From Pseudomonadota bacterium (lineage in GTDB: Bacteria; Pseudomonadota; Gammaproteobacteria; Burkholderiales; Thiobacteraceae), in the NCBI GenBank assembly GCA_021812385.1, contig JAKANO010000007.1, forward strand, positions 12,512 through 76,511: a stretch of 64,000 nucleotides of DNA, in the 5' to 3' direction. Every line of letters begins with the position of its first letter. Within the stretch, counting starts at the first letter, position 1. A program made the translations under genes and the position numbers. Positions 1-64,000 of this stretch are shown here, piece after piece. The notes under the pieces were generated by a model, which was not told where the DNA came from, ran no database searches, and saw only the letters and a program-made list of their open reading frames with translations.

Positions 1-86
1 GTGAAGCGCAGGTCTAGCGCATGGCTTAGGCCGGGCAGGGTCAGCAGCACGCACAGGATTAGCTTGGTAAGGTAGTCGGTCAACAT
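1..86 (-). CDS. hypothetical protein, N-terminal fragment running off the window; hydrophobic signal/TM-like N-terminus
   Basis: ATG at 86..84 with GGAGA about 7 nt upstream. Reads MLTDYLTKLILCVLLTLPGLSHALDLRF and stays open to position 1. Absent from the ORF track because it is truncated. Confidence 0.3.
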   Translation of the reverse strand, partial: MLTDYLTKLILCVLLTLPGLSHALDLRF

Positions 87-114
87 GGGCGTTCTCCGCG
101 TTGTGAAGTAGACA

Positions 115-747
115 TTATGCCTTCTCTCCGGCCGCGAACAGCATCGCGCCCCAAGGTAATTTGCTCGACAGCAGCCGTTCCGCGACCTGGGCCGGCACGC
201 TGCCGCTTGGAAAAAAGACGGCGCTGGACAGGCGCAGTTTGGCGACCGGCAATCCCGCGAACATGGTGCGCACTTCATCCATCGTGTGCCAGCTTGCACC
301 CCGGTAGGCGCCTTGGCCGCGCTTGTGCCGATACAGCAGGCTGGCCCGATTCAGCCAGCCGACGACGAAACGGCGCCGCGCCACGCGCACGATCTCCGCC
401 AGCGCTTGGCGTTCCTCGGGAATGAAACACAGCGCGGCGATGGAGGCTACGCAGTCGAAGCTGTTGTCGGCGAAGGGCAGTCGGCGCGCATCGCCATCGA
501 CCCAGCGGATGTTCGGGCCCGAGTGTACGCGGGCATGGGCGAGCCACTCGGGATTCGGGTCGAGCCCGGTAGCGGTTAAACCGTCGGCCGCAAAGCGCCG
601 CGTGAACCAGCCGGTGCCGCAACCCACATCGAGCAGCGTCGTGCCGGGCCGGGCGGCGAGTTCGCGCCGCGCCAGCGCGTATTCCGTCGCGCCGATCCAG
701 GCGCCGCGCGGCGTGCGATACCAGGCGTCGTAGGCTTCAGGCGTCAT
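115..747 (-). CDS. class I SAM-dependent methyltransferase
   Basis: 210 aa ORF with SAM-binding motif I LLDVGCGTGWF and a typical Methyltransf_11-like layout. Confidence 0.8.
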   Translation of the reverse strand: MTPEAYDAWYRTPRGAWIGATEYALARRELAARPGTTLLDVGCGTGWFTRRFAADGLTATGLDPNPEWLAHARVHSGPNIRWVDGDARRLPFADNSFDCVASIAALCFIPEERQALAEIVRVARRRFVVGWLNRASLLYRHKRGQGAYRGASWHTMDEVRTMFAGLPVAKLRLSSAVFFPSGSVPAQVAERLLSSKLPWGAMLFAAGEKA

Positions 748-765
748 GGCGCGGCGCGCAGTAGC

Positions 766-910
766 GTAGCTTGGGTTAGGCGCGAATTTATGCGCCGTAA
801 CCCAACAAACCTAATCATTTTTATAAACATCGGTGTCGCCTAAGAGGGCTCTATTTATGGTGAAGATTTAGTTTGTTGGGTTACGCGATAAAGCCGCTAA
901 CCCAGCCTAC
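766..910. repeat. inverted pair of REP-like hairpin elements (GTAG-YTGGGTTA...TAACCCAACAAAC)
   Basis: 766-810 gtagcttgggttaggcgcgaatttatgcgccgtaacccaacaaac, and 871-910 is its near reverse complement gtttgttgggttacgcgataaagccgctaacccagcctac. They flank an AT-rich spacer of about 60 bp. Confidence 0.7.
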
Positions 911-927
911 ATGAGTTGCAACGCCGC

Positions 928-1272
928 CTAAAAGTTGACGACCTCGTCGGCTTCCGAGATCAGCGCGCTCAAGCCCTTCATCGAGCTTTTTTTCACGCCG
1001 GGCAGCGGATAGCCGTCCTCCCAACCCAGCCGGCGCATGGTGCCGCCGCACACTTGCACGTCCAGGCCGACATCGAGCAATTCATAGAACAGGGCGCGGC
1101 ACGGATTGCCCTCGGGCAGCTTAGGGTCGGCGAGCCGGGCGCCGTCCTCGACCAGGAACAGATAAACGTCCTTGTTGTCCGCCAGCATCGCCCCAGCCAG
1201 GCGGATTGCGGTGTAGGCCCGGCTGTCGGGCGCGTCCGGCGCGGCGTGCAAAATAATGAGTGCCTTGGTCAT
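928..1272 (-). CDS. DsrE/DsrF-like sulfur-relay family protein
   Basis: 114 aa, starts MTKALIILHAAPD. Size and pattern match the DsrE/TusD-like fold, with a conserved Cys in VCGGT. Confidence 0.65.
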   Translation of the reverse strand: MTKALIILHAAPDAPDSRAYTAIRLAGAMLADNKDVYLFLVEDGARLADPKLPEGNPCRALFYELLDVGLDVQVCGGTMRRLGWEDGYPLPGVKKSSMKGLSALISEADEVVNF

Positions 1273-1407
1273 GTTTTTCCTAGAGCCCTTTTTAGAGCCA
1301 ATATTTTTCGTAGAGCAGCTTGGCCTAATGCAAGCAGCGGCCGGCTGGTCTCTGCAAGCACGTCGCCGAGAATCAAGATTGGCTTGTGACCTGCCGGCGT
1401 CTGCGCT

Positions 1408-1644
1408 TCAACGGCCTAGATCGCGCTTTTTCTGCTCGAATTCCTCGCGCTCGATCTCGCCCCGCGCATAGCGTTCTTCCAGGATGCGCAATGCGCTTTT
1501 TTCTGTCGGCGTATCTCTGCGCGCGCCGCCCCCAAGCCATTTGACGAGTGCGGCGACACCCAGGATCAGCAGTGTCCAGAACAGCAACATGAAGATCCAG
1601 CCGAATCCCGGCATCCAACCGCCGAAGTGTCCAATCGTATTCAT
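1408..1644 (-). CDS. SHOCT-domain small membrane protein
   Basis: Internal ATG at 1644 with GGAGG RBS (aacGGAGGaaaacagg ATG). One TM helix, then C-terminal ILEERYARGEIEREEFEQKKRDL typical of SHOCT. The longer 156 aa ORF in the track has an Arg-rich, implausible N-terminus. Confidence 0.7.
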   Translation of the reverse strand: MNTIGHFGGWMPGFGWIFMLLFWTLLILGVAALVKWLGGGARRDTPTEKSALRILEERYARGEIEREEFEQKKRDLGR

Positions 1645-1682
1645 CCTGTTTTCCTCCGTTGCGATTGCGCGGCGCGGATGGT

Positions 1683-2003
1683 TTAAAAAGTCAGCAGTCG
1701 ATCCGCGTCGCGCGTGAGTTCGTACAAGTCTTGCATGGTCGATAGGGCGCACACTTCGCCCGCACCGGCATGGCGCAATTTCAGACAGGTGCCGCAGGCA
1801 TCGATGCTTCCGCCGTGCGCGACGAGTTCCTGCATGGCGGCGCTGACCGCGAAGCATTCGGTGTCCAGGCCCTCGCATTCGACGCCCTTGCCCAGCAGAA
1901 AGACGCGCACGGCATCGCCCCGGGTGAGGGCGAAGTTGCCGAGACGGAACGCGTTCCAGACGGTTTCCGGATCGTTCGAGCTGATAATGATGCCGAGCTT
2001 CAT
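1683..2003 (-). CDS. DsrE/DsrF-like family protein
   Basis: 106 aa, MKLGIIISSNDPETVWNAFRLGNFAL, with Cys pair CGTC near the C-terminal third. Confidence 0.65.
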   Translation of the reverse strand: MKLGIIISSNDPETVWNAFRLGNFALTRGDAVRVFLLGKGVECEGLDTECFAVSAAMQELVAHGGSIDACGTCLKLRHAGAGEVCALSTMQDLYELTRDADRLLTF

Positions 2004-2039
2004 TTCAATCTCCTATATCGCGTGGGTTGCGCCGCCTCA

Positions 2040-3353
2040 TTACGCCTTGGCCGGATTCAGCCTGGGATGGGTTTCCTCGCTGAACAGCTGCACGATCAGG
2101 CCGGAAACAAACATCGCGCCGGCGACGAACCAGAAGCCGGAACTTAGATTGCCGCTGACGTGCGCCACCCAGCCCAGGAGCAGCGCGCCGACGCCGTAGC
2201 CGGTGTCGCGCCAGAAGCGGTAGATGCCGATGGCCGAGCCGCGCCAGTTGGGATGCGCGATGTCGGCCACCGCCGCCGAGAGATTGGGGTAGAGCAGCGC
2301 CATGCCGAAGCCGGTCACCGCCGCAGAGGCGATCCACCACATGACTTGATCGCCCAGCAGCATCATGCCCACGCCCGCGCCGCACAGCCACATGCCCCAG
2401 ACGATGGGACGCTTGCGGCCGATGCGGTCGGATAGCTTGCCGGTGAAGAACTGCGAGCCGCCCCACACGAAGCCGTACACGCCCACCACCCAGCCGATGT
2501 GGGCGAGGCTCAGGCCGCGCTGATACAAATATACCGGATACACCACCCAGATCAGCGCGTCGACGAACTTCTCCACCAAGCCGGCTTGGCTAATGGCGGC
2601 CATGCGCTTGTCGCGCCAAGACATGAGGGTGAACACCTCCCAAGTGGTCGGCGTGTCGGAAATGTTTTTCGGGTAGCGCGGCGACGGTCCCGTGCTCTTG
2701 CCCGCCGCGTGGCGCGCGCCCTCGGCCTTGGCCCAGGGCAGTGTTTCCTTCACCCACAGCGCGGTCAAAACCAAGGCGCCGGTGATGACCACCGCGCCGA
2801 AGATGAACAGACCCATGCGCGGGCCGAATGCAGTGGCCAGGTAGCCGGTGATGATGCCGGCGATGGCCACGCCGACATAGCCGGCGAATTCGTTGAGGCC
2901 GATGGTCAGGCCGCGCTGATCGGCGCGCGTGAGGTCGAGCTTGGAGGTCTGCGTCATCGACCAAGTGAAGCCCTGGTTCATGCCTAGCAGCACGGTGGCG
3001 GCGACGATCCAGTTCCAGCTCGGCGCATACAGAATCATGAAGGGAATCGGGATCGCCGAAGCCCAGCCCAGCAGCAGCACGGTCTTGCGCCCCATGCGCT
3101 CGGATAGACGCCCGGCGACGAAATTGAGCGCGCCCTTGACGAAGCCAAAGGCGACCACGAAAGCCATCAGCAAACCGTACGAACCCTTGGGTACGCCGAA
3201 TTCGCTTTCGGCCAGCGCCGGAATCACGGTGCGCATCATGCCCAGCGTCAGCCCGACCAGGAACACCTGGAACAGCTGGTGCAGGAACTGGTTCAGGTTG
3301 TCGCGGATGCCGTGCAGATATTGCTGTTCGGCGTGGGTGAGAGAGGCGCTCAT
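2040..3353 (-). CDS. MFS transporter
   Basis: 437 aa polytopic protein. MFS loop motifs GRLSERMGRK and GKLSDRIGRK occur in the two halves. Confidence 0.85.
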   Translation of the reverse strand: MSASLTHAEQQYLHGIRDNLNQFLHQLFQVFLVGLTLGMMRTVIPALAESEFGVPKGSYGLLMAFVVAFGFVKGALNFVAGRLSERMGRKTVLLLGWASAIPIPFMILYAPSWNWIVAATVLLGMNQGFTWSMTQTSKLDLTRADQRGLTIGLNEFAGYVGVAIAGIITGYLATAFGPRMGLFIFGAVVITGALVLTALWVKETLPWAKAEGARHAAGKSTGPSPRYPKNISDTPTTWEVFTLMSWRDKRMAAISQAGLVEKFVDALIWVVYPVYLYQRGLSLAHIGWVVGVYGFVWGGSQFFTGKLSDRIGRKRPIVWGMWLCGAGVGMMLLGDQVMWWIASAAVTGFGMALLYPNLSAAVADIAHPNWRGSAIGIYRFWRDTGYGVGALLLGWVAHVSGNLSSGFWFVAGAMFVSGLIVQLFSEETHPRLNPAKA

Positions 3354-3380
3354 GGGGGGGTTCCCGTTAACAAAAAGCGT

Positions 3381-3460
3381 TAACCACGGAGTACACGGAG
3401 TTTTTAGAGAACGGTTTCCTCCGTGTCCTCCGTGTACTCCGTGTCCTCCGTGGTGAAAGG
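3381..3460. repeat. tandem-unit long hairpin element, CACGGAG type (E1)
   Basis: Left arm ccacggagtacacggag (3384-3400). Right arm cctccgtgtcctccgtgtactccgtgtcctccgtgg (3418-3453). Ends in ...ccgtggtgaaagg, the TTTCACC terminus in reverse orientation. Confidence 0.75.
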
Positions 3461-3468
3461 TTTTTACT

Positions 3469-4203
3469 TCAGGCCGCGATATTCGCCGCCACCATCTTGT
3501 TCATCTCGGCCGGGCGCGGCGGGATTTCGCTGGTGAGATAGCGCACGAACTCGTCCTTGTTGTTGATGTGCAGGCCGGTGTTGAAGCGCTTCTCGAAACC
3601 GATGGTGGAAGACGGCTTGCCGGAAATGCCCGCGCCGCACACGCTGCCCGCCTGATGGCCGGGGAAGATTTCGGTTTCGTCCGACAGGGTCAAGAGCTTG
3701 GCGTGCAGGCTGTCGAACAGCATGCCGGCCATGGCCTGCTCGCGTCCGGCCAGATCGGGGCGGCCGATGCTGCCGACGAACAGCGTGTCGCCGGTGATGA
3801 CGAACCACGGCTGTTCGCTGCGGCGCTTGTCGGCCACCGCCAGGCAGATGCTATCCAGGGTGTGGCCCGGCGTGTGCAGCACCTTGATGGCCACGTTGCC
3901 GGCCTCGATCACATCGTTGTCGCGCAGCGCATGGAAGGGAAACTTCACCAAGTCCTGATCGCTTTCGTGCAGGCAATAATCCGCGCCGGCCAGCTTGGCC
4001 AGCGCGCGCCCGCCGGAATAATGGTCGGCATGCACATGGGTGTCGATCACATGGGATATCTTGACGTTGGCTTTCGCCGCTTCTTCGAGGAACCATTCCT
4101 CGTCGCCTGCCACCACATCCACCGCGACCGCCTTGCCCAACGAGCCGCAGCCGAAGAAATAGGATAATGAGGACTCTTTTGTTGCCAGTTGCTTGAAAAA
4201 CAT
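3469..4203 (-). CDS. MBL-fold metallo-hydrolase (persulfide dioxygenase/Blh-like)
   Basis: HxHxDH motif THVHADH. Second ATG (4203) chosen because GGAGG sits 6 nt upstream (ATGGAGGCAACCATG). The ORF-track start is 4215. Confidence 0.8.
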   Translation of the reverse strand: MFFKQLATKESSLSYFFGCGSLGKAVAVDVVAGDEEWFLEEAAKANVKISHVIDTHVHADHYSGGRALAKLAGADYCLHESDQDLVKFPFHALRDNDVIEAGNVAIKVLHTPGHTLDSICLAVADKRRSEQPWFVITGDTLFVGSIGRPDLAGREQAMAGMLFDSLHAKLLTLSDETEIFPGHQAGSVCGAGISGKPSSTIGFEKRFNTGLHINNKDEFVRYLTSEIPPRPAEMNKMVAANIAA

Positions 4204-4360
4204 GGTTGCCTCCATGGCGTTTCAGGTTTGGGAAATGCTGTCCTTAAATCAAGTAATCAAATGAATGCTTGAATAATGGGCCGGAATTTTTCCGTTGTCA
4301 AGAAAAAATCGCGGCGTGGGGCGAGCGCCGGCAGGTGCAGCGTCCAGGGCGCAACGCCTG

Positions 4361-5029
4361 CTATGTCCCCTTCTTGACCGGTAGGCGCGCCGCCTGCCAT
4401 TCCGGGTAGCCTTCTTCCAGGCGGCGCGCGCGATAGCCTTTCTTGCGCAGTTGTTCGACCGCTTCAATGGCGAACAGGCAATAGGGCCCGCGGCAATAGG
4501 CAACGATTTCCTGCTTCTTGGACAGTTTGGAAAGCAGGCGCGGCAGCTTGTCCACGGGCACGTTCAAAGCACCCTCGATGTGGCCGGCTTGAAACTCCGC
4601 CTCCGGGCGCACGTCGAGCACGATTGCTTCCCCTGCGCGCACCAGCTTCAGCAATTCTTCGCGCTTAACCGGCGTCATCTCGTCGCGGCTGGCGAAATTG
4701 TTGCGAATAATCCGCTCCACCTCGGCGGAGTGGCGCTCGGCCACATGACGGATGCTGGCCAGCGCTGCGGGAATCTGGTCGTCGCTCAGACGGTAGATGA
4801 CTTGCAGGCCATCCTTGCGGGAGACCACCAAGCCCGCATCACGCAGCGTTTGCAGATGGTGTGAAGTGTTCGCGGTAGACATGCCGGTGGCGAGCGCCAG
4901 CGCTTCCACGCCGCGTTCGCCCTGGGCCAGCATTTCCAGCAATTCCAAGCGACCCGGGCTGGCCATCGCCTTGGCGACCCGGGCAAAATGTTCGTACAGG
5001 CGTTTTTTGGGAGCAAGTTGAGTAGGCAT
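4361..5029 (-). CDS. ArsR-family transcriptional regulator fused to a rhodanese domain
   Basis: wHTH region LELLEMLAQGERGVEALALATGMSTANTSHHLQTLRDAGLV. C-terminal rhodanese VLDVRPEAEFQAGHIEGALNVP ... AYCRGPYC. ATG at 5029; a TTG at 5041 is an alternative start. Confidence 0.8.
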   Translation of the reverse strand: MPTQLAPKKRLYEHFARVAKAMASPGRLELLEMLAQGERGVEALALATGMSTANTSHHLQTLRDAGLVVSRKDGLQVIYRLSDDQIPAALASIRHVAERHSAEVERIIRNNFASRDEMTPVKREELLKLVRAGEAIVLDVRPEAEFQAGHIEGALNVPVDKLPRLLSKLSKKQEIVAYCRGPYCLFAIEAVEQLRKKGYRARRLEEGYPEWQAARLPVKKGT

Positions 5030-5268
5030 GACAGTATTCAAACAAATACTTTAATAGTTTGCAACTCAAATGATTTCTACGGGGCGAGTGGGTGCGCGCA
5101 GCGCGGGCAATAACGCTATCGCATGTCGTCAATCCTCGGACAAAAGCACGCCTGTAGTGTGTCCGCGATCGAGCGAAAGCGCAAATTCCCCGGCTCCGGT
5201 AAGATTGACGGCGAAGGCAGCAGTGCCGCCATGCTGTATAAGCCGTTTGGATCGAAAATTAGTCGCCC

Positions 5269-8200
5269 ATGAACCGCACGGAAAGCCAACCCGCCCAAAC
5301 GCCCCAGCGCGCCGCCCAGCGTGTCGTCCAGCGTGTCGTAAAGATACGCCGCGACTACAACACCTGGGTCGCCAACGAGACGCTGGAAGACTACGCCCTG
5401 CGCTTCACGCCGCGCAGCTATCGCCGCTGGTCCGAATTGCGCGTGGCGAATACCGCGTTCGGCGCGGCGTCGTTTTTGGTGTTGGAAGCGGTCGGCGCGA
5501 CCTTGCTGGTGAATTATGGTTTTACCAATGCGGCGCTGGCGATCCTGTGCACCGGGCTGATCATTTTTTTGGCGGGACTGCCGATCAGCGTTTATGCCGC
5601 GCGCTATGGGGTCGACATGGATTTGCTCACGCGGGGCGCGGGTTTCGGATATATGGGTTCGACGCTTACTTCGCTGATCTACGCTTCCTTTACCTTTATC
5701 TTCTTCGCGCTCGAAGCGGCCATCATGGCGTATGCCTTGGAGTTGGCGTTTGGCTTGCCGCCGCTGTGGGGCTATATGGTTTGTACCTTGGTCGTCATTC
5801 CGCTGGTCACGCATGGGGTGAGTGTGATCAGCCGCGTGCAGACCTTAACCCAGCCGATCTGGTTGGTGTTGTTGGTGCTGCCCTTTGTGTTTTTAGCCGT
5901 GAAGGCGCCGCAATTTTTTAGCGAGGTGTTGCACTACGGCGGCAGCCAAGGCCATGGCGAGCGCTTCGATTTCGCGTTATTCGGGAGTGCGATGGCGGTC
6001 GGCTTGGCGCTGATTACGCAAATGGGCGAGCAAGTCGATTACCTGCGTTTCATGCCGGAGTGCAAACCGGAAAATCGCCACCGTTGGTGGGCCAGCGTTT
6101 TAATCGGCGGTCCGGGGTGGGTGATTCCGGGTGTGGTGAAAATGCTGGGCGGCGCCTTGTTGGCCTATGTCGCGATTCGCCACGCCATTCCGGCAGCGCG
6201 CGCCGTCGATCCCAATCAAATGTATCTGGTGGCCTATCAGTACGTCTTTCCGGGCCTCGGCTGGGCGGTGGCCGCAACGGCGATCTTTGTGATTATTTCG
6301 CAACTAAAAATCAACGTCACCAATGCCTATGCCGGCTCTTTGGCCTGGTCCAACTTTTTTTCGCGGCTCACCCACAGCCACCCCGGGCGCGTGGTGTGGG
6401 TGGTGTTCAATACCTTGATCGCCTTGATGCTGATGGAGATGGAATTATTCCAAGCACTGGGGCGCGTGCTGGCGCTGTATTCCAATGTCGCCGTGGCGTG
6501 GATGATGGCGGTGGTGGCCGATTTGGTGATCAATAAGCCGATGGGCTGGTCGCCGCCGGGCATCGAATTCCGTCGCGCTTATTTGTACGACGTGAATCCG
6601 GTGGGCGCCGGCGCGATGCTATTGGCTTCCGCGCTCTCGGTCGCGGCGTATCTGGGCGTGTTCGGCGCGGGGCTGCAACCGTATGCGATTTTTATTGCGC
6701 TGGGCGTGTCGTTCGTTACCTCACCGCTGATTGCTTGGGCCACGCGCGGGCGCTATTACATCGCACGGCAGCCCGAGCAACATGCAGCCAAAACGCTGAC
6801 TTGCACGGTGTGCGACAAAGTTTACGAGCGCGAAGACATGGCCGCCTGCCCGGCCTATCAGGGCAATATTTGCTCCTTGTGTTGCGTCTTGGATGCGCGT
6901 TGTCACGATGCATGCAAGCCGCAAGCGCGCTTGCAAGATCAATGGGTGGATATTTTGTCGCGCTTGTTCCCGCGTTCGGTGAAACCGTATTTAGATGCCG
7001 GTTTGGCGCAGTATTTATTGCTCATGCTGGGCGTCGTGTTTTTCATGGGGCTGCTCACCAGCTTGCTGTACTTTCAAGAGGTATTCAATTTAGGCAGCAA
7101 CGATCAAGCGCTGATCCAGCTTCTGCGCAGCGCTTCAATGCGTACCTTCGCCGTGCTGCTAATAGTCTCCGGCATCATTGCGTGGTGGCTGGTGCTGACG
7201 CAAAAGAGCCGGCAATTCGCGCTGGAAGAATCCAATCGCCACAATCAGCTGTTGGCGCAAGAAATCGAGTCGCATCGGCGTACCGATGAATTACTGCAAA
7301 GCGCCAAGCAAGTCGCGGAACAGGCCAATCAGGCGAAGAGCCGCTACATCACCGGCATCAGCCATGAGTTGCGCACGCCGCTGAATAGCATCCTCGGCTA
7401 TGCGCAAATTCTCGATGGCGATGCCTCGATCCCGCCCAATCGGCGCCAAGCGGTGAGCATCATTCGCCGCAGCGGCGATCATTTACTGACCTTGATCGAA
7501 GGCACGCTGGATCTGGCGCGCATCGAGGGCGGCAAGTTGAGCTTGAATATCCGGCCCTTGGATTTCGCCGCCTTCGTGCAGCAGCTCGTGCATATGTTCG
7601 AGCTGCAAGCGCGCAACAAAGGCCTGCAATTCCATTACGAAAAATCGGGCGATCTGCCGGACTGGGTGCGCGCGGATGAACGGCGGCTACAGCAGATCCT
7701 CATCAATATCATCGGCAATGCGGTCAAATTCACCGCCAGCGGCAGTGTCAGCCTCGGCATCCGCTATCAACGTGAAATGGCGATTTTCGAAATCCGCGAT
7801 ACCGGCCCCGGCATTCCGCAACACGAGCTGGAAAAAATCTTCGAGCCGTTTGCACGCGGCAGCGCGGCCCACGTCGGCGCCACCGGGGGCACCGGCTTGG
7901 GGCTGACCATCGCCAAAATGTTGACCGACGTCATGGGCGGCGAACTGGCGGTGGAAAGCACGCCGGGGCAGGGCTGCTTATTTCGCGTGCGCCTGTTCTT
8001 GCCGCATATCCGCAATGTGCTGGCGGTCCAGACTGCGCCGCAAGCGCCGCGCATCGGTTATATGGGCGTGCGCCGGCGCATCTTGATCGTGGACAACGAA
8101 AACACCGATCGCGAATTGCTGGTCAATATTCTGGAGCCGCTGGGTTTTCAACTCGCGCAAGCGGCGTCCGGCCAAGCATGTCTCGACATGCTGGCGCAAT

Positions 8201-8697
8201 TTCAACCGCACCTGATCTTCATGGACTTGGCGATGCCGGGGATGGATGGCTGGCAAACCATCGAGCGCATTCAATCGCATCAACTGAGCGCGGCCAAAAT
8301 CGCCATCATCTCGGCCAATGCGTTCGAGAAAAATGCCGACAACCAGGCCGGGATCGCGGCGGATGATTTCATCACCAAACCGGTGCGGGTGCACGAGCTG
8401 CTGGATTGGATCGGCCAGCGCCTGGGGCTGGAATGGGTGGTCGCAGCGCCGGCAGACGTTGCGCCAACGCCCGCCCCGGATGCGCTGGCCGAATTGGTCT
8501 TGCCGGCCGTGCCCTATCTGCACGCGCTGGGCGAGTTGATCGATCTGGGCTATGTGCGCGGCATCCTGAAAAAACTGGACGATATCGCGGCCATCGATGC
8601 GCGCTATGCGGAGTTTGTCGGTGTGATGCGGGCACATGCGCGACAATTCCAGTTCGACGCCATGAAGGCCGTGTTGCGCCAGGGCTTAACGCCATGA
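5269..8697 (+). CDS. hybrid sensor histidine kinase/response regulator with N-terminal NCS1 (purine-cytosine permease)-like polytopic domain and a Cys-rich linker
   Basis: 1142 aa. The N-terminal ~500 aa is multi-TM with an NCS1-like LTRGAGFGYMGSTL. Cys cluster CTVCDKVYEREDMAACPAYQGNICSLCCVLDARCHDAC. H-box ISHELRTPLNSILGY, N-box NIIGNAVKFT, G-boxes DTGPGI and GGTGLGLTI. REC domain ILIVDNENTD...FMDLAMPGMDG...TKP. Confidence 0.9.
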   Translation: MNRTESQPAQTPQRAAQRVVQRVVKIRRDYNTWVANETLEDYALRFTPRSYRRWSELRVANTAFGAASFLVLEAVGATLLVNYGFTNAALAILCTGLIIFLAGLPISVYAARYGVDMDLLTRGAGFGYMGSTLTSLIYASFTFIFFALEAAIMAYALELAFGLPPLWGYMVCTLVVIPLVTHGVSVISRVQTLTQPIWLVLLVLPFVFLAVKAPQFFSEVLHYGGSQGHGERFDFALFGSAMAVGLALITQMGEQVDYLRFMPECKPENRHRWWASVLIGGPGWVIPGVVKMLGGALLAYVAIRHAIPAARAVDPNQMYLVAYQYVFPGLGWAVAATAIFVIISQLKINVTNAYAGSLAWSNFFSRLTHSHPGRVVWVVFNTLIALMLMEMELFQALGRVLALYSNVAVAWMMAVVADLVINKPMGWSPPGIEFRRAYLYDVNPVGAGAMLLASALSVAAYLGVFGAGLQPYAIFIALGVSFVTSPLIAWATRGRYYIARQPEQHAAKTLTCTVCDKVYEREDMAACPAYQGNICSLCCVLDARCHDACKPQARLQDQWVDILSRLFPRSVKPYLDAGLAQYLLLMLGVVFFMGLLTSLLYFQEVFNLGSNDQALIQLLRSASMRTFAVLLIVSGIIAWWLVLTQKSRQFALEESNRHNQLLAQEIESHRRTDELLQSAKQVAEQANQAKSRYITGISHELRTPLNSILGYAQILDGDASIPPNRRQAVSIIRRSGDHLLTLIEGTLDLARIEGGKLSLNIRPLDFAAFVQQLVHMFELQARNKGLQFHYEKSGDLPDWVRADERRLQQILINIIGNAVKFTASGSVSLGIRYQREMAIFEIRDTGPGIPQHELEKIFEPFARGSAAHVGATGGTGLGLTIAKMLTDVMGGELAVESTPGQGCLFRVRLFLPHIRNVLAVQTAPQAPRIGYMGVRRRILIVDNENTDRELLVNILEPLGFQLAQAASGQACLDMLAQFQPHLIFMDLAMPGMDGWQTIERIQSHQLSAAKIAIISANAFEKNADNQAGIAADDFITKPVRVHELLDWIGQRLGLEWVVAAPADVAPTPAPDALAELVLPAVPYLHALGELIDLGYVRGILKKLDDIAAIDARYAEFVGVMRAHARQFQFDAMKAVLRQGLTP

Positions 8698-9638
8698 GCT
8701 CGCCATTGGAACAGATGCAGGCCGACGTCGTCCTGATCGTGGACGACGTGCCGGAAAATCTTTCCTTGCTGCACGATGCCTTGGACGAGGCCGGGTACAC
8801 CGTGTTGGTGGCCACCAATGGCGAAAGCGCCTTGCAGCGCGCGCGCCAAAGCCTGGCCGATGTGATCTTGCTCGACGCCGTGATGCCGGGCATGGACGGC
8901 TTCGAAGTGGCGCGGCGCTTGAAGGCGGATTTTGTAACGCAGCATATTCCGATTGTATTCATGACCGGCCTGACCGAGACCGAGCATGTGGTCGCCGCCT
9001 TCGCCGCCGGCGGCGCCGATTATGTGACCAAGCCGATCAAGCCGCAGGAAGTGCTGGCGCGCATCGCCGCCCACATGCAGAACGCGCGCCAGATCAAGCA
9101 AGCGCGCACCGCTTTGGACGCCATCGGCCAAGCCACATTGGCGGTGCGCGCATCCGATGGCCGGCTCATCTGGCAGACACCTTTGGCGCGCGCCCTGCTC
9201 AATACCTATTTCAATATCGACTGCGAGCAAGCGCCGGCGCAGTTGTTGACTTGGATTGCGGATGCGCAGCGCGCCATCCAAGAAGAACGCACGCCGCCGG
9301 TGCTCATGTCCACCGAAACCCGCCGCCTGTTCGCCAGCCTGCACAGTAGCCAGGAACGCGAAGGCGAATGGCTGCTGCACCTGCATGAAGAAAACCACGC
9401 GGCCATCCTGGAGGCCTTGGTATCGGCGTTCCAGCTCACCACGCGCGAAGCCGAGGTGTTGTACTGGGTGAGCAAAGGCAAAATCAACAAAGACATCGGC
9501 GAAATCCTCGGCACCAGCCCGCGCACCGTCAATAAGCACCTGGAGCATGTGTTCCAAAAGCTCGGGGTGGAGACACGCACGGCGGCGGCAAATCTGGCGA
9601 TTGGGCGCGTGTCCAGGATTCGATCGGGCGCGGCCTAG
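8694..9638 (+). CDS. response regulator, REC + LuxR-type HTH
   Basis: ATG at 8694 overlaps the kinase stop (ATGA). REC VLIVDDVPENL...LLDAVMPGMDGFEV...TKP. C-terminal LTTREAEVLYWVSKGKINKDIGEILGTSPRTVNKHLEHVFQKLGV. Confidence 0.85.
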   Translation: MSSPLEQMQADVVLIVDDVPENLSLLHDALDEAGYTVLVATNGESALQRARQSLADVILLDAVMPGMDGFEVARRLKADFVTQHIPIVFMTGLTETEHVVAAFAAGGADYVTKPIKPQEVLARIAAHMQNARQIKQARTALDAIGQATLAVRASDGRLIWQTPLARALLNTYFNIDCEQAPAQLLTWIADAQRAIQEERTPPVLMSTETRRLFASLHSSQEREGEWLLHLHEENHAAILEALVSAFQLTTREAEVLYWVSKGKINKDIGEILGTSPRTVNKHLEHVFQKLGVETRTAAANLAIGRVSRIRSGAA

Positions 9639-9783
9639 GCATCGGTGCGCGCAGGGTGTCACGATGCGCTACGAAGCCCCTGATTTCCCATCTACGTAAT
9701 CTGACGTATTCAACCCCGCGCACCATCCAACTAAGCTCACTGGGAAGTTTAAATTTCCCCCCGACCCAAGGAGCTTATTCAAA

Positions 9784-11049
9784 ATGATAAATCGCCGTTC
9801 CATTCTTAAAGCAACCGCGCTGACCACGATGCTCGCCTGCGCGGGAATATTCACTGTTCCAGCATTCGCCGCCGATACCATCAAGGTCGGCATTCTGCAT
9901 TCGCTATCGGGCACGATGGCCATTTCCGAGACCGCGCTGAAAGAAACCGCGCTCATGACCATCGCCGATATCAACGCGCATGGCGGTGTGCTGGGCAAGA
10001 AGCTGGAGCCGGTGGTGGTTGATCCGGCCTCGAACTGGCCGCTGTTCGCCGAGAAGGCGCGCCAGCTGCTGACCCAGGACAAGGTTGCCGTGGTGTTCGG
10101 CTGCTGGACTTCGGTGTCGCGCAAATCGGTGTTGCCGGTGTTCAAGGAATTGAACGGCTTGCTGTTCTATCCGGTGCAATACGAGGGCGAAGAGCTGGAG
10201 AAAAATGTGTTCTATACCGGCGCCGCGCCAAATCAGCAAGCCATCCCGGCGGTTGAGTATTTGATGAGCAAGGACGGCGGTTCCGCCAAGCGTTTCGTGC
10301 TGCTCGGCACCGACTATGTGTATCCGCGCACCACCAACAAAATCCTGCGCGCGTTCTTGCACAGCAAAGGCGTGGCCGACGCGGACATCATGGAAGAGTA
10401 CACGCCGTTCGGTCACAGCGATTACCAAACCATCATCGCCAAGATCAAGAAGTTCGCCTCGGAAGGCAAGAAGACCGCCGTGGTCTCCACCATCAACGGC
10501 GACTCCAATGTGCCGTTCTACAAAGAGCTGGGCAATGCCGGCCTGAAGGCGACGAGCGTGCCGGTGGTTGCATTCTCGGTGGGTGAGGAAGAGTTGCGCG
10601 GCGTGGATACCAAGCCGCTGGTGGGTGAGCTGGCCGCCTGGAACTATTTCGAATCGATCAAAAATCCGACCAATACCGCCTTCATCAAGATGTACAAGGA
10701 CTGGGCTAAGAAGCAGAAGTTGCCCAAGGCCGACACGGCGGTGACCAACGATCCGATGGAAGCCACGTATATCGGCATCCATATGTGGAAGCAAGCGGTG
10801 GAAAAAGCCAAGAGCACGGATGTGAATAAAGTCATCGCGGCGATGGCCGGCCAGACCTTCAAGGCGCCGTCGGGCTTTACCGTGATGATGGATCCAAAGA
10901 ACCATCACTTGCACAAGCCGGTGTTCATCGGCGAAGTGAAGGCGGATGGGCAGTTCAACGTGGTGTGGAAGACCAAGGGCCCGATCAAGGCCGAGCCTTG
11001 GAGCCCCTACATCCCGGGTAACGACAAGAAAAAAGGCGAGCCGGAATAA
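9784..11049 (+). CDS. urtA: urea ABC transporter substrate-binding protein
   Basis: 421 aa. Signal peptide with an RRSILKATA motif (Tat-like?), then DTIKVGILHSLSGTMAISE typical of UrtA. AAGGAG RBS upstream. Followed by urtBCDE. Confidence 0.95.
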   Translation: MINRRSILKATALTTMLACAGIFTVPAFAADTIKVGILHSLSGTMAISETALKETALMTIADINAHGGVLGKKLEPVVVDPASNWPLFAEKARQLLTQDKVAVVFGCWTSVSRKSVLPVFKELNGLLFYPVQYEGEELEKNVFYTGAAPNQQAIPAVEYLMSKDGGSAKRFVLLGTDYVYPRTTNKILRAFLHSKGVADADIMEEYTPFGHSDYQTIIAKIKKFASEGKKTAVVSTINGDSNVPFYKELGNAGLKATSVPVVAFSVGEEELRGVDTKPLVGELAAWNYFESIKNPTNTAFIKMYKDWAKKQKLPKADTAVTNDPMEATYIGIHMWKQAVEKAKSTDVNKVIAAMAGQTFKAPSGFTVMMDPKNHHLHKPVFIGEVKADGQFNVVWKTKGPIKAEPWSPYIPGNDKKKGEPE

Positions 11050-11056
11050 GCGGCTG

Positions 11057-11086
11057 CCCCCACACGGGCGACCGTGTGGGGTTTTC
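11057..11086 (+). terminator. stem-loop plus T-run after urtA (likely attenuating terminator)
   Basis: cccccacacgg-gcga-ccgtgtgggg followed by ttttc. Fits the common excess of binding-protein mRNA over permease mRNA. Confidence 0.5.
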
Positions 11087-11140
11087 GCAGCAGGAAATGC
11101 TTCGCAACGTCGTTCAACCTTTGGCTGCAATTCATTCTCA

Positions 11141-12721
11141 ATGCGCATTCTTTGGATCTTATTTTTTCTCGCGAGTTGGTATTCGGGTGCAGCCCAGGCC
11201 GCGCTTGATCCTGCTGTGCTGCGGCAATTGGCCGATGACGATTCCGACGTCAAGATCGCGGCCATTCAGCAAATCGCGCAAAGCGCCGATCCCTTGGCGG
11301 AACGCGTATTAAAAGCTTTGGCGGACGATGGCTTAGCCGTCGTCGATACGAAAATTCTCATACTCGAAGACGAGCAGGCCGTCGATGCCGCGACCGGCGC
11401 TGCGGTGGTGCCGGCGCCGGAGAACCCGGACACCATCGTCGTCAATAATCGTGTGCGCAGTGCGCTGAATGCCGCGCTCGCCGCGCTCAATTTGTTCAAC
11501 CCGGATCGCGCTACGCGCTTCAGTGCAACACGGGCGCTGGCGCAAAGCGCGGACGCCAGTATCGCACCCTTGCTCACGCGCGCTTTGCAGCAGGAAAAAG
11601 ATCCCGAGATCAAAGAGCAATTGACCGAAGTATTGGCTTTTGCCAATTTGCAAAATGCCGACGCGGCAGTGCGTCTCGCGGCCGTCAAGACCTTGGGCGC
11701 CAGCAGTCGGCCCAATGTGAGAAACGCCCTGGAAGCGCAGCTGAGCACGGAATCTGTGGAAGCCGTGCGGATCGCGATTCAAGCCAGCCTGCGCGCGATC
11801 GATGGGCGCATCGCGCTCGGCGAGCAAGTCGGACGGATTTTCTCCGGCATCAGCTTGGGTAGCGTGCTGTTGCTCGCGGCGCTGGGTTTGGCGATCACCT
11901 ACGGCGTGATGGGCGTGATCAATATGGCGCATGGCGAGCTGCTGATGATCGGCGCCTATGCCACCTACGCGGTGCAAAGCGCGTTCCGCCATTATTTTCC
12001 CGCCGCGCTGGATTGGTATGTCTTGGCGGCGATCCCGGTGGCCTTTTTCAGCGCCGCGCTGGTCGGCATCTTGATGGAGCGCACGGTGATCCGCTGGCTG
12101 TATGGCCGCACGCTGGAAACCTTGCTGGCGACCTGGGGCCTGTCGCTGATCTTGATCCAGAGCGCACGCGTTATCTTCGGCGCGCAAAACGTGGAAGTGT
12201 CCAACCCGAGTTGGATGTCGGGCGGGGTAAGCGTCGTGAGCAATCTGGTGCTGCCGTGGAACCGCATCATCATCATCGGCTTTGCGTTGTTCGTATTGCT
12301 GCTGGTGTGGGTGTTGTTGAATCGCACGCGGTTGGGCATGTTCGTGCGCGCCGTGACGCAAAATCGCCCGATGGCGAGCTGCGTCGGCGTCCCCACCGGG
12401 CGCATTGATAGCCTGGCGTTTGGCCTCGGCGCGGGCATCGCCGGGCTGGGCGGCGTCGCGCTGTCGCAAATCTCCAATGTCGGCCCAGATATGGGGCAGG
12501 GCTACATTGTCGATTCTTTCATGGTGGTGGTGCTCGGCGGCGTCGGCCAGTTGGCCGGTTCCGTGTGGGCGGCGCTCGGCTTGGGTGTAGTGACCAAGTT
12601 CCTGGAAGGCTGGGCGGGTGCCGTGATCGCCAAGATCGCGGTGTTGATTTTCATCATTATCTTCATCCAAAAACGCCCGCAAGGTTTATTCGCGCTGAAA
12701 GGTCGCTTTGTCGAAAACTGA
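11141..12721 (+). CDS. urtB: urea ABC transporter permease with long N-terminal extension
   Basis: Start at MRILWILFFLASW (signal-like). About 230 aa of helical-repeat-like sequence, then the LivH-type permease core (GVINMAHGELLMIGAY). Confidence 0.88.
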   Translation: MRILWILFFLASWYSGAAQAALDPAVLRQLADDDSDVKIAAIQQIAQSADPLAERVLKALADDGLAVVDTKILILEDEQAVDAATGAAVVPAPENPDTIVVNNRVRSALNAALAALNLFNPDRATRFSATRALAQSADASIAPLLTRALQQEKDPEIKEQLTEVLAFANLQNADAAVRLAAVKTLGASSRPNVRNALEAQLSTESVEAVRIAIQASLRAIDGRIALGEQVGRIFSGISLGSVLLLAALGLAITYGVMGVINMAHGELLMIGAYATYAVQSAFRHYFPAALDWYVLAAIPVAFFSAALVGILMERTVIRWLYGRTLETLLATWGLSLILIQSARVIFGAQNVEVSNPSWMSGGVSVVSNLVLPWNRIIIIGFALFVLLLVWVLLNRTRLGMFVRAVTQNRPMASCVGVPTGRIDSLAFGLGAGIAGLGGVALSQISNVGPDMGQGYIVDSFMVVVLGGVGQLAGSVWAALGLGVVTKFLEGWAGAVIAKIAVLIFIIIFIQKRPQGLFALKGRFVEN

Positions 12722-12722
12722 T

Positions 12723-13835
12723 ATGGCCCAGCGCATCCCTTTCACCCTGCGTTTTCTGCAAGCCACCAGCAAGTCCGGCTGGATCGCGCTCGGCGTGTTT
12801 GCGCTGATTACGCTGGTGCTGCTTCCCTTGGCGCACTTGGCTTTACCGGCAGGCCATCCCTTGCATGTCTCGGACTACGTCATCACCTTGGGCGGAAAAA
12901 TTTTGTGCTACGCCATCGTAGCGGTGGCGATGGATATGATCTGGGGCTTTGCCGGCATCCTGTCGCTGGGGCATGGCGTGTTCTTCGCGCTCGGCGGCTA
13001 CGCCTTCGGCATGTATCTGATGCGCAGCATCGGGCTCGACGGGGTTTACCATTCCAATCTGCCCGACTTCATGGTGTTCCTGGATTGGAAGGCCTTGCCT
13101 TGGTATTGGCAGGGCACGCAATATTTTCTCTGGGCCGTGGTGTTGGTGTTGCTGGTGCCTGCGCTGCTGGCCTTCGTATTCGGCTATTTCGCTTTCCGCT
13201 CGCGCATCAAGGGTGTTTACTTTTCCATCATCACCCAAGCCATGACGTACGCGGCCATGCTGTATTTCTTCCGCAATGAAACCGGCTTCGGCGGCAACAA
13301 TGGCTTCACCGATTTCAAGCGCATTTTGGGTTATTCGATTTCCGCGCCCGGGACGCGTGTCACGCTGTTTGCCTTATCGGCCTTGATGCTGATGTTCACG
13401 CTGGTGTTGGGGCGTTATCTCATCGGCTCGAAATTCGGCCGGGTACTGACCGCGATTCGCGATGCCGAATCGCGCGTGATGTTCATCGGCTACAACCCGC
13501 TGTGGTACAAATTATTTGTTTGGACGCTGTCCGCCGTGTTGTGCGCCGTTGCCGGCGCCTTGTATGTGCCGCAAGTCGGCATTATTAATCCGAGCGAAAT
13601 GTCCCCGGCGAATTCGATCGAGATCGCCATCTGGGTCGCGGTGGGCGGGCGCGGCACCTTGATCGGCCCGGTGATCGGCGCCTTCCTGGTCAATCTTTCC
13701 AAAAGCTGGTTCACCATGGCCTTTCCGGAGTACTGGCTGTTCTTCCTCGGCTTGATTTTTGTGCTGGTGACCTTGTTCTTGCCACAAGGCGTGGTGGGAA
13801 TTTGGCGCCGTATGCGCGGGCAGGCTAAATCATGA
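12723..13835 (+). CDS. urtC: urea ABC transporter permease
   Basis: LivM-type permease. ATG at 12723 lies just after the urtB stop. The track's earlier start at 12708 is TTG. Confidence 0.9.
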   Translation: MAQRIPFTLRFLQATSKSGWIALGVFALITLVLLPLAHLALPAGHPLHVSDYVITLGGKILCYAIVAVAMDMIWGFAGILSLGHGVFFALGGYAFGMYLMRSIGLDGVYHSNLPDFMVFLDWKALPWYWQGTQYFLWAVVLVLLVPALLAFVFGYFAFRSRIKGVYFSIITQAMTYAAMLYFFRNETGFGGNNGFTDFKRILGYSISAPGTRVTLFALSALMLMFTLVLGRYLIGSKFGRVLTAIRDAESRVMFIGYNPLWYKLFVWTLSAVLCAVAGALYVPQVGIINPSEMSPANSIEIAIWVAVGGRGTLIGPVIGAFLVNLSKSWFTMAFPEYWLFFLGLIFVLVTLFLPQGVVGIWRRMRGQAKS

Positions 13836-14629
13836 GCGATCCGAATATTGGCACGGGGCATTTTTATGTCGAGGGCGAGGTCGATCTAACGCATCACGTC
13901 ATCCTGTATTTGGAAGACATTTCCGTTTCCTTCGACGGCTTCAAGGCGCTCAACAATTTATCGCTCACCATCGACGATAAAGAACTGCGCTGCATTATCG
14001 GCCCCAACGGCGCCGGTAAGACCACCATGATGGACGTGGTGACCGGTAAAACCCGCCCCGATTCGGGAACGGCATTTTTCGGGCAGACCATGGATCTCAC
14101 CCAATTGTCGGAAGCGGAAATCGCGCACTTGGGCATCGGCCGGAAATTCCAAAAGCCCACCGTGTTCGAGCAACACACGGTATTCGAGAATCTCGAATTG
14201 GCGATGAAAACCGACAAGCGCGCCTGGCGCAGCTTGTTCGCGCAGTTGGACGATGCGCAACGCGACCGTATCGCCGACACCCTGCGTTTAATTCGTCTGG
14301 ACCAGCAAGCCGATCGCCTCGCCGGGCTGCTATCGCATGGGCAAAAGCAGTGGCTGGAGATCGGCATGCTGCTGGTGCAAGAGCCCAAACTGCTGTTGTT
14401 GGATGAGCCGGTCGCCGGCATGACCGACGACGAAACCGCGCGCACCGCCGAGCTGTTCAAGTCGCTGGCGGGGCAGCATTCGCTCGTCGTCGTCGAACAC
14501 GATATGTCTTTCATCGAACAGCTCGGCGGCAAGGTGACCGTGCTGCACGAAGGTGCGGTATTGGCTGAAGGCGATTTGGCCACGGTGCAAAACGATCAAC
14601 GCGTGATCGAAGTTTATCTGGGGCGCTAA
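13832..14629 (+). CDS. urtD: urea ABC transporter ATP-binding protein
   Basis: Walker A GPNGAGKTT, signature LSHGQKQWLEIG, Walker B LLLLDEP. Confidence 0.92.
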   Translation: MSDPNIGTGHFYVEGEVDLTHHVILYLEDISVSFDGFKALNNLSLTIDDKELRCIIGPNGAGKTTMMDVVTGKTRPDSGTAFFGQTMDLTQLSEAEIAHLGIGRKFQKPTVFEQHTVFENLELAMKTDKRAWRSLFAQLDDAQRDRIADTLRLIRLDQQADRLAGLLSHGQKQWLEIGMLLVQEPKLLLLDEPVAGMTDDETARTAELFKSLAGQHSLVVVEHDMSFIEQLGGKVTVLHEGAVLAEGDLATVQNDQRVIEVYLGR

Positions 14630-14631
14630 GC

Positions 14632-15324
14632 ATGCTGGTCGTGAACAACCTCAATCAATTCTACGGCGGCAGCCATATCTTGCGCGACTTGTCGTTCGAT
14701 GTGCCGACAGGCCAGGTCACGACTTTGCTCGGGCGCAACGGGGTCGGCAAGTCGACCTTGTTGAAATGCTTGATGGGCCTGGTGCCGGCGGCGACCGGCA
14801 GCGTCATGCTGGATGGCAAGTATCTCACGCAGAGCGCTTCGCATCAGCGGGTGCGCGCCGGTATCGGCTATGTGCCGCAAGGGCGCGAAATATTTCCGCG
14901 CCTCACGGTGCACGAAAACTTGCTGATGGGCTTGGCCGCCAAGCCGGCGCGCACGGCCTTGCCGGAACGCATTTTCGAGATGTTTCCGGTGCTCAAAAAA
15001 ATGCTCAAGCGCCGCGGCGGCGATTTGTCCGGCGGGCAGCAGCAACAGCTGGCCATCGGCCGCGCCCTGGCCGCTTCGCCCAAATTGCTGATCCTGGATG
15101 AGCCGACCGAGGGCATACAACCCTCCATCATCAAGGATATCGAACGCGCGATCCGGCTCTTGGTGGAGGACGGCAGCATGACGATTTTGTTGGTGGAGCA
15201 GTACTACGACTTCGCGCAAGCGCTCTCCAGCCAATATTTGCTGATGGAGCGCGGCGAATTTATCAAACGCGGCGCCGGTGCGGATATGGATCGCGACGGC
15301 GTGCGCGAGCTGCTGGCGGTATGA
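14632..15324 (+). CDS. urtE: urea ABC transporter ATP-binding protein
   Basis: Walker A GRNGVGKST, signature LSGGQQQQLAIGRAL, Walker B LLILDEP. Confidence 0.92.
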   Translation: MLVVNNLNQFYGGSHILRDLSFDVPTGQVTTLLGRNGVGKSTLLKCLMGLVPAATGSVMLDGKYLTQSASHQRVRAGIGYVPQGREIFPRLTVHENLLMGLAAKPARTALPERIFEMFPVLKKMLKRRGGDLSGGQQQQLAIGRALAASPKLLILDEPTEGIQPSIIKDIERAIRLLVEDGSMTILLVEQYYDFAQALSSQYLLMERGEFIKRGAGADMDRDGVRELLAV

Positions 15325-15331
15325 GGCGCAC

Positions 15332-16177
15332 ATGCTAATTGAACCGGTACCTCTACAAGGCTGGCGCGCAGAGCTGGCGCTGCGCTTTGCGCGGCGCGCA
15401 TCGGCCACGCTGCTCAGCGAGCGTCGGCACCGCGGCCCGCTGCGCGTGCAGAAGGCGCTGTATCCCGAAGGCGATTCGGTGTGCCACGCCATCGTGCTGC
15501 ACCCGCCCTCGGGGATTGTCGGTGGCGACGAACTGGCCATTCAGCTCACGCTGGAAGCGCAAGCGCATGCGCTGCTGACCACGCCGGGCGCGGGCAAGTG
15601 GTATCGCTCGGCGGGGCCGTGGGCCAGCCAGCATTGCCAATTCGAGGTGGCGGCGGGGGCGTGTTTGGAGTGGCTGCCGCAAGAGACGATATTTTTTAGT
15701 GGCTGTAATGCCGCGATCAGCAGCGAGATTCGGCTGGCCGAAGGTGCGCGCTATCTCGGTTGGGATGCCTGGTGCCTGGGACGCAGCGCTTCGGGCGAAC
15801 GCTTCACGCAAGGCGCTGTGCACAATCGCAGCGCGATTTATTTGGACGATGCCTTGCTGTGGCACGAGCAAGGTCAGTTGCGCGGCGGTTCCAGTTTCAT
15901 GGATTCGCCCGCCGGGCTGGCGGGCCGCAGCGTGTGCGTCACGCTGTATGCGGCGGGCGCGGATATCGATCCGGCATTGCTCGCGGCTTGCCGCGCCATC
16001 GCGCCGCAAGAAAGCACGGCGCTGGTTGGCGTCACGTGTCTGCCCAAATTAGTCGTGGCGCGCTATCTCGGCCATGTGGCCGAAGCGGCGCGCAATTGGC
16101 TGTTCGATTTGTGGTGCTTGCTGCGGCCGGTGTTTGCCGGCCGTGCCGCCGTTTCTCCGCGCATCTGGAGTACTTGA
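15332..16177 (+). CDS. ureD: urease accessory protein UreD
   Basis: Starts MLIEPVPLQGWRAELALRF. Contains RVQKALYPEGDSVCHAIVLHPPSGIVGGD, typical of UreD/UreH. Sits directly before ureA. Confidence 0.85.
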   Translation: MLIEPVPLQGWRAELALRFARRASATLLSERRHRGPLRVQKALYPEGDSVCHAIVLHPPSGIVGGDELAIQLTLEAQAHALLTTPGAGKWYRSAGPWASQHCQFEVAAGACLEWLPQETIFFSGCNAAISSEIRLAEGARYLGWDAWCLGRSASGERFTQGAVHNRSAIYLDDALLWHEQGQLRGGSSFMDSPAGLAGRSVCVTLYAAGADIDPALLAACRAIAPQESTALVGVTCLPKLVVARYLGHVAEAARNWLFDLWCLLRPVFAGRAAVSPRIWST

Positions 16178-16180
16178 ATC

Positions 16181-16483
16181 ATGGAACTGACCCCACGTGA
16201 AAAAGACAAGCTGCTGATCTTCACCGCCGCGTTGCTCGCGGAGCGGCGCCGCGCGCGCGGCCTGAAACTGAATTACCCGGAAGCCGTCGCCTTCATCAGC
16301 GCCGCCATCATGGAAGGCGCGCGCGATGGCCAGAGCGTGGCGGAACTGATGAGTGCCGGCACGACGCTGCTGACGCGCGACGAAGTGATGCAAGGCGTGC
16401 CGGAGATGATTCCGGACATACAGGTCGAGGCGACGTTTCCCGACGGCACGAAATTAGTCACGGTGCACCACCCGATTGTATAA
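16181..16483 (+). CDS. ureA: urease subunit gamma
   Basis: [37 protein letters not shown], 100 aa. Confidence 0.96.
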
Positions 16484-16501
16484 GTGATGAGAGAGATAGC
16501 C

Positions 16502-16810
16502 ATGATCCCAGGTGAATTCGACATCGTAGCCGGCGACATCGAACTGAATGTCGGGCGTGCGCTGACCACCATCACGGTGGCCAATAGCGGCGACCGGCCG
16601 ATTCAAGTCGGCTCGCATTATCACTTCTACGAGACCAACGCCGCCTTGTCGTTTCCGCGCGAACAGGCGCGCGGCATGCGCCTGAATATCGCCGCCGGCA
16701 CGGCGGTGCGTTTCGAGCCGGGACAGACGCGCACGGTGGAGTTGATCGCCCTGGGCGGCAAGCGCTACGTGTATGGCTTTGCCGGCAAGATCATGGGGGC
16801 GCTGGAATGA
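16502..16810 (+). CDS. ureB: urease subunit beta
   Basis: [19 protein letters not shown]...[11 protein letters not shown]. Canonical start chosen over the upstream in-frame ATG at 16484. Confidence 0.95.
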
Positions 16811-18501
16811 AAATATCGCGCCAGGCCTATGCGGAAATGTTCGGGCCGACGGTCGGCGATCGGGTGCGCTTGGCCGATACCGAACTGTGGATCGAGGTCG
16901 AAGCCGACTACACGGTGTATGGCGAGGAAGTGAAATTCGGCGGCGGCAAGGTGATACGCGACGGCATGGGGCAAGGCCAAGGCCTATCCGGCGAGGTGGC
17001 GGACACGGTGATCACCAATGCCTTGATCGTCGATCACTGGGGCATTATCAAGGCCGATGTCGGTATCAAACATGGCCGCATTTGCGCCATCGGCAAGGCC
17101 GGCAATCCGGACATTCAACCGGGCGTGACGATTCTGATCGGCGCCGGCACGGAGATCATCGCCGGCGAAGGCATGCTGCTCACCGCCGGCGGCATCGATT
17201 CGCACATTCACTTTATTTGTCCGCAGCAAATCGATGAAGCCTTGATGTCCGGCGTCACCACCATGCTGGGCGGCGGCACCGGGCCTGCCACCGGCACTTA
17301 CGCCACCACTTGCACGCCCGGTCCTTGGCATATTTTTTCCATGCTCAATGCGGCGGAAGCATTTCCGATGAACCTGGGCTTTCTCGGCAAGGGCAATGCC
17401 TCCTTGCCCGGCCCGCTGCGCGAACAAGTCGAGGCCGGCGCCATCGGCTTGAAACTGCATGAGGATTGGGGCACCACGCCGGCCGCCATCGACAACTGCC
17501 TGAACGTGGCGGAGGAGATGGATGTGCAAGTGGCGATCCATTCCGACACGCTGAATGAATCGGGCTTTGTCGAAACCACGCTGGCGGCGTTCAAGGATCG
17601 CACTATCCATACCTACCACACCGAAGGCGCGGGCGGCGGGCATGCGCCGGACATCATCAAGGCGGCGGGCTACGCCAATGTGCTGCCGTCTTCCACCAAT
17701 CCGACGCGGCCGTATACGGTGAACACCATCGACGAGCATCTCGACATGCTGATGGTGTGCCACCATCTCGATCCGTCGATCGCCGAAGACATCGCCTTCG
17801 CCGAATCGCGCATCCGCCGCGAGACCATCGCCGCCGAAGATATCCTGCACGACTTGGGCGCGTTTTCCATGATGTCCTCCGACTCGCAGGCCATGGGCCG
17901 GGTGGGCGAGGTGATCATCCGCACCTGGCAAACCGCGCACAAGATGAAAGTGCAGCGCGGCGCATTGGCCGAGGATACGGCGCGCAACGACAACTTCCGC
18001 GTCAAACGCTATCTCGCCAAATACACCATCAACCCGGCTATCACGCATGGCATCAGCCATGTCGTCGGCTCCATCGCGGTGGGTAAGCTTGCCGATCTGG
18101 TGTTGTGGAAGCCGGCTTTTTTCGGCGTGAAGCCCTCCTTGATCATCAAGGGCGGCATGATCGCCGCCGCCGCCATGGGCGACCCCAATGCTTCGATCCC
18201 GACGCCGCAGCCGGTGCACTACCGTCCCATGTTCGGCGCCTTCGGCACGCAGCGCACGGCGCTGACGTTTGTGTCGCAAGCCGGTTTGAAAAATCCCGCA
18301 CTGCAAGCCTTGGGCCTGAAGCGACCGCTGGAAGCGGTACGCGCCACGCGCAATATTAAGAAGCAAGACATGGTGCACAACCACGCTTTGCCGCATATCG
18401 AAGTCGATGCCGAAACCTATGCGGTGCGTGCCGATGGCGAGTTGCTGGTGTGCGAACCGGCACAAGTGCTGCCGCTGGCGCAGCGTTACTTTTTATTTTA
18501 A
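16807..18501 (+). CDS. ureC: urease subunit alpha
   Basis: 564 aa with [38 protein letters not shown] and MVCHHL motifs. Confidence 0.97.
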
Positions 18502-18503
18502 TC

Positions 18504-18989
18504 ATGCTGATCCTCGAACAACTTGCTCCCGCCGATGCCACCGCCACTGAACGCGTGGTGCTGACATTCGACTTGCGTTGCAAATGCCGCTTGCGCACGC
18601 ACACGGCGACAGGCGAAGACGTAGGCTTGTTTGTCGCGCGCGGCAGCGTGCTGCGGCACGGCGATAAGTTGGCTGCGCAGGATGGGCGCATCGCCGAAAT
18701 CATCGCCGCTCCGGAATGTTTAATCGAGGTGTCTAGCGCAGATCCCTTGCTGCTGGCGCGCGCCGCTTACCACTTGGGAAACCGGCATGTGGCGGTGCAA
18801 GTGGGCGCGGGCTGGCTGCGTTTTGCCAGCGATCATGTGTTGCGGGATATGGTGCTCGGCCTCGGTTTGGCGGTGTCCGACATCACCGCGCCATTCTCGC
18901 CCGAGTCCGGCGCCTACGGCCACGGGCACACGCATGGCGGGACGACGAGTGCCAGCGCCAAATTACATTTGTTCCGGGGGCCGGCATGA
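18504..18989 (+). CDS. ureE: urease accessory protein UreE
   Basis: Start at MLILEQL, directly after the ureC stop. C-terminal His-rich GHGHTHGG. Confidence 0.85.
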
Positions 18990-19651
18990 GCCCACAACTC
19001 GCACGCCTGCTGCAACTCGCCAGTCCCACTTTGCCGGTCGGCGCTTATACCTATTCGCAAGGCTTGGAGTGGGCGGTGGAATCCGGCGCGGTGAAAGACG
19101 AGTCGAGCGCCCTGCAGTGGATCGGCGATTTGCTGCAATGGAATATGGGGCGCTTTGAAGCGCCGCTGTTGGCGCAAATGCTGGCGGCGTGCGCCGATCA
19201 AGACCTGGCGCATTTAAGCCAGCTCAATGCGCGCTATTTGGCCAGCCGCGAGAGCGCGGAATTGCGCGCCGAAACCTTGCAAATGGCGTATTCGCTGTTG
19301 CGCTTGCTCAAGGAACTTCAAACCGATGCGGTGTTGGCCAGTCAATTAGCCGCGCCCTCGTTTCCGGCGGTGTGGGCCAGTGTCGCGGTGAGTTGGGAGA
19401 TCGATCGCGACGATGCGCTGAGCGCTTATCTGTGGTCTTGGATCGAAAACCAAACCATGGCGGCGCTCAAGACGGTGCCCTTGGGGCAGACCGCCGGCCA
19501 ACGTATTTTGCTGGCCTTGGGCCAGCAGATCGCGCGCGTGACGCAACAAGCGCGCGCCCTGGATGTGGCGGACTACAGCAACTTCGCGCCCGGTTTCGCG
19601 ATTGCCTGTTGCCGCCATGAAACGCAATACACCCGTTTGTTTCGTTCATAG
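18986..19651 (+). CDS. ureF: urease accessory protein UreF
   Basis: [25 protein letters not shown], typical UreF. Overlaps the ureE stop. Confidence 0.9.
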
Positions 19652-19659
19652 GAGATCGC

Positions 19660-20304
19660 ATGCTTACGACAACTCAACCGCTGCGCGTCGGCATCGGCGG
19701 CCCGGTCGGTTCCGGCAAAACGGCGCTGACTTTGGCGCTGTGCAAGACCTTGCGCGAGCGCTACAACATCGCGGTGGTGACCAACGATATCTACACCGAA
19801 GAGGACGCGCAGTTCCTGGTGCGCAACGAAGCGCTCGCGCCGGAACGCATCATCGGCGTGGAGACCGGCGGCTGCCCGCATACCGCCATCCGCGAAGACG
19901 CGTCGATCAATCTCGAAGCAGTGGCGCGGCTGTCCAACCGCTTTCCGGGCTTGGACATGATCTTCGTCGAGAGCGGCGGCGATAACTTGTCCGCCACCTT
20001 CAGCCCGGAATTATCCGATCTCACGCTGTATGTCATCGATGTCGCGGCCGGCGACAAGATCCCGCGCAAAGGCGGGCCGGGCATTACCAAATCGGATTTG
20101 TTGATCATCAACAAAATCGACTTGGCGCCGATGGTCGGCGCATCGCTGGAAGTAATGGATCGCGACGCGAAAAAAATGCGCGGCGAGCGCCCGTTTATTT
20201 TCAGCAATCTCAAGACCGGACAGGGGCTGGACGCCATTGTGCAGTTTATTCAATCCCAAGGTTTGCTTGAGGTGGTTCAACCGTTGGCTTTCGAGGGGAA
20301 ATGA
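19660..20304 (+). CDS. ureG: urease accessory GTPase UreG
   Basis: P-loop [26 protein letters not shown]. Confidence 0.96.
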
Positions 20305-20305
20305 C

Positions 20306-20893
20306 ATGTCAAAAATACAAGTTTTGTGCTGCGGTATGTTCGCTGCGCTGGTGAGCCCAATAGCCGGCGCACATGGTTTTCATGGGGGTTTGCATGGCGT
20401 GAGTTTCATGGCGGGCGTTGTGCATCCCTTGCTCGGTCTCGATCATTTGCTGGCCATGCTGGGGATGGGTGTGAGCGTTGCAGGATTTAGCGTGCGTGGC
20501 CGCTTAGCTGCGGCGGGCTTAATAGTCTTGAGTTTGCTCGTGGGTTTGTTCGGCGCTAGCGCAATGCACGCGCCGCTGTCCGTCGATCCCTTGCTGGCGG
20601 CAACGCTGTTGATGCTGGGTTTGATGCTGCTGCGCAAGCATGCGGCATCTTTCGCTTGGCGCATTTCGATGATCGCGCTATTTACTTATTTCCACGGTTT
20701 TGCGCACGGCGCGGAATGGCCGCACCAGCACGCCATATGGCCTTTTGCGGCCGGTGTGGCGAGCGCAAGCCTGATGCTGTTTGTGCTGGGCGCCGCCATC
20801 GGCCGGCAGTGGGTGATGCGGCACCCGCGCGCGCAGATGAGCTTGGGCGGCGTGCTTGGCATGGCGGGCTTGGGTTTTCTATTCGGCGCTTAA
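20306..20893 (+). CDS. ureJ: HupE/UreJ family nickel transporter
   Basis: Start at MSKIQVL (ATG 20306, right after the ureG stop). Signal peptide, then HPLLGLDHLLAML, polytopic. Confidence 0.8.
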   Translation: MSKIQVLCCGMFAALVSPIAGAHGFHGGLHGVSFMAGVVHPLLGLDHLLAMLGMGVSVAGFSVRGRLAAAGLIVLSLLVGLFGASAMHAPLSVDPLLAATLLMLGLMLLRKHAASFAWRISMIALFTYFHGFAHGAEWPHQHAIWPFAAGVASASLMLFVLGAAIGRQWVMRHPRAQMSLGGVLGMAGLGFLFGA

Positions 20894-20978
20894 CCAGCGC
20901 GAGCAGCGCGGTGAGCGCTGTTGCCGTGTCATGCGGCATCGCGATTCCCCTTTCGGGAAAATGAGGCGTTTGGAACGG

Positions 20979-21869
20979 CTAGATAGCCGCGCCGGTCAAT
21001 TGCTGCAGCGCTTGCAAATACTTCTCGGTGGTCTTGGCGATCACTTCCGCCGGCAGCGGCGGCGCGGGCGCTTTTTTATTCCAGTCCAGGGTTTCCAGGT
21101 AATCGCGCAGGTATTGCTTGTCGAAACTGGGCGGGTTGCTGCCCGGCGCGTATTGATCGGCCGGCCAGAAACGCGAGGAGTCGGGCGTGAGCGCTTCGTC
21201 GATCAGGTACAGTTTGCCCGCGTCGTCCAGGCCGAATTCGAATTTGGTGTCGGCGATGATGATGCCCTTGGTCTTGGCATAGTCAGCGGCGCTGCTGTAG
21301 AGCGCGAGCGCGGCGTCGCGCACTTGCTCCGCCAGCGGACGGCCAATCAGCGCGACGGTTTTTTCAAAGCTGATGTTCTCGTCGTGCTGGCCGAGCGCGG
21401 CCTTGGTCGAGGGCGTGAACAGCGGCTGCGGCAGTTTGTCGGCTTCGCGCAGGCCGGCCGGCAAGGGTATGCCGCACACGCTGCCGTCGCGCTGGTATTC
21501 CTTCCAGCCGGAGCCGACCAGATAGCCGCGCACGATGGCCTCGATCGGTAATGCTTTCAGTTTTTTGACCACGATGGCGCGGCCGCGCACTTGATCCACT
21601 TCGTCCGGCGCCACCACGGATTCCGGCGCATCGCCGGTGAGCTGGTTGGGCAGGATGTTCCTCAGTTTCTCGAACCAGAAGTTCGACACCGTGGTAAGCA
21701 CTTCGCCCTTGCGCGGAATCGGTTCGTTCATGATGACATCGAAGGCCGAGAGGCGGTCGGTGGTAACGATCAACAGGCGCTTGGCGTCGACATCGTAAAT
21801 GTCGCGGACTTTGCCGCGATGCAGGAGTTTGAGGCTGCGAATATGCGATTGGTAGAGTGCTGAGGACAT
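20979..21869 (-). CDS. purC: phosphoribosylaminoimidazole-succinocarboxamide synthase
   Basis: 296 aa, [14 protein letters not shown]...TDRLSAFD, long-form PurC. Confidence 0.93.
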
Positions 21870-21941
21870 GGTTATTTTCCCTGAGTGAAGCGTGAATTAT
21901 AGCGAAGCGCGGGGCATCGTACGAGGCGCGCTTTGGTGCGG

Positions 21942-22001
21942 GTAGGGGCGAGGCATGCCTCGCCCGGTATCAATAGCGGGTCGGGCATGCCCGACCCCTA
22001 C
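21942..22001. repeat. REP-like double hairpin (GTAGGGGCGAGGCATGCCTCGCCC / GGGTCGGGCATGCCCGACCCCTAC)
   Basis: Two GC-rich palindromes whose outer ends are themselves inverted (gtagggg...cccctac). Lies between the cbbY stop and the purC start and is a likely transcript-end structure. Confidence 0.7.
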
Positions 22002-22005
22002 AAGA

Positions 22006-22761
22006 CTACACCGCATGCAAACGGCGCAGCAGCGCCACATCCACTAGGCTGCTGCCGTTGATCTGGCCGCTCAGTGCGTGGCAGGGCGCGCTCGGTTCGC
22101 CCAGATCGCTGAGCACCGCGATGCTGCCGCTAAAGTCTTCGCCTTGGGTATAAGTGCTTTGCGTCACCAGCACCGGCAGGCCGGCGGCGAGCGCCGAGCG
22201 CACGCCGTTGCGCGAATCTTCCAGGGCGATGCAGCGGCTGGCGGGCAGGTCGAGTTTTTCCAGCACCCAGGTATAAATGTCGGGCGCGGGTTTCTTGGCC
22301 GGCACGATGTCGCCGGCGCCGATCACTTCGAAGGTGTCGGCGGGCAAGTCCTTGAGCGTGGTGGCGAGCAGCGCATCCACGTTTTGCGGCGTGGTGGTGG
22401 TGGCGATGGCGACGCGGATGCCGTTGGCGCGCAGCTCGCGGATCAGGCGCAGCACGCCGGGGCGCGGCGTGATCGTGCCTTGCTCCATGAAGCGCACGTA
22501 GTGGCGGGTTTTGGCCTTGTGCAGCTCAGCGATCGTTGCGTCCGCGTCCGGGCGCTGTAGGAAATCGGGCCGGTATTTTGTGCAATAAGCGCGCATGCGC
22601 TCCTTGCCGCCGGTCACGGCCAGCAACTCGCCATACATCGGCACGTCCCAGTCCCAATCCAGCCCATATTCGCGAAAGGCGGCATTGAAGGCGGGGCGGT
22701 GGCCGTCGCGCTCGGTCTCGGCGAGCGTGCCGTCCACGTCGAAAATCACTGCGTCGAGCAT
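22006..22761 (-). CDS. cbbY: HAD-family phosphatase CbbY (xylulose-1,5-bisphosphate phosphatase-like)
   Basis: MLDAVIFDVDGTLAETERDGHRPAFNAAF...TGGKERM, closely following the remembered CbbY N-terminal pattern. Confidence 0.8.
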   Translation of the reverse strand: MLDAVIFDVDGTLAETERDGHRPAFNAAFREYGLDWDWDVPMYGELLAVTGGKERMRAYCTKYRPDFLQRPDADATIAELHKAKTRHYVRFMEQGTITPRPGVLRLIRELRANGIRVAIATTTTPQNVDALLATTLKDLPADTFEVIGAGDIVPAKKPAPDIYTWVLEKLDLPASRCIALEDSRNGVRSALAAGLPVLVTQSTYTQGEDFSGSIAVLSDLGEPSAPCHALSGQINGSSLVDVALLRRLHAV

Positions 22762-22826
22762 GGTTTTTCCTTAGATATGAAAAGTCTAAGGGCGTGATTT
22801 TCGCCGAAAACGCCGTAGGCCAAAAG

Positions 22827-22877
22827 CTATTTAGTGAGTGCGATGAATAATTGCGGCAGGCGCTGGTTGTTGTCGAT
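22827..22877 (-). pseudogene. relic of a cbbO 3' end (last 16 codons + stop)
   Basis: The minus strand reads IDNNQRLPQLFIALTK*. Intact CbbO (25524..) ends IDNIQRLPERLPQLFIALTK*. 25 nt are identical (22840-22864 = 25537-25561). The last five codons differ only synonymously. Upstream sequence shows at most weak similarity. Confidence 0.6.
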
Positions 22878-23186
22878 TAAGGAGAAGGGTGGCATGGGTA
22901 TTTGCTCGATATGGGCCTGGGATTGTAAGAGCTCGATGAGCAAATGCTGGCTGCGCTCGAAAACGAACAATAGCGTTTAGCTAATGCCGCTAGTTGAAAG
23001 ACGCATGCTGATTAGTGACGGAAGTCGGTTAAGTGCCAAAAGCTGCTAGTCGTGCCTCACCTTTGGTTTTCCCGATAGCGGCCACTCTGGCAGAAAAAAC
23101 ACGGATTGATCTTGCCCGTGACAAGTTAGTCATTCATGCTTCGCTCTAACACTGTCCCCAATAGAGATTTCGTTAGAAAGTACGGT

Positions 23187-25037
23187 ATGAAAATAATATC
23201 ACTGCAATTGTCTAATATTTTGAGCTTCAGGTACTTCGATAACGTCGGAGATGCCGAGAAAATCAGTTTTGATGATGATCTCAATATAATCATTGGGGAA
23301 AATGGCTCAGGTAAATCAACGGCTCTGGAAGTCATAAATTTCCTGTTCAGACGCGTTCTCTATAAACAGTACAACCTCAATCAAGACCTATACTCGCAGC
23401 GGAATAACATCACCGCTGATCAGCGAAAACAAATTCTCCTTCCTGCAAACAACCTCTCGTATAACGGGTTTAGACTTGATCCTAATTGGAATACAGAAGA
23501 CCGGTCTCAAACAATAAGTATTGTGGTTAAACTGGACGAGATTGATAAAAAGAATCTTCATTATCTGCAAGATAAACGAAACACTTTGACGCCATGGGTA
23601 GGGCGTTACACCACTCGGGGTGAGACTGCTACGTCAGAGTTCAGCGAAACGTATACTCTAGATGTCATCTTAAATCGAAATGATAAAACGTTCTCCGTCC
23701 AACCTCGGGACTGCGCTCAAGATTTCGGGTATGAGTACCTCTCGGACTACAATTTTTACAAAGAGACGATCGCTCTCTACAACTTAGAAAATTCAGCGAA
23801 TCCAGTCGATACGCTCTACGAGTCGTTCACTCTGATAAGCAGTTACCGCAACTATCATGCTTTCAATGTCTCAATAAGCTTGCGAGACAGCACGCCCGCC
23901 ACACAGATTCAGCAAATTCGGAACGCTGATTTCACAAGGAGTCTGAACGCAAACGATAACTCGGAACCGGCGATTTTTGCGCTTGTTCGTCTCCGAGTTG
24001 CCGAAATGCACTTTGGCTTAATGCCACAAAAGATGAGTGAGGCGGAATGCGAGGCCGCTGCTAACGAGCTGCCGTTCATACTTGAAATCAACAAACGTCT
24101 TCGTATCGTCAATCTGATGTGCAAAATCAAACTTCTTGATCAGCGCACCTGGCAATACAGATTTGAGTTTTTAGATCTGCGAAGAAACAAGGCCATTGCA
24201 GATATCAACAGCCTTAGTGCTGGGCAGAAGGCTATTACCCATCTGGTTTTCGAGGCCTATGGAAGAGGCGACCTAAAAGGTGGGCTCGTTATCATCGATG
24301 AGCCAGAAATTCATCTGCACTATCAGTTCCAGCATGAGTACCTACAGGTAATACGAGAACTGAACAAATACCAAAGTTGTCAATACATTTTGGTTACGCA
24401 CTCCGAAGCACTCATAAACTCGGCAACTATCAGCAGTGTAAGGCGGTTCAGTCTCAGTGCAGAAGGGTACACAGAGATACGGTTCCCAAATCTTACGGCT
24501 GAACAGAAGCTCTTGATTCGTATTCTTGACAACACAAGGTCAACCTATGCGTTCTTTGCAAAGAAAGTCGTTTTGGTCGAAGGGGACTCGGACAGATATT
24601 TCTTTAAGGCTGTGATTCAGTTGCTATATCAGGAGCTAAACCAAGAGATTGCGATACTTCACGTCGGTGGTAAGAACGAGTTAGTTCAATGGACCACTCT
24701 TTTTGAAAGCTTTGGGCTGACTGTCTATCGGATTGCTGATTTGGACTATGTCTACAATATCTTCTACCCTAACGAATCATGGACGAAGCTAAAGACATCA
24801 ACTGCGGTAACGGCTTTCAAGAACGCACACCCTGACTGCGAGTCCAGTATAGCTACAGAATATGCAAACAACACCTTTATTCTTAGGAACGGTGATCTTG
24901 AGCATTATCTCGATATTGGGAAGGATCTGGCGGAGGTTATAGCATTTTGTACCAATCGGTTGCCACAGTTCCTACAAGATGAAAGCAATCAGAGAAGCGT
25001 AGAACTTAGAGAGATTATTCGGCAGATCACTGTCTAG
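23187..25037 (+). CDS. OLD-family nuclease (ABC-type ATPase + C-terminal TOPRIM), solitary/class 1-like
   Basis: MKIISLQLSNILSFRY, Walker A GENGSGKST, signature LSAGQKAI, Walker B LVIIDEPEIHLH. C-terminal TOPRIM-like VVLVEGDSDRYFF and IADLDY. AT-richer than the flanks. The start at 23187 has only a weak RBS; the track start is 23136. Confidence 0.75.
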   Translation: MKIISLQLSNILSFRYFDNVGDAEKISFDDDLNIIIGENGSGKSTALEVINFLFRRVLYKQYNLNQDLYSQRNNITADQRKQILLPANNLSYNGFRLDPNWNTEDRSQTISIVVKLDEIDKKNLHYLQDKRNTLTPWVGRYTTRGETATSEFSETYTLDVILNRNDKTFSVQPRDCAQDFGYEYLSDYNFYKETIALYNLENSANPVDTLYESFTLISSYRNYHAFNVSISLRDSTPATQIQQIRNADFTRSLNANDNSEPAIFALVRLRVAEMHFGLMPQKMSEAECEAAANELPFILEINKRLRIVNLMCKIKLLDQRTWQYRFEFLDLRRNKAIADINSLSAGQKAITHLVFEAYGRGDLKGGLVIIDEPEIHLHYQFQHEYLQVIRELNKYQSCQYILVTHSEALINSATISSVRRFSLSAEGYTEIRFPNLTAEQKLLIRILDNTRSTYAFFAKKVVLVEGDSDRYFFKAVIQLLYQELNQEIAILHVGGKNELVQWTTLFESFGLTVYRIADLDYVYNIFYPNESWTKLKTSTAVTAFKNAHPDCESSIATEYANNTFILRNGDLEHYLDIGKDLAEVIAFCTNRLPQFLQDESNQRSVELREIIRQITV

Positions 25038-25143
25038 TGATCATTGTCCTCGGATATCGTGAGCGGTGTCGGGTGTCATCTGTTAGTGGGTAATGGAGGA
25101 GAGAGGCCGCTTTAGCAGTTTTCAATGACCGCTTTGGTCGTTT

Positions 25144-25485
25144 TCAGACCTTCTTCAAATAACAAGCCTTCAACATGATGTTGCCCGCATCGGTCTTGCA
25201 GTCCACTTCGTGATCGCCGTCGACCAGGCGGATGCCCTTGATCTTGGTGCCGACCTTCAGGGTGATCGAGCTGCCTTTCACTTTTAGGTCCTTGATCAGC
25301 GCCACGGTGTCGCCGCTGGCCAGCACGTTGCCGTTGGCGTCCTTGACCACCCGGTCCGAATTTTCATCGGCCTCTGTGCTTGCTTGAATCGGCCATTCGT
25401 AGCCGCAGTCGGCGCAGATGTAGTTATTGCCGTCCTGGTAGGTGTTTTCAAGCGTGCATTGGGGGCAGGGGATGGTGGTGTTCAT
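25144..25485 (-). CDS. yjdM: zinc-ribbon protein YjdM (PhnA family)
   Basis: 113 aa, CPQC...CADC zinc ribbon, then an SH3-like C-terminus GDTVALIKDLKVKG. Confidence 0.9.
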   Translation of the reverse strand: MNTTIPCPQCTLENTYQDGNNYICADCGYEWPIQASTEADENSDRVVKDANGNVLASGDTVALIKDLKVKGSSITLKVGTKIKGIRLVDGDHEVDCKTDAGNIMLKACYLKKV

Positions 25486-25523
25486 GGTTTTCTCGTTTCG
25501 ATCGGATAAAAATTGCGCGACGC

Positions 25524-27818
25524 TTATTTCGTCAACGCGATGAATAATTGCGGCAGGCGCTCCGGCAGGCGCTGGATGTTGTCGATCACGGTGTATTGCT
25601 TGCCGAAGATATCGGCGACGTATTCATCCGCTTTCGGGTCCAGGTTGATGCAGTAGGTGTAGATGCCTTTTTGATCCAGTTCCTTCACGGCTTGGCGCGC
25701 GTCTTCGATCAGCAGGCGTTCGTCCTTGGTATCCACGTCGGACGGTTCGCCGTCGGTCAGGATCAACATCAGTTTTTTGTCAGCTTTTTGCGCTTGCAAG
25801 TAATGCGCGGCGTGGCGCATGGCCGCGCCCATGCGAGTGGAGTAGGCGGCTTGCATCGCGGCCAGGCGGCCTTTGACCTCGTCGTCCCAGCGTTCGCTGT
25901 AGCCTTTGATGTGCAGGTAGCGCACGTCGTGCCGGGTGTTAGAGTGGAAGCCGCCGATGGCGAATGGGTCGCCCAGTTTGTCCACCGCCCAGGCCAGCAG
26001 CGACACCGCTTCCTGGCTCAGTTGCAGAATGGTTTGATCACTTGTATCGCCTGGGCCCGAGGCCTTTTCATTCAGCGATTCGGATAAATCCAGCAGCAGC
26101 ATCACCGCGATGTCGCGGCCGCTGGTTTTGTGGCTCATGTTGATGCGCGGGTCGGGTGTTGCGCCGCTCTTGTAATCGATGAGCGAGCGCAGCGCCACAT
26201 CCAAGTCCAGCTCGCTGCCTTCTTCTTGATAGCGGATGCGCACTTTGTCTTGCGGCTTTAATAAATCCAGCATGCGCTTCAAACGCTTGGCCAAGGCCGC
26301 ATGCTTGATCAGCAGCTGGTCGATGTGCGCGGGGTTGCCCTTGGGATGCAGCGCTTCGTACACGCTGGCCCAATCCGGGCGGTAGGTCTGGCTGTTGCAA
26401 TCCCATTCCGGATAATGGCGCGGCGGCAGGCCTTGCAGCTCTTCTTCCTCCAACACAATCTTGCGATGATCGTCGAACATTTCTTCATCGTCGCTTTGCT
26501 CGTGGAAACGCCACATGTGGCGGTTGTCGTCACGGTAATCCACTTCGGTGTTGCCGAAATGCACGCGGGCAAACTGATCGCTTTGGCGCCGCGTTTTGGC
26601 GACATAGCTCAAGGCCAGGCTGGCGATTTCCTCGGTGCTGGATTCGGTGTTAGATCCGCCTGGCGCCATCAGATCGTGGAAGCGCTGGGTGAAGTCCAGG
26701 AGCTGCGCGTCGCAATAGCCGTGCTGCGGGTCAAGCAGGGCGCGCGACAGCATGGCCAAACGATGACGCAGGCAAGAAGTGGTTTCCGGATCGCACGCGT
26801 TCTCAAGCGGCTTAGGATGCAGTTTAATGAACAAGCGGCGCAGGCCGGGGTATTCGCGCATGGCAAGTGCTTCCACCCGCGCGTCTTCGAAAAACTCGAT
26901 GGCCATGCGCTGGAACGGACTGTAGTTGTCGGCAAAGATCGCCGTGGTCCAGCGCTGGTGGCCAATGATGTGGGCGAGCACGGCACGATAGCGATCCAAA
27001 CCGCTGACGTCGTTCACGTCGTCGTACACATCCGGCAAGCGGATGCCGAGTTTGTCGTAATAGGGGATCGGTTTGCGCAACTCGTCGAATTTGAGCGAGT
27101 AGGGCACGAAGTGCGCATCGGTTTGCCACAGGCCGCGCAGATACAGATCCAGCTTGCGTTCGTTGTCCACCAGCAGCGTGCCGTGGCGCTCTTTCTGCAG
27201 CATGGCGCGGCTGTCCGCCGATTGCAGGCTGAAATAATCCTGCTGTCGTTCGGGGTGATCGCCATAGTTGCGGATGCCGTATTCCACCCAGTTTTTCAGG
27301 CCGGCGATGGATACTTGATTCAATAGATAGGGCGAGTGCTTGAAAAATTCCGGCAGGCCGGGGCTGGCGAAGGTGGTGTGTATGCCGTGAATCGAGCCGG
27401 TGGTGCGCTCCATGAAGGCCAGCGCCAGATCCATGTAATCCTGCATCTGTTCTTGTGAATGTAGACGACGCGACGTGGCCGCCAGCGTTTGCAGGAACGG
27501 CACGATGGCGCGGCCGTTGGGCGATTTCCACATCTTGCGAATGAAGTCTGAGATGGCCGGCAAAGCCGATTCGCCCAGCGTGGTCGCGATCGACGGCCAC
27601 TCTTCCAAAAAAATCAGCACCGGCTCCACGCCGCGCCCCATCTTGCACAGAAAGCGCGCGTACTCCAGATAGGCATTGATGCCTTCCTTGGAGAGCACCG
27701 ACAAGGCCTCGGCCATGCAGTCCTCGAACACCTCGGCCACTTGCGGGAAACCGCAGCTCAGTTGCTCGCGGTAAGCCTTCATCAGCGGGTGTTCGTATGC
27801 GGTGTTGGCTTCTGTCAT
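25524..27818 (-). CDS. cbbO: RuBisCO activase subunit CbbO (vWA domain), form II-associated
   Basis: 764 aa. C-terminal vWA with MIDAS LLLDLSESL. Follows cbbQ and cbbM. Confidence 0.9.
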   Translation of the reverse strand: MTEANTAYEHPLMKAYREQLSCGFPQVAEVFEDCMAEALSVLSKEGINAYLEYARFLCKMGRGVEPVLIFLEEWPSIATTLGESALPAISDFIRKMWKSPNGRAIVPFLQTLAATSRRLHSQEQMQDYMDLALAFMERTTGSIHGIHTTFASPGLPEFFKHSPYLLNQVSIAGLKNWVEYGIRNYGDHPERQQDYFSLQSADSRAMLQKERHGTLLVDNERKLDLYLRGLWQTDAHFVPYSLKFDELRKPIPYYDKLGIRLPDVYDDVNDVSGLDRYRAVLAHIIGHQRWTTAIFADNYSPFQRMAIEFFEDARVEALAMREYPGLRRLFIKLHPKPLENACDPETTSCLRHRLAMLSRALLDPQHGYCDAQLLDFTQRFHDLMAPGGSNTESSTEEIASLALSYVAKTRRQSDQFARVHFGNTEVDYRDDNRHMWRFHEQSDDEEMFDDHRKIVLEEEELQGLPPRHYPEWDCNSQTYRPDWASVYEALHPKGNPAHIDQLLIKHAALAKRLKRMLDLLKPQDKVRIRYQEEGSELDLDVALRSLIDYKSGATPDPRINMSHKTSGRDIAVMLLLDLSESLNEKASGPGDTSDQTILQLSQEAVSLLAWAVDKLGDPFAIGGFHSNTRHDVRYLHIKGYSERWDDEVKGRLAAMQAAYSTRMGAAMRHAAHYLQAQKADKKLMLILTDGEPSDVDTKDERLLIEDARQAVKELDQKGIYTYCINLDPKADEYVADIFGKQYTVIDNIQRLPERLPQLFIALTK

Positions 27819-27840
27819 GGCGATGTTTCCAAAAAAATCA

Positions 27841-27965
27841 TTTCACCGCGGAGGCGCGGAGACGCAGAGAAAAGCAAAAAAGCCATTTGAATGGAAAGGA
27901 TCGCACAGCAAACTCTGAGTTTTCCTTTGCCGTTCTCTGCGCCTCTGCGCCTCCGCGGTTCGCCG
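27841..27965. repeat. tandem-unit long hairpin element, CGCRGAG type (E2)
   Basis: tttcaccgcggaggcgcggagacgcagagaaaagc ... gttctctgcgcctctgcgcctccgcggttcgcc. Fills the cbbQ-cbbO gap. Confidence 0.8.
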
Positions 27966-27970
27966 TTTTT

Positions 27971-28777
27971 TCAAACAGCAAACGTCGCATCAATCGCATG
28001 ATCCAGCGTGTCGCGGATATCCGCGTCATCGGTGATCGGGCGCACCAGCGCCATGCGGCAGGCGTCGCGCGGCTCCACGCCGCCTTTGATCAGCGTCGCT
28101 GCGTACACCAAAAGCCGGGTGGAAATGCCTTCGTCCAGGCCGTGGCCCTTGAGGTTACGCGCGGTGCGGCCGATCTTCACCAGCTTGCCGGCCAGAGTTT
28201 CGTCGGTGCCGGTTTCCTTGGCGACGATGCCAGTTTCCAATTGCGCATCGGGATAGTCGAACTCGAATGCGGTGAAGCGCTGCTTGGTGGATTGTTTCAA
28301 ATCCTTGAGCAAGCTTTGGTAGCCGGGGTTGTAGGAAATCACCAATTGGAAATCCGGGTGCGCTTCGATCAGCTCGCCCTTTTTATCCAGCGGCAAGGTG
28401 CGGCGATGATCGGTCAGTGGATGGATCACTACCGTGGTGTCCTGGCGCGCTTCGACGATCTCATCCAGATAGCAGATCGCGCCGATGCGCGCGGCGGTGG
28501 TCAGCGGGCCGTCCAGCCAGCGCGTGCCGTTGGCTTCGAGGATATAGCGCCCGACCAGATCGGAGGCCGTCATGTCTTCGTTGCAGGCCACGGTGATCAG
28601 CGGCTTGCCCAGGCGCCAGGCCATGTATTCGACAAAGCGCGATTTACCGCAGCCGGTCGGGCCCTTGATCATCACCGGCAGACGCGCGACGTAAGCGGCT
28701 TCATACAGCGCGACTTCTTTACCCTGAGCCTGATAGAAGGGCTCTTTGCGAATTTTGTATTGGTCTTTATCGGTCAT
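27971..28777 (-). CDS. cbbQ: RuBisCO activase AAA+ ATPase CbbQ (MoxR class), form II-associated
   Basis: Start [15 protein letters not shown] with GGAG RBS, parallel to the paralog start [16 protein letters not shown]. Walker A GPTGCGKS, Walker [12 protein letters not shown]. Confidence 0.93.
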
Positions 28778-28815
28778 CGAAATCTCCGGCATTATGCTTT
28801 TCAAAAATGATTGTT

Positions 28816-28939
28816 GAACCGCCAAGACGCCAAGAGCGCCAAGGAAAAACCTTCAAGGGCTTATTCAATACGAGCTTGGCCGTGTAGGATTAATGAAATA
28901 CTTTGCTTTTCTCCGCGCTCTTGGTGTCTTGGCGGTTCA
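28816..28939. repeat. tandem-unit long hairpin element, GCCAAGA type (E3)
   Basis: gaaccgccaagacgccaagagcgccaagg ... ccgcgctcttggtgtcttggcggttc. Lies in the cbbM-cbbQ gap. Confidence 0.8.
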
Positions 28940-28987
28940 AGCTGTTTTTGAATTTATCCATTTACTGCAAAGAGGTTCTGTGCCCGG

Positions 28988-29015
28988 AAAAAAACGCCCC
29001 CAACCATGTGGGGGC
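28988..29015 (-). terminator. Rho-independent terminator/attenuator after cbbM
   Basis: Minus-strand RNA GCCCCCA-CAUGGU-UGGGGGC followed by GUUUUUUU, 27 nt past the cbbM stop. Confidence 0.7.
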
Positions 29016-29041
29016 ATTCTTTATTGCCTAGGGCTTGCGGA

Positions 29042-30421
29042 TTACTTATGCACGCCCAGTTTTTCACGCCAGCCGGGATACAGTTTGTCGGCATCGCCCG
29101 GGAAGGATTCGAACGCGCGCGCGAATTCCTTGTGGCTCTTGGCAAACTCGATCGGATCCGCGCCGGCTTTCCAGCACTCGTACGATTGACGCAGCGAGAT
29201 CGCGCCGGCCGCCGGGCTGTCGATGTGGCCGTAGGAGCCGCCGCCGGAGGTGTTGATCACGTTGCCATGGCCGAGGTTCTCGAAGAAGCCGGGCAGGCGC
29301 AGCGCGTTCATGCCGCCGGAAATGATCGGGGTGGTGGGCTTCATGCCGAACCATTTCTGGAAGTAGACCGGGCCCTGGCACTCGTCGCGCTCGATCATGT
29401 AGGCGATGACCTTGTCGGACGTTTCACCTTCCATCTTGCCGTAGCCCATGGTGCCGACGTGGATGCCGGAAGCACCTTGCAGGCGGGACATCTTGGCCAG
29501 CACGAATGCGGTGTAGCCACGCTTGGCGGAGGGCGAGGTGATCATGCCGTGGCCGGCACGGTGGTAGTGCAGGTACTGGTTGGGGTACTGGCGGCGGGCA
29601 GTGGTGACCATGCCGGGGCCGCCGACGAAACCGTCGACCAGGAAGGCCAGCTTGTCGGCATCGGGACCGAACACTTCCAGCGCGAAGTCGGCGCGGGCGC
29701 ACATTTCGTAATGGTCGTCGGCGGTGATGTTCATGGAGAACAGCTTGGCTTGGCCGGTTTCGTCCTGGGCGCGCTTCATGGCGTCGTACACCAGCGGAAT
29801 CACTTTCTTTACCGGGGCGAACACCTGGTTGCCTTGCGGCTCGTCGTTCTTGATGAAGTCGCCGCCGAGCCAGAACTGGTAGGCCGCATTGGCGAACGGT
29901 TCGGGACGCAGGCCCAGTTTCGGCTTGATGATGGTGCCGGCGATGTAGCCGCCATTCTCGATCGGACGACCCAGAATGCGCCACAGATCGGAGATGTCCT
30001 TGGCCGGGCCGTCGAACATCTGGATGACGCGGTCGGGCATGTAGAAGTCGATCATCTTGGCGTGCTCGATGTCGCCCATGCCTTGGTTGTTGCCGATCAC
30101 CAGCGTCAGGAAAGACACCAGCATGAAGCGGCCGTCGGTGACGTTGCGATCGAACAGTTCGATCGGGTAAGCGATCCGCATGTCTTCGGTGGCTTCGTCG
30201 ATGTGATAGACCAGTGCGTCCACGCCTTTGGTGAAGTCGTCGGTGGTGGAAACTTCAACGTTGGTGCCGGTAGAGGACTCGGCGGCGAAGTGGGCGGCGG
30301 CTTCCAGATAGCCATAGCCTGCCTTCGGCTTCATCTTGTAGGCGACGAGAATGTGTTTTTCGCCCTTAAGAAGGTCTTCTTCTTTCAGGTCAAGGTTTGC
30401 GTAGCGTGCTGATTGATCCAT
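29042..30421 (-). CDS. cbbM: ribulose-bisphosphate carboxylase, form II
   Basis: 459 aa, [18 protein letters not shown]..., active-site [14 protein letters not shown]. No small-subunit gene follows. Confidence 0.97.
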
Positions 30422-30466
30422 TTACATCTCCAAATCGAACGGGTTTCGGATAAATAACCATAGGGC

Positions 30467-30599
30467 GCCTCTAAAAATCCAAATTTCGTCGCAATACTTC
30501 GTTGCTCACAAAAAATGTTTCCTTACATATCACCCATATGCGGCGGAAACATTTTTTGCTCGCGCCTCGTCTTGCTTAGAACTTTGAATTTTTAGAGGC
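30467..30599. repeat. 133 bp imperfect palindrome in the cbbR-cbbM divergent promoter region
   Basis: Outer arms gcctctaaaaatccaaatttc / gaactttgaatttttagaggc. Inner arms caaaaaatgtttcc / ggaaacattttttg. The middle of each arm has diverged. Confidence 0.7.
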
Positions 30600-30621
30600 A
30601 CCCCAAGGAACGGAAGGCAAT

Positions 30622-30667
30622 ATAACGGTTATGGTCTATAAGAAATATTCAGAAATAATGATAAGAT
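30622..30667. promoter_or_regulatory. candidate CbbR operator region (ATAAC-G-GTTAT palindrome and GATAAGAT box)
   Basis: ataacggttat at 30622-30632. gataagat at 30660-30667, directly before the cbbR start. GATAAGAT recurs upstream of cbbL and tkt in the same orientation. Confidence 0.3.
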
Positions 30668-30682
30668 ATGAAACTATTTCTT

Positions 30683-31594
30683 ATGTTAAGACTGACCTTA
30701 CGCCAGCTCGATATTCTTGAAGCGGTTGCCCGCTGCGGCAGCTTTTCCCGCGCGAGCGCCGAGCTGCATCTCACCCAACCCGCTGTTTCCATGCAAATCA
30801 AGCAGTTGGAAGAGTCGTTGGGCATGCCCCTGTTCGAGCATGTCGGCAAGCGCATCCACCTCACCGAAGCCGGGCAGGAGACGCTAGAGGCCAGCCGCGC
30901 CATCCGCCGCGAGCTGGTCAATCTGGAAAATTCGCTGGCCGATTTTCAGGGTTTGCACGGCGGCAGCCTGACGGTATCGGTGGCGAGTTCCGCCAGCTAC
31001 CTGGCGGCACGCCTGATCGCGGCATTTCGCCAGGCGCACCCGGAGGTGCGCGTGAGCTTCAATGCGGTGAATCGAGAGACGCTATTGCAGCATCTGGCCG
31101 AGAACAGCGTCGACCTGGTGTTGATGGGGCAGCCGCCGGAAGGACGGGATCTGGAGGCGCGGCCCTTCCTGGACAATCCGCTGGTGGTGATTGCCGCGCC
31201 GACCCATCCGCTGGCGAAGGTGCGCCACATTCCTTTGCAACGCCTGGCGGAGGAGCCTTTCGTCGGGCGCGAACCAGGCTCCGGCACGCGCATCGCCGTG
31301 GAAAAATTTTTTGAGTCCAATGGCCTCACGCTCCAGGTCGCGATGGAAATGAACAAGAACGAGGCGATCAAGCAAGCGGTGGAGGCGGGGCTCGGCGTGG
31401 GCGTGGTATCACTGCATGGCGAGCTGGCGAAGCGCGAGCTGCGCATTCTGGATGTGCAGGGCTTTCCGTTGTTGCGGAAGTGGTATCTGGTGCAGCGCCA
31501 GGGCAAGCGCCTGAGCCCTGCGGCGCAGGCGTTTGCACAGTTCGTGTTGAGCGAGGCGGCGCGGATCGCGCGTCAGGACGAGGGCGTGCGCTAA
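30683..31594 (+). CDS. cbbR: LysR-family regulator CbbR (form II locus)
   Basis: MLRLTLRQLDILEAVARCGSFSRASAELHLTQPAVSMQIKQLEESLG. Start aligned to the paralog MLHLTFRQL; an upstream ATG at 30668 is possible. Divergent from cbbM. Confidence 0.85.
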   Translation: MLRLTLRQLDILEAVARCGSFSRASAELHLTQPAVSMQIKQLEESLGMPLFEHVGKRIHLTEAGQETLEASRAIRRELVNLENSLADFQGLHGGSLTVSVASSASYLAARLIAAFRQAHPEVRVSFNAVNRETLLQHLAENSVDLVLMGQPPEGRDLEARPFLDNPLVVIAAPTHPLAKVRHIPLQRLAEEPFVGREPGSGTRIAVEKFFESNGLTLQVAMEMNKNEAIKQAVEAGLGVGVVSLHGELAKRELRILDVQGFPLLRKWYLVQRQGKRLSPAAQAFAQFVLSEAARIARQDEGVR

Positions 31595-31634
31595 GAGCGA
31601 GCCGCGGCGCTTTATCCTAAAAAATGCAAATGCA

Positions 31635-31804
31635 GCCACAGAGGTCACAGAGAACACAGAGATTCAAGGGGTTTTGCAATATCCTCAAGCGCACCCGTCG
31701 GGTGAGTTCGATCAACACGTCAACCCCTTGGTTTTGCGAGTTGAGCGACATGTCGCTCATCCCTGCGAAACCCGATTCCTCTGTGAACTCTGTGTTCTCT
31801 GTGG
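31635..31804. repeat. tandem-unit long hairpin element, CACAGAG type (E4)
   Basis: gccacagaggtcacagagaacacagag ... cctctgtgaactctgtgttctctgtggc, with a spacer of about 116 bp containing the palindrome gagcgacatgtcgctc. Lies between convergent cbbR and terC. Confidence 0.75.
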
Positions 31805-31852
31805 CGAACGGCTTTTTCTAGGTTTATTCCACAAGGAAAATGTTCGCGGATG

Positions 31853-32815
31853 TTAGCCATGCTTACTGGGCCGCGTGGCGATCAGGGATGCGATCACGCT
31901 GGCGCCGATCAGCACGGCGACGATGGCCAGCGAGGCCGCTACCGGCAGGTGGTACCAGGGCGCGATCAGCATCTTGGCGCCGATGAAAGTGAGCACCATG
32001 GCCAAGCCGTATTTCAGCAGGTGGAAGCGGTCGGCCACGTCGGCCATCAAAAAGTACAGCGCGCGCAGCCCCATGATGGCGAAGATGTTGGAAGTGAAAA
32101 CGATGAAGGGATCGGTGGTGATGGCGAAGATGGCCGGGATGGAATCCACCGCGAACACCACGTCGGAGGCCTCGATCAGGATCAGCACCAGGAACAGCGG
32201 CGTGAAGTAGCGCACGCCGTCTTTCATCACGCTGAATTTCTCGCCGTGCTGGCCGTCGCTGATGCGCAAATGCCGGCGCGCGAATTTCAGCACCGGATTT
32301 TTTTCCAATTCGGGTTCCTTCTCCGCCATCACCAGCATGCGCATGCCGGTGACCACCAGGAAGGCGCCGAACAGATACAACACCCAGCTAAACTCGCGCA
32401 CTACCCAAGCGCCGGCCAGGATCATGACCGCGCGCAGGACGATGGCGCCCAGCACGCCGTAGATCAGCACGCGGCGCTGGTATTCGGCGGCGACATGGAA
32501 GGAGGAGAAAATCAGGAGGAACACGAACACGTTGTCCACCGACAACGACTTCTCGATCAAATAGCCGGTGAAGAATTCCAGCGCCTTGCGCTCGGCGACC
32601 TCCGGCCCGACGGCGCCTTGCAGATACCACCACAGGCCGGCATTGAAGGCGAGCGCGAGGCTCACCCACACCAGCGACCAGGCGGCGGCTTCCTTGACGC
32701 CCACCTTGTGCGCCTTGCGGCCGCCGAACACGAACAGGTCGAGCGCCAGCATCGCCAGCACGAAGCCGATGAAGCCGGCCCACAGCAAGGGCGTACCGAT
32801 GCTCACGCTGTTCAT
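31853..32815 (-). CDS. TerC/Alx family membrane protein
   Basis: 320 aa polytopic. Contains LSVDNVFVF and AVDSIPA, typical of TerC. Confidence 0.88.
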   Translation of the reverse strand: MNSVSIGTPLLWAGFIGFVLAMLALDLFVFGGRKAHKVGVKEAAAWSLVWVSLALAFNAGLWWYLQGAVGPEVAERKALEFFTGYLIEKSLSVDNVFVFLLIFSSFHVAAEYQRRVLIYGVLGAIVLRAVMILAGAWVVREFSWVLYLFGAFLVVTGMRMLVMAEKEPELEKNPVLKFARRHLRISDGQHGEKFSVMKDGVRYFTPLFLVLILIEASDVVFAVDSIPAIFAITTDPFIVFTSNIFAIMGLRALYFLMADVADRFHLLKYGLAMVLTFIGAKMLIAPWYHLPVAASLAIVAVLIGASVIASLIATRPSKHG

Positions 32816-32821
32816 GTTGAT

Positions 32822-33697
32822 CTACGCCGCCGCTTGCAAGGCTGCGATGCGCTCTTCCAGCGGCGGGTGCGTCATGAACAGGCGCTTCAAGCCGCCGCCC
32901 ACGCCGCCGCTGATGCCGAACGCCGCCATCTTGTCCGGCAGCGGCGCCGGGTGCAGGCGCTGCAAGGCTTGCAGCGCGCCAATCATCTTCTGCCGACCGG
33001 CGAGCGTGGCGCCGCCGTGGTCGGCGCGGAATTCGCGCCGGCGCGAGAACCACATCACGATCAGGGAAGCGAGGATGCCCAGCACCAACTCCGCCACGAT
33101 CATGGTGACGAAAAACGCCGGGCCTTGGCCGCGCTCGGTCTTGAACACGATGCGATCGACAGCGTGGCCGATGACGCGCGACAGGAACATCACGAAGGTG
33201 TTGACCACGCCCTGGATCAGCGCCAGCGTCACCATGTCGCCATTGGCGACGTGCGTCACTTCGTGGGCCAGCACCGCCTCCGCTTCGTCGCGCGTCATGC
33301 TGCGCAGCAAGCCGGTGGACACCGCGACCAAGGCGTTGTTCTTGTTCATGCCGGTGGCGAAGGCGTTGACCTCGGGCGAGTCATAGATCGCCACTTCCGG
33401 CATGCCGATGCCGGCGCTCTCGGCTTGGCGGCGCACGGTATTCACCAGCCAGATTTCTTCCGGCGTGCGCGGTGTTTCGATGACTTGCGCGCCGACCGAT
33501 TTTTTGGCGGTCCACTTGGAGATGGCGAGCGAGATGAAGGAGCCGCCCATGCCCATCACCGCCGCGAAAACCAGCAGCGCGCCGAGATTCAGCCCTTGTG
33601 CGTTGAGGTAAGGCTCCACGCCCAGCAGGCGCATGGTGATGGACAGCACCAGCACGATGGCCATGTTGGTGGCGAGAAAGAGAAAGATGCGCTTCAT
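32822..33697 (-). CDS. htpX: membrane protease HtpX
   Basis: 291 aa, zinc motif [11 protein letters not shown]-terminal [10 protein letters not shown]. Confidence 0.95.
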
Positions 33698-33805
33698 GGC
33701 AAACTCCTTGAAATGAGCGACAGAGTGAACGCCGCCGCGATTGGCGGACGAATCAAGATCTATTGTAGGGCCGGAAAAGCGAAATAAAAGTCGAATATTT
33801 ATGGT

Positions 33806-33832
33806 TTATACTTCGTAAAAACCGAAGTATAA
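33806..33832. promoter_or_regulatory. LysR-type inverted repeat just upstream of the LysR gene
   Basis: ttatacttcg-taaaaac-cgaagtataa. Perfect 10 bp arms, ending 3 nt before the ATG at 33836. Confidence 0.5.
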
Positions 33833-33835
33833 AAT

Positions 33836-34726
33836 ATGAACCTCAAACACCTGCACTATTTCTGGACCGTCGCCCGCAGCGGGAGCATCGCCGCCGCGGC
33901 CGAGCGGCTGCACCTCACGCCGCAGACGGTGAGCGCGCAGATCAAGCTGCTGGAGGACGCCTTGGGCGCGCCGTTGTTCCAGCCCGCCGGGCGCGGCCTG
34001 CAGCTGACCGAGGCGGGGCGGCTTGCTCTGGGTTATGCGGACGAGATCTTCGCCTTGAGCGATGCCCTGAAGGCGAGTATGGGCCACCAGCATGGCGTGC
34101 CCAGCTTGCCTTTTCGCGTCGGTATTTCCGATGCGGTGCCGAAGAACATCGCCTATCGCTTGCTGGCGCCGGTGACCGAGCTGACCGAACCGGTGCGCTT
34201 GATTTGTCAGGAGGGCAAGCTGGATCGCCTATTGGCGGAATTGGCGCTGCACCGGCTCGATATGGTGGTGGCGGATCGCCCCTTGCCCAGCGGCGTGCGG
34301 GTGCGCGGCTTCAATCACAAGCTGGGGGAGAGCGATGTGGCATTCTTCGCCGCGCCCGCGTTGGCGCGCACGTGCAAAAAATTTCCCGCCTGTCTCGACG
34401 CCAAGCCCCTGCTCATCCCGGGCGAGGATTCCAGCACGCGCGTGCGCTTGGAACAATGGCTGGAAGCAGAGGAACTGGCCCCCAGGATTGTAGGCGAATT
34501 CGACGACGCGGCGCTGATGAAGGCCTTCGGTCAAGCGGGCCGCGGATTTTTTCCGGCGCCGGCGGTGCTCGCCGCAGAAGTAGAGGCGCAGTATGGTGTG
34601 CGCGAAGTGGGCCGCACCAGCGCGCTGCGCGAGGCATTCTACGTGATTACCGGCGAGCGCCGCATCACCCATCCGGCGGTGCGCATCGTCACCGAAGCGG
34701 CGCGCGACAGTCTGTTTTTACATTAA
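33836..34726 (+). CDS. LysR-family transcriptional regulator (NhaR-like)
   Basis: MNLKHLHYFWTVARSGSIAAAAERLHLTPQTVSAQIKLLE resembles the NhaR subgroup. Confidence 0.85.
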   Translation: MNLKHLHYFWTVARSGSIAAAAERLHLTPQTVSAQIKLLEDALGAPLFQPAGRGLQLTEAGRLALGYADEIFALSDALKASMGHQHGVPSLPFRVGISDAVPKNIAYRLLAPVTELTEPVRLICQEGKLDRLLAELALHRLDMVVADRPLPSGVRVRGFNHKLGESDVAFFAAPALARTCKKFPACLDAKPLLIPGEDSSTRVRLEQWLEAEELAPRIVGEFDDAALMKAFGQAGRGFFPAPAVLAAEVEAQYGVREVGRTSALREAFYVITGERRITHPAVRIVTEAARDSLFLH

Positions 34727-34740
34727 ACCTAAAAACCGCG

Positions 34741-34876
34741 TTTCACCACGGAGGACACGGAGGACACGGAGAGAAAGCCAATGTCTGGCGGTTTTCCCTC
34801 AATCACCTGCTGGGTAGGCGTTCTGTTTTTCCAAGCTTTTGAATTACTCCGTGTACTCTGTGTACTCCGTGGTTCA
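34741..34876. repeat. tandem-unit long hairpin element, CACGGAG type (E5)
   Basis: tttcaccacggaggacacggaggacacggagagaaagcc ... actccgtgtactctgtgtactccgtggttc. Lies between the convergent LysR gene and yqhA. Confidence 0.8.
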
Positions 34877-34899
34877 AATGCTTTTTCTAGGCTAAACGC

Positions 34900-35454
34900 T
34901 CAGTGCGATTCCGCTCCGCCTTCCGAACCGTGCCCTTCGGATTTATGCGAGAAATACAAGGCTATGCCGATCAGCGCGATGGCGCCGCCCAGATACAACA
35001 GATCCAGCGGGGTGTCGAGGCTCATCTTCAGCGCCTCCTCGAACAAGGTGACGATCAGGATCATCAGGATGACCTTGGCCAAGCGCGACTTCAAGTCGTC
35101 CAAGCTTTCGATCACCAAAATGCGGCTGGAAGCCTTGCTGCCGCGCGCCTCGTCGATGTCGCTCACAAACAGCTCGTACATGCCCAAGGCAAAGATCAGC
35201 ATGAAGGTGGCGAGCAGATAGCCGTCCACCACCTCAACCACGTGGGTGATGGTTTCGTCGTGCATGGCCTTGCGTGCCTCGACCGCCATGGACGGGTCGG
35301 CGTAATGCAGCATGTGGCTGACCAGATACACCACGTCCACCGTCGCCATGTAGAAGATCACCGTGGCGGCGGCCATGCTGGCGATCACTGCGACGACCAC
35401 GACGAAGCGGCCGTTCCATAGGGTCTTTTCAAACAGCAATTCAAGAAATTTCAT
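34900..35454 (-). CDS. YqhA-family (UPF0114) membrane protein
   Basis: 184 aa, MKFLELLFEKTLWNGRFVVVVAVI, typical N-terminus and TM layout. Confidence 0.8.
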   Translation of the reverse strand: MKFLELLFEKTLWNGRFVVVVAVIASMAAATVIFYMATVDVVYLVSHMLHYADPSMAVEARKAMHDETITHVVEVVDGYLLATFMLIFALGMYELFVSDIDEARGSKASSRILVIESLDDLKSRLAKVILMILIVTLFEEALKMSLDTPLDLLYLGGAIALIGIALYFSHKSEGHGSEGGAESH

Positions 35455-35574
35455 GCGGGGTGCTCCGGGTGATGGCGGTGAGGCGCTATTTTCGCCGAAA
35501 AACCTCGTGCCTGAAACTTTTTGTGCGGCGCGGTATACAATTTAAAGCATCGATTCCGACGAGAGAGCGACGCG

Positions 35575-35985
35575 ATGGAAATCACTTGTTATCGCGACCA
35601 AGAATTGGCGTGCGAACCGCGACAACTGCCTGCCGCCACTTACAACTTGGCGCTGACGCTGCTGGCGCGCAGCGCAACCGGTAACTTATTCGTGCCGATT
35701 CGTTCCATGCAATACCTGGCGATCCTGGATCGCGAGGAATGGGTGTTCCTGGATGGCGCGCGCAAGTGCTGGATCGACATTGCGTGGCGGCATTTTCGGC
35801 CGCAAGCGCGCGTTTCGCTGGATGATCCGGTGGCGTACGAGGCGGTTTTTTATCAAGCCAGTGCGCGCGGCTTGATGGTGCGTTTGCAAGCGGAGCTACC
35901 GCGCGCGCTGCAAAGCTTGGCGGCGAAGGCGCATGTCGAAGGCCCGGCGCGCGTGCTTAAATTTCCCGCGCCAAAACCCGCTTAA
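35575..35985 (+). CDS. hypothetical protein
   Basis: 136 aa from MEITCYRDQELACEP. Host-like codon usage. No recognisable motif. Confidence 0.45.
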   Translation: MEITCYRDQELACEPRQLPAATYNLALTLLARSATGNLFVPIRSMQYLAILDREEWVFLDGARKCWIDIAWRHFRPQARVSLDDPVAYEAVFYQASARGLMVRLQAELPRALQSLAAKAHVEGPARVLKFPAPKPA

Positions 35986-35989
35986 GGAT

Positions 35990-36286
35990 TTATTCGTCCT
36001 CGCCCAATTCCGGGTTCCAGCCTTTTTTCCGCGCTTGCGCCATGGCCTTGGCGTAGATTTCGGTATGGCGTTGTTGCAGTGCCGGCGGCAGGCGGCTGGG
36101 CAAGTTCGCGTATTTGTCCCATTCGGCGCTGACTTTATCCATCAGCGCCTGCATCCGCCCCATATCCCAGCCGGTGCAGTCCTCGGTTTCGGGAATGAGG
36201 CCGAACAGCCAGCCATCCAGCACGATGCGCCCCAGTTGGGTGATGCCGTGCGTATCGTGATGGAAGCCAACGTAAGTATTGCTCAT
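35990..36286 (-). CDS. hypothetical protein downstream of cbbO
   Basis: 98 aa, MSNTYVGFHHDTHGITQLG, acidic C-terminus. Same strand as the cbbLSQO genes, 62 nt after the cbbO stop. Confidence 0.5.
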   Translation of the reverse strand: MSNTYVGFHHDTHGITQLGRIVLDGWLFGLIPETEDCTGWDMGRMQALMDKVSAEWDKYANLPSRLPPALQQRHTEIYAKAMAQARKKGWNPELGEDE

Positions 36287-36303
36287 AGGACGATGTTACC
36301 GGG

Positions 36304-36378
36304 TTAAGCCTGCATAGAGCAGCGGCGGCCGCAGCCAAAAGCGCCCGCTCATCTTGTTAAACCTGCATAGAGCAGCGG
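36304..36378. repeat. 22 nt direct repeat duplicating the last codons of cbbO
   Basis: ttaagcctgcatagagcagcgg (36304-36325) vs ttaaacctgcatagagcagcgg (36357-36378), 21/22 identical. The second copy encodes PLLYAGL of CbbO. Confidence 0.8.
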
Positions 36379-38706
36379 GAGCTTTTCAGGCAGTCGCTGC
36401 ACGTGGTCCACGACCATGAAGTTTTTCTGGCCGAAGATGCGCGCCACATATTGATCAGCGCGCGGATCCAGGCTCATGCAGTAGGTTACCACACCGTCGC
36501 GGCCCACTTCTTCCACCGCCTTCTTGGTGTCGTAGCGCAGGTATTGCGGGTCGCGCACATCGACATCGGCCGGTTCGCCGTCGGTGATGACGATGAGCAG
36601 CTTCTTGGCGGAACGCTGCAATTTCAAGTGATGCCCGGCGTGGCGGATCGCCGCGCCCATGCGCGTGGAGAGCTGGCCGGTCATGCCGGCGAGCTTGGCC
36701 TTGGGCGTTTCATCCCAGTGCTGGTCGAAGTCCTTGAAGCGGTAATATTCGACATCGTGGCGGCCATCCGAGCAGAAGCCGTGAATGGCGAACGGATCGC
36801 CGACCTTGTTGATCGCGTCGGCCAGCAGCACGCAGGCTTGCTGGGTGAGTTCGCGCACCGAGTATTCCTGATCCTGCACTTTTTCATTGGTCGATTCGGA
36901 TAAATCCAGCAGCACCAGAATCGAGAAGTCGCGCGTCTTGCGCACCGAGCGCATCATGATGCGCGGGTCGGGCTGGGTGCCCAGGCGAATGTCGATGAAG
37001 CTGGCGATAGCGGCGTTGATGTCGATCTCGTCGCCGTCCTCCAGCTTGCGGATGCGCTGCACGCCCTGCGGCTGCATGGCGTCTAGCAGAAATTTCATGC
37101 GATGGATTTCGCGCTTGTATTGTGCGGTGATGCCGTCGATGACCTGCATATCGCCGGACTTCGCGCGCTTTTCCTGCACCGTGGCCCAGGCCGGGCGTTC
37201 CAGTTGAATCTGGTAATCCCACTCGGAATAATGGAACGGCTCGGACAAAGGCTCTTTGCCTTCCAGTTCGTTGAAGCTCTTGCCGTTGCTCTCCTCACCG
37301 ATATTCTCATACGGAAAGAGCTCGGTGCTCAGCACCCAAATTTCTTGCGCATCGTCGCCCGCGCCTTCGACTTCGATTTCATTCGCCATCTCCATCACAT
37401 TCACGTTCTTGCGCACTTGCTTGATGGTTTCATAGCCGGCGTTGGCGGCCTTGTCTGAGTTCCATTCCTCGAACTCCCAGAAGTAGCGATTGTCGTCGCG
37501 ATACGGCGCGCTAAGCAGATCGGTGCGGGCGTTGAACGGGATTTTTTTCAGCGACAGGCCATGCGCGAGTTGTGCGCCGATTTCCCAGGAGATGTGGTTG
37601 TCGTTGAGCCTGTCTTGCGCGGCGGCGAACAGGGCGCGGCCTTCCGCGATCCAGGGATCGTTGTCGGCATAAGTCTCGTCCAGCAGCGCGCGCGCCAGCC
37701 GGTTGAGATAATCGCCCAGGCTCTTTTGCATGGCCGGGGTGGCGCTGTGCAGCTTGCACCAGAGTTGCTTCAGGCCGGGAAAGCGGCGGATCGTCAGCGC
37801 TTCCACGCGCGCATCTTCGATGACGGCAATTACCGCCATTTGCAGCGGGTTCAGCCCTTCCGCGGAAATCGGCTGCTTGGTTTCGACCACGTGCGCGGCG
37901 CAGTGCGCGGCGGTGGCGCGGTAGAGTTCCAGGCCGAAAACGGGTTCTTGGCCTTCGATGGTGAAATCGTCCAGGGCGTCCGGCAGATGCAGCAGGTAGT
38001 CCTCGATGTAAGGCCGATAGCCTTCGCGCGTCTCGAAATCGCCGGCGGTGGGACGCATGAAAAAGTCGCGAGCCCATAAGGCGCGCAAATACATGTTGAT
38101 GCGCCGCTGCACGTCCACCAGCAGCGTGCCCTTGCGCTCCTTTTGCAGCATGGCGAGCGATTCTTTCGACGCCAGGCTGAAATAGTGAATCTGCTCTTCG
38201 TAGTTGGTGCGGTGCGCGTGCGCGCCCCACAGCGCCCAGCGCCGTAGGCCGCCCAGGGTCAGTTGCTGGAACAGCACTTCCAGCTTGTCCAGCATCGGCC
38301 GCACGCCGCGCGGCGCTTGCGCAATCAGGGTGTTGATGAATTGCAGGTAGTTGAGGAACAGCTGCGCATCGGCCAAGCGCTTGGCCGCGGTGGGCGCGGT
38401 GGCGAGCAGCAGTTCGATCACCGAACCCGAAGTGCGCGAGGCCAGGGACAGCGATGCGGTGACGAGATCGCCGATCACGTCCTCGCCGACTTCCTTGGCT
38501 ACCAGCGGCGCATTTTCCAGCCAGGCTTCGACCAGCGAATCGCCGCGGCCTAGGCCGCGGATCGCGGCGGCGCCCTTCAGATAGGTATCCAGCCCGCGCG
38601 GCGAGAAGACCTTGGTGGCGTCGTGCCAGTGGGCGTGCAGCACTTCTAGCGTGTGCTCGGACAGGCCTTCCAGCAGTTCGGTGTAATCGTCGAGATTGAT
38701 TGACAT
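36349..38706 (-). CDS. cbbO: RuBisCO activase subunit CbbO (vWA domain), form I-associated
   Basis: 785 aa paralog of 25524..27818. MIDAS LVLLDLSEST. Confidence 0.9.
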   Translation of the reverse strand: MSINLDDYTELLEGLSEHTLEVLHAHWHDATKVFSPRGLDTYLKGAAAIRGLGRGDSLVEAWLENAPLVAKEVGEDVIGDLVTASLSLASRTSGSVIELLLATAPTAAKRLADAQLFLNYLQFINTLIAQAPRGVRPMLDKLEVLFQQLTLGGLRRWALWGAHAHRTNYEEQIHYFSLASKESLAMLQKERKGTLLVDVQRRINMYLRALWARDFFMRPTAGDFETREGYRPYIEDYLLHLPDALDDFTIEGQEPVFGLELYRATAAHCAAHVVETKQPISAEGLNPLQMAVIAVIEDARVEALTIRRFPGLKQLWCKLHSATPAMQKSLGDYLNRLARALLDETYADNDPWIAEGRALFAAAQDRLNDNHISWEIGAQLAHGLSLKKIPFNARTDLLSAPYRDDNRYFWEFEEWNSDKAANAGYETIKQVRKNVNVMEMANEIEVEGAGDDAQEIWVLSTELFPYENIGEESNGKSFNELEGKEPLSEPFHYSEWDYQIQLERPAWATVQEKRAKSGDMQVIDGITAQYKREIHRMKFLLDAMQPQGVQRIRKLEDGDEIDINAAIASFIDIRLGTQPDPRIMMRSVRKTRDFSILVLLDLSESTNEKVQDQEYSVRELTQQACVLLADAINKVGDPFAIHGFCSDGRHDVEYYRFKDFDQHWDETPKAKLAGMTGQLSTRMGAAIRHAGHHLKLQRSAKKLLIVITDGEPADVDVRDPQYLRYDTKKAVEEVGRDGVVTYCMSLDPRADQYVARIFGQKNFMVVDHVQRLPEKLPLLYAGLTR

Positions 38707-38725
38707 GATTTAGTGAACTGTAAAA

Positions 38726-38795
38726 GGTGAGCAGTGAGCGGTGAGCAGTTGCGGCAGGCGATTTTCCCGCCGGCTGCTCACCGTTTCTCGCTCAC
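38726..38795. repeat. tandem-unit long hairpin element, GTGAGC type (E6)
   Basis: ggtgagcagtgagcggtgagcag ... ctgctcaccgtttctcgctcac. Fills the cbbQ-cbbO gap. Confidence 0.65.
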
Positions 38796-38798
38796 GAA

Positions 38799-39602
38799 TC
38801 AAAAGAATGTCGACACCGCTGCATCCAGCGCATCGCGCATGTCGGGGTCGTCGGTGATCGGGCGCACCAGCGCGACGCGCGAAGCGGCCAGCGGGTTCAC
38901 GCCCTTGGCGATCAACGAGCCTGCGTAGATCAGCATGCGCGTCGACAAGCCTTCGTCCAGGCCGTGGCCCTTGAGGTTGCGGCTGCGCTCGGCGATCGAC
39001 ACCAGCTTGCCGGCGACTTCGGCGTTGACGCCGGATTCGTGCGCCACGATTTCGGTTTCGATGGCGTGGTCGGGATAGGTGAAATCCAGGCCGCCGAAAC
39101 GCTGCTTGGTGGACTGCTTCAAGTCCTTCATCAGCGATTGATAGCCGGGGTTGTAGGAAATCACAATTTGGAAATCCGGGTGGGCATGCACCAGCTCGCC
39201 CTTCTTTTCCAGCGGCAGCACGCGGCGGTTGTCGGTCAGCGGATGGATCACCACGGTGGTGTCCTGGCGCGCTTCGACCACTTCGTCCAGGTAGCAGATC
39301 GCGCCATGGCGCGCGGCGATGGCGAGCGGGCCATCTTGCCACTCGGTGCCGGAGGCGGACAGCAGAAAACGCCCGACCAAATCGGAGGCGGTCATGTCTT
39401 CGTTGCACGCCACGGTGATGAGCGGCTTGCCCAATTTGAAGGCCATGTATTCGACGAAGCGCGTTTTGCCGCAGCCGGTCGGGCCTTTCAGCATCATGGG
39501 CATGCGCACCGAGTAGGCGGCTTCGAACAGCTCGACCTCGTCGGCGACGGCACGGTAATACGGTTCTTTGGTGATGCGGTACTGATCGACGATAGTGCTC
39601 AT
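38799..39602 (-). CDS. cbbQ: RuBisCO activase AAA+ ATPase CbbQ, form I-associated
   Basis: 267 aa, Walker A GPTGCGKT, Walker [12 protein letters not shown]. Confidence 0.95.
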
Positions 39603-39674
39603 GAGGACTCCTCAAATAAAGGCTTATTTATCCACGAATGCCGTACGGCGGCTTGTGGTGCGGCATTCGCGGGC

Positions 39675-39712
39675 AAACAAAAAGCCCCCGCGCCCAGCGG
39701 GCGACGGGGGCT
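39675..39712 (-). terminator. Rho-independent terminator/attenuator after cbbS
   Basis: Minus-strand RNA AGCCCCCG..CGCCC-GCU-GGGCG..CGGGGGCU followed by UUUUGUUUG, 22 nt past the cbbS stop. Confidence 0.7.
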
Positions 39713-39733
39713 GGTACGGTCACCCGTCGCGAT

Positions 39734-40090
39734 TTAAACAGTCTTGCCGCGGTAGATCACCATCGACGCGCCTTGCGACTGATTGAAGTTGTTGTAGCCA
39801 ATCAGACGCACGTGGTTGTCGGGGTTAGCCTTGTGGCAGGCTTCGGCTTCGGCCAACACTTTGTCTACATCGGTTTCGCCGAACATCGGCAGTTTCCACA
39901 TATACCAGTAGGAGTCCATCAGGTGCTCCGGCTCGGTATGTTCGATAGCTGGGTTCCAGCCTTTTTTCACCAGGTACTCAACCTGCTGCTTGATCTGCTC
40001 CTTGGTCATCGCGGGCAGATAGGAGAAGGTCTCGAATTTGCGGCTGGCGGGGTCGCTTACGCGGCTTTTGTAATCCATTACTTCAGACAT
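39734..40090 (-). CDS. cbbS: RuBisCO small subunit (form IA type)
   Basis: 118 aa, FETFSYLP...[11 protein letters not shown]. Confidence 0.96.
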
Positions 40091-40113
40091 TTAAATTCCT
40101 TTCAAATTGATTA

Positions 40114-40182
40114 GGGGTCAGGCGTCAGGCGCCGGGCATCAGGGTTTTTCCTGAATCCCGAATCCTGAATCCCGAATCCTGA
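40114..40182. repeat. tandem-unit long hairpin element, GTCAGGC / GAATCCY type (E7)
   Basis: ggggtcaggcgtcaggcgccgggcatcaggg-ttttt-cctgaatcccgaatcctgaatcccgaatcctga. Abuts the cbbL stop codon. Confidence 0.7.
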
Positions 40183-41604
40183 TTACTTGTGCGCGACGTC
40201 CAACTTGTCGACGGTGTCGAATTCGAACTTGATTTCTTTCCACGTTTCCATGGCGATCTTCAGTTCGGGCGAATGCTTCGCGGCGTTGCTCAGGATGTCC
40301 TTGCCTTCTTTTTCGAGCTGACGGCCTTGGTTGCGCGCTTCTACGCAAGCTTCCAGCGCGACGCGGTTGGCAGCAGCACCTGCCGCATTGCCCCAAGGAT
40401 GGCCGAGCGTGCCGCCACCGAACTGCAAGCAAGCATCGTCGCCGAAAATCGAGACCAGCGCCGGCATGTGCCACACGTGAATACCGCCGGATGCAACCGG
40501 GAACACGCCCGGCATCGAACCCCAGTCTTGGTCGAAGAACAGGCCGCGCGAACGGTCTTCTTTGATGAAGCTGTCGCGCATGGTGTCGATCCAGCCCAGG
40601 GTTGCTTCGCGGTCGCCTTCCAGTTTGCCCACAACGGTACCGGAGTGCAGGTGATCACCACCCGACAGACGCAGTACTTTGGTCAACACGCGGAAGTGAA
40701 TACCGTGGTGCGGGTTGCGGTCGAGCACGGCGTGCATGGCGCGGTGGATGTGCAGCAACATGCCATTGTCGCGACACCAGTTAGCCAGGCCCGTATTCGC
40801 GGTCAAGCCGCCGGTCAGGTAGTCGTGCATGATGATCGGCGCGCCGAGTTCTTTAGCGAACTCAGCACGTTTGTACATCTCTTCCGGGGTCGGAGCGGTC
40901 ACGTTCAGGTAGTGGCCTTTACGCTCGCCGGTTTCACGCTCGGCCTTTTGGCAGGCTTCGACCACGAATTCGAAACGGTTGCGCCAACGCATGAAGGGCT
41001 GGCTGTTGACGTTCTCGTCGTCCTTGGTCAGGTCCAGACCGCCGCGCAGGCATTCGTACACCGCGCGACCGTAGTTCTTGGCGGACAAGCCCAACTTCGG
41101 CTTGATGGTGCAACCCAACAGGGCGCGGCCATACTTGTTGAAAATGTCACGCTCAACTTGGATACCTTGGGGTGGGCCGCCGCAGGTTTTAACGTAAGCG
41201 ATGGGGAAGCGCACGTCTTCCAAGCGCAGGGCGCGCAGCGCCTTAAAGCCAAACACGTTGCCGACCAGCGAGGTCAGCACGTTGACCACGGAGCCTTCTT
41301 CGAACAGGTCGATTGGGTAAGCCACGAAAGCATAGAAACAGGTATCGTCGCCCGGCACGTCTTCGATGCGATAGGCGCGGCCTTTGTAGTAGTCCAAATC
41401 CGTCAGCAGATCGGTCCACACCGTGGTCCAGGTGCCGGTGGACGATTCGGCGGCCACGGCAGCGGCAACCTCTTCACGCGGCACGCCCGCTTGCGGGGTG
41501 ATCTTGAAGCAAGCCAGCAAATCGGTATCCAGCGGAGTGTATTCCGGGGTCCAGTAAGTTTGCCGGTATTCTTTCACACCAGCGTTATAGGTTTTAACGG
41601 CCAT
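40183..41604 (-). CDS. cbbL: RuBisCO large subunit, form IA
   Basis: 473 aa, [28 protein letters not shown], signature [19 protein letters not shown]. Confidence 0.97.
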
Positions 41605-41692
41605 AACAACCTCCAGTCATTGAGAAGAAAATTCTGACGCCGCAATTTAGTCAGCGGCGTGAGTCACGAACTATAGGCAAGGTTTTGTATAA

Positions 41693-41727
41693 GCAACAGT
41701 GAATTGTTTTGATAATTACGATAAGAT
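41693..41727. promoter_or_regulatory. candidate CbbR operator (GCAACAG-T-GAATTG ... GATAAGAT)
   Basis: gcaacagtgaattg at 41693-41706 and gataagat at 41720-41727, in the cbbL-cbbR divergent region. Near-identical gcaacagaagaattgataagat lies upstream of tkt. Confidence 0.4.
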
Positions 41728-41758
41728 AATGCTGATGATAAGTCAGTAGGGTTTAAAT

Positions 41759-42664
41759 ATGCTGCATCTCACTTTTCGCCAGCTCTCCGTATTCGAGGCG
41801 GTCGCGCGCCACCTCTCCTATTCCCGCGCAGCGCAGGAGATGCACCTGACGCAGCCGGCGGTTTCGATGCAGATCAAGCAGTTGGAAGATAACGTCGGTA
41901 TGCCGCTGTTCGAACAGCTCGGTAAAAAGATTTATCTCACCGAAGCCGGGCGGGAACTATCTCACTATAGTCGAGTAATCGCGCAACAGTTGTCCGAAGC
42001 CGAGTCGGTGTTGAACGACCTGAAGGGCCTGCAACGCGGCCGTCTAAAAATATCGGTGGCGAGCACGGCCAACTATTTCGCGCCGCAATTGCTCGCCGTC
42101 TTCGGCCAGCGTTTTCCCACGGTGACCGTGAGCCTGGATGTGACCAACCGCCAAGCGTTGCTCGCGCAATTGGCGAACAACGAAATGGACATGGCCATCA
42201 TGGGCCAACCGCCGGAGGGCTTGGATCTGCTGGCCGAATCCTTCATGGAAAATCCGCTGATCGTCATCGCCCCGATCAATCACCCGCTCGCCAACGAAAA
42301 GAAAATCCCCCTCGCGCGCTTGCAAAGCGAAACCTTCTTGGTGCGCGAGCAAGGCTCCGGCACGCGCATCGCCATGGAGCGTTTCTTCAATCAGCATGGT
42401 ATTCAGTTGCAAGCAGGGATGGTCATGAGCAGCAACGAAGCGATCAAACAAGCGGTGCAAGCCGGCCTGGGCCTGGGGATTTTGTCGCTGCACACCATCG
42501 GCCTGGAACTCGAAACCAAGCGGCTGAAAGTGTTGGACGTCAAAGGCTTCCCCATCATGCGCCACTGGTATGTGGTGCACCGCAAAGATAAGCGGCTATC
42601 GACGGTGGCGCAGGCGTTTAAAGCGTTTTTGTTGACGGAGGCCAAGCAGATTTTGGGGCAATAA
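41759..42664 (+). CDS. cbbR: LysR-family regulator CbbR (form I locus)
   Basis: MLHLTFRQLSVFEAVARHLSYSRAAQEMHLTQPAVSMQIKQLEDNVG. Divergent from cbbL. Confidence 0.9.
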   Translation: MLHLTFRQLSVFEAVARHLSYSRAAQEMHLTQPAVSMQIKQLEDNVGMPLFEQLGKKIYLTEAGRELSHYSRVIAQQLSEAESVLNDLKGLQRGRLKISVASTANYFAPQLLAVFGQRFPTVTVSLDVTNRQALLAQLANNEMDMAIMGQPPEGLDLLAESFMENPLIVIAPINHPLANEKKIPLARLQSETFLVREQGSGTRIAMERFFNQHGIQLQAGMVMSSNEAIKQAVQAGLGLGILSLHTIGLELETKRLKVLDVKGFPIMRHWYVVHRKDKRLSTVAQAFKAFLLTEAKQILGQ

Positions 42665-42716
42665 GGAATCCAGAAAAACGCCGTCATTCCGGCGAAGGCC
42701 GGAATCCAGGGTTTTA
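42665..42716. repeat. REP-like hairpin (GTCATTCCGGCGAAGGCCGGAATCCAGGG), possible cbbR terminator
   Basis: Stem attccggc-gaag-gccggaat. ggaatccag is duplicated at 42665 and 42701. A short T-run follows. Confidence 0.5.
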
Positions 42717-42841
42717 AGATTCGCGACGAATCGGACGCCGATATGACGGCAAAGGTGTTTCCGCCGCTTCTGAAAGCATGGTCTTGCGGAAGGACTTTTA
42801 ACGGACTATATTAAGTCCTTAGCATTTATCCCGGAGCAGCC

Positions 42842-43117
42842 ATGCGCTACACAACGCAAATCAAATCCATCAGCTATCTGAAGGCGAATGCCGCCGAGGT
42901 GCTGGATCAGTTAACCGAGAAGCGCGAACCGCTCGTCATCACGCAAAACGGCGAGGCCAAGGCAGTCATGCAAGACGTGGCCTCCTATGACGAGACGCAG
43001 GAAACCCTCGCGCTGCTGAAAATCCTGGCGCTGGGCAACCGCGAAATAGAAGAAGGCAAAGTTAAGCCGATCGCCGAAGTGGTGAAGCGGCTGCGCAGCA
43101 AAAAAACGCGCGCCTGA
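42842..43117 (+). CDS. type II antitoxin, Phd/YefM family
   Basis: 91 aa, ISYLKANAAEVLDQLTEKREPLVITQNGEAKAVMQDVASYDE. Its stop overlaps the toxin start. Confidence 0.85.
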   Translation: MRYTTQIKSISYLKANAAEVLDQLTEKREPLVITQNGEAKAVMQDVASYDETQETLALLKILALGNREIEEGKVKPIAEVVKRLRSKKTRA

Positions 43118-43443
43118 TGCGGTTCAAGGTACTGCTCACCGCAGGCGCGGAAAGCGATCTAAATGATTTGCACGGCTATATCGCAGCGTATGATTCGCCA
43201 CAAAATGCCGACGACGTGCTGGATAAGCTGCTGGAAGTCGCCGAGAGCCTGGCCACTTTTCCGGAGCGCGGTTCGTATCCCCCGGAACTGTTGGCGCTTG
43301 GCATCCGCGAATATCGCCAGTCATTTTTCAAACCCTATCGGGTCATCTACCGCGTGATTGGCAAGCAAGTGATCATTTATGTGATCACCGATGGTCGGCG
43401 GGACATGAAGTCACTGTTGGCGCGCCGACTGCTCGGCGCGTAA
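43117..43443 (+). CDS. type II toxin, RelE/ParE family
   Basis: 108 aa, SFFKPYRVIYRVIGKQVIIYVITDGRRDM, typical ParE/RelE C-terminus. Confidence 0.85.
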   Translation: MRFKVLLTAGAESDLNDLHGYIAAYDSPQNADDVLDKLLEVAESLATFPERGSYPPELLALGIREYRQSFFKPYRVIYRVIGKQVIIYVITDGRRDMKSLLARRLLGA

Positions 43444-43630
43444 GCTCTACGGTTCAATCTTGCACTCAGGGCGGAATCTGGAATATTGCAACGCAAGTTG
43501 TAACATGCGAACTTGTTTTATTGTTGACAGTCTCAGTTCTATTTGAAAGCGGCCAGTCTTCGCTCAGAGCGGATCGGCAGCCATCGACCCTGAGCAGGCA
43601 TACGAGTTTTGGAAAGCAGACGTTCAGCGT

Positions 43631-44491
43631 TTAGCTTGAGGGGCCGCCCGGCCGCAGAGTGGGCGGGGAACCGCGGTCCTCTCGAAGCGATGGCTCGGTG
43701 CGGCTAACTTCATCGATTTCGAGTTCAAACTTGGTTGTTGAGATTCTCGCTTGGAATATCTTCGTTGGAATGTCTCGACTATCGACCCATTCAAGCACGT
43801 CGCGCTTGTCGTCCTCTCCGATAAGTGCTCCAAGAATGATCCCAACAAGTGCTTCCGGTGGAGTCTTATAGACCCCGGCGCCACGCTTGTACTGAATGAG
43901 ACGCCATTCTTGCTCGTACTCCCAATGATCAGACTTAGTGAATATCGCGTGATCAAGCATTTCATCGTGACTTTGCGAAACAGGGTTTACAACTGGCCGC
44001 ACTGCTTTGTAGCGAACCGGTTGTGAAGACTCGAATGCGTTCCCTATTGCGAAGAACTGAAGGCAAATACCTCGATGTGAATTGGCATAATGTGACCACA
44101 TTAATATGTCTTTCGGAGTGGCTGACAAACAGAGGACGCCTATCTTTGATGTAACAATTTCATCGTACATCTGATGGAAGGGCCCAAGGTTCCTCGGGTC
44201 ACGTGGATCAGAGTTTGGATCACTAACCTTGGCTCTGGCTTCGGCGCGGCGCTGCTCCCGGCTCATGTGCGGAGCCTGACGAGATATGACTCCTTCGTAG
44301 TACTTGATTAGGTCCGCTTTGGTGGCATCAAACTTGAATACCGGTCGACAGTCAAATGGATCGTTGAACGCATTAGGAGATGAGAAGTAGTGCATCGAGT
44401 TCAGTATCGAATCCTTTGCCCACTCTTTAAATTTTCCGTCCAAGCTGCGGTATCGGTATAGATGCTGGGGCGATTCGGCTATGTCGTCCAT
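43631..44491 (-). CDS. DUF2971-like protein
   Basis: 286 aa, N-terminal LYRYRSL...HYFSSPNAFNDPFDC matches my recollection of the DUF2971 signature. AT-richer than the host genes. Confidence 0.65.
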   Translation of the reverse strand: MDDIAESPQHLYRYRSLDGKFKEWAKDSILNSMHYFSSPNAFNDPFDCRPVFKFDATKADLIKYYEGVISRQAPHMSREQRRAEARAKVSDPNSDPRDPRNLGPFHQMYDEIVTSKIGVLCLSATPKDILMWSHYANSHRGICLQFFAIGNAFESSQPVRYKAVRPVVNPVSQSHDEMLDHAIFTKSDHWEYEQEWRLIQYKRGAGVYKTPPEALVGIILGALIGEDDKRDVLEWVDSRDIPTKIFQARISTTKFELEIDEVSRTEPSLREDRGSPPTLRPGGPSS

Positions 44492-44507
44492 GAGACGCCT
44501 AACAAGG

Positions 44508-44658
44508 CTGTAGAAAAACCCCTTGAGGGGTCAAATGAGAAAAATTGCGGGGGTCACAAAACCCCTCCCGAACATGAGATCGTCGAATACAGCGCGTTTT
44601 GAGAGGTCGACTTTGGCGCATGATGTCGCTCATTTTTCAGAGTTGAGTTTTTCTACAG
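44508..44658. repeat. 12 bp perfect inverted repeat bracketing a hairpin-rich spacer between the two island genes
   Basis: ctgtagaaaaac (44508-44519) and gtttttctacag (44647-44658). The interior carries ccccttgagggg and ggggtcacaaaacccc hairpins. Confidence 0.6.
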
Positions 44659-44724
44659 GCTCAACGTGCAAGCTCAGGAACGCGAAGCCGGCTTGCCCGC
44701 GGAGCGTCCCACTGGAGCGGAACG

Positions 44725-45864
44725 TTAGGCATGGACGTCCTCACCTGAAACAAGATCAGTAATTCCAGAATACTGATGGCGCAAAACGCTCGTTGTCGTG
44801 CTTTGGTCGAAGTAAGTGAAATCCGGGTTGAAAGGCGTTTCTAGATGAATGTAAATGGACGCAAGAAGGGACGAGATGGTTGAGTCGCGGTCGAGGAATG
44901 GAACTCGGTCCGCGCCGTATCTTACGAAGCGCCCTCTGTTTGTCGAGTATCCAAAACCGGAAGCCTTGTCGATCACGTATCCGCATGGAGTCACGACGCA
45001 GTCGTTATAAATGTAAGCGCCGGTTAGCAATGGAATTGAACGAGTTTCTAGCTCGACCTTCGTTAGACGATCTCGGTAGACTCCCACGATGGTCTTGCGG
45101 AGAAGTTCTCCGTTGCATACTGCTTTTCCAGCCTCGCTCACGTACACGTCCCAGCCCATCAGATGGAACGAAGGCGAATGCAGTTTTTCTCGTCCCCAGC
45201 GCTCGCTGTAGTCGCTGTATTGGTTCCACTTCCGACCGAGGTCAAGAAAACTATCAAGCGTGCTAATAACTGAGTCTCTCTTCAGGTAGCCCTTTACCTC
45301 TACAACAGCACGAACAGACTCTGGCCTTACAACTACAAACTCGCCATCACGAAAAATCGGGGGGAAGTTGTGATCGTCGAAAACAATAATATCGAGTTGG
45401 TGAGAGACATAATGCTCTTTGAGATTCCAAAGGTCTGTGTTGTCACCCGCATTCTCACGCAAATGGCTTTCTCGCGTGAATGCAATAAACCCCGTTCCGA
45501 CGCTATAGCGCCTAGGAATAAATTGCTCTATACACGTCCTCAGCAGCGATTCCTTATATCGCCCAACGCTCGGCTCGTGGGATGTTCCAATGATTTGTGC
45601 GAGTCGATTAACCTTCGTGGAAAATTCTTCGCCGATCATGCCTGCGTATGCAGTGAGGTCGCCTTCTTTCGAAGCAAGGTAGCGTCTTCTCGAATCTTCG
45701 CTTTCGCTTACCACAGTGCCTCCGAATGCCTGACGGTTAATCAATAGACCCGGATATCTATTAATATAGAGACAGCAATCACGGGGTCTTGTCTTGGTGA
45801 TTCTTAGTGATCGTTCGATCTTCGATCCGGTTATTGCGCTAGGCAAAAGGAGACCGGATACCAA
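44725..45864 (-). CDS. PD-(D/E)xK nuclease-like protein (DUF6602-like core) with uncharacterised C-terminal half
   Basis: GRYKESLLRTCIEQFIPRRYSVGTGFI ... HQLDIIVFDD ... VRAVVEVKGYL gives a D...E-x-K arrangement. The ~160 aa C-terminal half has no motif I recognise. Start uncertain: no RBS at 45864, and the next Met is codon 76. Confidence 0.6.
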   Translation of the reverse strand: MVSGLLLPSAITGSKIERSLRITKTRPRDCCLYINRYPGLLINRQAFGGTVVSESEDSRRRYLASKEGDLTAYAGMIGEEFSTKVNRLAQIIGTSHEPSVGRYKESLLRTCIEQFIPRRYSVGTGFIAFTRESHLRENAGDNTDLWNLKEHYVSHQLDIIVFDDHNFPPIFRDGEFVVVRPESVRAVVEVKGYLKRDSVISTLDSFLDLGRKWNQYSDYSERWGREKLHSPSFHLMGWDVYVSEAGKAVCNGELLRKTIVGVYRDRLTKVELETRSIPLLTGAYIYNDCVVTPCGYVIDKASGFGYSTNRGRFVRYGADRVPFLDRDSTISSLLASIYIHLETPFNPDFTYFDQSTTTSVLRHQYSGITDLVSGEDVHA

Positions 45865-46066
45865 TGCATTATGCCCATGTTTTGGATGGTCAGCTATGGC
45901 TGCGAACTGCGAACTGTGTCGCTGAATGACCGGTATAGGGAAACTGCTCAGTCGTCCGCTCCTGGCACTGAGTTGCCTGACTCAGTGCCAATCGGATCGT
46001 CCCATGACGCTGCGAAGCAGACCTAAGCGCGCAAATCATGGACACATAATTTGTGTGCTTCTAGTC

Positions 46067-47260
<1,194 letters not shown>

Positions 47261-47303
47261 TCAATGCTCCGGATTTTTATTAGTGATTCGGGTAGGGCAC
47301 ACC

Positions 47304-47603
47304 TTACTCGTCTTCATCCTCGTCAAACGCTTCGTCATCATGGGTGTCGATGAGTTCTTGAATATCGTCGACAAACATGCCGCCGCCACTGTTGTAATCC
47401 TCAATGGTTTTAGAAGATAGGTGCAGTACTTCAACGGCAACGTGCTCGCAGGCATATTGATTGATTCTTTGAAACAGCGTTTCCATGAACTGCGCAAACG
47501 TGATGTCGATATCGACGGTTGCATAGGCATCGTCCAATGCATTCTGCGCAATGGCTTCGAAATATTCTTTAACAGAGTTGATGGCTTGTTCGTCTAAGTC
47601 CAT
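47304..47603 (-). CDS. small highly acidic hypothetical protein
   Basis: 99 aa, C-terminus DDIQELIDTHDDEAFDEDEDE. 18 nt after the NYN gene and 43 nt before metK. AT-richer than the neighbours. Confidence 0.55.
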   Translation of the reverse strand: MDLDEQAINSVKEYFEAIAQNALDDAYATVDIDITFAQFMETLFQRINQYACEHVAVEVLHLSSKTIEDYNSGGGMFVDDIQELIDTHDDEAFDEDEDE

Positions 47604-47621
47604 AAGGGTTTCCTTTCACTT

Positions 47622-48437
47622 TCATTCTTCGGTTGCTGGTAATCGTATCGTGTACTGGCCGGATTTCTCGTGGCGTACCACCGTCAGCAAGTGCTTCTTT
47701 TGTGCGTCCTCGACTAAATCCTTGAAGGAGCGATAGTCATAGGATGATTCGGTAAAGCCGGGCCTGCGCCGTTGCATGGTGGTCTTGACCAGCGAGCCCC
47801 AGATATTTTCATCCGAGCCGCGTTCCGCAATCAAGGCCTCTACGGTCTCCACAATAAAATCCAAGGCCTCTTGGCGTTTTTCCGACTCGCCCTTGATGGC
47901 GGTGGTTTTCTTGTCTTTGGCGGGTGCTTTCTTGGCTTTGCGTTTTTGTTGCGCTTCCTGCTCGCGCACCAAGTCATCATAAAAAATAAATTCGTCGCAA
48001 TTGGCGCTGAGCAAGTCCGAGGTGGAATCCTTCACGCCGATGCCGATCACGTGTTTATTGTTCTCGCGCAGCTTGGAGACCAGCGGCGAGAAGTCCGAGT
48101 CGCCGCTGATGATGACGAAAGTATCCACGTGCGATTTGGTGTAGCACAGGTCCAGCGCATCCACCACCATGCGGATATCCGCCGAGTTTTTGCCGGATTG
48201 CCGCACATGCGGAATCTCGATCAGCTCGAACGCCGCTTCATGCATGGTGGCCTTGAAATCCTTGTAGCGCTCCCAATCGCAATAGGCTTTTTTCACGACG
48301 ATGCTGCCCTTGAGCAGCAGGCGTTCCAGCACTTTCTTGATATCGAACTGCGCATATTTGGCGTCGCGCACGCCTAAAGCGATATTTTCAAAATCGCAAA
48401 ACAGCGCCATGTTGGTGATTTCGATTTGACCGGCCAT
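47622..48437 (-). CDS. NYN (LabA-like) ribonuclease domain protein with C-terminal OST-HTH/LOTUS domain
   Basis: ALFCDFENI...SADIRMVVDALDL...FVIISGDSDFSPLV (NYN acidic residues). Lys-rich linker. C-terminal region IWGSLVKTTMQRRRPGFTESSYDYRSFKDLV is OST-HTH-like. Confidence 0.8.
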   Translation of the reverse strand: MAGQIEITNMALFCDFENIALGVRDAKYAQFDIKKVLERLLLKGSIVVKKAYCDWERYKDFKATMHEAAFELIEIPHVRQSGKNSADIRMVVDALDLCYTKSHVDTFVIISGDSDFSPLVSKLRENNKHVIGIGVKDSTSDLLSANCDEFIFYDDLVREQEAQQKRKAKKAPAKDKKTTAIKGESEKRQEALDFIVETVEALIAERGSDENIWGSLVKTTMQRRRPGFTESSYDYRSFKDLVEDAQKKHLLTVVRHEKSGQYTIRLPATEE

Positions 48438-48446
48438 GATTACCTC

Positions 48447-48806
48447 TTATGTTTTGTTTTTGAGCCTATCTTTGAGATCGGCAAACGGATTAAAAGTTGC
48501 AGAGCTTACGGCATTGCCAGTATCCGTGCGGCCTTCCGCATCCTTTAGCTTCGAGTGCTCATTCTCGTGGCAGTAGGTGCACAGCAGCTCCCAATTACTG
48601 CCATCAGCGGGGTTGTCATTGTGATTGTTATTCTTGTGATGCACTTCCAGCAGTTGCAATGTCTTGTGGTCGAAAGTGCGCGCACAGCGCCCGCACACCC
48701 AGGGGTAGAGCTTCAGCGCTTGCTCGCGATAACCCTCCGCACGCTTGTCTGCGTTGAGCCGCGCTTCACGTATCACTTGATCTAATTTACTTGGTTCTTT
48801 TGCCAT
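48447..48806 (-). CDS. yajD: YajD-family HNH endonuclease
   Basis: Start at MAKEPSKLDQ (ATG 48806). LEVHHKNNNHNDN...WELLCTYCHENEH. The longer track ORF has an Arg/Cys-rich, implausible N-terminus. Confidence 0.85.
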   Translation of the reverse strand: MAKEPSKLDQVIREARLNADKRAEGYREQALKLYPWVCGRCARTFDHKTLQLLEVHHKNNNHNDNPADGSNWELLCTYCHENEHSKLKDAEGRTDTGNAVSSATFNPFADLKDRLKNKT

Positions 48807-48831
48807 GAGGGCCCCGCTCGTCTTGGATGAT

Positions 48832-49980
48832 TTAATCGCTTTTCTCAGTTGCAATTTTATCCGCAATCGCGAGCCGCCACAGCGAGGTGATCTCTGCCGC
48901 GCGCGCCGTGTGCAGCGGGTCGGTCTCATCGGCGGCGCGCGGGTGCGTTGGCCGCACATCCATGCGCTCCACGACCTTCAAGCTTGCGGCTTGGATCGCC
49001 GCCAGCAGTTCATCCCGTGAGCGCAAGCCTAAGTGCTCGGCGAGATCGGACAGGATGAGCCAGCCTTCACCCTTGGGTGTGAGATGCGCGGCCAGGCCGC
49101 TGAGAAATCCGTGCAGCATGCGGCTCTCATGATCATATACCGCGTGCTCGATAGGCGAGCTAGGCCGCGCCGGGATCCACGGCGGGTTGCACACCACCAG
49201 CGGTGCTTGCCCTTCGGGAAACAAGTCCGTTTGCACTATCTCCACCCGCTCGGCTAGGCCAAGCCGCGCAATATTTTCTTTGGCGCACGCCAGCGCGCGC
49301 GGGTCTTGATCGGTGGCCACCACATGCGCCACGCCGCGATGCGCCAGCAGGGCCGCGATTACGCCGGTGCCGGTACCGATATCAAAGGCCAGCGTCGTGG
49401 CCGGCAACGGCGCTTTGGCCACCAGCCCCAAATACTCGCCGCGCACCGGCGAATACACGCCGTAATGGGGGTGGATGCGCGCGCCTAGGAAGGGAATCTC
49501 AATGCCTTTCTTGCGCCACTCGTGCGCGCCGACGATGCCCAACAATTCGCGCAGCGAAGTGACGGACGCTTCGCCGCCGGCACCATAGGCTTCCTCACAG
49601 GCTTGGCGCAGATCGGGCGCGCGCCGCAGCGGGATGCTGAAATCGCTTTCCAGCGGGATCAGCAGCATGGACAAAGTGCGGGCACGTTGCGACTGCGCTT
49701 GACGATGAAAATTGAAAACCTCTTGCGGCGACGGGGCCGGCTTAGGCGCTTTGCGGTCGGCGCGCCGCGCCATCGCTTGCAGCAATTGGCGCGCATTTTG
49801 AAAATCGCCGCGCCACAGCAGGGCGGTGCCTTCGCTGGCCAGGCGAAAAGCGGCGTCGGCCTTCATTTGATCATCGGCGATGACGACACGCTTGGGCGGC
49901 AAGGCTCCGCGCTCCGAGCGCCACAGGGCGGTGTGAATCTCGTCTGCCTCGGTCCAACTGATTACGGGCTGTGCACTCAC
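48832..49980 (-). CDS. class I SAM-dependent methyltransferase with NPPW motif and a ~190 aa N-terminal extension
   Basis: Motif I FDIGTGTGV and motif IV VVCNPPWIP (amino-group MTase type: N6-adenine / N5-glutamine / rRNA guanine-N2). Confidence 0.8.
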   Translation of the reverse strand: MSAQPVISWTEADEIHTALWRSERGALPPKRVVIADDQMKADAAFRLASEGTALLWRGDFQNARQLLQAMARRADRKAPKPAPSPQEVFNFHRQAQSQRARTLSMLLIPLESDFSIPLRRAPDLRQACEEAYGAGGEASVTSLRELLGIVGAHEWRKKGIEIPFLGARIHPHYGVYSPVRGEYLGLVAKAPLPATTLAFDIGTGTGVIAALLAHRGVAHVVATDQDPRALACAKENIARLGLAERVEIVQTDLFPEGQAPLVVCNPPWIPARPSSPIEHAVYDHESRMLHGFLSGLAAHLTPKGEGWLILSDLAEHLGLRSRDELLAAIQAASLKVVERMDVRPTHPRAADETDPLHTARAAEITSLWRLAIADKIATEKSD

Positions 49981-50030
49981 GGGGATACCTTAGGTTGGCA
50001 GAAAGCAAGATATTGCATGTATCAAATGTG

Positions 50031-50384
50031 TTAAACCAGGACCTGGCGCGTCTCTTGAAAAAAGCGGTGGATCTGCTGCTCGATGCGCGGATCGAGCAGC
50101 ACTTCGGGGCGTTTGCCATTGGGGCAGGCAAGTCGTGGCGTGGTTCCGAAGAGGCGGCAGATCAGCGGGCGCTCGGCGTAAACCTGGCAGCCGTTTTTGC
50201 CCAAGTGCGGGCAGCTGAGATCGGCCAGCGCCGCCGCATGTTCCGCTTCGCTTTTAACCGGCAGCCGCGCCATCTCTTCGCTGGAAGTGGTCACCGGCCC
50301 ACAGCAATCATGGCAACCGGGAATGCACGCGAAGCTGGGAATGTGCTCCCTGAAGAAGCGGATTTTTTGGCTGTTATGGGTCAT
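50031..50384 (-). CDS. YkgJ-family cysteine-cluster protein
   Basis: 117 aa, CIPGCHDCCGP...CPHLGKNGCQVYAERPLICRLFG. Confidence 0.8.
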   Translation of the reverse strand: MTHNSQKIRFFREHIPSFACIPGCHDCCGPVTTSSEEMARLPVKSEAEHAAALADLSCPHLGKNGCQVYAERPLICRLFGTTPRLACPNGKRPEVLLDPRIEQQIHRFFQETRQVLV

Positions 50385-50452
50385 GGGATGTCGTCATTTG
50401 CCCGGGTAGCGAGCCGTACGCCGATTGCGGCTAGGCGCCAATGATAGGGCAG

Positions 50453-50980
50453 TTAGCGGCAGCGCGTCACTTCGTTATTGGCAAGTTGGCGTACGTAAGC
50501 GCCCGCTTCGCGGCTGATGCGGAATACATTGAGCGTGCATCCGCCGTCGTATTGCTCGATCTGCACTTCGTAATTCATGCCTTGCTTGGGATGGAACACG
50601 AAGCGTTTACTGCATTGCGCATAGGCCCAACTGACCCCGTTGGGCCCGGGTGCCGCGGCGGCTTGCATTTGCGCGGCAAATGCTTGGCCGCTGCGGATGG
50701 TGATTTCGCTAGAGCTGGCTTTGGGGATTAAATCGCCCAGCGGCATGCCGACGCTGCGGCCTTGTCCGGTTTCGTTGTGCACGGCTTGCCCGACGATGGC
50801 AATCTTTTTGCCGAGGGCGCTGTCGCAGCGCGGCTTATCCAGTTCGTGAATTTCAGTTTTATTGCCGGGCAGGGTGTAGAAACGTAGATTGGCCGTCGGG
50901 CCGGTGAGCGGAGGTAAGTAATTCGCGCAGCCTTGCAGGGCGAGGATGAGGCATACGAGAGCGAGTTGTGTTGAGCGCAT
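50453..50980 (-). CDS. hypothetical lipoprotein
   Basis: Lipobox LILALQGC at the N-terminus. 175 aa, no other motif. Confidence 0.6.
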   Translation of the reverse strand: MRSTQLALVCLILALQGCANYLPPLTGPTANLRFYTLPGNKTEIHELDKPRCDSALGKKIAIVGQAVHNETGQGRSVGMPLGDLIPKASSSEITIRSGQAFAAQMQAAAAPGPNGVSWAYAQCSKRFVFHPKQGMNYEVQIEQYDGGCTLNVFRISREAGAYVRQLANNEVTRCR

Positions 50981-51291
50981 ACAGACTCAGGATCATTCCA
51001 ACTAAAATAACTTGGGAATAACTATACGTTGGTTCAACCTAATTCAAGATTACCAAATCCAACTAAGTGTGCAAACTGACGATTTGTGATATAGCGAGGA
51101 ATATGGCAAATGAAGGTTGGTTTGCCAATCCGGGCAGCGTAAGGCTTAGGGGCGATTCGGTTGCCGCTGCGCGACTTTTATTATAATGGCGCGACCAGTA
51201 GTGTGCGGCGCGAAAGACGAATTCGGTTCATGCGGCCGGCGCCACCCCCCCGTTAGTTGACGGGCAATGAGGCATGGATGCCTATTTGCGA

Positions 51292-51999
51292 TCAAAAACT
51301 CGCGGTAATGTTTACGGCTCCGTAGCCTCCGGTTTGGTCGTTGCGTGCGTTGTCGCCTTCGGCATTGCGGTATCCAGCGGAGAAAGACAGGATGAGGGAT
51401 TTCGAGATAGGCGTATTCAGAAAGAGGCCATATCGGGCTTCGTCATATTCTTTGTTGCCGCCGAGAATGACTTCCGGTCCGACAGTAATGCTGCCGAAGG
51501 CATAGCCGACGCGGCCGCGCGCCCAGTAGGCGTCAAATGCGGTGCTGTATTTTCCGATCAGTGAGCCATACAAAGGTGAGCCCAGCGTTTCGTATTCAGC
51601 CTGGATCGCAGCCCCAGTCTTGGAGCCGTTTACTTCGTTGCTGGTATCGTTGGGGCTTAGATTGTGATCCTGGTAATCGACGCCGCCGTAGAGAGAAACA
51701 CGATTTCCTGGGTTGACCCACTGATAGCCGACCCCGAGTTCGCCACCGAAGGCTCGGCCATCTACGTTACCCCCCACAACTGCGGTAGTGCCGTAGTCAT
51801 ACTCGCCATAGGAAAGCATGCCGCGCAACAGAAGACCACTTTTGGACAGATCGCCATTCATCGCCTTAACGCCACCGATATAGCCAAAGGTGGAATTGTT
51901 GGCGGCGCTTACGCCGGTAAACACCGCGGTGTCCGCAGCGTTGGCTTGTCCGATTATCAAGAGGAATAAAGCAACGATGGAAAATTGTGTAAGCTTCAT
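51292..51999 (-). CDS. outer-membrane beta-barrel protein, BcsS-like
   Basis: Signal peptide ending ANA-AD. Alternating beta-strand pattern and terminal aromatic F. GYIGGVKAM...LLLRGMLSYGEYDYG resembles my recollection of BcsS. Directly downstream of the GT2 synthase. Confidence 0.55.
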   Translation of the reverse strand: MKLTQFSIVALFLLIIGQANAADTAVFTGVSAANNSTFGYIGGVKAMNGDLSKSGLLLRGMLSYGEYDYGTTAVVGGNVDGRAFGGELGVGYQWVNPGNRVSLYGGVDYQDHNLSPNDTSNEVNGSKTGAAIQAEYETLGSPLYGSLIGKYSTAFDAYWARGRVGYAFGSITVGPEVILGGNKEYDEARYGLFLNTPISKSLILSFSAGYRNAEGDNARNDQTGGYGAVNITASF

Positions 52000-52038
52000 G
52001 AGAGACCCTATTCGTGAGCAGACTGGTTGTGACGTTGT

Positions 52039-54282
52039 TTATATTTTAATTATAGCAAGATAACGATGAAACATTTTGCCGTTTAGGCCAGGGTGTGGCA
52101 ATGACGCGATGGGGAGTTCGGCTTTAATCCTGAGTTGTTTAGTGCCCTTTGTTCCCGCTAGTGCGAATGCATAGGTTGTTTCCTTGGATAGCGGAGTAAA
52201 GCCAATTACTTCAAAAAAATGGGGATGTTCCGTTGAGTTTGATACGAGTAGCGGAACCATATTTAGCGGTGCATCGGTTTGGTGTAACAATCCGGCATCC
52301 CAGTGCCGCCTGGGTTCCACGCCCGACAAGCGCAGGCCGAACAGGCGGCCGAGGGCATCCGAGGGTGTTAAAAAGTAAGCATGGTGGTGTTGCAGTTCTC
52401 GTTGCCAACCTATCGAATAGAGCGTGGCTGCTAAGCGATCCCGTTCCTTCTCATCGACCCAGACGAAGTTTCCCTCCACGCACTCCGCTCCCCGATGGGT
52501 CACTTCAATGGTGCAAGAGAGCGGACCATCCGGCAGGTGCAATGTGAACGGCAGCACATTAGCGGTGGGGATTGAATGCAATGGCAAAGTCAAACGAACC
52601 CAATCTTCGGCGACTGACAGGGTTTGCCCGGTGCCGGTAGTCAGTGTGATAGGCAAGGGGAGATCGAAGCGGAAAAAAGCATGAGAATACCATGCGTTAC
52701 TGACCGCTTTGGCGGTGAACCCTATCGCACGAACCATATTGAACAGGGCCCAGAAGCCTGCAATGGCAACTAGATCGGCAGAGTATCCCGGCGTTAGAGT
52801 GTCAAATAGCACTTCTGGTGCAAGGCGACCGCTACGAAAAAAGACACCCAAGGCATGCGCGAGCGGGCCAACGACAAAGTTCTTATGCAGTCGCCAAGCG
52901 GCATAAGCTAAGGCCAAGGCGCTTAGGGTGAACAGCGTTAGTTGTGGCGACATCAGGCGCCAACTGACCTGACCCTGAATATTTTTGGCCGAGGACTTCC
53001 AGCGTAGTTTCTTGCCCACCAGTGCGGCAGCAGCTGCCAGATGCATGGGCCATCGCGCCATTGCATACAGTTCGTTGACCCAGAAGCGGCTGAAGCCGCA
53101 GCCGAATTCCTGTAATAATAAGTGGCTGATGATGGGGTAACACAGCACGACGAGCACGTTAAAAATACTGATTTGGAACGGTGCCCATCCCAGCACCAGC
53201 GCACAAAGCGGCACCATAAACAGCAATAGTTGTTGCCAGCCCTCGAGATAAATGAGTCCCAGCGATAGATAAGATAAGCGCTGTTTGGGCGTGAGCCCGC
53301 TGCAAGTGAAGATACGTTCGTGCTTGAGCGCAGCCAGGTTTCCGTGTGCCCAGCGGTGCCTGGTTTTATAGAATTCTCCCAGGTCGGCTGCGGCAATGCC
53401 ATAGGCCACGGGTTCGTTGAGGAAGCGTGTTTGCCAGCCTTGCTTGTGGAACTTGAGCGAAGTATGAAAATCTTCGGTGATGGTGTCGACCGGGATTCCG
53501 CCGATGGCATCGAGTGCGCTGCGCCGATAGAGCACGCCGGTGCCGACGCAGGTGGAGGCATTGCAACTATCGCGGCATGACTGCGATAGGTTGTGGAAGT
53601 AGGAGCCTTCATGCCATAAGCCGGACTGCTTGCGCGGGTTGAGATATTGAAAGGCATTGATGTTGTAGTAGTCTTGCGGCGCTTGCACCATGGCCACGCG
53701 TTCATCGGTTATGAGTCCGAGCAAAAGGTCGAGCGCATGCGGCTGGGCAATGTGATCGGCGTCGAACACGGCAACGAAATCCGCTTTGCTATGTTGCAGC
53801 CCGTGATTGAGGTTGCCGGCCTTGGCATTTTTGTTGATCTGTCTCGCCGAGTAGTGCACGCCCAAGGTGCGGGCCATTTCCGCGACTTCTGGTCGATTGG
53901 CGTCATCGAGTACCCAGGTCTGGTGCGGGTAGAGGATGTTGCGTGCCGCCATCACTGTGCGTCGAATAACGTGCAGCGGTTCTTTGTAAGTAGGAATCAG
54001 CACATCCACATTGAGGCCCGGTGTGGCCTGTTTCGGTTCGCGGTGTGTGTAGCGCCAGGCACCAAAGATAATGGTGAGGCCAAGGATAAAACCTATCCAC
54101 TCTGCCGCGTAAAATGCGGACGAAACCAAGAGCGAGTAGGGGTTAAGAATGCTGAATCGCCAAGACAGGTATATTAATGAGCCGGCCACATAGGCGATGG
54201 CGATCGCTTTTCGTAGGTTTCGCCGGCGATTGAAACGCGTATCAATTTGCCTTGAAACAGAGAAATGGGGTACTGAGTTCAT
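52039..54282 (-). CDS. cellulose synthase-like family 2 glycosyltransferase (BcsA-like) with C-terminal beta-rich domain
   Basis: 747 aa. VLIPTYKEP, VLDDAN, FDADH, TITEDFHTS and RHRWAHGN (QxxRW-type) motifs, with flanking TM segments. Confidence 0.8.
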   Translation of the reverse strand: MNSVPHFSVSRQIDTRFNRRRNLRKAIAIAYVAGSLIYLSWRFSILNPYSLLVSSAFYAAEWIGFILGLTIIFGAWRYTHREPKQATPGLNVDVLIPTYKEPLHVIRRTVMAARNILYPHQTWVLDDANRPEVAEMARTLGVHYSARQINKNAKAGNLNHGLQHSKADFVAVFDADHIAQPHALDLLLGLITDERVAMVQAPQDYYNINAFQYLNPRKQSGLWHEGSYFHNLSQSCRDSCNASTCVGTGVLYRRSALDAIGGIPVDTITEDFHTSLKFHKQGWQTRFLNEPVAYGIAAADLGEFYKTRHRWAHGNLAALKHERIFTCSGLTPKQRLSYLSLGLIYLEGWQQLLLFMVPLCALVLGWAPFQISIFNVLVVLCYPIISHLLLQEFGCGFSRFWVNELYAMARWPMHLAAAAALVGKKLRWKSSAKNIQGQVSWRLMSPQLTLFTLSALALAYAAWRLHKNFVVGPLAHALGVFFRSGRLAPEVLFDTLTPGYSADLVAIAGFWALFNMVRAIGFTAKAVSNAWYSHAFFRFDLPLPITLTTGTGQTLSVAEDWVRLTLPLHSIPTANVLPFTLHLPDGPLSCTIEVTHRGAECVEGNFVWVDEKERDRLAATLYSIGWQRELQHHHAYFLTPSDALGRLFGLRLSGVEPRRHWDAGLLHQTDAPLNMVPLLVSNSTEHPHFFEVIGFTPLSKETTYAFALAGTKGTKQLRIKAELPIASLPHPGLNGKMFHRYLAIIKI

Positions 54283-54333
54283 ATAGGATGGGCGTCGGCG
54301 CTGCTGCTTCGGAAGGCGTATAACGCCGGCGAT

Positions 54334-54362
54334 AAAAAAGCGGCCACGTGGGCCGCTTTTTT
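54334..54362. terminator. bidirectional Rho-independent terminator after fba
   Basis: aaaaaagcggccacgtgggccgctttttt. A perfect GC stem flanked by an A-run and a T-run. Confidence 0.8.
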
Positions 54363-54379
54363 ACGATTAAGACTGAAAA

Positions 54380-55447
54380 TTAATTAACCTTCGGATCGAG
54401 TTCGCCCTTGTCGTAGCGCTTCTGCATTTCTTCCAGGTTGAACACCTTTTTGATCTTGCTGGCTTGACCGGCCGCGCCGAAGGCTTCGTAACGGTTTTTG
54501 CAAATATCGCTCATGCCCTTGGTGGCTTCCTTGAGGAATTTGCGCGGGTCGAAGTTGGATTTGTTTTCCGCCAAATGCTTGCGGATGGCGCCGGTGGAAG
54601 CCATACGCAGGTCGGTGTCGATGTTGACTTTGCGCACGCCGTTCTTGATGCCTTCGACGATTTCGGAAACCGGCACGCCGTAGGTCTGGCCCATGTCGCC
54701 GCCGTAGCTGTTGATGATGGCGAGCCAATCTTCCGGCACGGAAGAGGAGCCGTGCATCACCAAGTGCACGCTGGGGATGCGCGCGTGGATTTCTTTCACG
54801 CGGTCGATGCGCAGCACTTTGCCGGTGGGCTTCTGGGTGAATTTGTAAGCGCCGTGGGAGGTGCCGATGGCGATGGCCAAGGCGTCCACTTTGGTCTTGG
54901 TCACGAAATCGGCGGCTTCATCCGGGTCGGTCAGCAACTGGCTGTGATCCAGTTTGCCTTCGGCGCCGTGGCCGTCTTCTTCACCTGCCATGCCGGTCTC
55001 GAGCGAACCCAAGCAACCCAGCTCGCCTTCCACGGACACGCCGCAGGCATGCGCCAGTTCGGCTACTTTAGCGGTGGTGGCAACGTTGTACTCGTAGGAA
55101 GCCGGGGTCTTGGCGTCTTCTTTCAGCGAGCCGTCCATCATCACCGAGCTGAAGCCGGATTGAATAGAGCGGAAGCAAATGCTCGGCGAAGCGCCGTGAT
55201 CTTGGTGCATACACACCGGAATCTGCGGGTACATTTCAATTGCGGCCAGGATCAGGTGGCGCAAGAAAGGTTCGCCGGCGTAAGAACGCGCACCAGCGGA
55301 GCCTTGCAGAATCACCGGGCTGTCGACAGCAGCGGCGGCTTCCATGATTGCTTTCACTTGTTCCATATTGTTAACGTTAAAAGCCGGCAAGCCGTAGCCG
55401 TTTTCGGCGGCGTGATCGAGCAACTGACGCAGGGATATTAAAGCCAT
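54380..55447 (-). CDS. fba: class II fructose-bisphosphate aldolase (Calvin-cycle type)
   Basis: 355 aa, [35 protein letters not shown]-equivalent MHQDHG. Confidence 0.95.
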
Positions 55448-55519
55448 GACACTCTCCTTAAATAAAAACTCAACAATCGATTCAAGCTACCGGGCAGTGA
55501 CAGCCCGCCCAAAGCCATA

Positions 55520-56953
55520 TTATTTCTTATGATCCCCTACCCTTACTATCTTCATGGTATTGGTGCCACCGGTTTTGCCGATGGATTCGCCGAAGGTCAG
55601 CAGGATCAGATCGCCATCGCGCACCGCGCCACGGCGCCGCAATTCGTCTTCTGCTTCGATCAAAAGCTGCTCCCGGTCCGAGGTCGTGCTCTTGAAGTTG
55701 ACCGGGTATACGCCGCGGAACAGGGTCAACTTTCTACGGGTTTCGACTTCCGGTGTCAAGGCGTAGATCGGCACATCGGTATTCATGCGCGACATCCACA
55801 GCGTGGTGGAACCGGACTGCGTCAGCGCGGCAATCGCCTTGATGTCGATATGCACCGCGGTGAACATGGCCGACATGGCAATCGCTTCGTCGGCCCGCGC
55901 GAAATCTTTTTGCACCGTGAATTGGCTCATGAACGCGGTGTCGGATTCCTTCTCGGCCTCGGTGCAAATGCGATCCATGGCGGCGATGGTTTCGATCGGA
56001 TATTGGCCGGCGGCGGTTTCCGCCGACAGCATCACTGCATCGGTGCCGTCGAGCACGCCATTCGCCACGTCGGAGACTTCGGCGCGGGTCGGGATCGGGC
56101 TGCTGATCATGGATTCCATCATCTGCGTGGCGATGATGGCGAGTTTGTTTTTTTGGCGCGCGATGCGAATCATCTTTTTTTGCAGGCCCGGCACGGCGGC
56201 ATCGCCGACTTCCACGCCCAAGTCGCCGCGCGCCACCATGATGGCGTCGGAGGCATCGATAATTTCATCCAGCGCAGCGATGGCCTCGGCGCGCTCGATT
56301 TTGGCGATGAGCAAGCCCTTGCCGCCGGCAGCGCGCAATAAGGTGCGGGCGGTTTCCATGTCGGCGCCGCAACGCGGGAAGGACACCGCGATATAGTCTG
56401 CCTTGAAGGCGGCGGCGGTCTTGATGTCTTCGATATCTTTTTCGGTGAGCGCCGGCGCGGATAAGCCGCCGCCCTGGCGGTTGATGCCCTTGTTGTCGGA
56501 CAGCGTGCCGCCTTGCAGCACTTTGCACACGATCTCCGCGCCTTTGACTTCTTCCACCCACATGGTGATGCGGCCGTCGTCCAGCAGCAGGGTCGCGCCG
56601 CGCGCCACGTCGTTGGGCAGCTCTTTGTAATCGAGGCCGACGCGTTCTTGATTGCCGAGTTTGCAATTGGCGTCGAGGATGAAGCGGTCGTCGCGCTCCA
56701 GTTGAATTTTTTTGTTTTCGAATTTGCCGATGCGGATTTTCGGGCCTTGCAGATCGGCCAGTACGCCCACGGTTTTGCCGCGCGCGCGGCCTAAAGAGCG
56801 CACCATTTCTGCGCGGCGGATATGATCCTCTGCGGTACCGTGCGAGAAATTCAGTCGCACTACATCGAGGCCGGCGGCAATCATTTGATCCAGGATATTC
56901 GGGTCATCCGAAGCTGGGCCGAGGGTTGCGACAATCTTTGTTCTACGTGGCAT
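55520..56953 (-). CDS. pyk: pyruvate kinase
   Basis: 477 aa, RRTKIVATLGPAS, MVARGDLGVE. Confidence 0.95.
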   Translation of the reverse strand: MPRRTKIVATLGPASDDPNILDQMIAAGLDVVRLNFSHGTAEDHIRRAEMVRSLGRARGKTVGVLADLQGPKIRIGKFENKKIQLERDDRFILDANCKLGNQERVGLDYKELPNDVARGATLLLDDGRITMWVEEVKGAEIVCKVLQGGTLSDNKGINRQGGGLSAPALTEKDIEDIKTAAAFKADYIAVSFPRCGADMETARTLLRAAGGKGLLIAKIERAEAIAALDEIIDASDAIMVARGDLGVEVGDAAVPGLQKKMIRIARQKNKLAIIATQMMESMISSPIPTRAEVSDVANGVLDGTDAVMLSAETAAGQYPIETIAAMDRICTEAEKESDTAFMSQFTVQKDFARADEAIAMSAMFTAVHIDIKAIAALTQSGSTTLWMSRMNTDVPIYALTPEVETRRKLTLFRGVYPVNFKSTTSDREQLLIEAEDELRRRGAVRDGDLILLTFGESIGKTGGTNTMKIVRVGDHKK

Positions 56954-56960
56954 ATTTTCC

Positions 56961-57035
56961 GGTGAGAAGTGAGCAGTGAGCCGTAAACGGTAGATGATGA
57001 ACGGCGGCGCGATGAGCCTTTTTGCTCACCGCTTC
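56961..57035. repeat. tandem-unit hairpin element, GTGAGC type, degenerate right arm (E8)
   Basis: ggtgagaagtgagcagtgagc ... gctcaccgcttc. Fills the pgk-pyk gap. Only about 1.5 units are retained on the right. Confidence 0.5.
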
Positions 57036-57039
57036 CCGT

Positions 57040-58221
57040 TTATCCCTTCGCACGTTCTTCCAAAATGGCAACCGCCGGCAATTTCTTGCCTTCGAGGAAT
57101 TCCAGGAAGGCGCCGCCGGCGGTCGAGATATAAGAGACTTTGTCGTAAATGTCGTATTTCTGGATGGCGGCAATGGTGTCGCCGCCGCCCGCCAGGGTGA
57201 AGGCCTTGGTGTTGGCAATCGCCATGGCGATGGCTTTGGTGCCGGCGCCGAATTGATCGAACTCAAACACGCCGACCGGGCCATTCCACACCACGGTGCC
57301 GGCCTGCATGATGATGTCGACCAGCTCTTGCGCGCTCTTCGGGCCGATGTCGAAAATCATGTCGTCGTCGGCGACCGCGCCGGCGTCTTTCAATACCGCG
57401 GGTTCGTTGGCGTCGAATTTCTTGCCGCACACCACATCCACCGCGATGGGGATGGAGGCATTGCGCTTGGACATTTTCTCCATCAGCATTTTTGCGGTGG
57501 GCACTAAATCATCTTCGCACAAGGATTTGCCGACGTTCTTGCCGGTGGCCTTGAGGAAGGTGTTGGCGATGCCGCCGCCCACGACCATTTGGTCGACTTT
57601 TTCCGACAGCGCTTCGAGTACGGTGAGCTTGGTCGAAACTTTGGAACCGCCGACGATGGCGACCATCGGGCGCGCCGGGCTCAGCAGGGCCTTGGTCAGC
57701 GCGTCGAGCTCTTCCGTCAACAGAATGCCGGCGCAGGCCACCGGCGCATATTTGGCGATGCCGTGGGTGGAAGCTTGGGCGCGGTGCGCGGTGCCGAATG
57801 CATCCATCACGAACACGTCGCACAGCTTGGCGTATTTTTGCGCGGTCTCATCGACGTTTTTCTTTTCGCCCTTGTTGATGCGGCAGTTTTCCAGCACCAC
57901 CAGTTCGCCGGCGGCGACATCGAAGCCGCCTTCGACCCAATCCTTGACCAGGCGCACCGGCTTGCCCAAGCGCGCGGCGATGTTGTCAGCCACCGGCTTG
58001 AGCGAGTTTTCTTCCGACCACACCCCTTCTTCCGGGCGGCCCAGGTGCGAAGTCACCATGACTTTGGCGCCTTGTTTCAGGCAATGGTTGATGGTGGCCA
58101 TGGAGGCGGTGATGCGCGCATCGCTGGTGACTTTGCCGTCTTTGACGGGCACGTTGAGATCGGCGCGAATGAACACGCGCTTGCCTTTGAGGTCGAGATC
58201 GACGAGTTTGATAACGGACAT
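57040..58221 (-). CDS. pgk: phosphoglycerate kinase
   Basis: 393 aa, RADLNVP, SHLGRP, GGGDT. Confidence 0.96.
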
Positions 58222-58290
58222 GCTTCTCTCCTGATTTAGATAAGGTGTAAGAGATAGATTGGGGTCTATGTCTTACGCCTCATGGCATTA

Positions 58291-58382
58291 AGGGGTCGGG
58301 CGTCAGGCGACAGGCGTCAGGGGTAGTGCGGGCTGAGCCCGCGTTTTTCCTGACGCCTGAAGCCTGGCGCCCGTCGCCTGAC
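58291..58382. repeat. tandem-unit long hairpin element, GTCAGGC type (E9)
   Basis: ggggtcgggcgtcaggcgacaggcgtcagggg ... cctgacgcctgaagcctggcgcccgtcgcctgac. Hand-folding gives a stem of about 30 bp with few mismatches. The loop holds the mini-hairpin gcgggctgagcccgc. Abuts the gap stop codon. Confidence 0.8.
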
Positions 58383-59481
<1,099 letters not shown>

Positions 59482-59489
59482 ATTTGTAG

Positions 59490-61475
59490 TTACAGCACAC
59501 CCTTAACCGTGTTCACGACGTTCTCGACGGTGAAGCCGAAGTGCTTGAACAGTTCCGGCGCCGGTGCCGATTCGCCGAAGGTGTCCATGCCGACCACGCT
59601 GCCTTCCAGGCCGACGTATTTACGCCAGAAGTCGCTGACGCCGGCTTCGATCGCCACGCGCTTCATGCCTTTCGGCAATACGCTGGCTTTGTAGGCTTCG
59701 TCTTGGCGGTCGAATACATTTGTGCAGGGCATGGACACCACGCGTGCCGCGATACCTTGTGCTTGCAGCGCTTTTTGCGCTTCCATGGCCAGGCCGATTT
59801 CGGAGCCGGTGGCGATCAGTGCAACTTTCGCATCGGCGGCGTCGGACAGCACGTAGCCGCCTTTGCGGATGTCGGCGATCTGTTGTGCGCTGCGCTTCTG
59901 GAACGGCAGGTTTTGCCGGCTCAGGATATGGCTGCTGGGGCCGTTCTTGCGCTCCACGCTGAACGCCCAGCCCACCAGAGTTTCGGTGGTGTCGCAAGGA
60001 CGCCACACGTCCATGTTCGGCATCATGCGCAGGGTTGCGGTCTGCTCCACCGGTTGGTGGGTCGGGCCGTCTTCACCTAAACCAATGGAGTCGTGGGTGA
60101 ACACCCAGATCACGCGAATCTTCATCAGCGCCGCCATGCGCAGTGCATTGCGCGCATATTCCGAGAACATCAGGAAGGTGCCGCCGAATGGGATCAGGCC
60201 GCCGTGCAAGGCCATGCCGTTCATGATGGCCGACATGCCGAACTCGCGCACGCCGTAGCTGATGTAGTTGCCGACGCTGGTGGCTTTGACGTGGTGGCAA
60301 CCGGTCCAGTTGGTGAGATTGGAGCCGGTCAAGTCGGCGGAGCCGCCGAGAAATTCCGGCAATGCCGGCGCCAAGGCGTTGATGGCGATTTGCGAGGCCT
60401 TGCGCGTGGCGACGGTCTCGCCTTTTTCGTTGATGGCGGCGACGGCTTGGCTGATGTGGTCGTTCCAGTTAGCCGGCAGGTCGCCCTTGGTGCGGCGCTC
60501 GAACTCGGCGGCTTCGGCCGGGTATGCGGCCTTATACTCGGCGAATTTATTGCTCCACAAGGTTTCCAGGCCTTGGCCCTTGGTGCGGCAATCCCAACCT
60601 TCGTAAATGTCTTTTGGAATTTCGAACGGCGCGTGGGTCCAGCCCAAGTTCTCGCGCGTCGCTTTAACTTCGGCGTCGCCCAGTGCGGCGCCGTGCACGT
60701 CGTGCGTGCCTTCTTTATTCGGGGAGCCTTTGCCGATGACGGTTTTGCAAATAATCAAAGAAGGTTTGTCGGTGACGGCCTTGGCTTCTTGCAAGGCTTT
60801 ATCGACAGCTTCCGAGCTATGGCCGTCGACATTGCGGATGACGTGCCATTTATAGGCTTCGAAGCGCTTGCCGGTATCGTCGGTGAACCAAGCTTCGACG
60901 TGGCCGTCGATGGAGATGCCGTTATCGTCGTAGAAAGCGATCAGCTTGCCCAAGCCCCAGGTGCCGGCCAGCGCGCAAGCTTCGTGCGAAATGCCTTCCA
61001 TCATGCAACCGTCGCCCAGGAACACATAGGTGTGGTGATTGACGATTTCGTGGCCGGGCTTGTTGAATTGCGCGGCCAGCAGTTTTTCCGCCATCGCCAT
61101 GCCGACGGCGTTGGTGATGCCTTGGCCGAGCGGGCCGGTGGTGGTTTCAACGCCAGGCGCATAGCCATACTCGGGGTGGCCCGGGGTTCTGGAGTGCATT
61201 TGACGGAAGCGTTTCAGTTCGTCGATGGGCAAATCGTAGCCGGTCAGGTGCAGCAACGCATACAGCAGCATCGAGCCATGGCCGTTGGAAAAGACGAAAC
61301 GGTCGCGGTCAGGCCAATGCGGGTTGGCCGGGTTGTGGCGCAGGTTGTGATTCCATAAAACTTCAGCGATTTCGGCCATGCCCATAGGCGCGCCGGGGTG
61401 GCCGGAATTGGCTTTCTGTACCGCATCTACCGCTAGCATACGGATCGCATTGCATAATTCAGCACGAGTTGCCAT
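59490..61475 (-). CDS. tkt: transketolase
   Basis: 661 aa, [18 protein letters not shown], thiamine-PP motifs. Confidence 0.96.
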
Positions 61476-61705
61476 TACATGACTCCTTTTAGTATCTATT
61501 GCGAAATCTTGCCCGCCGACGGAAAAGCGCCACCGGGTCGAATGCTGTGTTGCTTGAGGAACTTCGGGGTTTTACAGCCGGTTCCAGCTTGTTCGCCCCC
61601 TTTTGTTTTTATTAAGGGTTTTTATTGGGTAATTCAGGCTTGGTCGGCAGATTTGGCCAAGCGGGAGCGAGTTTTAGCGAAAGCTAAAATTATCCCCTAG
61701 ATCGT

Positions 61706-61736
61706 GAATTCTTGGCAACAGAAGAATTGATAAGAT
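61706..61736. promoter_or_regulatory. candidate CbbR-type operator upstream of tkt operon
   Basis: Inverted repeat tgaattctt-ggcaaca-gaagaattga. gcaacagaagaattgataagat matches the cbbL-cbbR region boxes. About 230-260 bp upstream of the tkt start. Confidence 0.4.
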
Positions 61737-61775
61737 GTTTCAATAGCTTGTAAAACAAAATGGATGGGTGGAGGG

Positions 61776-62564
61776 TTACTGCTTGGCGCGTATCCAATCG
61801 CGCCATTGGCGAAAAATGGCTTGATCCGAAGCGCAAATGACCGAGCGCTGCCACGGATCGGCGGCCCAAAAGTCGTCGTTGTCCAGGGTACAGAGGGCTC
61901 CGCCGGCCTCTTCTAAAATGAGCGCGCCGGCGGCGTAATCCCATAATTTTTGGCCGCCATGGATATAAATATCGAGCCGGCCGGCCGCGACATAGCACCA
62001 GTCCAAGGCGCTGGAGCCGAAGTTGCGCTGCGAAACATAAGGCGGGTCAGCCGCCAAGGCGGCGGCCAGCTTGGGCTTCAGACGTTTCAAATCGACGCCG
62101 GCCATGGCGTGCTTTAGCCCTTCGGGCACGCGTGATTTGATCGGTAGCGATTCACCATTCAGAAACGCGCCCTTGCCGCGCTCGGCCCAGAATAATTCAT
62201 TGGCTTCAGGCGCATACACCACGCCCATGGTGGGGCGACCGCCTTGGTAAAAGCCCACGGATACGGCGAAATAGGGTAAACCGTTGGCGAAGTTGGAGGT
62301 GCCGTCCACCGGGTCCAGCACCCACAACCCGGCCTCGTTATGTTGCGCCCACAAGCTATGCTGTTCCTGCTGGGTCATTTCCTCGCCCAGCACCGGACAT
62401 TGGTTCAGTGCGTGCAAGCCTGCGCTGAGCGCATGCTGCGCCGCGGTGTCGGCTTCGGTCAGCACGCTGCCATCGACTTTGCGTTCGTGCGCGACTTTTA
62501 AGTAGCGCGGCACGATCTCGCGTTCGGCGACGGTTTTGACGATTTCGAGTAGATCTTTCAGCAT
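61776..62564 (-). CDS. inositol monophosphatase family protein
   Basis: 262 aa, WVLDPVDGTSNF and the C-terminal WDYAAG motif. Confidence 0.85.
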   Translation of the reverse strand: MLKDLLEIVKTVAEREIVPRYLKVAHERKVDGSVLTEADTAAQHALSAGLHALNQCPVLGEEMTQQEQHSLWAQHNEAGLWVLDPVDGTSNFANGLPYFAVSVGFYQGGRPTMGVVYAPEANELFWAERGKGAFLNGESLPIKSRVPEGLKHAMAGVDLKRLKPKLAAALAADPPYVSQRNFGSSALDWCYVAAGRLDIYIHGGQKLWDYAAGALILEEAGGALCTLDNDDFWAADPWQRSVICASDQAIFRQWRDWIRAKQ

Positions 62565-62610
62565 GCTTGTTCGGCTTCAGGTTCGGCTTCAGGCATCTGG
62601 CCGCTAGCGC

Positions 62611-63165
62611 CTATTCTTTCCATTTAATTGAACACCCCATGCTGGCAATCTGCTCCCGTGGCCCTTGCCCGGTCCGTGCGACTTGCAGCATGGCTTCGAA
62701 TAGGTCGCGGCGCGCGTCTTCCGGCGCGGTGTCTTTGCGCGAGGCATCGAGCCGGCCGCGGTATTGCAATGCGAGGTCTTTGTTGAAGCCGAAAAAATCC
62801 GGGGTGCAAACAGCGCCATACGCTTTGGCAACTTGTTGGCTTTCATCGTGCAGGTAGGGGAAGGGCAAGCCCCATTCCCGGACGATGTTTTTCATGTGCT
62901 CGAAATCGTCTTCCGGATACTGCGTGGCGTCGTTGGCATTGATGGCGACGCTGTGAATGCCATGCTGCAACAGTTCTTTGGCATCGCGCACGATGCGGCT
63001 GCGCACGGCTTTGACGTAGGGGCAATGGTTGCAGATGAACATCACCAGCAAGCCTTGCGGGCCGACCAAATCTTGCAGGCGATGGCGTTTGCCATCGGTG
63101 CCAGATAGATCGAAATCGGGCGCTTTCCATCCAAAATCGCAGAGTGGGGTTTGTAGGCTGACCAT
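62611..63165 (-). CDS. thioredoxin-fold (redoxin/AhpC-TSA-like) protein
   Basis: 184 aa, FDLSGTDGKRHRL..LLVMFICNHCPYV, CxxC in a redoxin context. Confidence 0.8.
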   Translation of the reverse strand: MVSLQTPLCDFGWKAPDFDLSGTDGKRHRLQDLVGPQGLLVMFICNHCPYVKAVRSRIVRDAKELLQHGIHSVAINANDATQYPEDDFEHMKNIVREWGLPFPYLHDESQQVAKAYGAVCTPDFFGFNKDLALQYRGRLDASRKDTAPEDARRDLFEAMLQVARTGQGPREQIASMGCSIKWKE

Positions 63166-63350
63166 GGGTATATTCTCGGAATTGCTTGCTGATGCAGTAT
63201 TTTCGCCTGCGCAGCAGCAGGATTACAAATGTATTGGACAGGCAAATTATCCATGACCGTTGTCCAGGAGCGTTGTAAAGTGCCATAGGAACCCGGCACA
63301 ATGCCTGGATGTTTCAGCCTTGCCTTAAAAATTAGTTCAAAGAGACTAAC

Positions 63351-64000
63351 ATGAAAAACCTATGCAACAGTATGTTGTGCTTGATTCTAGTTCTTTTTTT
63401 GCTCCCCAGTATCACTCAAGCGGAACCAGCGCCATTGCGGATCGGCATCTTGCCCACGCTCAGTCCGCGCTTATTGTTGAAGAATTATGAATACGTGCGC
63501 CGTTACCTGGCGCGGGAATTGCGGCAACCCATGATCTTGGGGACGGCCACCGATTTTAAAGCTTTTCAGAATCAGACCATGGCCGACCAATACGATGTGA
63601 TCGTGACCGCCGCGCACCTGGGACGTTTGGCGCAACGTGAAAAGGGCTGGCTGCCGCTTGCAACCTACCAACAAGCGAATCGCGCCCTGCTGCTGGTGTC
63701 GAATAATCTCCCCATCCATTCGGTACAGGACTTGCGCGGGAAAACCATCACCAGCTTGGACCCTATTGCCTTGGTGGTGATCCAGGGGCGGCAGTGGCTA
63801 TCCGACAAGGGCTTGCGACAAATCGACTATCACTATGTTAACGCGCCAGGTTTTACCAGCGCGGCACACGCGGTGGTGCAGCAAGAAGCGGCAATGGCCA
63901 TCATTTCCCCGGCGGGCTACAAGCAGCTGTCGGAAGCGCTGAGAAATGAAACGCATATTTTTCAGACATTGCCCGAGGTTCCGGCCTTGCTATGGTTGGT
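63351..64000 (+). CDS. PhnD-like ABC transporter substrate-binding protein, N-terminal part (open at window end)
   Basis: ATG 63351, signal peptide MKNLCNSMLCLILVLFLLPSITQA, then PLRIGILPTLSP...DVIVTAAH, typical of the PhnD/phosphonate-binding family. No stop before position 64000. Confidence 0.7.
   Translation, partial: MKNLCNSMLCLILVLFLLPSITQAEPAPLRIGILPTLSPRLLLKNYEYVRRYLARELRQPMILGTATDFKAFQNQTMADQYDVIVTAAHLGRLAQREKGWLPLATYQQANRALLLVSNNLPIHSVQDLRGKTITSLDPIALVVIQGRQWLSDKGLRQIDYHYVNAPGFTSAAHAVVQQEAAMAIISPAGYKQLSEALRNETHIFQTLPEVPALLWL

Follow-up and report, generated by a model that had tools for sequence, protein, structure and literature searches.

Two candidate single-gene antiphage cassettes stacked next to metK: a solitary nuclease with a predicted NucC fold and a DUF2971 protein

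Two genes of unusual composition lie on the same strand in a 2.6-kb stretch (43444-46066, hereafter the islet) between a ParE toxin gene and metK, within the 64,000 nucleotides of DNA analyzed (the window). A sequence-only reading had taken them as a candidate two-gene defence module, made up by a DUF6602-like nuclease (gene 1) and a DUF2971-like protein (gene 2). The question is whether the two form one system or are unrelated neighbours, and what each of them may do.

The islet and its surroundings

The islet is laid out as follows.

42842..43443, + strand: Phd/ParE type II toxin-antitoxin pair (Pfam PhdYeFM 3.1e-17, ParE_toxin 2.3e-17)
43117..43443, + strand: ParE ORF, left flank (Pfam ParE_toxin 2.3e-17)
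43631..44491, - strand: gene 2, 286 aa, DUF2971 / PADLOC PDC-S31; putative DarT-like ADP-ribosyltransferase
44725..45714, - strand: gene 1, true CDS, 329 aa plus stop; DUF6602 / NucC-fold PD-(D/E)xK nuclease (fold from the model), solitary, long-form
46067..47260, - strand: metK, right flank

The borders at the ParE and metK stop codons, the open reading frames and the motifs quoted from them are all present as first read, and Pfam recognizes both members of the toxin-antitoxin pair adjoining the islet. This pair is convergent with gene 2 and has a GC content (0.561) near the host composition. The AT-richness of the islet, previously judged by eye, is borne out by computation: GC content is 0.503 vs. 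a window mean of 0.581, about 2.8 SD lower (SD 0.028, from non-overlapping 2.6-kb segments). Values as low as this are found in 2.65% of all 2623-bp segments, which are confined either to the islet or to the surroundings of an OLD-type gene at about 22-26 kb. GC3 is 0.51-0.53 in genes 1 and 2, and 0.66-0.87 in neighbouring core genes. The islet is thus foreign-looking in composition.

In agreement with the first description of the borders, no tRNA gene was detected by scanning the whole window, and neither convincing border repeats nor an integrase were found at the islet. Scanning the islet with Rfam gave a sub-threshold chance match only. An islet-free version of the site was sought in metagenomes with MetK; the scan was swamped by generic MetK peptides and recovered no relative above 62% identity, and an exact-MetK look-up returned only the window's own population, carrying the same islet. 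The defence context once seen in a nearby HNH/NYN/MTase cluster proved weak, the HNH gene being a YajD-family equivalog and the methyltransferase HemK/PrmC-like, with a host-like GC content.

Gene 1, a DUF6602 nuclease modelled with the fold of NucC

The features of gene 1, all predicted unless read directly, are listed from the 5' end of the gene.

45715..46066, no strand: non-coding leader from the metK stop to the gene 1 start (homologues lack the ORF extension 45715-45864)
45719..45723, - strand: GGAGG, Shine-Dalgarno-like, preceding the gene 1 GTG start by 4 nt (sequence read directly)
45235..45657, - strand: nuclease core, about residues 20-160, with D108, E139 and K141 as predicted catalytic residues
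45391-45393, 45298-45300 and 45292-45294, - strand: putative catalytic residues D108, E139 and K141, respectively
44728..45189, - strand: subfamily-specific, beta-rich C-terminal half (about residues 176-329); D277, T279 and L283 are invariant

The gene had been called as 44725..45864. The ORF exists, with its motifs, and is too long by 50 codons at the 5' end: alignments with 25 and 94 homologues place the start at GTG 45714 rather than at TTG 45864, homologues beginning at the position of this GTG. The same 329-aa protein was called independently on three contigs of the window's population (L034-L036), and DNA homology to two other contexts (L023 and L037) begins at 45729/45734. The 45715-45864 extension is not conserved coding sequence.

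The assignment to DUF6602-type PD-(D/E)xK proteins holds, the Pfam match (8.9e-17, 61.4 bits vs. a cut-off of 27) being above the gathering score. PADLOC profiles for PD_DExK (6.9e-20) and NucC (8.8e-13) are matched as well. D108 and E139 are found in 95 of 95 family members, K141 in 93. Homology with other DUF6602 subfamilies is confined to the core (hhalign 1e-29 and 1.6e-27). The C-terminal half (about 155 aa) is conserved inside the subfamily, has no match in Pfam, NCBIfam or PHROG, and is left unaligned in profile comparisons with short or Vibrio DUF6602 proteins. The long-form subfamily is rare, about 100 clusters (at E<=1e-30, 111 of the 3875 representatives of clusters that share the core), and no relatives were found in phage genomes.

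The AlphaFold2 model of gene 1 (pLDDT 92.8, pTM 0.90) confirms the nuclease fold expected from the motifs. The top 14 Foldseek matches are all NucC (E 7e-11 to 6e-8), followed by type II restriction enzymes, and the core resembles NucC also by sequence (profile E 5.7e-11). What had been described as a C-terminal domain of no recognized type is indeed peculiar to the subfamily in sequence, but the model (pLDDT 84-98) integrates it into one globule, inside a single compact NucC-like fold. According to model and alignment, gene 1 is a DUF6602 PD-(D/E)xK nuclease with a NucC fold and an intact D/E/K site, the activity being predicted.

NucC is the cyclic-tri-AMP-activated endonuclease of CBASS and type III CRISPR, and is represented by PDB entries 6p7p, 6q1h, 6uxf and 7zgv. 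It is a homotrimer of subunits of about 240 aa, which forms a hexamer upon ligand binding. The cyclic-tri-AMP pocket, built by the C-terminal half, involves R53, Y81 and T226, and the gate-loop latch H136 and Y141. The NucC active-site motif is IDx30EAK (10.1101/694703). Gene 1 features LD108-x30-E139-V-K141, with a D-to-E spacing (31 residues) identical to that of NucC, and shares with it the restriction-endonuclease fold (Foldseek E 7e-11, TM 0.6 on NucC length). It differs from NucC in size (329 vs. about 240 aa), identity is only 13-16%, and the C-terminal halves are not homologous by sequence. No conservation of the ligand-pocket and gate-loop residues can be demonstrated in the gene 1 family. 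R69 takes the place of R53 and is Arg in 74 of 95 members, with Lys in a further 9. The counterpart of Y81 in the alignment is N116, a variable position, and an aromatic residue occurs one position on in 80 of 95 members; T226, H136 and Y141 fall in regions not alignable with gene 1.

A second relative is Damona, a single-gene antiphage cassette with a DUF6602 domain from the chromosomal integron of Vibrio cholerae (bioRxiv 10.1101/2024.07.02.601686). The likeness is set by the shared Pfam domain only, the Damona protein sequence and size being absent from the preprint text, its supplement and a later review. It consists in a DUF6602 nuclease domain that also matches Cas PD_DExK and CBASS small-endonuclease profiles, in a stand-alone gene carried by mobile DNA and having no conserved partner. 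In contrast with Damona, gene 1 is not an integron cassette, has no attC-like site, and carries a C-terminal half confined to a rare subfamily.

Gene 2 and the neighbourhoods of both genes

Gene 2 had been assigned to DUF2971, correctly so: the Pfam match (3e-7, 32.1 bits vs. a cut-off of 22) is above the gathering score, spans residues 131-198 only, and recurs in 118 of 118 aligned relatives. A far more extensive match is found with the PADLOC candidate PDC-S31 (PDLC04990; 2.7e-56), residues 6-260 aligning to profile positions 5-256 of 259, so that 252 of 259 positions are covered; like PDC-S31, gene 2 occurs as a single gene. PDC-S31 is a computational candidate only, and no paper naming it was retrieved by a literature search. 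Gene 2 also matches phrog_1762 (3.1e-45). FNDP, WxHY, H139 and YExE are invariant in the family, and the same holds for

43907-43915, - strand: E193-x-E195 of gene 2 (alignment of relatives)

The C-terminal tail (about 21 aa) is not conserved and is modelled at low confidence in an otherwise well-defined AlphaFold2 model (pLDDT 92.3). DarT, the ssDNA ADP-ribosyltransferase toxin of DarTG, is found at ranks 1, 2 and 7 of the Foldseek matches, none significant (E 0.26-1.5, TM 0.25-0.42). The first rank of DarT and the invariant ExE-type motif make up the likeness; a sequence-level match is missing, as is an adjacent DarG macrodomain antitoxin gene. Gene 2 found no match in the BFVD fold search and nothing in PDB by sequence and profile, even at E 10; a lax Pfam scan of the 118 relatives yielded no DarT, AbiGi or ART matches. 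No DarG-like macrodomain resides beside gene 2, flanked by ParE and the DUF6602 nuclease, or in four contexts of its relatives (L032, L033, L122 and L123), in all of which the relative is solitary. DUF2971 has been placed next to DarT and AbiGi in the literature, which also predicts an effector role for about 18% of the proteins with this domain (PMC12522546).

The claim that neither family has an assigned function is outdated, given Damona for DUF6602, and Aristaios and the PDC-S31 match for DUF2971. [quoted passage not shown] Gene 2 resembles it as a single DUF2971 gene, a likeness set by the Pfam domain only, and the host phyla are distant.

Gene 2 relatives are common on plasmids and phage-plasmids, 616 plasmids carrying one, and one lies beside a type II restriction-modification system on a Roseomonas plasmid. 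In phage genomes, only distant partial relatives occur, in 9 records, the names of several suggesting SSU5-type phage-plasmids. Among the contexts read, neither gene 2 nor any of its relatives adjoins a secretion system.

Neighbours of gene 1 relatives were surveyed in 26 independent contexts, that is 22 genome loci and the contexts of homologues 88%, 75%, 74% and 91% identical. None of the 144 flanking proteins is a recurrent neighbour and no neighbour cluster is shared; the commonest family among those listed, Phage_integrase, occurs in 4. No methyltransferase partner recurs among the flanking proteins. Neither a nucleotide cyclase nor Cas10 is found among the best 25 families per library for these proteins, in the Pfam annotation of individual loci, or in the window ORFs scanned. 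One relative is cargo of a Tn7-like element, beside ThsB-TIR, one resides in an ICE beside a type ISP restriction-modification enzyme, and one in a prophage-like region. For both genes, many relatives are surrounded by housekeeping genes and have no further defence gene in their vicinity.

The co-localization expected of a two-gene module was not observed. HMM searches reaching up to 10 kb detected a gene 2 relative in 0 of the 26 contexts of gene 1 relatives (up to 91% identical), 3 of which offer little or no downstream sequence; for two very close homologues, the contig breaks off 32-270 bp past the gene, and the downstream neighbour is poorly seen. Conversely, gene 1 relatives are missing in all six gene 2 contexts (L032, L033, L038, L122, L123 and the Roseomonas plasmid), and no full-length one occurs on the 616 plasmids. 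The pair was seen only in the window's own population (three contigs), and for each gene, the similarity of the DNA to other contexts breaks off at the ends of the CDS.

The DNA between the two genes is common to no other context, and has the following features.

44492..44724, no strand: spacer, 233 bp, strongly structured, with hairpins followed by T-runs
44565..44550: predicted terminator-like site
44530..44514: second hairpin, CCCCTCAAGGGG followed by five T residues (sequence read directly)
44505-44519/44647-44661: 15-nt inverted repeat

The RNA fold of the spacer has an energy of -89.7 kcal/mol (z -4.3). Because its hairpins precede T-runs, genes 1 and 2 are probably transcribed separately. 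Given the integron origin of Damona, an attC site in the spacer was also considered, and was discarded because the ends of the inverted repeat (GAAAAAC / GTTTTTC) do not match the core sites RYYYAAC / GTTRRRY. A MITE or REP element was likewise rejected, as the repeat arms are found nowhere else in the window.

Proposed functions and their meaning

Since both genes belong to families that have been linked to defence by single genes and do not travel together elsewhere, they are best read, on sequence comparison, as unrelated defence cassettes lying side by side, neither of which needs the other, and not as a new two-gene system. On this reading (probability about 0.6), the islet would stack two independent cassettes of one gene each, which were acquired separately and most likely both protect against phages in the manner of abortive infection. 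This reading is favoured because Damona and Aristaios are experimentally protective alone, relatives occur in mobile or defence settings, and the composition is foreign; the earlier view of the genes as defence candidates is to this extent supported. Cassette 1 (44725-45714) would encode a solitary NucC-fold, Mg2+-dependent DNA endonuclease, kept inactive until infection. Its C-terminal half, sitting where NucC embellishments build the trimer interface and the cyclic-tri-AMP pocket, would act as the switch; a changed oligomeric state may pair active sites, and the activated enzyme would cut phage and host DNA non-specifically. Cassette 2 (43631-44491) would encode a DarT-like NAD+-dependent ADP-ribosyltransferase which, judging from the family literature, may block phage gene expression as Aristaios does.

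A non-immune role of one or both genes is unlikely, though less so than the alternatives that follow: gene 1 would be a restriction-like nuclease of the orphan or selfish kind, and gene 2 a toxin, an addiction module of mobile DNA or a secreted effector with ADP-ribosylating activity. The share of predicted effectors among DUF2971 proteins, the plasmids and phage-plasmids carrying gene 2 relatives, the many relatives of both genes among housekeeping genes, and the type II restriction enzymes next in the fold ranking of gene 1 are all consistent with it. Against it, no methyltransferase recurs as a partner, and none of the contexts read shows a secretion system beside gene 2 or a relative of it. 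Phage protection has been demonstrated experimentally for members of both Pfam families, and PADLOC lists the gene 2 family as a defence candidate.

Somewhat less probable still is that gene 1 is an orphan effector, responding in trans to a cyclic oligonucleotide, either cyclic tri-AMP or a different one, that a CBASS or type III CRISPR system produces elsewhere in the genome. NucC is by far its best structural match, R69 keeps a basic residue in most members, and an aromatic residue lies close to the Y81 equivalent. Yet Y81 itself aligns to a variable column, H136, Y141 and T226 cannot be aligned, sequence homology is missing in the C-terminal half, from which NucC forms its pocket, and no cyclase or Cas10 recurs among the neighbours listed or occurs in the window ORFs scanned.

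Cooperation in one two-gene system, in which, for instance, the DUF2971 protein senses or signals and the nuclease executes, is very improbable: the genes share strand and low GC, lie 233 bp apart and are kept together in three contigs of the window's population, but the partner is absent from 26 and 6 independent contexts, homology breaks at CDS ends, terminator-like hairpins separate the genes, PADLOC catalogues the gene 2 family as a single-gene candidate, and published members of both Pfam families act alone.

A tentative and rather doubtful proposal is that the long-form DUF6602 subfamily (about 100 clusters) is a self-contained sensor-nuclease, whose private C-terminal half, with D277, T279 and L283, replaces the cyclic-tri-AMP pocket of NucC and directly detects a phage cue or another small molecule. 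P0362 may carry the C-terminal module behind an unrelated N-terminus, an arrangement that would agree with a separable sensor. If true, the proposal would imply a cyclase-independent switching-on of a NucC-fold nuclease.

With the pairing attributed to chance stacking at a small insertion site, a false lead is removed, and both genes are placed in families with prior antiphage evidence. The locus provides an example of gene-sized defence cassettes, homology ending exactly at CDS borders. NucC-fold nucleases are understood as second-messenger effectors, and the rare 329-aa subfamily, like Damona, comes without a cyclase. Learning what the C-terminal half of gene 1 senses would reveal how these nucleases are switched on and controlled when they stand alone.

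Borders and composition of the islet

The stretch 43444-46066, hereafter the islet, most likely consists of two single-gene cassettes that are independent of each other and lie stacked at one small insertion site. The features relevant to this reading are the following:

23136-25037 (+), OLD-family ATPase-TOPRIM gene, 633 aa, lowest GC of the window (0.437)
43117..43443 (+), ParE toxin gene, its stop bordering the islet on one side
43631..44491 (-), gene 2, DUF2971 / PDC-S31, 286 aa, with PADLOC, phrog and Pfam matches
44492-44724, spacer between gene 1 and gene 2, 233 bp, unique when compared with other contexts
44725..45714 (-), gene 1, DUF6602 nuclease, 329 aa, GTG start
46067..47260 (-), metK, its stop bordering the islet on the other side

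The sequence-only reading had described an AT-richer island between the ParE and metK stops, and this is borne out by a GC content of 0.503 vs. 0.581 in the window (SD 0.028, non-overlapping 2.6-kb windows). Equal-sized windows with a GC content as low make up 2.65% of the total, all residing at the islet or around another gene of low GC, at about 23-25 kb. Third-position GC is 0.51-0.53 in gene 1 and gene 2, and 0.66-0.87 in the surrounding core genes. Both minus-strand ORFs and the peptide motifs quoted for them are present, and the borders are unmarked as described, the window having no tRNA and the islet no convincing flanking repeats. The spacer has a predicted RNA fold of -89.7 kcal/mol (z -4.3), with hairpins followed by T-runs, and has no Rfam match. 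A 15-nt inverted repeat of the spacer (44505-44519 / 44647-44661), found nowhere else in the window, is not attC-like.

The two families had been regarded as lacking an assigned function, which does not hold. A lone DUF6602 protein, Damona, encoded by a Vibrio cholerae integron cassette, protects against phages (10.1101/2024.07.02.601686), as does the lone DUF2971 protein of the Lactococcus Abi-like system Aristaios; gene 1 and gene 2, respectively, resemble them at the level of the Pfam domain, and the family of gene 2 is already listed in PADLOC. The two may instead have non-immune selfish or toxin roles, a reading held unlikely next to these protective family members.

Gene 1, a NucC-like nuclease with a private C-terminal half

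Gene 1 had been read as a 379-aa ORF (44725..45864). This ORF is over-extended, and starts at GTG 45714 rather than at TTG 45864, because homologues start at the GTG position (alignments of 25, later 94, sequences), a GGAGG lies 4 nt 5' of it, three contigs of the window's own population carry independent gene calls of 329 aa, and DNA homology with other contexts starts only at 45729-45734. The product matches Pfam DUF6602 (8.9e-17) and, in PADLOC, CRISPR-associated PD_DExK (6.9e-20) and the cyclic tri-AMP-activated nuclease NucC (8.8e-13). NucC chains are also found in PDB by sequence, at 3e-4 with the single sequence and at 5.7e-11 with the family profile.

In its AlphaFold2 model, obtained from 95 sequences (pLDDT 92.8, pTM 0.90), gene 1 encodes a NucC-fold nuclease with a predicted intact catalytic site, and has no recurrent partner gene in the contexts covered. 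All 14 significant PDB matches of the model are NucC (E 7e-11 to 6e-8; TM about 0.6 on NucC length, 288-312 alignment columns), followed at E about 1e-2 by type IIF/IIP restriction enzymes, NgoMIV and SgrAI among them; type II restriction enzymes, including these two, are the closest structural relatives of NucC (10.1101/694703). D108 and E139 are found in 95/95 family members, K141 in 93/95, and the D-to-E spacing of 31 residues is that of the NucC active-site motif IDx30EAK (10.1101/694703).

The likeness to NucC appears to hold at the catalytic level, yet gene 1 falls outside NucC since it lacks a cyclase context, has about 90 extra residues, and its pocket is not demonstrably conserved. 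For the ligand pocket the picture is mixed: the equivalent of NucC R53 is Arg in 74/95 members; the column of Y81 is variable, the position after it being aromatic in 80/95; neither T226 nor the gate-loop latch can be aligned. The possibility that gene 1 is an orphan effector responding in trans to cyclic oligonucleotides, to which its NucC fold would lend itself, is a doubtful one; neither cyclase nor Cas10 is among the families listed for 144 flanking proteins.

The C-terminal 155 residues or so are private to the subfamily, because in profile-profile comparisons only residues ~5-175 align with short (~250 aa) DUF6602 proteins, and only ~21-158 with a DUF6602 protein of 327 aa from a Vibrio plasmid. 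Inside the subfamily this half is well conserved (D277, T279 and L283 are invariant). Of 1.84 billion cluster representatives searched, 3875 contain the core at E<=1e-3 and only 111 reach E<=1e-30; a word-indexed search gave about 99 full-length clusters. The Vibrio protein (L040:3938-4921, V. parahaemolyticus plasmid pVPSD2016-3), whose gene precedes SIR2-family and TIR-domain genes by ~1 kb, has only the nuclease core in common with gene 1, its C-terminal half being unrelated, so that, by sequence, C-terminal halves of different kinds seem to be joined to the DUF6602 core. The 322-aa protein P0362 matches the private module in its C-terminal half (153-310) only, the N-terminal 150 aa having no DUF6602 or other Pfam match; it may be evidence for a separable module, or a chimeric or frameshifted sequence.

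The private half would stand where NucC has the embellishments forming trimer interface and ligand pocket. The enzyme may be held off and, on infection, activated through this half, probably by oligomerisation pairing the active sites; indiscriminate DNA cleavage would then result in abortive infection.

Gene 2, a solitary DUF2971 gene

By its sequence, gene 2 qualifies as a full, solitary member of PDC-S31/DUF2971 with an invariant ExE motif. The product matches essentially the whole profile of PADLOC PDC-S31, a single-gene candidate (2.7e-56), phrog_1762 (3.1e-45) and Pfam DUF2971 (3e-7). FNDP, W132-x-H134-Y135, H139 and W190-x-Y192-E193-x-E195-W-R are invariant in alignments of 27 and 118 sequences. 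DUF2971, whose ExE motif is conserved, has been placed beside DarT and AbiGi (PMC12522546), and an ADP-ribosyltransferase fold has been reported for Aristaios (PMC11381338). The assignment of gene 2 as a putative ADP-ribosyltransferase comes mainly from this literature, because the confident model (pLDDT 92.3) finds DarT chains in PDB at ranks 1, 2 and 7 with non-significant scores (E 0.26-1.5), and nothing further came from BFVD, from a Pfam scan at lax thresholds, or from searching PDB by sequence and by profile. NAD+-dependent ADP-ribosylation might block gene expression of the phage, in the way that has been reported for Aristaios.

The C-terminal tail of about 21 aa (SRTEPSLREDRGSPPTLRPGGPSS; 43631-43696, 3' end), modelled with low confidence, is missing in homologues, and DNA homology with the closest (86%-identical) one ends at 43684, which suggests that the ancestral stop was lost at an insertion or recombination junction.

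Distribution and genomic context of the two genes

The two genes do not belong together. Six-frame translations of 22 genome loci with gene-1 relatives (flanks <=10 kb where the contig allowed) were searched with the HMMs of both families, and no gene-2 relative was found. Gene-2 relatives reside on 616 PLSDB plasmids, none of which carries a full-length gene-1 relative. Nucleotide homology with other contexts stops at the CDS borders of each gene, and only three contigs, all from the population of the window itself, show both genes together; that the genes cooperate is therefore highly improbable, and the two-gene module proposed earlier is abandoned.

The closest gene-1 homologues likewise lack a gene-2 relative, and their contexts vary. 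At the 91%-identical copy (locus L037) an unknown 294-aa gene lies upstream and a gene on the opposite strand downstream, the 88% copy is cargo of a Tn7-like element, after a ThsB-TIR and a TPR gene, the 75% copy (L026-L031) adjoins a 1603-aa type ISP restriction enzyme in an ICE-like element (TraG-type coupling protein, ArdC), and the 74% copy resides in a prophage-like region. The 75% homologue occurs in at least 24 contigs of ENA assemblies ERZ27237xxx, the accession run which includes the assemblies of the window population (L034-L036). Gene-2 relatives of 70%, 67%, 46% and 44% identity each stand alone as insertions between housekeeping genes; the 86% copy is directly followed by a divergent 336-aa DUF2971/PDC-S31 paralogue in tandem (L038:255-2127), and a plasmid copy adjoins a type II R-M system. 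Neither BLAST clustering of neighbours nor Pfam and PADLOC scans of the 144 flanking proteins revealed a recurrent partner, the commonest family being Phage_integrase (4 proteins).

Of the defence-like surroundings invoked earlier, the Phd/ParE pair is indeed present, but convergent and near the host in composition; the HNH/NYN/MTase cluster is a weak context, made up by a YajD-family equivalog (1.9e-42), a LabA-like protein with an OST-HTH domain, and a HemK/PrmC-like methyltransferase of host GC. That single-gene defence insertions gather in this genome is better indicated by the OLD-family gene (Pfam AAA_15 3.6e-22, OLD-like_TOPRIM 5.3e-15; PADLOC Old 2.1e-26, GajA- and AriA-like), which looks like a second insertion of this type. 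Between metK and the NYN gene lies a 99-aa acidic ORF (47304-47603, -; GC 0.45) that the same population retains; Pfam, NCBIfam and PADLOC gave no match for it.

None of the best 80 matches kept from a JGI metagenome scan is more than 62% identical to MetK (46067-47260, -), and the exact protein is confined to a few contigs in ENA and NCBI. The RuBisCO large subunit groups with Thiobacillus, Zoogloeaceae and Burkholderiales MAG proteins. These likenesses suggest that the host belongs to a poorly sampled, autotrophic betaproteobacterium-like lineage.

The earlier interpretation is partly supported: gene 1 and gene 2 are defence candidates, but as members of families already known and not as an uncharacterised two-gene module. 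The DUF6602 subfamily of the long form might yet prove to be a new variant.
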